Part shown: positions 1 to 20,000 of the stretch, one piece after another | How positions within the stretch are numbered: the first letter of the stretch is position 1 | Layout: the number at the start of each line of letters is the position of its first letter | IMG/VR virus record: IMGVR_UViG_3300007171_000042 | Coordinates: 52,384-72,383 of that record | Source: an uncultured virus (IMG/VR IMGVR_UViG_3300007171_000042) | Taxonomy: Duplodnaviria; Heunggongvirae; Uroviricota; Caudoviricetes | Direction: 5' to 3' (one strand) | Length of the DNA stretch: 20,000 nucleotides | Made by a program: the position numbers and the translations under genes | Notes under the pieces: model-generated | The model's database searches: none | What the model saw: the letters and a program-made list of their open reading frames with translations, nothing else | What the model was told of the DNA's origin: nothing

Positions 1-1
1 G

Positions 2-2218
2 AAGTTGAACTACTTGCAATCTATTCTCACGATCAAGTTGTTTGTTCATATCATCTCTTCTAGCTTCTTCTGCTTTCTGAGCAGCTTCCATCTGCATCTT
101 CTGTTCAAACTGTGCTTGTTGTTGCTCCAACTGTTGTTGCTTAAGCGCTTGTTCTTGTTGACGGATGGCTTCCTTACGATTCTGTACATCTGCTAGAGTC
201 TTACGTAAGCTTCTCTCAGAGTTAGCAGTAAACAAGTCTACCATCTCAGAAAGCTCTGCCCCATTCTGCATTGCAGGTTGAGCCAACTGCTTTAACTGTT
301 CTAAGGTTACTTTGTCTTCTGCATAAGAAGAAACAAATACAAATAACTCATGGAGTAATTCATTTTTAGACACTTGTAAGAATACAGTTTCTAGTTCATT
401 ATTTAAGTAATTTAAAGTAGATGTAGGTTTCTGTAACTCAATGTACTGAGCCATATCCAAGATAGTCTGATAAACTTTCTGTAAGATGTTATCGTGCCAA
501 GCAAACCAAGTTTCTGTTTGAGCAAAGGATTGAATCAAAGCATTGTTAGCTGCTGTAGCAGTTTCTGATGCTTGTGCATTACCTAAACGTTGACGAGTAA
601 TACCTACCAACTCATAAGCCTCTAAGCGAAGCTGCTGTGCTAACTGAATACGTGCTTGGATTTCTTGAGAACGAGTAAGATCAATACGAGAGAATTGGTT
701 AAACTGTACAGCTCCTCCTGTATTCTCAATAGAAGTATCAATCAAAAGAGTTCCTCTGTTCTTAGCATTCCAAAGCATTGTCTCAATAGGATCTTGAGAG
801 TCTTTCTTAGGAACCACTTTTAAGTCTCCCAAGAATACTACCCCAATCTCTTTCTCAAGCAACTCCCACAACTGGTTCATACAGATGTTGTAAAGAACTT
901 GGTATGGCTTCAACAGATCTAAAAGAGATTTACCTTGAGTATTTCTAGAAGTGTTAATGATTCCTACAATAGGTGCATTTTGAGTAAACTCTAAAGGCTC
1001 TACACATACGTAAATGTCTGCACCGATCTTAATACCTCTCCACCACTCATTAATCCAAATTTCTTCAAGAGAAACATCACCTAAGGTTTTATCCATCTTG
1101 TAGTCCTCAGATACAAACATTTCTTGTTGGAATCCATCCTCATCTAAGTAAGTACGTTTAAAGATACGTTTCTTAGACTGCCAGTAAGCTGTAATTACGG
1201 TGTAGGCATGCTGAGAGTTGAATGAGAATACGTTGTGGTCAATACCTCCGTTAGCAAAGTCACCTACGTTCTCAAATGTCAACTGCCACAAAGGATCGTT
1301 AGGATCTGGCAGAGCAGGAGCCATTGGAGAGTATTCGTTATTACGAAGATTCTGCAGAGAACGATTCTTCAAGTGCTCTACTTCTTCTCCTGTAAGATTA
1401 TAACGATCTACAATCTCTGTCATAGAAAGAACTTCAATCAAACCTAAAGCCCAACAATCAGAAGTATACTGAGCATTACGATTAGCTAAGTACCATACAT
1501 TAGATGGGTTTTCTGTTTTGTAGTTAAACCCTAAGCGAGAATTATCAGGGTAAAAGTGATGGAACTCTTTACCAGTAACCAAGAAGTCTAAGAAAGACTG
1601 CTGAGACTTCTCTCTAAAGTTAAAGTGATACTTAAGAGCATTCAAAGTCTTATTACCCCACTCTTCTGCAACTGAAGTATAATCCAAAATTTTGTTTTGG
1701 ATTTCTTGTTGCATTTGAGCTTCTTGCTCTGGATCTACAGGCTGACCTTCTAACTGAGCTTGTAACTTTTTTAGAAAGTGATCCTTAATCAGTTCTGTAC
1801 GAAAGTCAATGGTTTCGTTTACTGCTTCATCATCTACTGCCTTAACCTTGTACTTGTGAGGACGGTTAATCAACTCTCCCTTCAATTGGTTGATGGGAGG
1901 GTTTACAATAGGATAGTGCTTTAAATGCTGAGGAACATCTGGATCTTGATCAGGAGTATCATTTAGATAGCTAATCAACTCCTGCATTTGAGGAACGTTT
2001 GTGTAGTCAGCAAAGTTAAACTCACCATTTAGCAAACGGTAGTTCTTCCTAAAGTTTATATTCTGCCTGTACTGTGCAAACGCAATGTTAGCAAAGTAAT
2101 CCATGGTACCTTTGATCCATTGTTCTTTCTGCTTCTCACTTAAGCTAATAAATTGCTCAGGGTAGAAGTAGGCGTGATTGACTGGATCAGTGTACTCTTT
2201 AAGTGCTTCAATGATCAT
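2..2218 (-). CDS. Portal protein, crAss-like (C-terminal end runs off the left edge)
   Basis: Hand translation from ATG at 2218 is open to the window edge (MIIEALKEYTDPVNHAYFYPEQF...LKHYPIVNPPINQLKGELINRP...WINEWWRGIKIG...LLKPYQVLYNICMNQL...GITRQRLG...Q-rich coiled coil). Motifs and position next to the terminase fit crAss-like portals. Not in the ORF track, probably because it has no stop in the window. Confidence 0.88.
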   Translation of the reverse strand, partial: MIIEALKEYTDPVNHAYFYPEQFISLSEKQKEQWIKGTMDYFANIAFAQYRQNINFRKNYRLLNGEFNFADYTNVPQMQELISYLNDTPDQDPDVPQHLKHYPIVNPPINQLKGELINRPHKYKVKAVDDEAVNETIDFRTELIKDHFLKKLQAQLEGQPVDPEQEAQMQQEIQNKILDYTSVAEEWGNKTLNALKYHFNFREKSQQSFLDFLVTGKEFHHFYPDNSRLGFNYKTENPSNVWYLANRNAQYTSDCWALGLIEVLSMTEIVDRYNLTGEEVEHLKNRSLQNLRNNEYSPMAPALPDPNDPLWQLTFENVGDFANGGIDHNVFSFNSQHAYTVITAYWQSKKRIFKRTYLDEDGFQQEMFVSEDYKMDKTLGDVSLEEIWINEWWRGIKIGADIYVCVEPLEFTQNAPIVGIINTSRNTQGKSLLDLLKPYQVLYNICMNQLWELLEKEIGVVFLGDLKVVPKKDSQDPIETMLWNAKNRGTLLIDTSIENTGGAVQFNQFSRIDLTRSQEIQARIQLAQQLRLEAYELVGITRQRLGNAQASETATAANNALIQSFAQTETWFAWHDNILQKVYQTILDMAQYIELQKPTSTLNYLNNELETVFLQVSKNELLHELFVFVSSYAEDKVTLEQLKQLAQPAMQNGAELSEMVDLFTANSERSLRKTLADVQNRKEAIRQQEQALKQQQLEQQQAQFEQKMQMEAAQKAEEARRDDMNKQLDRENRLQVVQL

Positions 2219-2242
2219 TTTATTTTTATTTAGTTTTAGTTA

Positions 2243-4252
2243 TTAGTATCTAAAGGGAGAAGAGGTTGTACGGAATAAAGAGTTGCCTTTTCTTTCTCTA
2301 AAGTATGCATTAATTCTGTTGTCATCATTTGTATTAGAGATAATGACTTGAGTATTTAAAGACTTAGCCATAGCTAAAGTAAGGCCAAAAGAGATTACTC
2401 GGTCAACGTTTAACTTAGGAGTGAACTTAATTAATTCCTTAATCAAGACAGGGTCTAGAATCCTTGTTACACCTAAGCGTTCTTTTGTAATATTTCCTTC
2501 AGCGTCTCTCTCGACATCTACTACTTCGGTAATGTACTCGATAATCAAAGACATTAGATAGCTCTTAATGTCCTTAGTCATGTGAATACCATAGTCACGG
2601 TTAACTGTAGAGTTAGGGTGAATATCATTCAAAAACTTAGGAGTTCTTTCAAGTACTCTAGGAGACTCATTCTTATCTACACAGTGTTGGATAAAACCGT
2701 AGTCCATGTTCTCGCAAAGAGTCTTAGCATTGTAGTACTTAAGAAGCATCTTAGTATTCTCATACCAAGTCTCAATTTTCTTAGGACGACCTGTGTAACA
2801 GGCTACTACCATATTCTGCCATCCCTCTCCGTTAAGGTTATGTACTCGTTTGTAGATATAAGTTGAACCCAAAGAAGTTGAGTAGTGTGCTTGAGATTGT
2901 TTATATGGGTCCGTTCCTGCTGTATAAAGCCCATAGGGAGCATCTGAGACAGGATATTCCCAAATCTGAATACAACCCTCAATATCGTCTGTTGGTTTAA
3001 CTGGGAAGTTCGTAACAGCTTTTTTATCTGTAAACTTATGTCTTACAGATCCATCAGAAGTTATGTAGAGTTCTACGTTATCAGCAACAATCTCTTGAGC
3101 TGTTAACTTTTGTAGTTGTTCTTGAAGCAAGTCTACTGGGAAGATGTTTTGAGAAAGCTCTAAGAAACACTCCTCATGCGTGAGAGGATAGTACATTACT
3201 TCCTTAAGGTAAGTCTCAAGACCACTAGATTTTTTAATCTGTTCCCTAGACTTTAAGATAAGCTCTTTACCTTTTTCCTCATCTGCTACCCAGATCTTAA
3301 TTAAGTCTAACTCTGAAGCCTCTTCTTTGCCTAAGTGCAGTCCTAAAGACTTTTCTTCTTTAGGAACTTTCAAAGACTTAGTTCCTGGAATAAATAGTCC
3401 ATAACTTTTACCTGTTTCATTTGCTTCAACAGGAAGAAAATTATAAGCCTCGGGATTATTGAAAAGTTCTTCTAGGTCAGCAGCTTTACTCATATCTCCC
3501 GAAGTTCCGATCACAAAAGGAGAACAACGCCAACCATAAGGACTGTCAAAACACGGAGTAGTTGCCGCTAAACAACTAAGGATCTTTCCTTTTCCTCCTT
3601 CTTCCAAAAGAAAAGAAGAAAGAGTAAGACCTGCAGCTGCTTCCGTATTGTTGCCTTCGTCAAAGTTTCGTACGTGGAACTTAGACCACTCATTTCTAGC
3701 GTTAGTCTTTTTGTCTTTAAAACCTAAAGTAACCTGCTTCTTCCAGTCATCTTCGATACGAGGAAATCTAAAGTAGTCAGGTAAGTTTCTAAGACCTAAG
3801 TCTACGTAGTCTGTAATTACTTTTAAGTCAGGTTGGTTAAGAGCTGAAATAAGATTATCCGATCCCTTCTGTGTGATAGCTTTGTGGGCCATATAAGAGG
3901 AAGTCAAAACTGACTTAGAGATACGACGAGATCCTACCATTACAACTCCTTTCTTTCCGTCCTCGTGATTCTCAGCTTTATGAATAGTTTCATCTACAGC
4001 CAAGTAAGTGTCCCACAGTTGAGGTTTGTCTAGCTTACGAACTTGACGCTTACCTATCATTGTATCTATGTAGATAGACCAGTAGTTTAAGTGCCAGTAA
4101 ATAAAAGGAGAAAAATAAAATCCGTTAATAGTCACACCCTCAGTAATCTTCCTATCCTCGTTCTCCCAAAATGCAGTATACTCCTCTGAGTCTGTGTCAG
4201 GGAGATTCTTTACATTGATTAGGAATTCAGGACTATTTAGATTAGGATACAT
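2243..4252 (-). CDS. terL: Terminase large subunit
   Basis: 669 aa. Walker A-like GSRRISKS, Walker B-like FLLEEGG, coupling motif GTSG, RNase H-type nuclease motif GTDPY, late acidic NVDRV. Adjacent to portal. Confidence 0.92.
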   Translation of the reverse strand: MYPNLNSPEFLINVKNLPDTDSEEYTAFWENEDRKITEGVTINGFYFSPFIYWHLNYWSIYIDTMIGKRQVRKLDKPQLWDTYLAVDETIHKAENHEDGKKGVVMVGSRRISKSVLTSSYMAHKAITQKGSDNLISALNQPDLKVITDYVDLGLRNLPDYFRFPRIEDDWKKQVTLGFKDKKTNARNEWSKFHVRNFDEGNNTEAAAGLTLSSFLLEEGGKGKILSCLAATTPCFDSPYGWRCSPFVIGTSGDMSKAADLEELFNNPEAYNFLPVEANETGKSYGLFIPGTKSLKVPKEEKSLGLHLGKEEASELDLIKIWVADEEKGKELILKSREQIKKSSGLETYLKEVMYYPLTHEECFLELSQNIFPVDLLQEQLQKLTAQEIVADNVELYITSDGSVRHKFTDKKAVTNFPVKPTDDIEGCIQIWEYPVSDAPYGLYTAGTDPYKQSQAHYSTSLGSTYIYKRVHNLNGEGWQNMVVACYTGRPKKIETWYENTKMLLKYYNAKTLCENMDYGFIQHCVDKNESPRVLERTPKFLNDIHPNSTVNRDYGIHMTKDIKSYLMSLIIEYITEVVDVERDAEGNITKERLGVTRILDPVLIKELIKFTPKLNVDRVISFGLTLAMAKSLNTQVIISNTNDDNRINAYFRERKGNSLFRTTSSPFRY

Positions 4253-4254
4253 AA

Positions 4255-4572
4255 TTAACTAAATTGTTTCATCTTCCCATTGATCTCTTGAGATCCACGA
4301 GCTTCTGCTTTCTGTTCTTCTTTCTCTCTAAGACGATCTACTACTTCTAAAAGGGCTAAGTATTCTTTCATAGTATCTCTAAGAGATTTGATTTGTGATT
4401 CTTGACTAGCAATAACCATAGGCATAGTTCCTCCTTTGGCTGTTGGTTTCCACTCAATACGATCCTTAAGACCATTGATAGGATTGTCATCAATATATGC
4501 TCTCCACTCAGTAAGCCGTTGTTCTGCCCACTCAAGTTCTGCGGAGATATAGGATTGTTTTTTACTTGCCAT
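4255..4572 (-). CDS. Hypothetical helical protein, possible terminase small subunit
   Basis: 105 aa, coiled-coil C-terminus, ends 2 nt before terL start. Function inferred from position only. Confidence 0.6.
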   Translation of the reverse strand: MASKKQSYISAELEWAEQRLTEWRAYIDDNPINGLKDRIEWKPTAKGGTMPMVIASQESQIKSLRDTMKEYLALLEVVDRLREKEEQKAEARGSQEINGKMKQFS

Positions 4573-4768
4573 TTGTGTACTTCTTTAGAAAGTCTGTTTG
4601 ATTCATGTTCATGATATCTTCTAGCACACGTGCGTAGAAGTCTTCATCTCTGCCTGTCTTACCGTATGAGTATCCTGCTTTCCAAAATATCTTAAATGTT
4701 TCAAATAAGTTATCCTGTAAGGTCTCATGTACATAAGGCTGACTGGTATTTGGTTGGTTGTCCATCAT
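4562..4768 (-). CDS. Hypothetical protein
   Basis: 68 aa ORF tightly packed in the operon. Confidence 0.65.
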   Translation of the reverse strand: MMDNQPNTSQPYVHETLQDNLFETFKIFWKAGYSYGKTGRDEDFYARVLEDIMNMNQTDFLKKYTNGK

Positions 4769-4769
4769 C

Positions 4770-4901
4770 TTATTTTTTAGAAGAAACCTGTACTAAAGGT
4801 TTGTCTGCGGGAAGGAAGTATACTTGAACTCCACACTTGCTTCCAGGACGTTTGTCACATCCATTCTTAATTGTTAATTTAGTTAATTTTCGCTTTTCCA
4901 T
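4770..4901 (-). CDS. Small hypothetical protein, 43 aa (not in ORF track)
   Basis: Hand translation MEKRKLTKLTIKNGCDKRPGSKCGVQVYFLPADKPLVQVSSKK. Fills the gap and stops 1 nt before the next ATG at 4768. Confidence 0.5.
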   Translation of the reverse strand: MEKRKLTKLTIKNGCDKRPGSKCGVQVYFLPADKPLVQVSSKK

Positions 4902-5257
4902 TTTAGTTCTATTTTATGTAAAGGGTGTTCTGCGTTCCAAGTCTCTATTCCACAATTCGAAGATAGAGATGCTGTTTTGTAGGTACAGACGCATCCACAA
5001 AATGAACAGTGAAGGTCGTCTCTGTTAGTGCTGTAGTGCTTGCCCGTAAGTTGTAGATACTCGGGGGAAGATACTGCGTTTCTCGAATTGTAGGGACAAG
5101 AGATACAAATGTCCATTCTGTCTGCGATAATGTCCTGTTTTTCATTGCTCAGTAACTTAAACTGGTTGGCTGTCTTCGTTGCTACTCCCTCCAGTACTTT
5201 GTCTAGATTCTTTAACCCCTTCAGGCTCAGGGCCATGTACTCTTTGTAAGGATTCAT
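4883..5257 (-). CDS. Cys-rich putative zinc-binding protein
   Basis: RMDICISCPYN...HCSFCGC...KT...NC...W pattern. Confidence 0.75.
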   Translation of the reverse strand: MNPYKEYMALSLKGLKNLDKVLEGVATKTANQFKLLSNEKQDIIADRMDICISCPYNSRNAVSSPEYLQLTGKHYSTNRDDLHCSFCGCVCTYKTASLSSNCGIETWNAEHPLHKIELKWKSEN

Positions 5258-5699
5258 ATAATTTCTTGTGGTTTTCTTTCATCTGATTTAAACTGTAGTC
5301 AAAAAGACTTACTTGATTAGGTCTATAAAGTTTCTTAGCCTTTCCTCTCTCGTATCTCTCTTCAAACAATCTTATCCAGTCCTCTATCATGTAGTAGTTA
5401 GTGTATCCTCTGAGTGCTGTTAAGTCTTCTCTTGGCTCTAGTGTAAGCAAGGTTTCTGACTTAATCTTAGAGGCTACTAACTTAGATGCCTTTGCAGGAT
5501 TAAATATTAATACTCCTAGACCAGATAATCTTACTTTTACAGTAGGTAACTCTTTAATCTCCTCAATGGTGTTCTTTAGGTACCACTCGTAGACAGTACT
5601 TACTTGGTCTATAGTCATACCAAGTTCCTTAGCAACATCTGAGTACACTGCATAAGTCTTGATTTGAATACTATCGTACTTATCTTTTATTGAGGTCAT
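5157..5699 (-). CDS. HU/IHF-like DNA-binding protein
   Basis: N-terminal VYSDVAKELGMTIDQVSTVYEWYLKNTIEEI...VKVRLSGLGVL resembles the HU/IHF helix-helix plus GLG beta-strand pattern. IHF-like genes occur near terL in crAss-like phages. Confidence 0.65.
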   Translation of the reverse strand: MTSIKDKYDSIQIKTYAVYSDVAKELGMTIDQVSTVYEWYLKNTIEEIKELPTVKVRLSGLGVLIFNPAKASKLVASKIKSETLLTLEPREDLTALRGYTNYYMIEDWIRLFEERYERGKAKKLYRPNQVSLFDYSLNQMKENHKKLYESLQRVHGPEPEGVKESRQSTGGSSNEDSQPV

Positions 5700-6043
5700 G
5701 CAGTTGCAACTTGTTTGTTTTCTTCAGAAACTAGAGTAGAAAGAACTAAAGTGAGAGTAACACCTTGCTTGCTAGTAGGACACAATCGTCTATTGACTGT
5801 ATTCTTTTCTAAGATACCCATCTTTCTTAGTTTAGTAATTCCGTTAGAAATTACTTGTATGGATGTGTTAAACTCACTAGAGATCTTTTCTTTTACTTCT
5901 TTGTCTAAAGTACCGTAGTATGAACTGTGGGCTAGGATACTGGTGTATAGATCTGATAATCTGTAACCTGCAAGTCTGAGTAGTACATCAATGTAGGCCT
6001 GATGCAACTTTACTCCTTCTTCATATTTACGTGCTACTTTCAT
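5696..6043 (-). CDS. Winged helix-turn-helix protein
   Basis: KEKISSEFNTSIQVISNGITKLRKMGILEK is a wHTH-like signature. ATGA overlap with the next gene. Confidence 0.65.
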   Translation of the reverse strand: MKVARKYEEGVKLHQAYIDVLLRLAGYRLSDLYTSILAHSSYYGTLDKEVKEKISSEFNTSIQVISNGITKLRKMGILEKNTVNRRLCPTSKQGVTLTLVLSTLVSEENKQVATA

Positions 6044-6077
6044 TGTTTTTGGTTGGTTTGGTTTATTTTTCCTTAAA

Positions 6078-6107
6078 CAAATATACTATACTAACAAAAA
6101 AAGTCAA
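6078..6107 (-). promoter_or_regulatory. Bacteroidota-type promoter for the packaging operon
   Basis: Minus strand TTG-N19-TATATTTG. Confidence 0.75.
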
Positions 6108-6216
6108 GTTAAATGTTAAGTCTAGACAGTAGTGTAACATCTGATATTATACGTATTAGCTAGAATCTTAATCTAAATAATTATTTTAATTGAGGATAAG
6201 TATTACACCCCGACTA

Positions 6217-6246
6217 TGGACAAAAAATTATTTAAAACTATATTTG
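6217..6246 (+). promoter_or_regulatory. Bacteroidota-type promoter (divergent)
   Basis: TGG-N19-TATATTTG upstream of ORF 6265. Confidence 0.65.
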
Positions 6247-6264
6247 TGTTAGAACAATACTACT

Positions 6265-6537
6265 ATGTCGATGGAAAAAATTAAAAAACCAACTTCCCAA
6301 GAAGTATTTGACATCTTCTTGTTGGCTTTGCAAGACGAAGACATAAAGCTTGCAGGAGACATAGGAGGATTTAAAGATGCCCTTTATCAGGGATTCAAGG
6401 ATTTTACCTATAGAAAAAAGTATACGGAAGAGATGTTGTGGGAGTATATCGAATATGCTTTAGACTCTCTAATGGATACCGACAGTCCTATGCAACAAAC
6501 TGATTATCTTACAGGTCAATCAGCTGCAGGACTATAA
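6265..6537 (+). CDS. Hypothetical acidic protein
   Basis: 90 aa ORF directly downstream of a promoter. Confidence 0.7.
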   Translation: MSMEKIKKPTSQEVFDIFLLALQDEDIKLAGDIGGFKDALYQGFKDFTYRKKYTEEMLWEYIEYALDSLMDTDSPMQQTDYLTGQSAAGL

Positions 6538-6550
6538 AATATTAACATTC

Positions 6551-6930
6551 AATCCACAGAGCAGACTGCTTACTCACAAACAACAGTATATTCGCATTTG
6601 ACACCACTGCATAAGTGTTCGTAGGTGAGGATGAGATGGTAACCTGCTAGAAGTCGGATTGTGAGAGTAGCCCTTGAGGCGAAATTGGTTTTCTCCGATA
6701 GTGTCAAAATGTTCTAGTGAAATGTAAAGTACTCTGACCTACAACTAATAGACCGTAGGCAATAAGTGGACAGAACAGAGACTTAGCTTAATTTAAGCTA
6801 TTTGGGCGTAAAAACGGCTTTACTATAATCTAAAACAGTAAGTAACATTGACAATCTTAGCCTGGAAGAATAGCCACCCTGAGAATAAATCAACGTACAA
6901 GAAATCTAAGACTGCAGTTTTGGAAGGATT
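6551..6930 (+). ncRNA. Candidate large structured non-coding RNA, class unknown
   Basis: No ORF >=60 aa, about ten complementary segment pairs including crossing helices and 5'/3' closing pairs (see findings). Confidence 0.6.
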
Positions 6931-6947
6931 ATTTTTATTTTTTAGTC

Positions 6948-6974
6948 TTGCCTTAATTAAAATTATTATATTTG
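6948..6974 (+). promoter_or_regulatory. Bacteroidota-type promoter
   Basis: TATATTTG at 6967-6974, 4 nt before ATG 6979. TTG 16 nt upstream (short spacer). Confidence 0.6.
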
Positions 6975-6978
6975 TACT

Positions 6979-7239
6979 ATGAATACAATTCTAGGCATCA
7001 TTCTCTTTTTAATCTTAGTGGTTTTACTGTATCTTGCTCGTAAGGAAGAAAAACGTAGTGACCAGTACTATAGAGATCTTTATGGCTCCAAAGAGGAAGT
7101 AAAGGATAATAGTGTCCAAATCACAGCAGAAGAAATCATAAAGATAGCTGAGGAGATTCACAAACAAGAACCTGCTCCTAAGAAAAAGAAAAGCAGACCT
7201 CGTAAGAAGCCTGCTTCAAAGGAAAGCAAAAAAGATTAA
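6979..7239 (+). CDS. Small membrane-anchored protein with basic tail
   Basis: N-terminal hydrophobic helix ILGIILFLILVVLLYLA, Lys-rich C-terminus. Confidence 0.75.
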   Translation: MNTILGIILFLILVVLLYLARKEEKRSDQYYRDLYGSKEEVKDNSVQITAEEIIKIAEEIHKQEPAPKKKKSRPRKKPASKESKKD

Positions 7240-7680
7240 TTACTTTTTGTAGAGTCTGTAGTATTCAAAGTCGGATTCTCCTCCGTTCTTTTTATACTCC
7301 ATCCACTCATCATAAAGGGCACCTTTAAATACAAAGTTGTCCCCTTCATTGATATTTACATAACTAACTGTAGTATCGAGTCCTACCTCTACCATTCTAG
7401 TAGTAAAGATCTCAACCTTCTCAGAAACGATTTTAAGCTCTTCTGAGGCAACAACTAGCTCTTCCTGTAGTTCTTTCTTCTCTTCTACCTTTTGTTCCAC
7501 TAGAGCCTCTCCTTTTGCCTTAGCAACAGATGTTACAGCAGAAGCAACTCTAAGATTGTTTTCAATCTTCTTAAGCATGATTTCTAACTCATCTACTGGA
7601 GCAGGATCAATAGCTCTCAAAGGCATAGAGAAATGGATAGCCAAAAAGAATACAGCAAAAATTCCCAATAAGTACTTCAT
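7240..7680 (-). CDS. Signal-anchored coiled-coil protein in lysis cassette (spanin-like?)
   Basis: N-terminal hydrophobic segment then coiled coil. No Cys, so no lipobox. Confidence 0.6.
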   Translation of the reverse strand: MKYLLGIFAVFFLAIHFSMPLRAIDPAPVDELEIMLKKIENNLRVASAVTSVAKAKGEALVEQKVEEKKELQEELVVASEELKIVSEKVEIFTTRMVEVGLDTTVSYVNINEGDNFVFKGALYDEWMEYKKNGGESDFEYYRLYKK

Positions 7681-7701
7681 CTTAGTTAAATTAAAATTTC
7701 T

Positions 7702-7983
7702 TTAAAACTTTTTCATTGTGTTAATGATACGAAGTTCTGTAATAGCTGCTGAGAGAGCGCTATCAGACTTCTTAAGTGCAGTATTCATCCGATCAATCTT
7801 TAACTCTAGATTATTCATCTTTTCGTTAGAGAGTTTAATCTGGTCTGCATACCCCGTTTTAACGTCATAATACAAATAGCTAACAGCCACCAGCATACAA
7901 AAAGCAACGGCAGCAACTGGATTCTTTTTAAATTGATCAAAACTTACGGGTAATGGATTAGAGTTAATCTTCTTAGCAGTCAT
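7702..7983 (-). CDS. Membrane protein with coiled coil (i-spanin- or holin-like)
   Basis: One TM helix (VAAVAFCMLVAVSYLYY) followed by coiled coil. Directly downstream of the endolysin. Confidence 0.6.
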   Translation of the reverse strand: MTAKKINSNPLPVSFDQFKKNPVAAVAFCMLVAVSYLYYDVKTGYADQIKLSNEKMNNLELKIDRMNTALKKSDSALSAAITELRIINTMKKF

Positions 7984-8570
7984 TACTTGATGTCTTTAGA
8001 TTCGATCAAAGTATAAGTAAAAGAGTTACCTCCTACGGAAGCTGCTTTTTTACAAATTGCCATAAACGCGTCAAAGTCTGCGGATTTTTTAAAGACTTGA
8101 CATCCTTCTGACCAGTTTTCAACGTAAGTTGAGTCAGCACCTGCTTTATGAATGTTGATTCCATAAATGCCTTCAGTAATTTTTGTTTCATCATAGTTTA
8201 AATCTTTATTAGCGTCACGATAAACCTTTACGTTAGCCTTCTGTTTGAGAGCTTCGTACTTACCTTGGTGCAAACCAACATGGTGTGAACCAGGATATTG
8301 ACCAGGTACTAAGCGAGCAACTCCTTGAGCATTGTGGAATTCTTTAACTCCTTTAGTTCCAGGATCAGTAGTAGCAGGCCAGATCTTAAATTTCCACTCA
8401 CCATTCTCTTTATAAGAGATAGTCAAGTGGTCGTCAAATACGTTGGTTACTTTGGTACCAGTAGAAGAGTTACGTACACCAATGATGTTTACGTTAAAGT
8501 CTCCGTTCTCAAAGTACTTATAACCTTTTGCTTTTACAGCAGCTTCGATTTGTTCTCTAGTGTAGCTCAT
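7983..8570 (-). CDS. Putative endolysin, L,D-transpeptidase (YkuD)-like Cys peptidase
   Basis: GINIH-x12-SEGC matches the YkuD His...SxGC catalytic motif. Lies between a holin-like gene and membrane coiled-coil genes. Confidence 0.7.
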   Translation of the reverse strand: MSYTREQIEAAVKAKGYKYFENGDFNVNIIGVRNSSTGTKVTNVFDDHLTISYKENGEWKFKIWPATTDPGTKGVKEFHNAQGVARLVPGQYPGSHHVGLHQGKYEALKQKANVKVYRDANKDLNYDETKITEGIYGINIHKAGADSTYVENWSEGCQVFKKSADFDAFMAICKKAASVGGNSFTYTLIESKDIK

Positions 8571-8572
8571 AA

Positions 8573-8944
8573 TTATGCCTCAGCAGAGTCCTCCTTCTTT
8601 TTCATGATCTTCTCTACAGAAGTCAAACCTAAACAACCAAAAGCTAACAAAGCAACAGCATCTACTAAAGGAGTAGAAGGAGCAAAGTGAGCTTCAGTAA
8701 AAGAGTTAGCGTACAATGTAGCACACAAAGTAATAGTGCAGACTAAGCCACACAGTCGTTTCATAGAGACAGAACCCTTCTCATCTTTGAAAAGTGCACT
8801 GATAAAATTAATTAGTTTCATATAGATACCTTTTTTTAGTTTAAACAGACTAAGAACGTAGTCCTCTACTAACCACTTAAACAGTAGTAGTGTGAGAAAT
8901 ACAGAAAAACTCACCATTATGGTTATATCTGAGAGAATGTTCAA
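8573..8944 (-). CDS. Putative holin (main start may be ATG 8821)
   Basis: D-x-KGSVSMKR followed by two TM helices and a charged tail. Immediately upstream of the endolysin. Confidence 0.7.
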   Translation of the reverse strand: MNILSDITIMVSFSVFLTLLLFKWLVEDYVLSLFKLKKGIYMKLINFISALFKDEKGSVSMKRLCGLVCTITLCATLYANSFTEAHFAPSTPLVDAVALLAFGCLGLTSVEKIMKKKEDSAEA

Positions 8945-9000
8945 AGCAACTTCGGACTTTCATAGATTATACTTTAGGTGAGAAAAGGTTGGTTCTATTT

Positions 9001-9030
9001 CAAAGATAGTATATTAAAAAAATAAGTCAA
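9001..9030 (-). promoter_or_regulatory. Bacteroidota-type promoter for the lysis cassette
   Basis: Minus strand TTG-N19-TATCTTTG. Confidence 0.7.
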
Positions 9031-9035
9031 ATCCT

Positions 9036-9068
9036 AAAAAGAAAACCCCCAGATTTCTCTGAGGGTTT
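9036..9068 (-). terminator. Intrinsic terminator
   Basis: Minus strand AAACCCTCAGA-GAAA-TCTGGGGGTTT followed by a T-rich tail. Confidence 0.75.
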
Positions 9069-9092
9069 ATAAAAGCTTGTTAATTACAAGGT

Positions 9093-9383
9093 TTAGAGGA
9101 TTTCTGCATCAGAGATAGGGCTAACAGTTGCCTCTGTCTCCATTGCAATGTGCTCAAAAGTTTCCAAGTTGATTTGACCTTTACCGTAGGTCTCCTCAAT
9201 TTTTTGGAAGAACTCAGCCTGCTCTTTGCTTACTTCTTTCATTACATCCATTACTTGAGACTTTAAGTCCTCAAGGTCAGAAAGTTGCAATTGGATCTTA
9301 CCCAAATCCATAATAACGGCTTGAGTCTTTTGTTGGAAGCCTTTGATTGCTTCGATCTCTTGTTCGGTTAACTTGGTATTCAT
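9093..9383 (-). CDS. Hypothetical coiled-coil protein
   Basis: 96 aa acidic helical ORF with its own TAnnTTTG element. Confidence 0.75.
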   Translation of the reverse strand: MNTKLTEQEIEAIKGFQQKTQAVIMDLGKIQLQLSDLEDLKSQVMDVMKEVSKEQAEFFQKIEETYGKGQINLETFEHIAMETEATVSPISDAEIL

Positions 9384-9403
9384 AATTTTTTAGTTGGTTT
9401 ACA

Positions 9404-9411
9404 CAAATATA
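9404..9411 (-). promoter_or_regulatory. TAnnTTTG promoter element
   Basis: Minus strand TATATTTG, 20 nt before ATG 9383. Confidence 0.55.
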
Positions 9412-9441
9412 GTACCTTTTAGGCAATTATGACATTATGTC

Positions 9442-9732
9442 TTACTCAGCTGTAAGACCTAATTCGCTTAATGCCCAATCAATAACTACAGAGTCGTCTG
9501 TTCCCCAAGTAGCAATAACGTCTTCTTTCATAATCAAGTTACCGTCCAAGATAGAAGAACCGGGTTTAGAAACAGGAGTTTCAGAACCTTCTACAGTCTC
9601 AAAGGTTTCGGTCAAGATCTGCCAGTAAAAAGTAATAGAAGTTGCGTTCATAGGAAAAGTTAACGCATTGATAGTAAAGTACTTACCTTCACCACGTGCA
9701 GGTACAGTAACAGTTTGGATTTTAGTTGCCAT
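9442..9732 (-). CDS. Hypothetical protein, possibly tail-fibre associated
   Basis: 96 aa, directly downstream of the tail fibre, ends in WGTDDSVVIDWALSELGL. Confidence 0.7.
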   Translation of the reverse strand: MATKIQTVTVPARGEGKYFTINALTFPMNATSITFYWQILTETFETVEGSETPVSKPGSSILDGNLIMKEDVIATWGTDDSVVIDWALSELGLTAE

Positions 9733-9758
9733 ATTTTTGTTTTAAATTAAGTGTGTTA

Positions 9759-9766
9759 CAAATATA
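9759..9766 (-). promoter_or_regulatory. TAnnTTTG promoter element
   Basis: Minus strand TATATTTG upstream of ATG 9732. Confidence 0.55.
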
Positions 9767-9781
9767 ATATCATTTTTAAAA

Positions 9782-12427
9782 TTACATAGCGGTAGAAGTT
9801 ACTCTTTGCCAAGCAGTTCCATTGTAGAAACAAATAGTCTTAAGATCTGTATTATAGACCTGTAGACCTTCTGCAGGAGAGGAGATAAGTAATATCTGCG
9901 CTGTAGTCATTCTAGGAGGTAAGAAACCCTTAGTAGTAGACTCTACTTGAAGTAAAGCACTAGCATTCACAGTGGTTGTTCCTAGTACTAGACTGCCTCC
10001 TAAATAGTTAGGTGCAGTTCCTACTCCATATAATCCCCAACCGCTATTATTCGACCACTCAATAGAACGCCAATCAGCTGCTGCGGTTAGAGTAGGATTA
10101 ACATATAATCCTCGTGTTACACCACTAGCTCCTCCTGTTTGGTTAATTGTACCTCTATAAAGCAATCCAATAAAAGTTCCGACTCCACTTGTTGGAGCAA
10201 ATCCGTGCGCTAATTGTAAAACTCCTGCTGCACCGCTTGTATTTGTTCTTGTTGAGGCATTAAAACCAGATATTGTTAATCCATAGCCTTCAGTAGAACT
10301 ACTTGCAAATCTCAAAGAAGTAAATAAACCTCCAGCAACATAAGATTCTCCTCCACTAGAACTAACCAAATCATTACCGTTTGACGTGCCTATAACAAAA
10401 CCTTGAGACGCTCTTGCATATCCGTCTTTTCTAACTCTAAATTGACTTGAACCTGCGACTTGCAGGTCTATTAAGAAAGAACTTGCATTAGATGCAGTGT
10501 CTGTAAGATTCGCTTTAATTAAAGTAGGTGTCCCAGTAGTATTCCAAGTTCCACTTAAATCTATCAAAGGAGTAGTACCACTTCCTGTTACAGAATAACC
10601 TGTAGAAACTATTGCAGAAGTATCAGCAGCAGGAGTTATGGTGGTTGTTCCTTGTACTCTGGCTGTGCCGTTAACATCTAGTTTATAACCACTATCAGTT
10701 GTAGTACCTAATAACAAGTTACCTCCGTTTGTTACTCTAAGTCTTTCTACGATACCCCCAGAATAAGTACTTATTTTAAAGTAATCTGCTGGTTGAATAC
10801 TAATACTATCTCCAAGAAATTGACTATTTATATTAAAAACAGTTCCGTATTGAAACAAATTTGTACTATGGCTAGTTGTATCACTTATTCTTAATCCCGT
10901 TTGGTAACTGTTTCCGTTTATTTCTAATTTAGCTCCAGGACTAGTTGTTCCGATACCTACATTACCAAGTCTTGTTATTCTCATGTACTCAGTAAGAGCA
11001 GAACCATCATAGTTTAAAAACAATAAATCTGCTCCACCATTGGCTGTGTTTGTAGTTATACTTCTAATTGTACTTGAAGAAAGCGAAGTAGCAAATCCGC
11101 TGTCATTTGCAAAATCTAATTGTACGCCCTGACCTGCGGTAACAGAAGCAACAGCTGAATTTGCTAATCTTAAACCTGTTGTAGCCGCACTAGAAGCACT
11201 GTTCTGCATCCTCACTACTCCATTAACGTCTAATCTATAACCAGCATCAGTAAATGTACCTCCATTCTGAATAACTACGTTTCCTGTAGAACCAAACACT
11301 CGAAGTTTAATGTTCCCAGAATTGTCATTCAGGTTGATATTTGTACCTAGGATATCTAATGAGTTTGCACCAGAATTAACCCCTCTTGTGTAAACATTTA
11401 GCCATCTGTAATTAGACGCACCGAGTGCACCAGTAGAATCAACACTTGGTCTTATTGCTTCGGTAGCGCCCGAATAAATAATACTGTTAGATGTAGTATT
11501 GCCTGCTGTGGTTACGGCCGCTAGGGTAGGAGTAGGTACAGCAGTTGCTACAGTCACATTCTTCCAGACTTGCTGGGTGGAGTCGTACTGCAACAAATCG
11601 TTATTTGCAACGCTAGTTATCTTGACGTTGTGTAATTCATCAATCTCATAACCATTGTCAACCTTGACGAATATCTTACCGTTTACCCCATGGGCATATA
11701 CCACATATCCCATTACTACGGTGTGGTTAGGAGCTACTGGTTTAACCTTAGTTAAAGATCCAGGAGTAGTAGGACTTAAAAATAAAACGTCTCCGTCTGC
11801 CCAAGTTTCTCCCTGAAGAGATCCTGTGGTATTGATTCCGTTTACGTTTCCAAAAACCGTAATAAAACCTTCTTGGTTGTTTCCAATATCCTCTGTAACG
11901 ATTCCTAAAGTAGTAACAGAGTCAGGGTCGTTGTTTCCTTGAGCTAACACAACAGCCAGTCTCTGACCTTGTGCTCCTCCCTCTGAAGCGATTCTTACTC
12001 TTACAACCTTATACTGAGACTCTAAAAGATCTGCTCCTGTCTTGTTTACAACCCTTACGACTGTTTCTTGGCCTAACTGAAGAGTGACATTATTACCTTT
12101 AAGTCTTAAGTCTACAGTTCCATCTGTATCGTTCCAAACAAATCTACCTACTGCTTGAGATCCGGGACTTACTGTGTTTAACTGAAGGTAAGGAGAGTTT
12201 ACTCCTCCTACGTTAATTACATTAGTCGTGGTGTTTCCTGCGGTAGTTACTGTATCTAGAGTATAAGTTCCTAAAGCTATCTGATTAGACACAAAAGTAA
12301 CAAACTCTGAAACAGGTACTGTAACAGTTTCTAGTGGAGAGTTAATTAAAGCTAGTAAAGAGTCACCTAGTCCTAGAGTCTTTTTAGGTAACTGACTAGT
12401 TTTTACTACTTGACCTGATATATTCAT
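9782..12427 (-). CDS. Tail fibre / receptor-binding protein
   Basis: 881 aa, G/T/S/N-rich. Repeats TLxxVTTAGNTTxN (twice), GNVGIGTTSPGAKLEING and TDxGYxLDVNG. C-terminal STTKGFLPPRMTT...GLQVYNTD...FYNGTAW module typical of Bacteroidota and their phage fibres. Confidence 0.8.
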   Translation of the reverse strand: MNISGQVVKTSQLPKKTLGLGDSLLALINSPLETVTVPVSEFVTFVSNQIALGTYTLDTVTTAGNTTTNVINVGGVNSPYLQLNTVSPGSQAVGRFVWNDTDGTVDLRLKGNNVTLQLGQETVVRVVNKTGADLLESQYKVVRVRIASEGGAQGQRLAVVLAQGNNDPDSVTTLGIVTEDIGNNQEGFITVFGNVNGINTTGSLQGETWADGDVLFLSPTTPGSLTKVKPVAPNHTVVMGYVVYAHGVNGKIFVKVDNGYEIDELHNVKITSVANNDLLQYDSTQQVWKNVTVATAVPTPTLAAVTTAGNTTSNSIIYSGATEAIRPSVDSTGALGASNYRWLNVYTRGVNSGANSLDILGTNINLNDNSGNIKLRVFGSTGNVVIQNGGTFTDAGYRLDVNGVVRMQNSASSAATTGLRLANSAVASVTAGQGVQLDFANDSGFATSLSSSTIRSITTNTANGGADLLFLNYDGSALTEYMRITRLGNVGIGTTSPGAKLEINGNSYQTGLRISDTTSHSTNLFQYGTVFNINSQFLGDSISIQPADYFKISTYSGGIVERLRVTNGGNLLLGTTTDSGYKLDVNGTARVQGTTTITPAADTSAIVSTGYSVTGSGTTPLIDLSGTWNTTGTPTLIKANLTDTASNASSFLIDLQVAGSSQFRVRKDGYARASQGFVIGTSNGNDLVSSSGGESYVAGGLFTSLRFASSSTEGYGLTISGFNASTRTNTSGAAGVLQLAHGFAPTSGVGTFIGLLYRGTINQTGGASGVTRGLYVNPTLTAAADWRSIEWSNNSGWGLYGVGTAPNYLGGSLVLGTTTVNASALLQVESTTKGFLPPRMTTAQILLISSPAEGLQVYNTDLKTICFYNGTAWQRVTSTAM

Positions 12428-12462
12428 TTAATTGTATTTTATCTTAGTTTATCTTAATTTAT

Positions 12463-12855
12463 TTACTCCTGTATTAAAAGTTTTCCTTCTTCTGTCATAA
12501 TCAAGAAGAAAGGCATAGCAACATAAGGAGGTTCCTGATAGGGATCTGCTGCTATAAACGTAGGTTCTGGAATAGTACCCTCAAACCTTAAGTTTCCTGC
12601 GGGTCTGTTTTCGGTTATTAACTCAGTCGTAAAAGGAACAGACAATCCATTATACCCTTTACTTAAAGTTAAATAAAGTTTACTTCCATTAACAAAGAAA
12701 CTTCCCTTAACAGGACTATAAGAGTCAAAACTCTGAGCCCTTAAAACGCTTACATCGTAAGCAGAGATATAAGTACGCTCAGCCCTTCCTTTAAGGATAG
12801 CTTCTATCAACTCAGTTGCATAGCCATCCCCCCAAAAGTCTGGATACTGTCTCAT
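12463..12855 (-). CDS. Hypothetical protein (possibly virion associated)
   Basis: 130 aa ORF upstream of the fibre gene, with a promoter element 4 nt before its ATG. Confidence 0.7.
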   Translation of the reverse strand: MRQYPDFWGDGYATELIEAILKGRAERTYISAYDVSVLRAQSFDSYSPVKGSFFVNGSKLYLTLSKGYNGLSVPFTTELITENRPAGNLRFEGTIPEPTFIAADPYQEPPYVAMPFFLIMTEEGKLLIQE

Positions 12856-12859
12856 ACAA

Positions 12860-12912
12860 CAAAGATAAGCTTATTTAAAAATAAGTAAAGAGACCTAAAT
12901 TAACTATCTTTG
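12860..12912. promoter_or_regulatory. Back-to-back TAnnTTTG promoter elements at the strand switch
   Basis: TATCTTTG on minus at 12860-12867 and on plus at 12905-12912. Confidence 0.65.
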
Positions 12913-12938
12913 ATTTACAATAGATCTACAACATAGTT

Positions 12939-13619
12939 ATGATACAGGTTATCTTTGATCATATAACAGGCTTTGGCAAGATTACAGAGCAAGACTTTAT
13001 CTACTCAGACCCTAAGGGAATAGCCTTAGGAACAGACTATAATAATTATCTAAATGAAGGCTGGGTAGAATGGCAAGGATACTGGTATAATTTAAGATCA
13101 ACTAGAATTAAAATAAGTGACTATAAACCCACCAAGACTGTAAAACGCTTAGCCAATAAAGTCCAAATATCTAAAGTAATCCTAACTCAAGAAGAAGTAG
13201 ATAGACTTCAACCTGTCTACGAAAAATACATAACCACTAAAGGATACAAAAGGGATATAAAACTAGAAGACTTCCTAGATTACTTTGCGATTCTCTACTG
13301 GCACAATGAAAAGCTTATTGGAGCATCTATCTTCAAAGAGTATAAAACAGACCAAAAAGACATAGTTGACTATCAGTTTCTGTGGGACTATGAAGACCCT
13401 AAACTATCTTTGGGAAGCGTATCCCTATACTACGAGATAGAATTAACTAAAAACTCTGCCACCTACGTATACTTAATGGGAGGCTATGAAGAAGCCTGTA
13501 TTTATAAATCTAACTTTAAAGGGTTTGAATGGTGGACAGGAACGGAGTGGTCTTCCGACTTAGACCTTTACACACAACTTTGTAAAAGAGACAACAATGT
13601 ACATATACGAACCTCATAA
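12939..13619 (+). CDS. ATE1/Bpt-like aminoacyl-tRNA-protein transferase (GNAT fold)
   Basis: Ordered family-like motifs YLNEGW, RIKISDYKPTKTVKR, VYEKY, EKLIG, WDYEDPKLSLGSVSLYYEI, YVYLMG and CIYKSNF-x2-FE. Confidence 0.75.
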   Translation: MIQVIFDHITGFGKITEQDFIYSDPKGIALGTDYNNYLNEGWVEWQGYWYNLRSTRIKISDYKPTKTVKRLANKVQISKVILTQEEVDRLQPVYEKYITTKGYKRDIKLEDFLDYFAILYWHNEKLIGASIFKEYKTDQKDIVDYQFLWDYEDPKLSLGSVSLYYEIELTKNSATYVYLMGGYEEACIYKSNFKGFEWWTGTEWSSDLDLYTQLCKRDNNVHIRTS

Positions 13620-13800
13620 CAGACTAGAGGTAACTACTCCCAAAGGAAAAGGTATTGTATGGCTAGTCACAGATTACGGTCATGAAACCGATACTATCTA
13701 TACCGTCATTTTAGACAACGGGGAGATCTGGCAGTTTACCCACAAAGATATAAACACTAGAGATAATCTTACCTTTGGAAGACAAGTTTCCAAACCTTAA
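13597..13800 (+). CDS. Hypothetical protein
   Basis: 67 aa, overlaps the end of the transferase gene, beta-rich sequence. Confidence 0.7.
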   Translation: MYIYEPHNRLEVTTPKGKGIVWLVTDYGHETDTIYTVILDNGEIWQFTHKDINTRDNLTFGRQVSKP

Positions 13801-13997
13801 GTGATAATCTAAAATAAAAAAAATTTTCCAAAATTTCCCCCAAAATTTTAGACCCCCCCCCAATTTTTTGCCAGGGTCGTAAAGAAATTTTTTTTCTAAC
13901 CCCCTACCCCTTTATATCCATGAGAGGTGAGGGGACGTCAATATCAAATACCCCGTCTCGTGATTGAGTGTGGTGTAACCCCCCACATAAAACAGAT

Positions 13998-14306
13998 ATG
14001 GATATCAAGAAATTAGAAAACAAAACTGTTGCGGAATGCAAGGGTTTTGAGGTTAGTCAAAAGGTAATGCTCAACAAAAATGGTTATTACTTCATCAGAA
14101 TCTATCCAAAGGGAAAGCCTGACGAAAATGAGTGGGTGTACCTCTCACAAAGACTGACAAGAACAATGAAAGCACAAGGCACCTTTAATTACCCCGGTGA
14201 CGCTATGTTTAAACTTACTGTTAATGCAGACGGTGAAGAGCGTATGAAACTTGTGACTCCTCCAACTCCTATGGTTGACGCTACTACTATCTCCGCTTGG
14301 GGGTAG
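13998..14306 (+). CDS. Hypothetical early protein (start revised to ATG 13998)
   Basis: ATG lies in the recurring AACAGATATG leader. A hairpin at about 14283-14310 overlaps the stop. Confidence 0.75.
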   Translation: MDIKKLENKTVAECKGFEVSQKVMLNKNGYYFIRIYPKGKPDENEWVYLSQRLTRTMKAQGTFNYPGDAMFKLTVNADGEERMKLVTPPTPMVDATTISAWG

Positions 14307-14331
14307 TAGTTTGTCCAGTTATCTAACTTAA

Positions 14332-14457
14332 TTAGGGTCGATTGTCATAATATTGTCAGCAATTGACCCTAAATTAGGTTTTGTTTAACTTTTTTTTGTC
14401 TCAGCCCGGGAAAATCGGAGACAATTGTCATTTTGTTTAACTTTTTCATGACAATTG
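14332..14457. repeat. Inverted and direct repeat cluster
   Basis: 13-bp inverted repeat 14332-14344/14360-14372 (one G-T). Exact 16-bp direct repeat TTTTGTTTAACTTTTT at 14379 and 14431. CAATTG three times. Confidence 0.7.
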
Positions 14458-14717
14458 AAGTGGAAAAGAGTGGGAAAAAGGGGGTTAAAATGGGGGTTTT
14501 TCCCCCTTTATCTCCTTTCTAATGGGTTAAAATAGGCTAAAATCAAATCTGAAAAGAAGTTATATGATTAAAAAGTAAACCTATTAACCTTATTAGCCTT
14601 TATTCCCTCTATTAACGGATAACCTTTTATATAACTCCTTATATATTCTCTTATATGGTTGTTATTACTCGTCTCTTATGTCAGAGACGTTATCTAATGC
14701 TAAGCGAATTTTTTGCT

Positions 14718-14781
14718 TGGTCGACTATGAGACTATAAATAGCCTTTAGGCATAGTGCGTTACTCTTATGAGTAGGTATGG
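14718..14781 (+). ncRNA. Pistol-class self-cleaving ribozyme candidate
   Basis: P1 TGGTC/GACTA, loop ACTATG pairs with CATAGT, TAAATAG junction, GCG, P3 TTACTC/GAGTAG, GT cleavage dinucleotide, P2 CCTT/ATGG. Confidence 0.75.
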
Positions 14782-14795
14782 AAACAATAACAGAT

Positions 14796-15113
14796 ATGGA
14801 AAAGAAAATTGCTTATTTAATGAAAAGCTATGAATTTGATTCAACAGCTTGTCACGGTGAAGGTGCAGAAGTACAATGCTTTACTTTGGTATATTCAGAT
14901 AACTCTAAACTTAAGGTTAGTGATTATTTGGCTATCCCATTAATGAAGTTTGGTAATGTGCCTGTTAGATATTCAAACTATCATTGGAATTTTATTAATG
15001 AAGGTATTGTTCTAACTAAAGAACAAAGAGCATTAATAGATGATTATAGAAGTAACTATTCTAGTAGAAAAGTTCTTCCTACCCATGATTGTGTAAAATA
15101 TCTTTGGAATTAA
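14796..15113 (+). CDS. Hypothetical protein (start probably ATG 14796 rather than 14778)
   Basis: ATG 14796 lies in the AACAGATATG leader. ATG 14778 lies inside the ribozyme P2 strand. Confidence 0.7.
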   Translation: MEKKIAYLMKSYEFDSTACHGEGAEVQCFTLVYSDNSKLKVSDYLAIPLMKFGNVPVRYSNYHWNFINEGIVLTKEQRALIDDYRSNYSSRKVLPTHDCVKYLWN

Positions 15114-15114
15114 T

Positions 15115-15135
15115 AGGGGTGTAACAACCCCTTTT
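15115..15135 (+). terminator. Intrinsic terminator-like hairpin
   Basis: AGGGGT...ACCCCT followed by TTT. Confidence 0.6.
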
Positions 15136-15152
15136 ACTTTAATGCGTCATAA

Positions 15153-15422
15153 CCTACTTCACAAGGGTAGGCAATTGTTATTTGGACTTCGGAGACCATT
15201 TAGACGAACCTGTTACGTCATAACAATTGAATGAAGAAAACCCTAGAAGCGGGGTTCAAGACAGATATAATGCGAAGTGAAACTGTCTTAAACTAAACCA
15301 CACTACTGGTTAAGCACAATAGTAGTATATCTGGAGATAACTTCATAAGGATGGATTGTGCTTTTTAAACTACAAGGTATGGTAATCCTACTAACACAAC
15401 TAGCGGACCTTGTAGTTTTTTA
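15153..15422 (+). ncRNA. Structured intergenic RNA array (junction, hairpins, pseudoknot)
   Basis: Six consecutive stem elements (see findings). Confidence 0.5.
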
Positions 15423-15450
15423 TTATTGGACTTAAACAAAAAAAACAGAT

Positions 15451-15696
15451 ATGGAAAACACAGTATTAAACTATTGTAGATGGATTGTATCTCATAATTG
15501 TGTTGTTAAATACAATGTAGGAGATGACAGCCATGAAGGTTGGTATGTAAATGAATACGGTTATTGGAAATTTAGATTCTTTTATACTTATGAAGTAAAA
15601 GAGATGGTTTCTGGTAACTATACAGTATTAGGACATACTAATGAAAATTATGACTTTGCTTATTTGCGGAATTTTTTACATTCTGCATATAAGTAA
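15451..15696 (+). CDS. Hypothetical protein
   Basis: 81 aa, AACAGATATG leader. Confidence 0.7.
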   Translation: MENTVLNYCRWIVSHNCVVKYNVGDDSHEGWYVNEYGYWKFRFFYTYEVKEMVSGNYTVLGHTNENYDFAYLRNFLHSAYK

Positions 15697-15752
15697 TTCT
15701 TTCGGAGCTATCCGTTAAATAGCTTTTTTATTGACTTAAACAGAAAACAGAT

Positions 15753-15968
15753 ATGGAAATGGAAAATATGACCTTTGAACCTACTGTTAGACATAATACC
15801 TTATTACGGTATATGGATGACCAGACTAAAACAGCTCTTAAGCTGATGATTAACACCCTTGGCTATTATAACACTATTAGTGTTTTAATTAGTGAATGTG
15901 GTAAGAGTAACAATCAAGCCCGGATTTTAGCGGATATTGGGTGCTATATGTTAGAAGACTATGAGTAA
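15753..15968 (+). CDS. Hypothetical protein
   Basis: 71 aa, AACAGATATG leader. Confidence 0.7.
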   Translation: MEMENMTFEPTVRHNTLLRYMDDQTKTALKLMINTLGYYNTISVLISECGKSNNQARILADIGCYMLEDYE

Positions 15969-16173
15969 GTTTATAGTCTTCTCTACATTGGGTCAAGTGA
16001 AGAACTTTATTAAGCGTAAACTTCCCACTTATTACTCTAATGACGGATGTGGTTGTTGTTACAATGAATCATATCCTTTAATTAGAGGTAAGCGGTTGCT
16101 TTATGTCCAGGTAAATTCTACATACGGGCACATAACTGCGGAAGTAACTGTCATTGGCAGATACAAAAGATAA
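15961..16173 (+). CDS. Hypothetical protein with GCGCC motif
   Basis: 70 aa, overlaps upstream stop. Confidence 0.7.
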   Translation: MSKFIVFSTLGQVKNFIKRKLPTYYSNDGCGCCYNESYPLIRGKRLLYVQVNSTYGHITAEVTVIGRYKR

Positions 16174-16326
16174 AGAGTTATATAAACTCTGCAGAACACT
16201 CTACTGGCCATAGAGTGTATTTTTATCCGTGATTGGCCTCACGTCAAGGCAACTAAAGATGCCTTTGAAACACAAAGGGTGTTTCTAAAGGGGATTAGTG
16301 AACAAACGATCTAATCCCCAATTTTT
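16174..16326 (+). ncRNA. Six-hairpin intergenic array with possible kissing loops
   Basis: Back-to-back perfect stems (see findings). Confidence 0.5.
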
Positions 16327-16346
16327 ATTTTAAAGTAAAAACAGAT

Positions 16347-16526
16347 ATGAATATATATAAAGAGATTCCAAGCTTGATACTGATAGTATTGGGCTTGTTG
16401 GCTGCTTGGGTAGCCTTAACAGTATGTCAGACAGGTACTGGTGTTCAGTACTTCAGTGCTTTTATAGCATTAGGTTACTGGTTACTGGCTTTTTTGAGTT
16501 GGCCTAATAAAACTAAAGAGGTATGA
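16347..16526 (+). CDS. Small two-TM membrane protein, 59 aa (not in ORF track)
   Basis: MNIYKEIPSLILIVLGLLAAWVALTVCQTGTGVQYFSAFIALGYWLLAFLSWPNKTKEV, AACAGATATG leader. Confidence 0.75.
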   Translation: MNIYKEIPSLILIVLGLLAAWVALTVCQTGTGVQYFSAFIALGYWLLAFLSWPNKTKEV

Positions 16527-16699
16527 GAAGACTTACTTTTCTTTCCCTTCTATTAGGGATTGCTTGTATTGTTGCTATTCTAGCAGCATACTTAAGCGAA
16601 CAAATGGGCTTGACCGTTATCTCTAACTTCTTCTCTATTGGAGCCATTGTCACAGGCATTGGCTCCATAGTAATAGATTCTAAACCCTTTAAGCAATGA
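16523..16699 (+). CDS. Small two-TM membrane protein, 58 aa (not in ORF track)
   Basis: MRRLTFLSLLLGIACIVAILAAYLSEQMGLTVISNFFSIGAIVTGIGSIVIDSKPFKQ, ATGA overlaps at both ends. Confidence 0.75.
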   Translation: MRRLTFLSLLLGIACIVAILAAYLSEQMGLTVISNFFSIGAIVTGIGSIVIDSKPFKQ

Positions 16700-16923
16700 A
16701 TATGGAAGAATTTATAGAAGCATTTGCTGCTAGTGTACTTATTATAAAGATTAACCGCTTATACTTCTTTCTAGAAAGATTAGAAGAAGAGTATGAGTTA
16801 GGCAATATTTCTGATGAGTTTTATCTACAACAAAGCCAAGACTTAAAAGAAACACTAAACAGACTTACTGAAGACAATCCCTTTAATGAACTTAAAGAAG
16901 AACTTAATCTAATCACGTTATGA
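16696..16923 (+). CDS. Hypothetical acidic protein
   Basis: 75 aa, ATGA-coupled. Confidence 0.75.
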   Translation: MNMEEFIEAFAASVLIIKINRLYFFLERLEEEYELGNISDEFYLQQSQDLKETLNRLTEDNPFNELKEELNLITL

Positions 16924-17102
16924 ACACTGACATTCAAGAAAGATTAAACCACTTGTATCAAGAGCTTAATGCTGCAGAAAACGATTTACATTGTTTTACT
17001 GCTCCTGCTATGGACTCTGGTGAAGAAAACTGGGTAAGAGATCAAGAACGTTATATTGAATCTCTTAAACAAGAAATTAACTCTTTAACTACTTCCTTAT
17101 GA
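16920..17102 (+). CDS. Hypothetical coiled-coil protein
   Basis: 60 aa, ATGA-coupled. Confidence 0.75.
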   Translation: MNTDIQERLNHLYQELNAAENDLHCFTAPAMDSGEENWVRDQERYIESLKQEINSLTTSL

Positions 17103-17248
17103 GAGATCAATTCTTAGAACATTGGTATGTAGCTAAATCTTATGGACTCTTAGCGGAGTTCTTGGATTTCTACAGGTATTTCAGAAAGCAAGGTGTAAGC
17201 CGAACTTTCTCTGCTTACTATGCCGCTAAAGAAATCGGTATAGACTAA
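17099..17248 (+). CDS. Small hypothetical protein, 49 aa (not in ORF track)
   Basis: MRDQFLEHWYVAKSYGLLAEFLDFYRYFRKQGVSRTFSAYYAAKEIGID, ATGA-coupled, followed by a terminator. Confidence 0.7.
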   Translation: MRDQFLEHWYVAKSYGLLAEFLDFYRYFRKQGVSRTFSAYYAAKEIGID

Positions 17249-17258
17249 CTAAACTAAC

Positions 17259-17280
17259 GGGGGATTAAGTTCCCCCTTTT
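17259..17280 (+). terminator. Intrinsic terminator
   Basis: GGGGGA-TTAAGT-TCCCCC-TTTT. Confidence 0.7.
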
Positions 17281-17285
17281 ACTTT

Positions 17286-17609
17286 ATGAAAAAACTTATA
17301 TTAGTCGCTTTATTATTTATTGCAAAAAGCTCTACAGCGCAATGCTTTCCTATTAGAGCCTTTTCAGAATTACCTGGATTCTTACCTTTATCTTATCAAG
17401 ACACTCTATTTATAGAAGACTTGATAGGCGAAGGTCAAGATCCATTACCTGAAGTACTAGATTGCTTTGTATTTAAATACTCTGAATGGAACTACCTTAT
17501 TACATATAAGCTAAAAGATTGTGAGAAGCTATATGTAATTAAAGATGGTTACATAGGACCTATCTACATCTACAAAGACAAGAAAGTACAAGTATTAAAA
17601 AACAATTAA
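17286..17609 (+). CDS. Secreted hypothetical protein
   Basis: Signal peptide MKKLILVALLFIAKSSTA followed by Q, the usual Bacteroidota signal-peptidase-I pattern. Confidence 0.7.
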   Translation: MKKLILVALLFIAKSSTAQCFPIRAFSELPGFLPLSYQDTLFIEDLIGEGQDPLPEVLDCFVFKYSEWNYLITYKLKDCEKLYVIKDGYIGPIYIYKDKKVQVLKNN

Positions 17610-17646
17610 ACCAAACTAAAAACAAAAAAAACTAAAAAACAAAATT

Positions 17647-18234
17647 ATGACTTACGAAGATTTCAAATCAACCAATTTGGCTTTTGCTAGCAAAGCTTTC
17701 CGCAATTCTGGTATCAAAGCTCCAATCACTGTTATGTTCGAGTGTTTCACTCCTGCTAACTTGTCTGTTCACCAACGTATGATTAGCCGTGGTCTTGGTG
17801 GTAACTTAACCAACCGTATGACTGCATTGCTTAACTACACAGAAGATAACTTCAACAAAGATTTTAGTCAATTTGGCTTAACTGCTGATGCTATTCAAGG
17901 TTCTTATGCTGATGCTACTGAAGTAAATGTAAGCACTTCTCAGTTGTATGGTGAAGACTTAATCCTTCGCAGAGTAGACACTACTGACGATGCAGTAGTT
18001 AAAAACCCTGATGGTAGCTTGAAGCCACAATGGTCCGTTAAAAGTGTTAATGGTCAGGAATTGACCTTTGAAGGTGCTTTGATTTACACTTCTGTGGAAT
18101 TTGCTGAACCAGGTATGGCTAATGCTACTATTAAGCAAGATCAAAACTTGTCTCGTAGCATTACTAGCATGACTGCTAATCCTATGGATGCAATCAAAGA
18201 AAACAAAGTTAAAGCTACCGAAGAGGTATTTTAA
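17647..18234 (+). CDS. Hypothetical protein, probably highly expressed
   Basis: 195 aa, long A-rich leader, biased codons (GCT, ACT, CGT, GGT). Confidence 0.8.
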   Translation: MTYEDFKSTNLAFASKAFRNSGIKAPITVMFECFTPANLSVHQRMISRGLGGNLTNRMTALLNYTEDNFNKDFSQFGLTADAIQGSYADATEVNVSTSQLYGEDLILRRVDTTDDAVVKNPDGSLKPQWSVKSVNGQELTFEGALIYTSVEFAEPGMANATIKQDQNLSRSITSMTANPMDAIKENKVKATEEVF

Positions 18235-18254
18235 TTAAAATACATTAAATTTGT

Positions 18255-18276
18255 AGGGAGTCGAAAGGCTCCCTTT
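18255..18276 (+). terminator. GAAA-tetraloop hairpin upstream of the tRNA (terminator or processing site)
   Basis: AGGGAGTC-GAAA-GGCTCCCT-TT. Confidence 0.55.
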
Positions 18277-18278
18277 AT

Positions 18279-18366
18279 GTCGAAATGGTGGAATAGGTAG
18301 ACACGCAGCACTTAAAATGCTGTAATCTGAAAGATTGTGCGAGTTCGACTCTCGCTTTCGGCACCA
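18279..18366 (+). tRNA. tRNA-Leu(UAA) with encoded CCA
   Basis: Acceptor GTCGAAA/TTTCGGC, anticodon arm CAGCA-CTTAAAA-TGCTG (TAA at 18313-18315), long variable arm AATCT-GAA-AGATT, T arm GCGAG-TTCGACT-CTCGC, discriminator A then CCA. Confidence 0.95.
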
Positions 18367-18385
18367 AAAAACCAACTAAAAAATT

Positions 18386-18652
18386 ATGGATAACGTACAA
18401 GATGTGCCAATGACACCAGCACTAGAACCAACAATGGAAAAAGTAGCTGAACTAAAAGAATGGAGACCTTCAAACAATGAAGCTCTTCGTGAGTTTGAAA
18501 TCAACATTAGATTTTTAAGCAGAGGATGTGTTGTAAGAGTGGGATGCAAAGAGATTGCATTTGAAGATCACACTAATGCAATGGCTGCTATTAACAATTA
18601 CGTTGCTAATCCTTGGGATGAACAACAAAAATGGCGTAAAATTTTAGACTAA
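18386..18652 (+). CDS. Hypothetical protein
   Basis: 88 aa, A-rich leader, TAATG-coupled to the RyR-domain gene. Confidence 0.75.
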   Translation: MDNVQDVPMTPALEPTMEKVAELKEWRPSNNEALREFEINIRFLSRGCVVRVGCKEIAFEDHTNAMAAINNYVANPWDEQQKWRKILD

Positions 18653-19050
18653 TGAGTGGAACAGTAGAATTTCAAGGCACTCAAGAGGAATGGGAAGCTT
18701 TAAAAAAAGAAAACAGGATTAAATGGATTGCTTGTGTTTGTCATCAAGCTAACAAAGCATGGTGTGAATCTGAGGGAGATGATTCTCAAAAAGATTGGGC
18801 ATTTGCAGAAGACTGGCAACGTGATTCAGCAATTAAAGGAGTTAAGTTCCGCTTAGAAAATCCTGATGCAGGACCAGATGCACAACACAATGCTTGGAGT
18901 GCAGATAAAATTGCTGATGGATGGGTCTATGGAGAAGTTAAAGACGCTGAGAAGAAGACTCACCCTTGCTTAGTTCCCTTTGATCAGTTACCTTTGTTTC
19001 AGCAAAAGAAAGACAAACTATTTAGTGCTATTGTAGATGCACTAAAGTAA
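18652..19050 (+). CDS. RyR-domain protein
   Basis: HNAW...K...GWVYG...KD...KTHPCLVPFDQL...KD is the RyR repeat (Pfam RyR) signature. Confidence 0.85.
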   Translation: MSGTVEFQGTQEEWEALKKENRIKWIACVCHQANKAWCESEGDDSQKDWAFAEDWQRDSAIKGVKFRLENPDAGPDAQHNAWSADKIADGWVYGEVKDAEKKTHPCLVPFDQLPLFQQKKDKLFSAIVDALK

Positions 19051-19058
19051 AGATCAAC

Positions 19059-19207
19059 CCTGTGGATAGAATCTGCAGGCCATGTACCATTAAGCATACC
19101 GTAAGATCTGCTAGAGATGGTCTTCGAGTTACTAGGAAAGCCTTAGGGTATAACTAGTAACAACCCCCAGTAAGCCTGCTTGATCAACAGAAACTGCTGG
19201 GGTTTTT
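19059..19207 (+). ncRNA. Four-element hairpin cluster ending in a terminator-like stem
   Basis: CCTGTGGAT/ATCTGCAGG, GGCCAT/ATGGTC, GTTACTAG/CTAGTAAC, CCCCAG/CTGGGG followed by TTTTT. Confidence 0.45.
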
Positions 19208-19209
19208 AT

Positions 19210-19368
19210 AGTCAGGTGGTGTAATGTTTATATATTGGTCAATCATAAGAACCCACTATATAACTTGGGCACACAATGTGATGCTGCTATCCGTAAGCAA
19301 AAACGGGGAAAGACCTTAGCAAGGTATGCTATAAACACATAGATACAGGTTTGAATCCTGTCCGACTA
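19210..19368 (+). ncRNA. tRNA-like RNA with expanded D and anticodon loops
   Basis: All four tRNA stems with canonical linker spacing: AGTCAGG, TG, GTGT/ACAC, A, ATGTG/CACAT, AGAT, ACAGG-TTTGAAT-CCTGT, CCGACT-A. Confidence 0.7.
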
Positions 19369-19369
19369 G

Positions 19370-19415
19370 AACAAGTAAATGGGGTAGTAGAAATATTACC
19401 CCAGTACTTGTTTTT
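19370..19415 (+). terminator. Long hairpin with T tract
   Basis: AACAAGTA..TGGGGTAGTA-GAAA-TATTACCCCA..TACTTGTT then TTT. Confidence 0.65.
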
Positions 19416-19437
19416 AAATTAAAAGTTCGTATATTTG
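19408..19437 (+). promoter_or_regulatory. Bacteroidota-type promoter for the HNH gene
   Basis: TTG-N19-TATATTTG, 7 nt before ATG 19445. Confidence 0.75.
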
Positions 19438-19444
19438 TGACTAC

Positions 19445-19861
19445 ATGGAAAGGTTCTTTAATAAAATAGAAAAAACAGATTCTTGCTGGATATGGAAAGC
19501 GGGGTTACGTGGTAAAACAGGATATGGTGTTTTTAAACTTAATGGAAAGACTATAGATGCACATAGACTATCCTATCAACTGCACAAAGGAGAAATACCT
19601 GAAAAAATGTATGTTTGTCATACTTGTGATAATCGAAAATGTGTTAATCCAGAACATTTATTCTTAGGTACTCCTAAAGACAATTGGCAAGACGGATTTG
19701 ATAAAAATAGAATAAAGTTATTAGGAGGAATAGATACTGAAAAATTAAAAAAACATCCAAGCATAAGTGCTTATAATAAAGGATGTAGATGTAGAGATTG
19801 TAAAGACTTAAAATTTGCAGCTCAAAGAAATTGGAGGGAGAAACAAAAACTCCTGTCCTGA
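19445..19861 (+). CDS. HNH homing endonuclease
   Basis: CWIW...GYG...AHRLSY...[20 protein letters not shown] motif plus C-terminal H-x4-Y-x2-GCRC-x2-C zinc-finger-like motif. Confidence 0.92.
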
Positions 19862-19867
19862 CTACAA

Positions 19868-20000
19868 TGAGTAAGAGATACTCAGAGTCTTTGACCTAAG
19901 ACTCATTTAAAAATAGGTTGGCAGAAAGTCTACGGCCAGAGTGGGACTTCGTGGGATAAAGGAGAGTGACACATCTCCTCCCAGTAGTGTTGACTGTTTT
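19868..20000 (+). ncRNA. Structured RNA candidate, possibly continuing past the window
   Basis: Two hairpins then a three-way junction (see findings). Confidence 0.45.

Follow-up and report, generated by a model that had tools for sequence, protein, structure and literature searches.

A conserved and modular structured RNA in uncultured phages of Bacteroidota-type hosts

What is encoded in the roughly 440 nt free of ORFs that separate two small genes between the packaging and lysis modules of this uncultured phage? The window (the whole stretch of DNA analysed, 20,000 nt) is the final 20 kb of a 72-kb IMG/VR record whose completeness is estimated by CheckV at 61%. Its portal gene (2-2218), large terminase gene (2243-4252) and endolysin-like gene (7983-8570) are located on the minus strand, and between them lies a short plus-strand island composed of a 90-aa ORF, the ~440 nt in question and an 86-aa ORF. 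The GC content reaches 0.42 in 6500-6799, compared with 0.26-0.36 in the flanks. The initial annotation proposed a pseudoknotted RNA of ~380 nt at this site, and the complementary words on which it was drawn are all present in the sequence.

Fold and strand of the RNA

Relatives of the locus were collected from viral contigs through the terminase (43 loci) and the 90-aa ORF (12 loci). By blastn, positions 6599-6854 are conserved at 72-85% identity in these relatives, and positions 6855-6978 are matched only by identical copies of the window. In the divergent phages L029, L031 and L032, little of 6044-7239 besides 6599-6854 is recognisable by blastn. RNAalifold, applied to a plain MAFFT alignment of 20 distinct sequences, returned 49 pairs, 21 of them with a compensatory change. 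One helix (6621-26/6642-47), which MAFFT had placed out of register, was added, and the resulting model R1 comprises 222 positions and 45 pairs. In 34 distinct rows, which come from sequences related to one another and were fitted to R1 in a way that favours the structure, 97.9% of the 1362 cells in the 45 pairs are paired, compared with 79.7% after shuffling, and none of 500 shuffles equals this value. The covariation among homologs that the initial annotation had called for is thus present, with changes on both sides in 33 of the 45 pairs in these rows. When the partner strand is slid by 1-3 columns, pairing in the 34 rows falls to 30-46% (at most 45.8%). Helices 6-9, which belong to the 3' domain, are paired in 96-100% of cells, with a compensatory change in 18 of 21 pairs.

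The outer helix of the 3' part (P-out), which had previously gone unnoticed, was tested, like the first alignment, on plain MAFFT output. In 15 sequences its inner five pairs are 82.7% paired, compared with 62.5% after shuffling, four of the five show compensatory change, and the slid controls reach at most 48%. Similarly, in 61 distinct metagenome copies, 95.3% of the cells of the 5' domain are paired versus 76.1% in shuffled controls, and all 10 pairs of hairpins Pa and Pb carry compensatory changes. The remaining helices of that domain, S1 and Pc, are less well tested because the pattern-based scans fix both of them; their covariation comes from L199 and from three genome copies (L234-L236). 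In the bacterial-genome copies, S1 changes from GACAC/GUGUC to GAUGG/CCAUC, GAGA/UCUC and GUUAG/CUAGC. Judged by comparison of the relatives, therefore, 6599-6837 is a real conserved structured RNA whose fold is kept by compensatory changes.

The RNA is on the plus strand, the terminase and portal genes on the other. G-U combinations account for 122 of the 1362 paired cells, and pairing of the opposite strand would drop from 97.9% to 89.0%; at the base of Pc, the pair is G-U in 34 of 34 sequences. These counts also bear on a DNA-level reading of the locus, in which the pairings are DNA hairpins of a replication origin or of a packaging or recombination site. In favour of such an element, the locus lies between the packaging and lysis modules, it adjoins a 115-aa gene with DnaD-like source names, and in L183 it adjoins the small terminase gene. 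However, the G-U cells favour the plus strand only and include the invariant pair of Pc, the long-range helices close multi-branch junctions, unlike a cruciform, and a conserved promoter box stands exactly at the 5' end. We consider a DNA element very improbable.

Folding energy gives a different picture from covariation. The z-score of 6538-6940 (403 nt) is -0.05 on the plus strand and -0.17 on the minus strand, and that of the core 6599-6824 is +0.73, i.e., no better than shuffled sequence. The minimum free energy (MFE) structure of the core, computed from the single sequence, misses S1 and S7, and the consensus structure has -44.0 kcal/mol compared with an MFE of -48.8. Since the folding energy is at chance level, support for the RNA is comparative, not thermodynamic. 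The expectation that the RNA would fold better than shuffled controls therefore failed (z -0.17 to +0.73), a result that is overruled here by the comparative evidence.

At 6599-6706, the 5' domain forms a four-way junction and scores 95.7 bits with a covariance model of its own (R2, described below). It is closed by S1 (GACAC/GTGTC, 6600-04/6701-05) and contains hairpin Pa (6605-08/6614-17), hairpin Pb (GTAGGT/ACCTGC, 6621-26/6642-47), the junction strand UAGAA (6648-52) and the arm Pc (6653-58/6694-99), which is interrupted by an internal loop and capped by a small hairpin (apical pairs 6670-72/6678-80). AAAA follows 3' of this domain. P-out is then formed by UGUUCUAGU (6710-6718) and UCUAAAACA (6829-6837), with seven of nine positions paired in the window itself, and an internal loop separates it from S7. 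Inside this outer helix, the 3' domain (6724-6823) is a three-way junction, which likewise covaries. Its closing stem S7 has 7 bp (GTAAAGT/GCTTTAC, 6724-30/6817-23). The stem CTCTG/CAGAG (6732-36/6776-80) carries both the hairpin CCTAC/GTAGG (6738-42/6755-59) and a nearly invariant internal loop of 16 nt, CAAUAAGUGGACAGAA (6760-75), and is followed by a second hairpin, TAGCTTA/TAAGCTA (6784-90/6794-6800), and by the junction strand 6801-16. The whole core of 5' domain, linker and 3' domain (6599-6837, +) scores 239 bits with R1. No ORF of at least 40 aa is present on the plus strand inside 6599-6837 under table 11, with TAG read as Q, or under table 4 (TGA=W), and the interval is non-coding.

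Much of the first drawing is borne out by covariation, namely GACAC 6600-04/GTGTC 6701-05, GTAGGT 6621-26/ACCTGC 6642-47 and TCGGA 6654-58/TCCGA 6694-98 in the 5' domain, and 6724-30/6817-23, 6732-36/6776-80, 6738-42/6755-59 and 6784-90/6794-6800 in the 3' domain. On the other hand, the closing helices drawn at 6553-56/6921-24 and 6561-64/6912-15 have their 3' halves in 6855-6978, which only identical copies match, and their 5' halves upstream of the promoter box of the RNA. The helix 6566-79/6659-70 and the CTAGAA 6647-52/TTCTAG 6712-17 pairing that crosses it are jointly paired at 74.6% versus 73.2% in shuffled controls, and 33 of 500 shuffles equal this value; in CTAGAA/TTCTAG only AGAA/UUCU is constant, and this pairing is absent from wider relatives. 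TTCTAG pairs instead with the 3' end of the core, as part of the outer helix 6710-6718/6829-6837. The proposed pseudoknot is thus left with no supported crossing helix, and the conserved unit is ~240 nt rather than ~380 nt. A comparison of every column with every other, meant to reveal additional or crossing pairs, was swamped by the relatedness of the sequences and gave nothing usable. An alternative pairing of AGUC with GACU, joining the junction to 6780-83 and noticed by eye, is in competition with two of the supported helices, and L210 and L190 do not keep it.

Downstream of the core, 6838-6945 is an unconserved tail that has no blastn match in non-identical relatives. It contains a long-loop hairpin (TCTTAG/CTAAGA, 6855-60/6906-11), a T run (6918-21) and the purine word GGAAGGAT (6922-29), and at the same position relatives have different hairpins, as judged by eye. 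A consensus scan returned no plus-strand terminator.

Breadth of the family and known RNA classes

A pattern made from the two most conserved words recovered 48 viral stretches. R1 matches all 49 sources (these stretches and the window), 39 of them at 90 bits or more. The other ten (L183, L187, L217, L200, L215, L179, L184, L195, L191 and L205) score low, having only the 5' domain in common and differing in their 3' parts. The RNAs of L184, L215, L179 and L191 reach ~400 nt and are set in ORF-free stretches of 1.1-1.2 kb. It was also observed that in these four (L184:2430-2830 and L215:2431-2830, for example) the RNA ends in AAGGGGA, followed after 4-5 nt by an AUG that opens a very short frame, variable in length (4-10 codons or more), and then by 500-700 nt without an ORF. 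This AAGGGGA-N-AUG 3' end characterises the L184-type relatives, was not recovered in most of the subfamily of the window and was not applied to the window.

R2, a covariance model of the 5' domain, was built from 25 sequences, and its score on the genome of the window (95.7 bits, E 2.6e-20, a single copy) is high by construction because the window is among those 25 training sequences. Independent members are given by the metagenome loci, of which R2 matches 75 of 80 (61 distinct sequences); both domains are present in 34 of the 80. The family is defined by the 5' four-way junction, and the window has all of its elements: S1, Pa, Pb, AGAAG, Pc with UCGGR/YCCGA, UA and S1'. A further pattern, GCAATRRGTGGACARAA, was rejected, as only 14 of its 118 stretches are true by nhmmer and the rest are a protein motif. 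Among 185,579 species genomes, nine pattern matches were obtained, of which only two are true. One bacterial family has a copy in 3 of 151 genomes; the RNA is therefore sporadic there and not a housekeeping RNA, and this spread is of the mobile or prophage element type. No neighbouring protein recurs throughout the wide family.

Scanning of the whole window with Rfam 15 at gathering scores gave only a tRNA and a Pistol ribozyme, both elsewhere in the window. The Pistol self-cleaving ribozyme (14719-14781, +) scores 46.1 bits, where the gathering score is 34.5, and its end lies three bases inside ORF 14778-15113. The tRNA is tRNA-Leu with anticodon UAA (18279-18366, +), and the same tRNA is found 1.9 kb from the RNA copy in the relative L221. 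At E up to 10, the stretches 6000-7300 and 6595-6830 (236 nt) gave chance-level scores of 10-29 bits against cut-offs of 33-90, and relaxed thresholds gave nothing on L215. The RNAs in the loci of 42 relatives (20 + 13 + 9 loci) also have no RNA-family match; the 20 loci came from the first pattern scan and are mostly chance protein-motif hits, and the 13 loci gave only tRNA genes elsewhere.

Three known classes deserve separate mention, two of them suggested by the likeness of the motifs ACAGAA, GAGGA..AAGUC and GUGUCAAA to RNase P or group I introns. Bacterial RNase P (RF00010, type A) has no match in the 72-kb record at E up to 10, under conditions in which the control was found in 11 of 14 genomes. 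Its topology differs as well, since the strand after the ACAGAA loop pairs locally (6732-36/6776-80) and not with a distant 5' strand, unlike the P4 pseudoknot that CR-I and CR-V form in RNase P. For group I introns (RF00028), which sit inside a gene between exons and have a P3/P7 pseudoknot, the model also finds nothing at E up to 10; the RNA lies between genes and has a box of its own, and no crossing helix is supported. As for tmRNA, with its tRNA-like domain and tag-peptide frame, ARAGORN reports tRNA-Leu alone for the window and detects no tmRNA at the loci of ten relatives. The initial annotation had seen no hallmark of tmRNA, RNase P or group I introns, and neither the models nor ARAGORN contradict it.

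An RNA associated with a reverse transcriptase (retron or DRT/UG27 type) was also considered; RNAs lying beside UG27 reverse transcriptases are described in gut phages in PMC9226505. No RVT_1 domain occurs in the 72 kb (61% complete) or among the scanned neighbours, and this candidate was set aside.

By blastn, neither 6000-7300 nor the RNAs of two relatives match any of 50,697 phage records, and no description of this RNA was found in the literature searched. Fremin et al. (2023) reportedly catalogued 8,495 candidate RNAs from IMG/VR, and this catalogue may list the RNA without a description. The sample numbers of six relatives do not occur in six supplementary text files of PMC10690425. The family is thus new in the sense of being absent from Rfam 15 and from the literature searched, the latter including the supplements of Fremin et al. 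(2023) in part. The central proposal of the initial annotation, a folded RNA of an uncatalogued class on the plus strand opposite to the late genes, stands on the covariation, the G-U pairs and the outcome of its suggested Rfam check, which returned no matching family. Taken together, this is an uncatalogued, modular RNA family that is widespread in uncultured phages of Bacteroidota-type hosts.

Promoter, neighbours and mode of action

A -7 box of the Bacteroidota type (TAnnTTTG), TATATTCG, is located at 6587-6594 (+) immediately before the RNA. We take such a box to be the -7 element of the Bacteroidota primary sigma factor. In 23 of 25 distinct full-length members, the last base of TA..TT[TC]G lies 3-6 nt upstream of the model start (the first paired base), the background density of this motif in these loci being 0.00095 per nt; the remaining two members have TAATATTG in its place. 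The RNA was initially assigned to the promoter at 6217-6246 only, which is at odds with its own TAnnTT[TC]G box at 6587-6594.

The 90-aa acidic ORF upstream (6265-6537, +) has its own box, TATATTTG, at 6239-6246. It is a real conserved gene with 57 homologous protein clusters, none of them named, and it belongs to no Pfam or PHROG family. It is present in 21 of the 25 distinct full-length members and missing in four, all of which still have the box and the RNA. The RNA is therefore independent of the 90-aa protein, which had been suggested as its partner and is not an obligate one. Moreover, no homologue of this ORF was found among the ORFs compared at loci with only the 5' domain. Between its stop codon and the promoter box of the RNA lies a small hairpin, ACTG/CAGT (6565-6587, +); by eye, relatives have other hairpins at this site, e.g., ACTTAC..GTAAGT and CTACA..TGTAG. 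This hairpin may be the terminator of the 90-aa ORF.

The most constant neighbour is the 115-aa gene (5696-6043, -), a homologue of which lies upstream of and divergent from the RNA in 24 of the 25 distinct members. It has 104 homologous clusters, two of which carry the source name 'DNA replication protein DnaD', and no Pfam or PHROG match; its product has the look of a small winged-helix protein. A link between the RNA and this gene in the distant phage L195 was dropped, because the blastp match (E 1e-4) was not upheld by profile comparison (probability 2%, E 0.024). Farther away, a 226-aa ORF (12939-13619, +) has a weak match to ATE_C, the C-terminal domain of arginine-tRNA-protein transferase (26.9 bits versus a cut-off of 25).

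Downstream of the RNA, the 86-aa membrane-type ORF (6979-7239, +) also has its own TATATTTG box (6967-6974). By eye, this box ends only 4 nt upstream of the ATG, and the mRNA would be nearly leaderless. A small ORF on the same strand 3' of the RNA occurs in only 5 of the 25 distinct full-length members; in 20 of them the next gene is convergent and encodes 81-218 aa. Where the 86-aa ORF meets the convergent 146-aa gene, there is a terminator-like hairpin with a T run (7190-7217, -), and the same hairpin is behind a sub-threshold L20_leader match.

Because 20 of the 25 members have a convergent gene next, we read the RNA as independently transcribed and trans-acting. In full, this reading holds that a stable structured non-coding RNA, acting in trans, is the product of a stand-alone gene at 6599-6837 (+), and we assign it a probability of roughly 55%. 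The main competing explanation is a cis-acting leader, i.e., a riboswitch, attenuator or processive-antitermination element that controls downstream read-through or translation, with the 5' domain as the sensor. Such a leader would account for the position of the RNA directly behind a promoter box, for the peptidase gene that begins 15 nt after the RNA in L200, and for the same-strand ORFs that follow it in L183, L217 and the L184 group; the layout of a conserved 5' domain and a variable 3' part also resembles that of an aptamer and expression platform. However, the downstream 86-aa ORF of the window has a promoter box of its own 4 nt before its ATG, the 3' domain is a conserved, covarying three-way junction and not a terminator/antiterminator pair, and no riboswitch or leader family matches. 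With a convergent neighbour in most members and few same-strand ORFs, the RNA is not a downstream-gene leader in its own subfamily. Control in cis is thus an unlikely explanation for the window, albeit the least unlikely of those set against the trans-acting gene. In other lineages, codirectional genes stand behind the 5' domain, and hence the ancestral role may have been cis-acting.

If the RNA is a stand-alone, trans-acting gene product, host RNA polymerase would start at about 6598-6600, and the transcript would stop within the unconserved tail, short of the next promoter box at 6967. The near-invariant junction and the Pc arm of the 5' domain may form the docking surface for a partner that many hosts or phages share; our best guess is a tRNA, or else some other component of the machinery for translation or RNA processing. 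The 3' domain, which is specific to each lineage, would then serve as an adaptor. Regarding expression, a look-up gave seven public RNA runs, and contigs of four runs were examined. Metatranscriptome X4 has one contig of 151 nt on 6634-6774 and one on 7338-7476, and X5 has one on 7210-7459. These are read-sized contigs of low depth from which ends, strand and level are unreadable; X1 and X2 may be DNA, DNA carry-over is possible, and stretches without a contig carry no information.

Possible partners and closest analogues

One specific version of docking is that the RNA is catalytic or handles tRNA, either as a new ribozyme or as a minimal RNA that docks at the elbow of tRNA and is related by function to RNase P or T-box Stem I. 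The junction nucleotides AGAAGUYGG and CCGAUAGUG are near-invariant across phages that share little else. In many members, Pc has U-G-G-U-A and U-G-A-G-A on opposite strands flanking a 5-bp hairpin. The elbow-docking module consists, as described in PMC3664808, of two T-loops with the conserved cores AG..A and UG..A, and the two pentamers of Pc resemble these T-loops. The likeness is at the level of motifs only, the AG..A core is not clearly present in Pc, and the order of the pentamers is reversed relative to the described module. The same loop of Pc fits a loop-E motif of the AGUA/GAA type equally well, and the window's own subfamily has other words at this place, UUGUGA and AUUGGUU. Regarding tRNA genes, in L195 nine consecutive ones (2475-4588) lie directly upstream of the 5'-domain copy on the same strand, but of the 10 loci scanned, only 2 have tRNA genes within 2.5 kb. 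The T-box models do not match the window RNA, nor do the RNase P models; RNaseP_bact_a and Intron_gpI give nothing in its own genome at E up to 10, nor does any Rfam family on the 236 nt at that threshold. A catalytic or tRNA-handling RNA is, in our estimate, doubtful, and slightly more so than the leader.

In its boldest form, this idea would make the 5' four-way junction the core of a new RNA class with which phages of several bacterial phyla grip a universal cell component, the tRNA elbow being the candidate; this is a speculative extension to which we give little weight. If true, the ribosome, T-boxes and RNase P would be joined by a fourth natural tRNA-docking RNA, or else the class would be a new ribozyme, and the swappable 3' domains would set what happens to the bound partner. 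More generally, should the conserved domain bind tRNA or the translation apparatus, Bacteroidota phages would have a new way of handling host or phage RNA.

Whatever its partner, the trans-acting RNA gene that we favour is of interest for several reasons. RNA classes with strong covariation, a near-invariant core of ~100 nt and a wide spread are rare, and such new classes have repeatedly opened new biochemistry, such as riboswitches, ribozymes and ornate RNA assemblies. Its design is modular, with one conserved domain and interchangeable second domains. The RNA is common in contigs of uncultured freshwater and marine phages, and its size of ~240 nt suits probing, pull-down and structure work. 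In practice, annotation can now draw on an alignment, on two covariance models and on exact coordinates.

Since no family model or cultured record matches the RNA, the nearest known systems are analogues and not relatives. Closest in kind are the large ornate RNAs ROOL and GOLLD, both of which are in Rfam, whereas the window RNA matches no Rfam model at all. Their lengths are roughly 580 and 800 nt, compared with ~240 nt here. Like the window RNA, ROOL and GOLLD (see also 10.1101/2024.12.08.627333) are borne by phages or prophages as stand-alone genes, have elaborate multi-domain folds derived from covariation, sometimes adjoin tRNA genes and have no assigned function. Self-assembly has been reported for both of them. 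The second analogue is the cultured Cellulophaga crAss-like phage phi14:2, for which bioRxiv 10.1101/2020.03.07.982082 describes abundant lncRNAs at the g004-g005 and g005-g006 junctions. R2, run on its whole record (NC_021806), gave nothing at E up to 1, the best score in the first 12 kb being 13.4 bits. The likeness to phi14:2 is that a phage of a Flavobacteriia host has long gene-free stretches, transcribed above most of its genes, to which no function has been assigned (10.1101/2020.03.07.982082). The two systems differ in that the RNAs of phi14:2 are early transcripts located at the left end of the genome, whereas the window RNA stands behind a host-type promoter box between the packaging and lysis genes.

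Follow-up and report, generated by a model that had tools for sequence, protein, structure and literature searches.

Does the short stretch in front of a small phage gene encode a working self-cleaving ribozyme, and what would its cleavage do for that gene? The original prediction placed a pistol-like ribozyme in the leader of an early gene of the window (the whole 20,000-nucleotide stretch analysed here, from a 72,383-nt virus record), and proposed either that it processes the early transcript or that it is slowed or decaying. The pistol class reportedly goes back to Weinberg et al. in 2015, and while its chemistry is well characterised, its biological job is, to our knowledge, still unknown. 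Our reading, which draws on sequence comparison, is that the locus likely holds an active, possibly slowed pistol that would cut upstream RNA off the cassette of a 105-codon ORF in a crAss-like phage.

Membership of the pistol family

The match that had been anticipated for the Rfam Pistol covariance model (RF02679) was obtained on the plus strand of the window at 14719–14781, with 46.1 bits where the gathering threshold is 34.5 (E 9.8e-6 in a search of all 4227 families over the 20-kb window) and with model positions 1–68 of 68 covered. This is the only pistol that an Rfam search of the whole record returned, the same search gave no RF02679 match in 14 control genomes, and a scan of 12800–20000 at E<=1 yielded the pistol and one tRNA and nothing else, so that no other ribozyme was found in that region. 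An identical copy is present in a second IMG/VR record (L078, in G001), with 100% identity over 478 nt and the same 46.1 bits. A chance match is ruled out as an explanation by the covariance-model score together with the orthologous copies described below. We therefore hold with high confidence, on sequence and structure, that 14719–14781 is a genuine pistol-class ribozyme, and it adds a further example to a known ribozyme class.

The single elements named in the original prediction (pseudoknot, linker, purine-G, GCG, P3 and the G-U junction) were each found in the sequence where it had put them (Table 1), and P1, which had been drawn as 14718-22/14731-35, holds for 14719-22 with 14731-34 (G14719·U14734, G14720-C14733, U14721-A14732 and C14722-G14731); the outermost pair U14718-A14735 could also form, although the AUAAAUA linker begins with A14735. 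The window agrees with the upper-case Rfam consensus everywhere except at C12, which is A, and at the partner of C26. Against that consensus, the pseudoknot is changed at three positions, all as paired changes, and the U6/A38 difference is a paired swap inside it. All of the unpaired conserved core (linker, purine 32, G33, G40, C41 and G42) agrees with the upper-case consensus; this list of core nucleotides was taken from the Rfam consensus and passages of the review PMC6154101, and not from the published figure of “10 highly conserved nucleotides”.

Table 1. Features of the pistol locus in window coordinates, with the basis of each assignment.
Feature	Position	Strand	Basis or remark
Pistol-class self-cleaving ribozyme, whole motif	14719..14781	+	RF02679, 46.1 bits, model 1-68/68
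P1 hairpin, four pairs (14719-22 with 14731-34) plus non-canonical G14723·A14730	14719..14734	+	Sequence, Rfam alignment
Pseudoknot 5' strand ACUAUG (P1 loop)	14724..14729	+	6/6 Watson-Crick with 14751-56
A-rich linker AUAAAUA plus conserved G14742, AUAAAUAG	14735..14742	+	Upper-case Rfam consensus
P2 5' strand CCU	14743..14745	+	One A fewer than CCAU of the first pistol of L123
Junction UUAGG, with G14749 (position called purine 32) and G14750 (G33)	14746..14750	+	Rfam alignment
Pseudoknot 3' strand CAUAGU	14751..14756	+	Pairs with 14724-29
GCG: G14757 (G40 equivalent, proposed general base), then C41, G42	14757..14759	+	Rfam consensus; roles from passages of PMC6154101
P3 hairpin, six pairs (14760-65/14770-75), outer pair U·G, loop UUAU	14760..14775	+	Also in the minimum-free-energy fold
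Predicted scissile G-U junction	G14776-U14777	+	Rfam alignment position
P2 3' strand AUGG	14778..14781	+	U14779 bulged or U·U
A-rich leader of 19 nt without Shine-Dalgarno	14777..14795	+	Left after the predicted cut; AACAGATATGG at 14789-14799
ORF, 105 aa	14796..15113	+	No Pfam or PHROG family
Terminator-like hairpin at the end of the proposed cassette	15115..15132	+	
Upstream hairpin, overlapping the first 3 nt of P1, may compete	14699..14721	+	Minimum-free-energy fold of 14660-14800; conjectural
Two TTTGTTTAACTTTT copies with nearby GACAATTGTC-type palindromes, candidate promoter/operator	14380..14445	+	

The assignments above can be set against what is known of the class. According to passages of Harris et al. 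2015 (PMC4604425), the cleavage site is the G-U junction, whose length is strictly conserved, and the products carry a 2',3'-cyclic phosphate and a 5'-OH; by analogy, the predicted cut would leave the cyclic phosphate on G14776 and the 5'-OH on U14777. Position 32 is a conserved purine, and an A32G mutant stays active, according to the passages of the review PMC6154101 that also treat the roles of G40, C41 and G42. The order of the elements, the three stems, the 6-bp pseudoknot between the P1 loop and the P2–P3 junction, the A-rich linker, the purine-G, the GCG, the two-base G-U junction and the location near phage genes are all shared with the class RF02679 as passages of PMC4604425 present it. 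Likewise, the window has equivalents of the purine 32 (G14749), G33, G40-C41-G42 and G53-U54 of the solved pistols PDB 5K7C and 5KTJ (known to us via passages of PMC6154101), from which it differs in being a copy known from sequence alone.

For family-wide comparison, we built a covariance model of our own, R1, from 14 sequences including the window (its 72.2 bits on the window are the score of a seed member), and searched 100 sources with it; pistols were collected from IMG/VR by a core pattern in which P1, P2, P3 and the pseudoknot were left free, giving at least 121 loci (about 130 estimated). Core invariance in this set follows by construction, the core having been fixed in the search pattern, and the core was thus judged on the independent Rfam consensus. 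In the family alignment fitted to R1 (103 matches, 84 distinct sequences), 95.9% of the cells of the structure are paired in the distinct sequences, compared with 64.7% in shuffles, and the covariation score is 0.628 compared with 0.160, a value reached by 0/500 shuffles; in this R1-fitted alignment the pseudoknot helix is 97.8% paired, with both-side changes at five of its six pairs. Among the matches listed, 92 viral pistols were parsed: the G after the linker, a position left free in the pattern, is present in 92/92, and the two-base junction is GU in 71/92. A pattern specific to the ribozyme of this lineage found no match in IMG/VR beyond the twin record and none in bacterial and archaeal genomes. 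The general core pattern found 47 stretches in bacterial and archaeal genomes, of which 23 have P1 and the pseudoknot, four of them of Bacteroidota origin; the remaining 24, without P1 and the pseudoknot, were discarded as chance matches.

Two departures from the family and the relatives of the locus

Both departures that had been flagged from the sequence, a G-A in place of the P1 closing pair and a U-U in P2, proved to be real and unusual in family counts, and they distinguish the window, with its G·A for G-C atop P1 and a P2 of three pairs in which one U is bulged or mismatched, from the pistol class. At the P1 closing pair, 82 of the 84 distinct alignment rows have letters, and these are GC in 78, GU in three and something else in just one, which is the window. 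The 92 unique viral sequences among the matches listed have GC in 86, GU in three, AU in one and GA in two, both GA cases being the window and its identical twin, and the 23 genome copies have GC in 22, GU in one and G·A in none. The G·A at pair 5-12 is confined to the window lineage among the pistols examined. A C at 14730 in sequencing runs X1, X2 and X8 was set aside, as it stems at least partly from non-orthologous pistols and thus only repeats the family consensus.

The P2 helix is less straightforward. As originally drawn, 14743-46/14778-81 gives three pairs and a U·U, a register that stands as an alternative; Rfam instead uses 14742-45/14778-81, with two of four pairs formed, and the simplest reading of the sequence would be three pairs (U14745-A14778, C14744-G14780 and C14743-G14781) with U14779 bulged. 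In viral pistols, a conserved G and three pairs are typical, all three being formed in 64/92 of the matches listed and parsed, and a mismatch of the middle pair occurs in 6/92 of these, including the window and its twin. The first pistol of the relative L123 has a P2 of four perfect pairs, CCAU/AUGG, and that A is absent from the window and from L125. This one-base loss appears to be tolerated because it is common to the window and L125, which are about 89.5% identical in DNA.

What such changes cost has been recorded for another pistol: mutations that disrupt P1 led to substantial activity loss in the Lysinibacillus pistol (passages of PMC4604425). Our literature search for a large-scale test of natural pistols found none, the pistol is not among the ribozymes of the pairwise-mutagenesis study PMC9901934, and the passages of the review PMC6154101 hold nothing on a G·A at the P1/pseudoknot junction. 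Given its G·A in P1 and the U in P2 that is either bulged or mismatched, the window copy probably cleaves slower than its relatives, and between “slowed” and “decaying”, the two outcomes offered by the original prediction, we lean toward an active but slower ribozyme.

Relatives of the locus were not found by blastn and megablast of the locus and the whole window against GenBank phages (no close relatives), nor were relatives of the ORF found in IMG/VR by peptide patterns. In a metagenome scan, eight loci encode the ORF, and three of these (L123, L124 and L125, with 87–88% amino acid identity) have a pistol directly upstream: two tandem pistols with Rfam scores of 52.6 and 72.2 bits in L123 and its duplicate L124, and one pistol of 59.7 bits in L125. 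The 46.1 bits of the window is the lowest Rfam score among these orthologous copies, and the array of seven pistols in another phage record, G002, has scores on either side of it (42.8–66.1 bits). In L127, L128, L129 and L130 a search at E<=1 gave no pistol, L126 offers just 29 nt upstream, and L126–L128, which hold a homologue of the whole ORF at 67% identity, have no ribozyme sequence in common with the window. The gene occurs without the ribozyme in more distant relatives.

Compared with L125 and L123, the window carries a compensated flip at P1 pair 2-15 (C-G in these relatives, G-C in the window), a change at P1 pair 1-16 from A-U to G·U, and differences in P3 that are paired changes. Such paired changes are signs, as far as sequence can tell, of selection and maintenance in this lineage. 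The pseudoknot of the second L123 pistol is wholly different in sequence and is yet complementary.

Further along L123, at 897–940, a hairpin followed by TTTAAATAG-AAACAGAT-ATG precedes the next gene (ORF 937–1263) and resembles a pistol that has lost its middle. In one run X8 contig, at window 14782, the sequence that directly follows the P2 of a pistol reads MIQYWMKFY, which is like the MVQYWMKFY of that L123 ORF.

The downstream gene and its genomic setting

The original prediction put the gene start at 14796, behind a leader of 19 nt, and this was borne out by the conservation of homologues, by an out-of-frame GUG in two relatives and by a recurring start motif, AACAGATATGG. The ORF has four homologues in the database, with 81–100% identity, of which three have a called length of 105 aa and one of 108 aa; in all four the conservation begins at the Met of ATG 14796. 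In L125, and before the ORF copy behind the second pistol of L123, a GUG stands in the place of window AUG 14778 and is in another frame than the ORF. The motif AACAGATATGG occurs on the plus strand at 13991, 14789, 15444 and 15746, and with one mismatch at 16340, each time on an ORF ATG; these five copies compare with 0.42 expected, and 0/200 shuffles get to five. Since homologues, frame in the relatives and AACAGATATGG agree, the ORF starts at ATG 14796 and the predicted cut leaves 19 nt before it. Four other ORFs bear AACAGATATGG without a ribozyme, and the ribozyme is thus not required for expressing genes of this kind. The motif also suggests that an ORF listed from GTG 13968 truly starts at ATG 13998. 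The protein of 105 aa itself retrieved no family in a PHROG and Pfam search.

The large terminase of the record has its best match in a Leptolyngbya phage (40%), followed by Cellulophaga, crAss, Flavobacterium and Bacteroides phages, and the genome that carries the pistol resembles, by this sequence evidence, that of a crAss-like phage; no pistol was found in the three crAss-like and related phage genomes of GenBank that were searched. Passages of PMC4604425 describe the class as prevalent in Firmicutes, from which a pistol in a crAss-like phage with Shine-Dalgarno-less starts differs, and report that one tested pistol comes from Alistipes putredinis. The minus strand carries structural genes up to 12855, and a cluster of small plus-strand ORFs extends from 12939 to the end of the window, a layout from which the “early” timing given to the gene in the original prediction is plausible. 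The cluster also holds a tRNA-Leu(UAA) at 18279–18366 and an HNH endonuclease gene at 19445–19861, both on the plus strand, and a 226-aa ORF (12939–13619, plus strand) that matches Pfam ATE_C, the C terminus of arginine-tRNA-protein transferase, with 26.9 bits where the cut-off is 25, which is unusual in a phage. A strong hairpin with a T-run at 15369–15421 (plus strand), 96% conserved in L125, lies about 25 nt before the ATG of the ORF at 15451, an odd placement for a terminator, directly before a gene start.

The ribozyme is preceded by a non-coding stretch of 412 nt, which holds two TTTGTTTAACTTTT copies and a GC hairpin. No further copies of TTTGTTTAACTTTT were found in the 72-kb record beyond these two, and the block is 81% conserved upstream of the L125 pistol; we regard the TTTGTTTAACTTTT/GACAATTGTC block as a candidate promoter/operator, whose promoter function we infer from sequence. 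As a whole, the block spans window 14340–14460 and is conserved in L125 and L078. A terminator-like hairpin at 14492–14506 lies between these repeats and the ribozyme, and no promoter of the sigma-70 type was found between 14500 and 14718 on the plus strand.

The box TAnnTTTG is the promoter box (-7 type) of Bacteroidota. It is absent between 13778 and 15098, and 27 occurrences in the whole window compare with 23.7 in shuffles, that is, no excess. Boxes at 12860 (minus) and 12905 (plus), 6078 (minus) and 6239 (plus), 9759 (minus) and 19430 (plus) are located in divergent intergenic regions, a short way upstream of ORFs that lead operons, and these positions hint at a Bacteroidota host.

Proposed action, rival readings and a possible cassette

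We propose that the plus-strand RNA, once transcribed, would fold into P1, the 6-bp pseudoknot, P3 and a short P2, and that internal transesterification would cut it between G14776 and U14777. The cut would discard the upstream RNA, be it about 410 nt of non-coding sequence or a longer polycistronic transcript. What remains of the ORF message would start with a 5'-OH, its A-rich leader of 19 nt would have no Shine-Dalgarno, and its start region would be the same as on the four neighbouring ORFs. At the RNA level, the start region of the gene would be insulated from its upstream context, and at the DNA level the conserved ribozyme sequence may serve as a site for homologous exchange. All of these steps, namely the transcription, cleavage and rate of the window pistol and its insulator and recombination roles, are deduced from comparison. 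A useful activity of the window pistol is what we judge fairly likely from its sequence.

The reading opposed to this is an inactive relic, in which the G·A in P1 and the one-base loss in P2 have abolished useful cleavage and the motif persists because there has been too little time for decay. Both changes do strike pairs that the family keeps, the score is the lowest among the orthologous copies, disruption of P1 is harmful in another pistol (passages of PMC4604425), and other relatives have the gene without the ribozyme. Against a relic stand the conserved unpaired core, the 6/6 pseudoknot, P3 and the two-base junction, all of them intact, the compensated flip at P1 pair 2-15, and a score inside the range of the G002 array; moreover, the P2 deletion, being common to L125, has survived the divergence of two copies with about 89.5% DNA identity. 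By analogy only, twister ribozymes broadly tolerate structural imperfections in a large direct test (passages of PMC11662667). We consider a relic unlikely on this balance.

The same weak P1 admits a gated or timed ribozyme, in which P1 and the hairpin at 14699–14721 would slow folding, so that cleavage would act as a delay or a switch on the ORF message. P1 is weaker in the window than in any relative, and the minimum-free-energy fold of 14660–14800 has the upstream hairpin in place of P1, but this comes from one thermodynamic prediction, whose MFE structure has a frequency of 0.005 in the ensemble; the upstream hairpin is not conserved in L123 or L125, sitting in an upstream module absent from both and having no comparative support, and no ligand-binding or sensing element is apparent, all of which makes gating quite improbable to us. 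A leaderless start, finally, would make AUG 14778-80, in the 3' strand of P2 and one base past the cut, the true start (METITDMEKK...). That AUG is in frame with ATG 14796, and behind the first pistol of L123 a 54-codon ORF begins at the equivalent AUG and is called as a gene in the protein collection; the conservation among the homologues, however, starts no earlier than the Met at 14796, L125 and the second pistol of L123 have the equivalent GUG out of frame with the ORF, and the recurring motif AACAGATATGG ends at 14796-99. We give this start very little credence.

The placement of pistols in other phages bears on the proposed cleavage upstream of the ORF. Among the matches listed, the ATG of the next ORF lies 18–37 nt past the cleavage site in 21/91 unique viral pistols, compared with 3/91 and 5/91 in two controls, and a same-strand open frame (at least 40 codons) ends 0–29 nt before P1 in 34 of the 62 listed pistols that have at least 300 nt upstream, compared with 5/62 in each of two shifted controls. 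In G002, the record of L058 and L059, seven pistols stand one before each of seven consecutive ORFs (25961–30279), all above the Rfam threshold; they lie 1–2 nt past the previous stop in 4/7 and 23–35 nt before the next ATG in 5/7, and a repeated Shine-Dalgarno-bearing leader follows each cut site. This placement fits an intercistronic processing that would give each gene a uniform short leader, a use for which our literature search on intercistronic self-cleavage by pistols found no papers. Two pistols are also borne by L050.

A same-strand tRNA-Arg(UCU) lies downstream of the pistol in 29/120 viral loci among the matches listed, all of one pistol subfamily (L003, L004, L008, L011, L012, L014, L018, L019, L023–L025, L029, L031, L038, L040, L041, L053, L057, L066, L069, L070, L082, L087, L092, L094, L106, L109, L112 and L115). 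The gap is mostly about 160–200 nt, and 2 nt in L023, a tRNA-Asp(GUC) often comes next, and several of these loci are on contigs of 170–230 kb. These tRNA-linked pistols suggest a role in the processing of phage tRNA precursors.

For other ribozyme classes, the hammerhead and the twister, a processing of polycistronic bacterial messages has been proposed (passages of the review PMC6765202). The same passages describe ribozymes between or before cistrons on the same strand, as here, and products whose ends differ, possibly with effects on stability or translation; the difference is that the proposal concerns other classes than the pistol of the window.

RiboJ is a synthetic, hammerhead-derived insulator for 5' leaders, whose self-cleavage removes variable upstream RNA. 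The likeness to the window pistol is that the start region behaves alike in any context after the upstream RNA is removed, and the difference is that RiboJ is an engineered part, the natural insulating role being one that we propose.

In nucleotide sequence, L125 and L123 are homologous to the window from 14721 onward, so the break lies at the 5' end of the ribozyme, and the homology with L126–L128 and with a cut copy in L130 covers the ORF only, from 14794. In one contig of run X1, 14718 is joined to 15153 via 20 other letters that resemble 15133–15152, and because of this join the contig is without exactly the ribozyme, the ORF and the hairpin. One contig of the RNA-library run X3 matches 14672–14718 and then continues with unlike sequence; the RNA-library runs listed hold 5–7% of the sampled words, as assembled contigs, which cannot show ends, and the four that were compared yielded neither usable 5' ends nor proof of transcription. 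The L125 ribozyme agrees with the first L123 pistol at 45/46 positions in its 5' part and with the second at 39/40 in its 3' part, and L125 is thus an apparent hybrid, as would be expected from exchange between tandem copies.

Our reading of these borders is that 14719–15132, with ribozyme, ORF and closing hairpin, would form one portable cassette headed by the ribozyme. Given the tandem and hybrid copies, the homology breaks at the ribozyme 5' end and the seven pistol-led genes in a row, we tentatively extend this to phage pistols at large, as a possibility that we hold doubtful rather than probable: they may be heads of portable cassettes, acting as insulators at the RNA level and, at the DNA level, as homology patches of about 65 nt for gain, loss, duplication and fusion, a recombination role that draws on one hybrid copy and a few break points. 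Were this so, the damaged ribozyme of the window would be a product of such exchange. A conserved junction element (hairpin, TTTAATGC-type box and ACTTCACAAGGGT, in this order) is also seen between cassettes, at window 15139–15181, L128 2209–2251, L130 2174–2211 and L123 1247–1317, and the order of this element with the TTTAATGC-type box relative to the ORF differs among the relatives.

By analogy, the closest described parallel to the cassette reading would be the PeSL cassettes of T4-type phages, in which, according to passages of PMC2839356 and PMC4122927, small variable genes sit between short conserved regulatory repeats at which the break points of indels and replacements fall, in contrast with the present case in that these repeats are promoter–terminator motifs and not ribozymes. 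The pattern of break points suggests a role of the pistol in phage gene shuffling, one that those passages describe for promoter/stem-loop repeats and not for ribozymes. The locus extends pistols to crAss-like phages whose genes are without Shine-Dalgarno, and it provides a natural series round one gene, with no ribozyme, with one, with two in tandem, with a hybrid, and with a copy having a P1 mismatch and a lost P2 base. This series makes testable the effect of cleavage on the expression and stability of the downstream message, and also how much imperfection is tolerated by a natural pistol.

Follow-up and report, generated by a model that had tools for sequence, protein, structure and literature searches.

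A putative non-decoding, tRNA-shaped RNA gene of an uncultured phage and its family of constant chassis with variable cargo

What kind of gene keeps the ends, the D arm and the T arm of a tRNA and carries other sequence where the anticodon should be? The question is raised by positions 19210-19368 of the window, by which we mean the whole 20,000-nucleotide stretch analyzed here (positions 52,384 to 72,383 of the uncultured Caudoviricetes virus record IMGVR_UViG_3300007171_000042 in IMG/VR). We used tRNA and RNA family searches, folding, and comparison with other viral and bacterial sequences to find out what the element is related to and what it may do.

Architecture of the element

All features described here lie on the + strand. 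The element opens with the 5′ acceptor strand AGTCAGG (19210-19216), which is preceded by a T at position -1 (19209) and is near-constant across the family described below. The next parts were read directly from the sequence and comprise TG (19217-18) between acceptor and D stem and a D arm (19219..19274) with the stem GTGT 19219-22/ACAC 19271-74 around a 48-nt loop. In the minimum free energy (MFE) structure, ATGTG 19276-80 pairs with CACAT 19336-40 as the equivalent of an anticodon stem (19276..19340), and the 55 nt inside it (19281-19335; hereafter the cargo) include CCGT 19291-94/ACGG 19303-06 and ACCTT 19313-17/AAGGT 19321-25. A 4-nt variable loop, AGAT (19341-44), and the T arm ACAGG-TTTGAAT-CCTGT (19345-61), both again read from the sequence or matched exactly in other loci, lead to the 3′ acceptor strand and a discriminator A (19368).

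These stretches agree with an initial annotation of the sequence except for the 3′ acceptor strand, which it had taken to be complete. CCTGACT is not present; the actual strand is CCGACT (19362-67), one T short of the CCTGACT or CCTAACT of endonuclease-free relatives. Because this strand has only 6 nt, A19214 is left unpaired and the acceptor consists of 4 bp, the bulged A and 2 bp (6 bp in total). A perfect complement, CCTGACTA, is found at 19857-64, 490 nt downstream, as the single match in the window. The T arm is perfectly paired and has U at position 56. The D loop, which had been described as replaced, is instead interrupted: it reads AATG ... CTTGGGC, and a hairpin of about 38 nt (19227-19264; TTATATA 19228-34/TATATAA 19257-63) sits directly after AATG, where short relatives have the D arm GTGT AATGGTA ACAC. 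The GG at 19267-68 is kept and could serve as G18G19, which would touch the T loop. Seven other family members (7/153) have an insert at this same site, which is therefore recurrent.

No anticodon could be recognized, since ATGTG/CACAT closes a loop of 55 nt rather than one of 7 nt, and GAA follows A19368 with no CCA encoded; both points had been made before and stand. As had been expected of tRNA finders, ARAGORN called neither a tRNA nor a tmRNA at 19210-19368, and Rfam gave no tRNA match to the element at its gathering score of 29 bits or at E up to 10. A covariance model built from 40 family members scored 19210-19368 end to end (36.6 bits, E 6e-8). The inserts had also been called structured, a description that folding energies did not bear out: MFE z-scores against dinucleotide shuffles were -0.11 for the D region and -0.81 for the middle with its closing stem, and the element as a whole was as stable as its shuffles (z -0.07; 91 of 200 fold as well). 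Cargos across the family tended to be slightly more stable than their shuffles (mean z -0.58, n = 104, 28% above 0). It is thus homology, and not folding energy, that sets the arrangement in the window beyond chance.

A true tRNA gene with introns would also look unusual at the DNA level. If both inserts were spliced out, a decoding tRNA with anticodon GCU could result: the word ATGCT stands at both ends of the 55-nt loop, and removal of 48 nt (19286-19333 or 19287-19334) leaves AUGCUAA or AUGCUGA, with U33 and GCU in place. We nevertheless regard this as extremely improbable. Group I and II introns have a ribozyme core recognizable by Rfam and are roughly 200 nt or longer; no such family matched in the element, and inserts of 38 and at most 55 nt are far too small for self-splicing introns, as the initial annotation had argued. 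The D-loop insert would demand a second splicing event. Bacterial Ser(GCU) tRNA needs a long variable arm, for which the 4-nt loop of the window element is short. When introns were allowed across the family, ARAGORN "called" 120 of 153 elements with anticodons of every kind, a result that we read as noise. Finally, RNA-library contigs of two studies cover 19208-19349 and 19228-19317 with both inserts unspliced, and no joint across the inserts was reported in them (contigs can hide rare forms). These contigs carry 40-55 nt of upstream leader and could stem from contaminating DNA; they are the only form in which the RNA evidence comes, and starts, ends, strand and CCA cannot be read from them. 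Gaps in their cover of the window carry no weight either way.

A family with constant ends and variable cargo

Exact words from the element recur in other viral sequences. A 16-nt word from its 5′ end was found in 126 loci, with about 1800 IMG/VR stretches estimated for the whole collection, and a 17-nt 5′ word in 37 viral loci. The 19-nt word of the T arm and acceptor is common to 15 viral loci, of which 11 have AGTCAGG, two a variant acceptor, and two are ordinary tRNAs. A search of other phage genomes for the AGTCAGG chassis, which the initial annotation had recommended, thus revealed a large family with differing cargo; that annotation had itself overlooked the family, the HNH cassette and the imperfect 3′ strand to which the cassette gave rise.

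We extracted 153 unique family elements of 68-247 nt. In 46 of 48 records there are one to seven copies, all in the same orientation. Their chassis has a near-constant acceptor (AGTCAGG/CCTGACT), a D arm that is either Leu-type (GCGGAATTGGTAGACGC, in most members) or GTGT-type, and the T arm ACAGGTTYGAATCCTGT. The anticodon loop and variable arm give way to hypervariable cargo of 17-110 nt; in one 70-nt member the anticodon arm is replaced by a hairpin of 5 bp and 4 nt, and four 71-nt members carry Gln and Glu anticodon arms on the same chassis. T is found at -1 in 130/153 members, discriminator A (A73) in 128/153, and an encoded CCA in only 3/153. The window element follows this plan. Its 5′ part fits the pattern AGTCAGG-TG-G(C/T)G(G/T)AA and its 3′ part that of ACAGGTTYGAATCCTGT plus acceptor strand (one nt short) and A, its cargo is a non-anticodon sequence of 55 nt with a closing helix (ATGTG/CACAT) after position 26, T19209 stands at -1, and CCA is not encoded. 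The T loop TTTGAAT, with U at position 56, is shared by 10 of 153 members. Default ARAGORN calls only 41 of the 153 elements, and these with 27 scattered "anticodon" types, which together with the missing 7-nt loop upholds the earlier view of a tRNA mimic that does not decode. Since tRNA finders miss chassis genes or assign them meaningless anticodons, counts of phage tRNAs are distorted.

Paired changes point to selection on the shape of the chassis. Compensatory variants occur in the T stem (GCAGG/CCTGC, ACAAG/CTTGT and GCCCG/CGGGT) and in the acceptor (AGTTAGG/CCTAACT in L180, AGCAAGG/CCTTGCT and AGTCATG/CATGACT). Changes on both sides of cargo closing stems and inner hairpins were seen at 6 of 28 predicted pairs in one other subfamily and at 7 of 30 in a second, and suggest selection on the cargo as well.

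The family is large, is found in uncultured phages, and is apparently undescribed. Among cultured phages nothing matched at E 0.01; relaxing the threshold to E 10 brought in 675 records, all with partial matches of the T-arm type, and none covered 80% of the query. The 16-mer gave at least 123 matches in the 39 of 64 parts of the bacterial genome collection that were covered, including at least nine family members, mostly on small contigs of metagenome-assembled genomes (MAGs); at least three of these are in Bacteroidota and others are listed in bins of unrelated phyla. The other listed 16-mer matches are chance occurrences in unrelated sequence, and no host chromosome tRNA with the chassis was among the matches listed. 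Clustering of 892 ORFs from the flanks (300-1500 nt) gave no recurrent real protein family. Our literature search found no paper containing the chassis words or describing such a family. Five "tRNA or tRNA-like" candidate RNAs have been reported from IMG/VR (PMC10690425), and the passages of that report considered here give no description of chassis or cargo.

Within the 153 members, the window cargo matches only that of L180, the one other viral contig that a 25-nt cargo word identified as carrying the same two inserts; scans of metagenomes for further relatives of this cargo gave 0 matches. A gapped pattern for the D insert picked out eight loci, one of them true (L180) and seven in unrelated coding DNA. 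From the 5′ end through the T stem, L180 and the window are 97% identical, and their immediate upstream flanks are without detectable match. The two do not differ at all in the 70 nt between A19275 and the end of the variable loop, and stem variation is therefore absent there. L180 has two substitutions in the D insert, one of which turns a C-G pair of the predicted inner stem into U-G, and its acceptor, AGTTAGG/CCTAACT, is a compensatory change. Its 3′ end is the endonuclease-free allele.

Neighboring sequences are combined in other ways. A hairpin, CCCCAG...CTGGGG, with five T after it (19165..19207; read from the sequence) ends 2 nt before the window element and is a putative terminator. 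L008, L011 and L013 have it with a compensatory change (CCCTAG/CTAGGG), upstream of a family member whose cargo differs. The window thus has this upstream hairpin in common with L008 and its cargo in common with L180, and L008 and L180 share 106 nt (98% identity) extending from the T arm to the flank downstream. On these alignments, parts of the element have been exchanged between phages in mosaic fashion.

An HNH cassette and the rebuilt 3′ end

The 3′ strand of the window element is imperfect because its end was rebuilt by a cassette with an HNH homing endonuclease gene. The cassette comprises a terminator-like hairpin with a T run (19370..19415; AACAAGTA..TGGGGTA-GTAGAAATAT-TACCCCA..TACTTGTT), a promoter-like box, GTTCGTATATTTGTGACTACA, immediately upstream of the start codon of the HNH gene (19424..19444), and the gene itself (19445..19861; 138 aa). 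The protein matches Pfam HNH_3 (E 3e-12), zf-His_Me_endon (E 1.8e-4) and PHROG endonuclease families (down to E 1.7e-31). A remnant of the original 3′ end, TCCTGTCCTGACTA (19851..19864, single match in the window), overlaps the stop codon. From 19865 to the contig end at 20000, homology marks the start of a conserved non-coding spacer, the original downstream flank, which has 86% identity across 140 nt with the spacer separating a tRNA from a chassis gene in L147 and L164 and also matches L039, L098 and L143; Rfam gave no match on the loci sharing it.

Homologues of the HNH gene were found in 27 loci, and in 21 of these the homologue directly follows a chassis gene. The same parts recur there: a hairpin with a TAGAAAT loop at the equivalent position in 14 of the 27, the motif TTYGTAYAT of the promoter-like box upstream of 22, and the 3′-end remnant after the stop codon in 18. 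We take GTTCGTATATTTGTGACTACA to resemble the Bacteroidota -7 motif TAnnTTTG. In each of five allele pairs, one allele that bears the endonuclease and one free of it have the same cargo at 80-97% identity. The 3′ strand was altered in all five endonuclease-bearing alleles compared (CCGACT, CCTCGGCT, CCTCGACT and CCTTGACT; L121 has CCGACT, as in the window), and the endonuclease-free end carries …CCTGTCCTGACTA…. In run X3, a DNA contig of 13 kb matches the window only over 19346-19865, in another context. This contig and the allele polymorphism show the cassette to be mobile.

The HNH cassette probably targets the 3′ end of chassis genes. It would have inserted into the T arm/acceptor region and supplied an altered version of the final 12 nt (CCTGT CCGACT A), an end that is presumably resistant to cleavage by the enzyme. 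Such a sequence of events would make the locus a clear-cut example of a homing endonuclease supplying a new end to the RNA gene that it targets. The bulged acceptor might impair recognition by RNase P or the CCA-adding enzyme, and the window allele is possibly crippled.

Taken further, the element could be a decaying tRNA gene, wrecked by insertions and kept as a landing pad by the homing endonuclease and recombination, with an RNA that has no function. The chassis is probably the target of a mobile endonuclease, cassettes have replaced cargo and T arm outright in four loci (L199, L200, L207 and L211), and in the window the acceptor stem is damaged and the inserts are thermodynamically unremarkable. 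Decay is nonetheless improbable in our view, since it does not predict compensatory changes in T, acceptor and cargo stems family-wide, conserved -1 and discriminator bases, or an estimated thousands of intact copies, most of them with no neighboring endonuclease. The element has also stayed 97% identical to that of L180 despite unmatched upstream flanks, with the acceptor change compensated.

Possible roles and known systems

We tentatively favor, with slightly less than even confidence, the reading that 19210-19368 is the gene for a non-decoding, tRNA-shaped RNA in which a host-processed chassis holds a cargo as its working part. We infer that the RNA is processed, that it is stable, and that the cargo is the functional portion. 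The chassis would fold into the L-shape of a tRNA, host enzymes that mature tRNAs (RNase P at the 5′ end, those for trimming and CCA addition at the 3′ end) would excise and stabilize the RNA, and the cargo would bind a partner. At the DNA level, the constant ends could act as handles for the exchange of cargo between phages. The idea of a scaffold matured by RNase P and RNase Z, put forward in the initial annotation, remains plausible in light of the conserved T at -1, the discriminator A and the rarity of encoded CCA. Provided that the RNAs are produced and matured in the proposed way, they would be among the largest uncharacterized families of phage non-coding RNA, and a constant frame with variable cargo poses the testable question of what the cargo binds, with counter-defense as the obvious candidate. 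With regard to an antisense or guide role, the element was compared with the 72 kb of the phage itself, where its best complementary match spans 13 nt (E 0.13). A separate observation is that a pure scaffold does not account for the constancy of the acceptor sequence beyond its pairing.

A scaffold for cargo RNA is our best guess on function, and its main rival is a decoy for host factors that bind tRNA. Here the RNA would mimic the body of a class II tRNA and bind such a factor, which could be a defense nuclease that cleaves tRNA, a toxin directed at the acceptor end, or an enzyme that modifies or processes tRNA; with its anticodon and variable region altered, the RNA would resist cleavage or act as a trap, and the variety of cargo would record an arms race. 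Acceptor, elbow and a helix for the anticodon stem are all retained, the parts replaced being precisely the anticodon loop and variable arm; several different paralogues are found per genome, and the near-invariant acceptor fits sequence-specific recognition. Phage tRNA genes are moreover known as counter-measures to tRNA-cleaving defenses. We think a decoy possible but doubtful: the analysis identified no defense system or target, inserts in the D loop are odd for a faithful mimic, and compensatory changes suggest that the fold of the cargo matters, which would be needless in filler that only has to resist cleavage.

A third role would be that of a charged, non-decoding carrier, in which LeuRS or another synthetase loads the chassis for a reaction off the ribosome, such as one by an ATE/Bpt-like transferase. 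The window encodes a protein with an ATE_C match (12939-13619; 26.9 bits against a cut-off of 25), most members have the Leu-type D arm and A73, and the family model gives the genuine tRNA-Leu of the window 42.1 bits, about the score of family members. LeuRS does not read the anticodon, and the E. coli enzyme reportedly charges minimal forms of tRNA-Leu without anticodon and variable arms. We still find a carrier very unlikely. Of the 48 records with a chassis, only that of the window had PF04377, and it was present in none of the 11 records that are at least 90% complete; a donor for the phage transferase, as first proposed, is thus not supported as a general explanation. The window's D stem, GTGT/ACAC, is not of Leu type, and a 38-nt insert lies just before G18G19, whose spacing matters for LeuRS; the acceptor stem is bulged. 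The Gln and Glu anticodon arms in the four 71-nt members further imply that the chassis is not bound to leucine.

Returning to the scaffold for cargo RNA, one may speculate that it forms part of a natural, modular system of RNA display. Two ports, the anticodon arm and D-loop position 16/17, would receive cargos swapped by recombination and spread with the aid of the HNH enzyme, and aptamer- or decoy-like cargos would neutralize host factors such as tRNA-targeting defense nucleases. We rate this broader proposal as unlikely, though worth stating: were it true, the family would represent a large unrecognized class of RNA-based anti-host tools.

Among known RNAs, the class II tRNA-Leu of bacteria and phages (RF00005) resembles the chassis in its acceptor stem, U8, G9, A73 and lack of encoded CCA, in the Leu-type D arm GCGGAATTGGTAGACGC of most members, and in the T loop TTCGAAT. 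Chassis genes also lie in phage tRNA clusters, and shorter members reach the Rfam tRNA threshold with 37-45 bits. Unlike tRNA-Leu, the family has no 7-nt anticodon loop or consistent anticodon and carries 17-110 nt of unrelated sequence instead, and the window copy, with its GTGT-type D stem and insert, escapes both Rfam and ARAGORN. The stable RNAs species 1 and 2 of phage T4 (rnaC and rnaD) and a tRNA-like RNA of T5 are encoded in tRNA clusters, have tRNA-like ends and are processed together with tRNAs. In these respects they are like the chassis RNAs; as far as we know, no near-invariant chassis whose cargo differs widely among thousands of phages has been described for them.

YrlA (RF02553) and tmRNA (RF00023) are likewise non-decoding RNAs with a tRNA-like domain. 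YrlA occurs in some phages, and its tRNA-like part is internal while a Ro-binding stem forms the ends; the ends of the window element form a tRNA acceptor stem, and RF02553 gave no match to the window. A tmRNA requires tRNA-Ala-like ends with G3-U70 as well as a reading frame for its tag, and it has no D stem. The element has U-A at position 3-70 and gave no match to RF00023. The same tool detected a phage tmRNA in L177.

The HNH cassette invites comparison with free-standing homing endonucleases in phage tRNA clusters, for example SegB of T4 and T6 (PMC2330249, PMC13096335). As far as the portions of these accounts available to us go, both are selfish genes beside tRNA genes, polymorphic in presence and absence, and co-inherited with flanking sequence. 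On the same footing, the window enzyme differs in being HNH rather than GIY-YIG and in association with one family of RNA genes across many phages, and its cassette brings an altered version of the last 12-14 nt and leaves a direct-repeat remnant.

The closest parallel to the proposed use of the chassis is an engineered one. In the tRNA scaffold of Ponchon and Dardel (PMC3753655), foreign RNA is placed in the anticodon arm and the cell folds, processes and protects it. The position of the cargo is the same in both; judging from the portions of that description available to us, the engineered system is man-made, whereas the chassis family is natural, multi-copy and diversified and has a second site in the D loop. 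Nature thus appears to use the "tRNA scaffold" trick itself, with the D loop as a second tolerated site of insertion.

A tRNA-shaped gene and its family

The element at window positions 19210-19368 (+) can be read from its sequence as a tRNA frame with two insertions. The acceptor 5' strand AGTCAGG (19210-19216) leads into a D stem, GTGT/ACAC (19219-19222 and 19271-19274), enclosing 48 nt, and a closing stem, ATGTG/CACAT (19276-19280 and 19336-19340), enclosing 55 nt. These are followed by AGAT (19341-19344), the T arm ACAGG-TTTGAAT-CCTGT (19345-19361), the acceptor 3' strand (19362-19367), and discriminator A19368, behind which CCA is absent. The initial annotation had placed all of these stems correctly except the 3' acceptor strand, which is CCGACT, one T short of the complement, leaving A19214 unpaired. 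It had also anticipated that tRNA finders would pass over the element, and neither ARAGORN nor Rfam called it. The sole ARAGORN call in the window was tRNA-Leu(taa) at 18279-18366; Rfam matched the same tRNA-Leu and a Pistol ribozyme, leaving the element unmatched even at E up to 10. The self-cleaving Pistol ribozyme (RF02679, 14719-14781 (+), 46.1 bits, gathering score 34.5) ends just inside the start of an ORF at 14778-15113. A RyR-domain protein (Pfam E 1.4e-12) is encoded at 18652-19050 (+). Its DNA is in part 80-82% identical to Vibrio phage genes annotated 'ryanodine receptor' and to Arthrobacter phage genes carrying a hypothetical-protein annotation, a breadth of DNA-level conservation that is unusual.

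Folding energy did not distinguish the element from shuffled sequence (MFE -33.7 kcal/mol, shuffle mean -33.45, z -0.07, 91 of 200 shuffles equally stable), nor were its two inserts more stable than shuffles (z -0.11 and -0.81). Thermodynamics taken alone, the element could be a product of chance. We nevertheless judge it real because homology, not folding energy, decides. A search of other phage genomes for AGTCAGG, proposed with the initial annotation, uncovered a large family. The 19-nt T arm/acceptor word occurred at 15 viral loci (11 starting with AGTCAGG, two with a variant acceptor, and two ordinary tRNAs), the 5' word AGTCAGGTGGYGGAAT at no fewer than 126 (tool estimate for the whole collection, about 1800 stretches), and AGTCAGGTGGTGTAATG at 37. 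These loci yielded 153 unique elements (68-247 nt), each closing with a T arm and acceptor stem; the filter of at least four of five T pairs and six of seven acceptor pairs biases their pairing rates upward. The window itself is the final 20 kb of a 72-kb IMG/VR virus record with an estimated completeness of 61%.

The near-constant frame, or chassis, begins with AGTCAGG TG and a D arm of two types, GCGG-AAT(T)GGTAG-ACGC (Leu type) or GTGT-AATGGTA-ACAC. The T arm is ACAGG-TTCGAAT-CCTGT (stem in 109 of 153; loop TTCGAAT in 84, TTTGAAT in 10), the 3' acceptor strand is CCTGACT in 123, and the discriminator is A in 128. Position -1 is T in 130 of the 153, and the trailer mostly begins with C, yet CCA is encoded in just three. 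Between D arm and T arm lie 17-110 nt of cargo with no similarity across subfamilies. One to seven copies per record, invariably on a single strand, were seen in 46 of 48 records searched. A covariance model built from 40 short members recovered the window element at exactly 19210-19368 (36.6 bits, E 6e-8); the same model gives the genuine tRNA-Leu 42.1 bits and therefore gauges tRNA-Leu-likeness rather than family specificity. Many chassis genes (L156, L159, L169, L172, L151, L194-196, L208, L211, and other loci) are preceded, at a distance of 4-7 nt, by a short hairpin whose loop is of the GGAAAGAC type (e.g., GACAGCTTGGAAAGACAAGCAA); the window itself has similar GGAAAG loops at 19131-19147. 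In a 118-kb phage contig (L177), a phage tmRNA (1548-1915, Rfam 94.2 bits) lies immediately behind two chassis genes.

The initial reading of a non-decoding tRNA mimic is supported by the family. In the shortest member (L115, 70 nt), a 5-bp hairpin with a 4-nt loop takes the place of the anticodon arm. Default ARAGORN called 41 of the 153 elements with 27 distinct 'anticodon' labels, 12 of them with two- or four-base anticodons, and only four 71-nt members looked like ordinary tRNAs (three Gln ttg, one Glu ttc). Since some members have normal anticodon arms and others cargo, one chassis can bear either. Allowing introns, ARAGORN 'called' 120 of 153; the anticodons were of all sorts and the introns oddly placed, and we read these calls as noise. 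The element is a genuine RNA gene, tRNA-shaped but non-decoding, and belongs to a widespread phage family. Within that family the window copy is unusual in carrying two inserts and in having a 3' end that an endonuclease cassette has rebuilt.

An HNH cassette at the 3' end

Directly behind the element are a hairpin with a T run (19370-19415 (+)), a promoter-like box TTCGTATATTTG (19430-19437 (+)), and a gene for a 138-aa HNH protein, a probable homing endonuclease (19445-19861 (+); HNH_3 E 3e-12, PHROG endonuclease families). Overlapping its stop codon is TCCTGTCCTGACTA (19851-19864 (+)), a perfect 3' end of the RNA gene. Homologues of the HNH gene were found at 27 viral loci; a chassis 5' end lies within 400 nt upstream in 21, the same box (TTYGTAYAT) is present in 22, a hairpin with a TAGAAAT loop in 14, and the remnant immediately after the stop codon in 18 by a strict pattern. 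In five pairs of alleles, one partner with the HNH gene and one without it, the cargo is common to both (80-97% identity between the 5' end and the close of the T stem), and the acceptor 3' strand was altered in all five HNH-bearing alleles (CCGACT in two, CCTTGACT, CCTCGACT, and CCTGACG). In a 13-kb DNA contig of sequencing run X3, the match to the window is confined to 19346-19865, with different sequence on either side. At four loci (L199, L200, L207, L211) the cassette lies within the RNA gene and the cargo and T arm are absent; the leftover 5' acceptor/D-arm start pairs as a hairpin (GGAATGGTA...TACCATTCC), with the 3' remnant located behind the stop codon of the HNH gene.

These patterns suggest that the cassette inserts into the T arm/acceptor region of a chassis gene and supplies its own version of the last 12-14 nt, diverged and presumably resistant to cutting; the original 3' end would persist as a fossil behind the HNH gene. 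The window copy's bulged acceptor stem may be the cost of such an insertion. After the remnant, window 19865-20000 (to the contig end) is 86% identical over 140 nt to a non-coding spacer found behind or between tRNA-like genes in phages that lack the endonuclease. This conserved spacer of about 215 nt (L147, L164, L039, L098), without an Rfam match, starts CAATGAGTAAGAGATACTCA, ends ...CTCAGGTGGGGAAACAT in L147, and separates a tRNA from the next chassis gene in other phages.

Inserts, cargo, and exchange

One other contig carries the same RNA (L180/L116/L181), and further cargo searches found no more relatives. Identity is complete over the 70 nt running from A19275 to the end of the variable loop, and the 48-nt D region has two substitutions, one changing a predicted C-G to U-G. 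The acceptor of L180, AGTTAGG/CCTAACT, is a compensated change with an intact 7-nt 3' strand. Seven of the other 153 members also have a D-loop insert (L005, L008, L051, L116, L118, L155, L162), with 28-85 nt between D-stem strands versus the usual 8-13 nt. Its position is constant, between AA(T/G) and the GG expected to pair with the T loop. This site corresponds to positions 16/17, the D loop's variable pocket; the elbow could therefore still form. An additional hairpin resembling a T arm (stem, TTCGANT loop, stem) occurs inside the D-loop inserts of L005 and L118 and in the cargos of L003, L051, L137, and L142. The D loops of L005 and L118 nest an entire look-alike of a tRNA 3' half, a hint at RNAs with two elbows.

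Cargos are under selection in other subfamilies. In a nine-member subfamily, six of 28 predicted pairs changed on both sides, including pair 28/64 of the cargo-closing helix (GC 6, AU 2, UA 1) and pair 37/57 of the inner hairpin (UA 6, AU 3); in a six-member subfamily, seven of 30 did so, three within the 8-bp closing helix. That these RNAs are junk is one of the less likely readings. Taken together, the 104 cargos of at least 35 nt exceed shuffles in stability by a small margin only (mean z -0.58; 34% below -1, 28% above 0). Cargos also move between phages. The hairpin directly ahead of the window element recurs in L008 (88% over 43 nt, including a compensatory change), and L008 and L180 are 98% identical across a 106-nt stretch that begins in the T arm and reaches into the downstream flank; the cargo common to the window and L180 is absent from L008, and the breakpoints are located in the constant ends.

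Function, hosts, and known relatives

Contigs from RNA libraries cover 19208-19349 and 19208-19340 in one study (X15 and X16, word depths 18 and 47) and 19228-19317 in a second (X17); these contigs may include DNA, and ends, strand, and level are not visible in them. They carry the element with both inserts and the upstream flank of L180, and no joint across the inserts was reported in them, which argues against a spliced tRNA, a less likely reading. The surfaces that tRNA-processing enzymes recognize are retained, and evolving, partly structured cargo takes the place of the decoding parts. This anatomy fits a natural tRNA scaffold carrying cargo, our best guess, held at somewhat under even odds. 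Its main rival, in which the RNA would act as a decoy for host factors binding tRNA bodies, seems rather unlikely. A charged carrier is less likely. The suggestion that the RNA is a donor for a phage transferase fails as a general rule. The window encodes a 226-aa protein with an ATE_C domain, an arginine/leucine-tRNA-protein transferase fold (12939-13619 (+); 26.9 bits, cut-off 25), with no PHROG match and no counterpart in 47 other chassis-bearing records. An aminoacyl-tRNA-dependent transferase is unusual in itself in a phage. No recurrent neighbouring protein was seen in the short flanks of chassis genes. An antisense role on the phage's own genome was rejected, no target being found within its 72 kb.

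A 16-mer search of bacterial genomes gave at least 123 matches; nine of the matches listed were family members, the remainder chance matches. These nine were mostly on small MAG contigs, three from Bacteroidota and others binned to unrelated phyla. The TTCGTATATTTG box, also found ahead of chassis genes in L163, L152, and L171, contains TAnnTTTG, presumably the Bacteroidota -7 promoter motif. The box and the three Bacteroidota contigs hint at Bacteroidota hosts, with the other bins in unrelated phyla.

No GenBank phage record held a whole chassis. Literature searches for chassis words and related keywords found no description of the family, which is undescribed as far as they show; one IMG/VR study mentions five unnamed 'tRNA or tRNA-like' candidates (PMC10690425). 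Among the closest known counterparts are the T4 species 1 and 2 RNAs. Engineered tRNA scaffolds (PMC3753655) also belong here and, for the cassette, so do homing endonucleases linked to tRNA genes, SegB being one example (PMC2330249; PMC13096335).

Follow-up and report, generated by a model that had tools for sequence, protein, structure and literature searches.

The locus described here raises the question of how an HNH endonuclease gene comes to lie within the 3' end of a tRNA-like gene, and why that 3' end occurs twice, once on either side of the nuclease gene. The window, that is, the whole 20-kb stretch of DNA that was analysed, is the terminal end of one 72,383-nt contig with 36% G+C, and the locus is 136 nt away from the contig end. 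The original prediction, made on the letters of the window, was an intron-less homing element that rebuilds a slightly altered 3' end; comparison with other viral loci makes it probable that positions 19346-19865 are a free-standing, intron-less HNH homing-endonuclease cassette that occupies the 3' end of a tRNA-like gene of a phage. From left to right, the cassette is made of a replacement T-stem/acceptor end changed at CCT^GAC, a terminator hairpin, a promoter block, the HNH ORF and the displaced original end; units with identical limits are found in unrelated tRNA-like genes from many uncultured phages, and cassette-free alleles exist.

Regarding its setting, a search of metagenome runs with words of the window found matches chiefly in freshwater, river and lake samples; run X1, which may be the source sample, has a Logan contig that covers 19000-20000 with 5 differences, so that the layout is not confined to one assembly. 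A 4787-nt contig of X1 reaches ~1.7 kb past the end of the window. By blastn against 50,697 phage records, 19051-20000 gave matches only to short pieces of the HNH ORF (14 records, none covering 80%). The features of the locus and of its upstream flank are the following:

18279-18366: tRNA-Leu(UAA) gene, upstream of the tRNA-like gene
18652-19050: RyR-domain gene, upstream of the tRNA-like gene
19051-19207: conserved non-coding stretch, terminating in a hairpin and a T run, upstream of the tRNA-like gene
19210-19368, + strand: tRNA-like gene, assigned from the shared 5' 17 nt, the identity to L177 and the related bodies
19210-19216, + strand: 5' acceptor strand AGTCAGG
19227-19264, + strand: D-loop insert of ~38 nt
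19345-19361, + strand: T-arm ACAGG-TTTGAAT-CCTGT
19362-19367, + strand: altered acceptor 3' strand CC-GACT, followed by A19368
19356-19368, + strand: proximal (left) copy of the 3' end, TCCTGTCC-GACTA, one T short of the family consensus
19371-19415, + strand: hairpin and T run, from a terminator-site search and covariation
19371-19376 with 19406-19411: outer stem of the hairpin
19380-19389 with 19394-19403: inner stem of the hairpin
19386-19394: conserved hairpin apex GTAGAAATA; the T run is at 19411-19415
19425-19444, + strand: promoter block GTTCGTATATTTGTGACTAC, from invariant columns in the cassette alignment
19430-19437, + strand: TAnnTTTG box TATATTTG, within the promoter block
19445-19861, + strand: HNH_3 endonuclease ORF of 138 aa (Pfam PF13392)
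19851-19864, + strand: distal (right) copy of the 3' end, TCCTGTCCTGACTA, intact and separated from the T-loop
19865-20000, + strand: conserved pseudoknotted RNA, of which only the start is present because the contig end cuts the rest

The tRNA-like gene and its duplicated 3' end

The tRNA-like gene has a branched body where the anticodon arm would be. Its 5'-most 17 nt occur exactly in 37 viral loci (pattern search), most of which run on to a T-arm ACAGGTTCGAATCCTGT and an end CCTGACTA; in most of these relatives, a long and highly variable region replaces the anticodon arm. True tRNA-Gln(UUG) genes with the same ends are present in L114 and, as read by eye, in L097 and L116, and the Rfam tRNA model gives part of the family scores of 34-40 bits. 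The body of the gene in the window (AATGTGATGCTGCTATCCGTAAGCAAAAACGG...) is also found in L173, L177, L178 and L179: the D-loop insert is absent in L178, L179 and L173, and L177 has 97.4% identity with the window over 19207-19362, the ~38-nt insert included. As for the identity of 19210-19368 as a tRNA, this was rejected: no cloverleaf with a 7-nt anticodon loop was recognised by ARAGORN or Rfam, which (at the gathering threshold and at E up to 10) made no call of a tRNA, an intron or a ribozyme in 18900-20000. The fold energy of the tRNA-like RNA was no better than that of shuffled sequences (z = -0.44).

The presence of the 3' end in two copies, as first proposed, was confirmed at 19356-19368, without one T, and at 19851-19864, intact. 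TCCTGTCC has exactly two + strand occurrences in the entire 72,383-nt contig, at window positions 19356 and 19851; the next bases are GACTA at the proximal position and TGACTA at the distal one, and the repeated part corresponds to the T-stem and the acceptor strand of the tRNA-like gene. From base composition, the chance expectation of 13 specified bases, with a gap of 0-1 nt, in the 630 nt downstream is 1.6e-5. The direct repeat is absent from the output of the repeat search because the single-base indel leaves only an 8-mer and a 5-mer of uninterrupted match, a stated limit of the tool; the inverted-repeat search returned the pair formed by the distal end and the 5' end of the gene, with 11-nt arms that are 91% complementary.

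Regarding their pairing, every base of the distal CCTGACT (19857-19863) can pair with the 5' strand AGTCAGG (19210-19216), the two being exact reverse complements, so that the predicted 7/7 match holds. In a gapless alignment, the acceptor register is broken in the window, whereas L177 and L178 pair 7/7. For the proximal copy, the missing T and the possibility of a bulged helix (6 pairs and a bulge) stood as predicted, but the unconstrained fold gave this strand just a 5-bp terminal helix. The proximal copy is the working 3' end of the tRNA-like gene; since the distal copy, and not the proximal one, pairs perfectly with the 5' strand of the window, the distal copy is best read as the original 3' end of the resident gene, displaced. 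L138 gives a comparable picture in the T-stem, where GCAGG pairs perfectly with the distal CCTGC and merely through G-U with the proximal CCTGT. An exact search of the viral contigs with the proximal junction of the window returned 0 matches.

The original prediction also placed a terminator hairpin, a promoter and the HNH gene between the two copies, and all three were found there. The HNH ORF is the sole ORF of at least 60 aa in this interval; it matches Pfam HNH_3 (PF13392) with an E-value of 3e-12 and 46.4 bits (cut-off 24.8), and the HNH and endonuclease families of PHROG with E-values down to 1.7e-31. In an alignment of 20 sequences, H40, C58, H59, C61, D62, N68, H71, N80, C114, C116 and C119 are invariant, and the protein of the window keeps all of them; the Pfam and PHROG matches and the invariant His, Asn and Cys residues place the ORF among the nucleases of the homing-endonuclease families. 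A phmmer search of the PDB gave nothing meaningful (best E 0.26), and the AlphaFold2 model built from the 20-sequence alignment was poor, with a mean pLDDT of 61.5.

The hairpin follows the proximal copy, and its inner stem with the T run (19380-19403 plus the T run) is the sole terminator-like site in 19000-20000 (1 found, 0.4 expected). Among 12 aligned cassettes, the apex does not vary, and 7 of the 10 inner pairs have changed on both sides with the pair preserved; the site and the covariation mark the hairpin as the terminator of the tRNA-like RNA. As for the promoter, a scan for E. coli-type, or sigma-70-type, promoters found no site between the hairpin and the ORF; TATATTTG instead agrees with the -7 box of flavobacterial sigma-A, given as TAnnTTTG at -12 to -5 in the available text of PMC9723704. 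This fit hints at a Bacteroidota host and at a transcript start near 19442, the host being suggested by the motif alone. In the window, a 13-nt deletion brings the ATG directly behind the promoter block and leaves a leader of ~3 nt, which makes the expression of the HNH gene in the window uncertain.

The promoter block is confined to the HNH loci and has a single occurrence in the genome; a regex search for cassette relics, defined as the block or the hairpin apex outside the HNH loci, gave none that was convincing, and a partial block was noticed by eye in L147. Its sequence GGTTCGTATATTTGTGACTACAAA is similar to GGTTCGAATCCTGTCCTGACTACAAA, and it comes in three classes that follow the local acceptor: TGACTAC where the gene has AGTCAGG, CATGACTAC where it has AGTCATG (L142 and L143), and TTGCTAA where it has AGCAAGG (L123-L125), with a poorer fit in L118 and L122. 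This resemblance suggests that the T-loop and 3' end may be present a third time, in decayed form, as the promoter block; the block may have been left over from an earlier arrangement such as that of L121.

Recurrence of the cassette and its empty alleles

The viral contigs contain 26 relatives of the HNH protein at 66-82% amino acid identity, which make 27 loci together with the window; L144, at 54% identity, was left out of this set. The distal copy stands at the end of the ORF in 23 of the 27 loci and is absent in L121 and L123-L125. In 20 loci, it comes after the ORF's own stop codon (TAA in 19, TAG in L139), at it or within 1-2 nt; in the window, L118 and L119, the ORF has lost its own stop and reads into the copy. 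In the window, the final three codons and the TGA stop (19859-19861) are inside the distal copy, as the original prediction stated, and this arrangement is peculiar to these three loci.

All elements of the layout, from the tRNA-like gene with its changed end through the GTAGAAATA hairpin to the promoter block GTTCGTATATTTGTGACTAC, are present in 15 of the 27 loci, and the others depart from it in several ways. In L128, L129, L136 and L140, only ~20 nt of the 5' end of the tRNA-like gene are retained and the hairpin is different; in three of these four, the strand is CTTGAYT, still able to pair with AGTCAGG. L122 has another hairpin, the upstream tRNA-like gene is absent in L120 and L127, and the contig of L141 begins within the ORF, leaving its left side not assessable. 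In L121, the ORF starts 24 nt past the tRNA-like gene, and L123-L125 have a tRNA-like gene, a T run and the promoter block; these are the four loci lacking the distal copy. L120 has another cassette-like end downstream.

Evidence that the cassette moves as a discrete unit, with fixed boundaries and in unrelated contexts, comes from two comparisons. The locus L133 has 99.6-99.8% identity with L134 and L135 over 553 nt, with limits at -121 relative to the ATG, where the T-arm starts, and at +18 past the stop codon, where the distal copy ends, and their tRNA-like bodies and right flanks are unrelated; L132 and L133 share 96.4% identity within identical limits. Moreover, run X3, which belongs to a different study, contains a contig of 13,212 nt that matches the window solely at 19346-19865, with 24 differences and 1 gap, and is unlike the window on both sides of this interval; no difference was recorded in 19356-19368, so this contig appears to have the same missing T. 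Two types of cassette can be distinguished on the left side, and their common part spans only from -52 to +18 (promoter block, ORF and distal copy). The target duplication of the original prediction needs one refinement: the repeat is not made anew at each insertion, because both copies move with the cassette (-121 to +18 around the ORF), and it is a built-in part of the cassette.

The empty, single-copy alleles that a homing element implies were found in 28 junction loci and in L177. The search for the predicted empty junction (TCCTGTCCTGAYTRCAATGAGTAAG) returned 28 viral loci, and all 28 are empty: the T-loop (...GGTTCGAA) stands directly before TCCTGTCCTGACTA, which is followed by CAATGAGTAAG (...GGTTCGAA|TCCTGTCCTGACTA|CAATGAGTAAG), and none of them has an HNH relative. 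L177 is the empty allele of the very tRNA-like gene of the window, with no HNH gene after it; its acceptor strands AGTTAGG/CCTAACT form an uninterrupted 7-bp stem (7/7 pairs) and differ from AGTCAGG and the distal CCTGACT of the window by a compensatory change of C-G to U-A. The homology between the window and L177 ends at 19362|19363, within the acceptor 3' strand. Lastly, in many contigs of runs X1, X2, X3 and X15, the match begins at 19851 and is preceded by ...GGTTCGAA or ...GGTTCAAA; these contigs are empty alleles of other family members from the same waters. The HNH gene is sporadically present, with homologous loci that have it and others that lack it, and the acceptor pairing that is retained in the spare end (6 pairs and a bulge) and compensated in L177 argues for a functional tRNA-like RNA family.

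The altered acceptor end

A slightly altered 3' end was part of the original prediction, and the comparison of occupied and free genes supported it. Free genes were taken from the 37 loci identified by the 5' 17-mer alone, with no condition on the 3' end; they correspond to 28 distinct sequences, reduced to 25 by the exclusion of L088, L094 and L095, in which no T-arm could be recognised. L100 was scored 7/7 by hand, and the acceptor strands of the window, L118, L137, L142 and L143 were also read by hand. Of 14 distinct occupied alleles, 12 have an altered acceptor strand next to the gene, against 2 of 25 distinct free genes (Fisher p = 1.8e-6, a figure that overstates independence since the occupied alleles are related by descent). 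Among the free genes, 23 of 25 have a gapless, fully paired 7-nt acceptor strand, the exceptions being L082 (+C) and L103 (6/7 pairs); among the occupied alleles, only L142 and L143 do (2/14). The changes of the acceptor 3' strand are of five kinds, and all but one of these affect CCT^GAC or the bases next to it:

Loss of T: the window
+C: L130, L137, L138
+C with A>G: L118, L132-L135
+T: L131, L139
Terminal GG: L126

The majority of these changes shift the register between the T-arm and GACTA by one base, and a bulged acceptor helix is still possible. The five different kinds of change are more telling than the Fisher figure.

Proposed mode of movement and comparison with known systems

If the locus is a homing cassette, its movement can be pictured as follows. 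During co-infection, the enzyme would cut or nick cassette-free alleles in the conserved GGTTCGAATCCTGTCCTGACTAC, and repair would then copy the cassette out of the occupied genome; the T-arm on the left and the copy of the 3' end on the right would serve as portable homology arms for any member of the family. The occupied allele would be spared at the proximal copy by the T-arm/GACTA spacing, which is off by one base, and at the distal copy by the loss of the T-loop half of the site. The spare end would preserve the acceptor helix, and the terminator and the promoter would keep both flanks expressed. As for the exact point of entry, an insertion at CCT^GAC is equally possible; in that case, only TCCTGTCCT would be duplicated, and the GRCTA that follows would mimic the acceptor strand. 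Some observations count against homing: the implied homology arms are very short (~15-25 nt), L142 and L143 are fully paired, L082 and L103 are changed though free, and variant layouts exist.

The main rival explanation is passive spread, in which the cassette is a passenger of recombination hot spots at the ends of tRNA-like genes, the HNH protein has another task or none, and the changed end results from drift. Such exchange does take place in this family, because tRNA-like modules are swapped at their ends without any HNH gene: L177 matches the window only over the gene, at 19207-19362, and has no HNH gene, so that recombination at the end could move the cassette passively, and L001, L002 and L007 have different tRNA-like genes at the same place; in addition, remoter HNH_3 relatives in cultured phages lie between protein genes. 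Drift, however, does not readily account for an acceptor changed mostly in occupied alleles, in five ways of which four fall at or beside CCT^GAC, nor would a passenger be expected to have a strongly conserved ORF with all catalytic-type residues present and identical boundaries in many contexts; on balance, passive spread is considered unlikely. A different origin of the repeat, in which a second, tandem tRNA-like gene was mostly deleted at the arrival of the HNH gene and survives only as the distal copy, is less probable still. Arrays of tRNA-like genes with the same ends exist in these phages (L001; L177 and L178), and the additional cassette-like end downstream in L120 would agree with it, but the fixed start of the distal copy makes a remnant unlikely: in 20 loci, the copy starts at the last T-loop base or within 1-2 nt, directly after the stop codon. 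Furthermore, nothing else of a second gene remains, the piece travels with the cassette, and it is the distal copy, not the proximal one, that perfectly partners the 5' strand of its own gene.

The least probable of the alternatives, to which hardly any weight can be given, is that the 494 nt between the copies are an intron and that splicing joins the T-loop to the distal end. In tmRNA genes, it is likewise the T-loop region that group I introns interrupt, according to the available text of PMC11915505, and the joining would yield a perfect acceptor stem. Yet Rfam reported no intron family in 18900-20000 at E up to 10, the non-coding sequence amounts to just 76 nt before the ORF and none after it, and a covarying terminator comes immediately after the proximal end; also, with the junction inside the repeat, the base before the 5' splice site is the same as the last base of the intron, which rules out the usual U/G pair of group I introns. 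A group I intron was rejected in that neither the ribozyme core (P3-P9) nor the splice-site rules were found. Two other types of mobile element were discarded as well: an integrase-type island, because there is no integrase and the HNH ORF is the only one of at least 60 aa between the copies, and a transposon with target-site duplication, because there is no transposase and the repeat, which moves along with the cassette, does not differ from site to site but is one and the same gene end throughout. The intron-less homing reading of the original prediction is instead supported by the comparisons, namely the empty alleles, the discrete unit, the altered end and the lack of room for an intron ribozyme.

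Taken as a homing cassette, the locus resembles several known systems in part. Genomic islands and prophages with tyrosine integrases and attL/attR sites integrate into the 3' ends of tRNA or tmRNA genes. As in these islands, a direct repeat of the 3' end stands at both ends of the element, the resident 5' part receives a replacement 3' end from the element's own copy, which restores the gene, and the displaced original end forms the far repeat; for such islands, the tmRNA gene is often used (PMC11915505, in the text available). The cassette differs in having no integrase, in its size of ~0.5 kb and in a replacement end that is not the same as the original, and its movement would presumably involve cleavage and homologous repair and not site-specific recombination. 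Group I introns with homing endonuclease genes are also found in tRNA genes. In tmRNA genes, the same kind of intron sits in the T-loop, as given in the available part of PMC11915505; these introns share with the cassette a mobile nuclease gene in the T-loop region and a structured RNA gene that is not destroyed. In contrast to them, the cassette has neither ribozyme nor splicing, and it is a duplicated end, not excision from the RNA, that keeps the gene whole.

As for free-standing nucleases, phage T5 has HNH endonucleases in its tRNA region, F-TflI, II and IV. Like the HNH protein of the cassette, they belong to the HNH family, are free-standing and reside in a phage tRNA region, a comparison made by description only; the heg genes of T5 are mentioned in the available text of PMC2248197, and no report of insertion within a gene or of a rebuilt end was found in the accessible literature on them. 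SegB of phage T4 is a free-standing GIY-YIG homing endonuclease from a tRNA gene cluster, and it recognises the T-loop motif GGTTCRANTCC of tRNA genes (PMC2330249, as far as its available text goes). The two systems have in common a free-standing nuclease gene among phage tRNA genes and a target within such genes that includes the T-loop motif; the available text of PMC2330249 does not describe a spare gene end or a flanking repeat. SegB differs, by the same account, in being a GIY-YIG and not an HNH protein, and its gene is intergenic, while the cassette lies inside a gene. From these likenesses, the cassette appears to work like a free-standing homing endonuclease gene with the topology of an integrase island, and in the accessible literature the search found no homing-endonuclease cassette described as having a substitute RNA-gene end.

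Another parallel concerns regulation. The promoter of I-TevI contains an operator similar to the homing site of the enzyme, and I-TevI acts there as its own repressor. A possible analogy with this operator is offered by the promoter block, given its likeness to the T-loop and 3' end and the way it follows the local acceptor; the block could serve self-regulation of the HNH gene, the binding of the HNH protein to its own promoter being pure conjecture.

The arrangement has some consequences. By bringing a spare, putatively self-resistant end, a selfish nuclease gene can settle in the gene of a structured RNA with no need of an intron, and this accounts for the short tRNA-end 'scars' that are met in the annotation of phage tRNA arrays. 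The enzyme probably reads ~20 bp of T-arm and acceptor sequence. The layout is a natural model for cut-and-rescue gene drives among viruses, and the cassette design is common to many uncultured lake phages. A broader proposal, held only tentatively and judged rather doubtful, is that the cassette is a natural 'cut and rescue' drive for the whole gene family: by splitting the sole sequence shared by these hypervariable tRNA-like RNAs, it would gain two portable arms of ~15-25 bp for entry into any member in any phage, protect itself through a spacing changed by one base, and possibly regulate itself by using a decayed third copy of its target as promoter.

Finally, the distal copy is followed by the conserved pseudoknotted RNA, which normally adjoins the tRNA-like gene directly and is conserved behind the 28 empty alleles. 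Its portion in the window (19865-20000) has 96.7% identity with positions 2772-2924 of L007, and Rfam gave no match for it in 18900-20000 of the window and in seven related loci. RNA-library contigs are present over 19865-20000, and none of those from X15 lies on 19238-19850. The complementarity between its loop and a downstream stretch is retained in 7 sequences (read by eye), and the intact distal copy might additionally serve the processing of this RNA.

Conserved stretches on either side of the tRNA-like gene

The tRNA-like gene is flanked in the window by the following two stretches:

19051–19207 (+): conserved and non-coding, with the RyR-domain gene upstream and the tRNA-like gene downstream
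19865–20000: conserved RNA, directly 3' of the end of the tRNA-like gene; also present in loci L145–L172

As for the upstream stretch, it had 84–87% identity with the related viral loci L001 and L002, and its 3' terminus consisted of a G+C hairpin followed by a T run; contigs from the RNA library of sequencing run X15 covered it at a depth of 39–83, and a search of Rfam returned no match. For the downstream RNA, which was covered by RNA-library contigs at a depth of 57–123, Rfam likewise gave no match, either in the window or in seven related loci. Its first hairpin is GAGTA-AGAGA-TACTC and its second is AGTCTT-loop-AAGACT; the loop of the latter is complementary to a stretch ∼12 nt further 3', and this complementarity is kept in seven sequences, as judged by eye.

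D-loop insert and changed acceptor ends

Three features concern the tRNA-like genes themselves:

Window 19227–19264 (+): D-loop insert of the tRNA-like gene, ∼38 nt, forming a hairpin
L082 2501–2590: tRNA-like gene with an extra C and free of HNH
L120 2574–2710: second tRNA-like gene, ∼160 nt 3' of the HNH cassette

The D-loop insert is common to the window and to L177, the cassette-free allele of the same gene; L178, L179 and L173, which share the gene body, are devoid of it, and in L132 its place is taken by another insert of greater length. Regarding the acceptor strand, that of L082 (CCTCGACTA) carries the same extra C as many of the alleles occupied by the cassette, yet the locus has no HNH gene; L082 could be the footprint of a lost cassette or, alternatively, a resistant allele. 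In L120, the second tRNA-like gene terminates in ...CCTTGTCCTGACGGAGTAAG, and because this terminus is similar to the changed end of the occupied allele L126, a second cassette may follow it.

Neighboring genes, arrays and a ribozyme

In relatives of the window phage, a phage-borne tmRNA gene directly adjoins the tRNA-like genes; arrays of tRNA-like genes and a spacer module occur as well:

L007 2225–2579, and L178 and L179 just 5' of the tRNA-like gene: tmRNA gene (ARAGORN; Rfam, 104.7 bits)
L001 4551–4985, and downstream parts of L177 and L178: arrays of two or three tRNA-like genes in succession
L001 4640–4725, L007 2578–2660, and upstream parts of L121, L122 and L139: recurrent spacer module

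The array genes have tRNA-type D- and T-arms with long variable middles, and ARAGORN called none of them in L001, L177 or L178. The spacer module reads GTGTTGTTCCCTTGAGAAAGGAA...ACAACA; after it, immediately 5' of a tRNA-like 5' end, comes the hairpin GAGGACTTCTCATCCTC.

In a phage tRNA array, L146 56–165 weakly matched YrlA, a Y RNA-like family (35.3 bits, E = 2e-4; gathering score, 69).

Finally, the window contains a further Rfam-recognized RNA:

14719–14781 (+): Pistol self-cleaving ribozyme, full-length match, 46.1 bits versus a gathering score of 34.5
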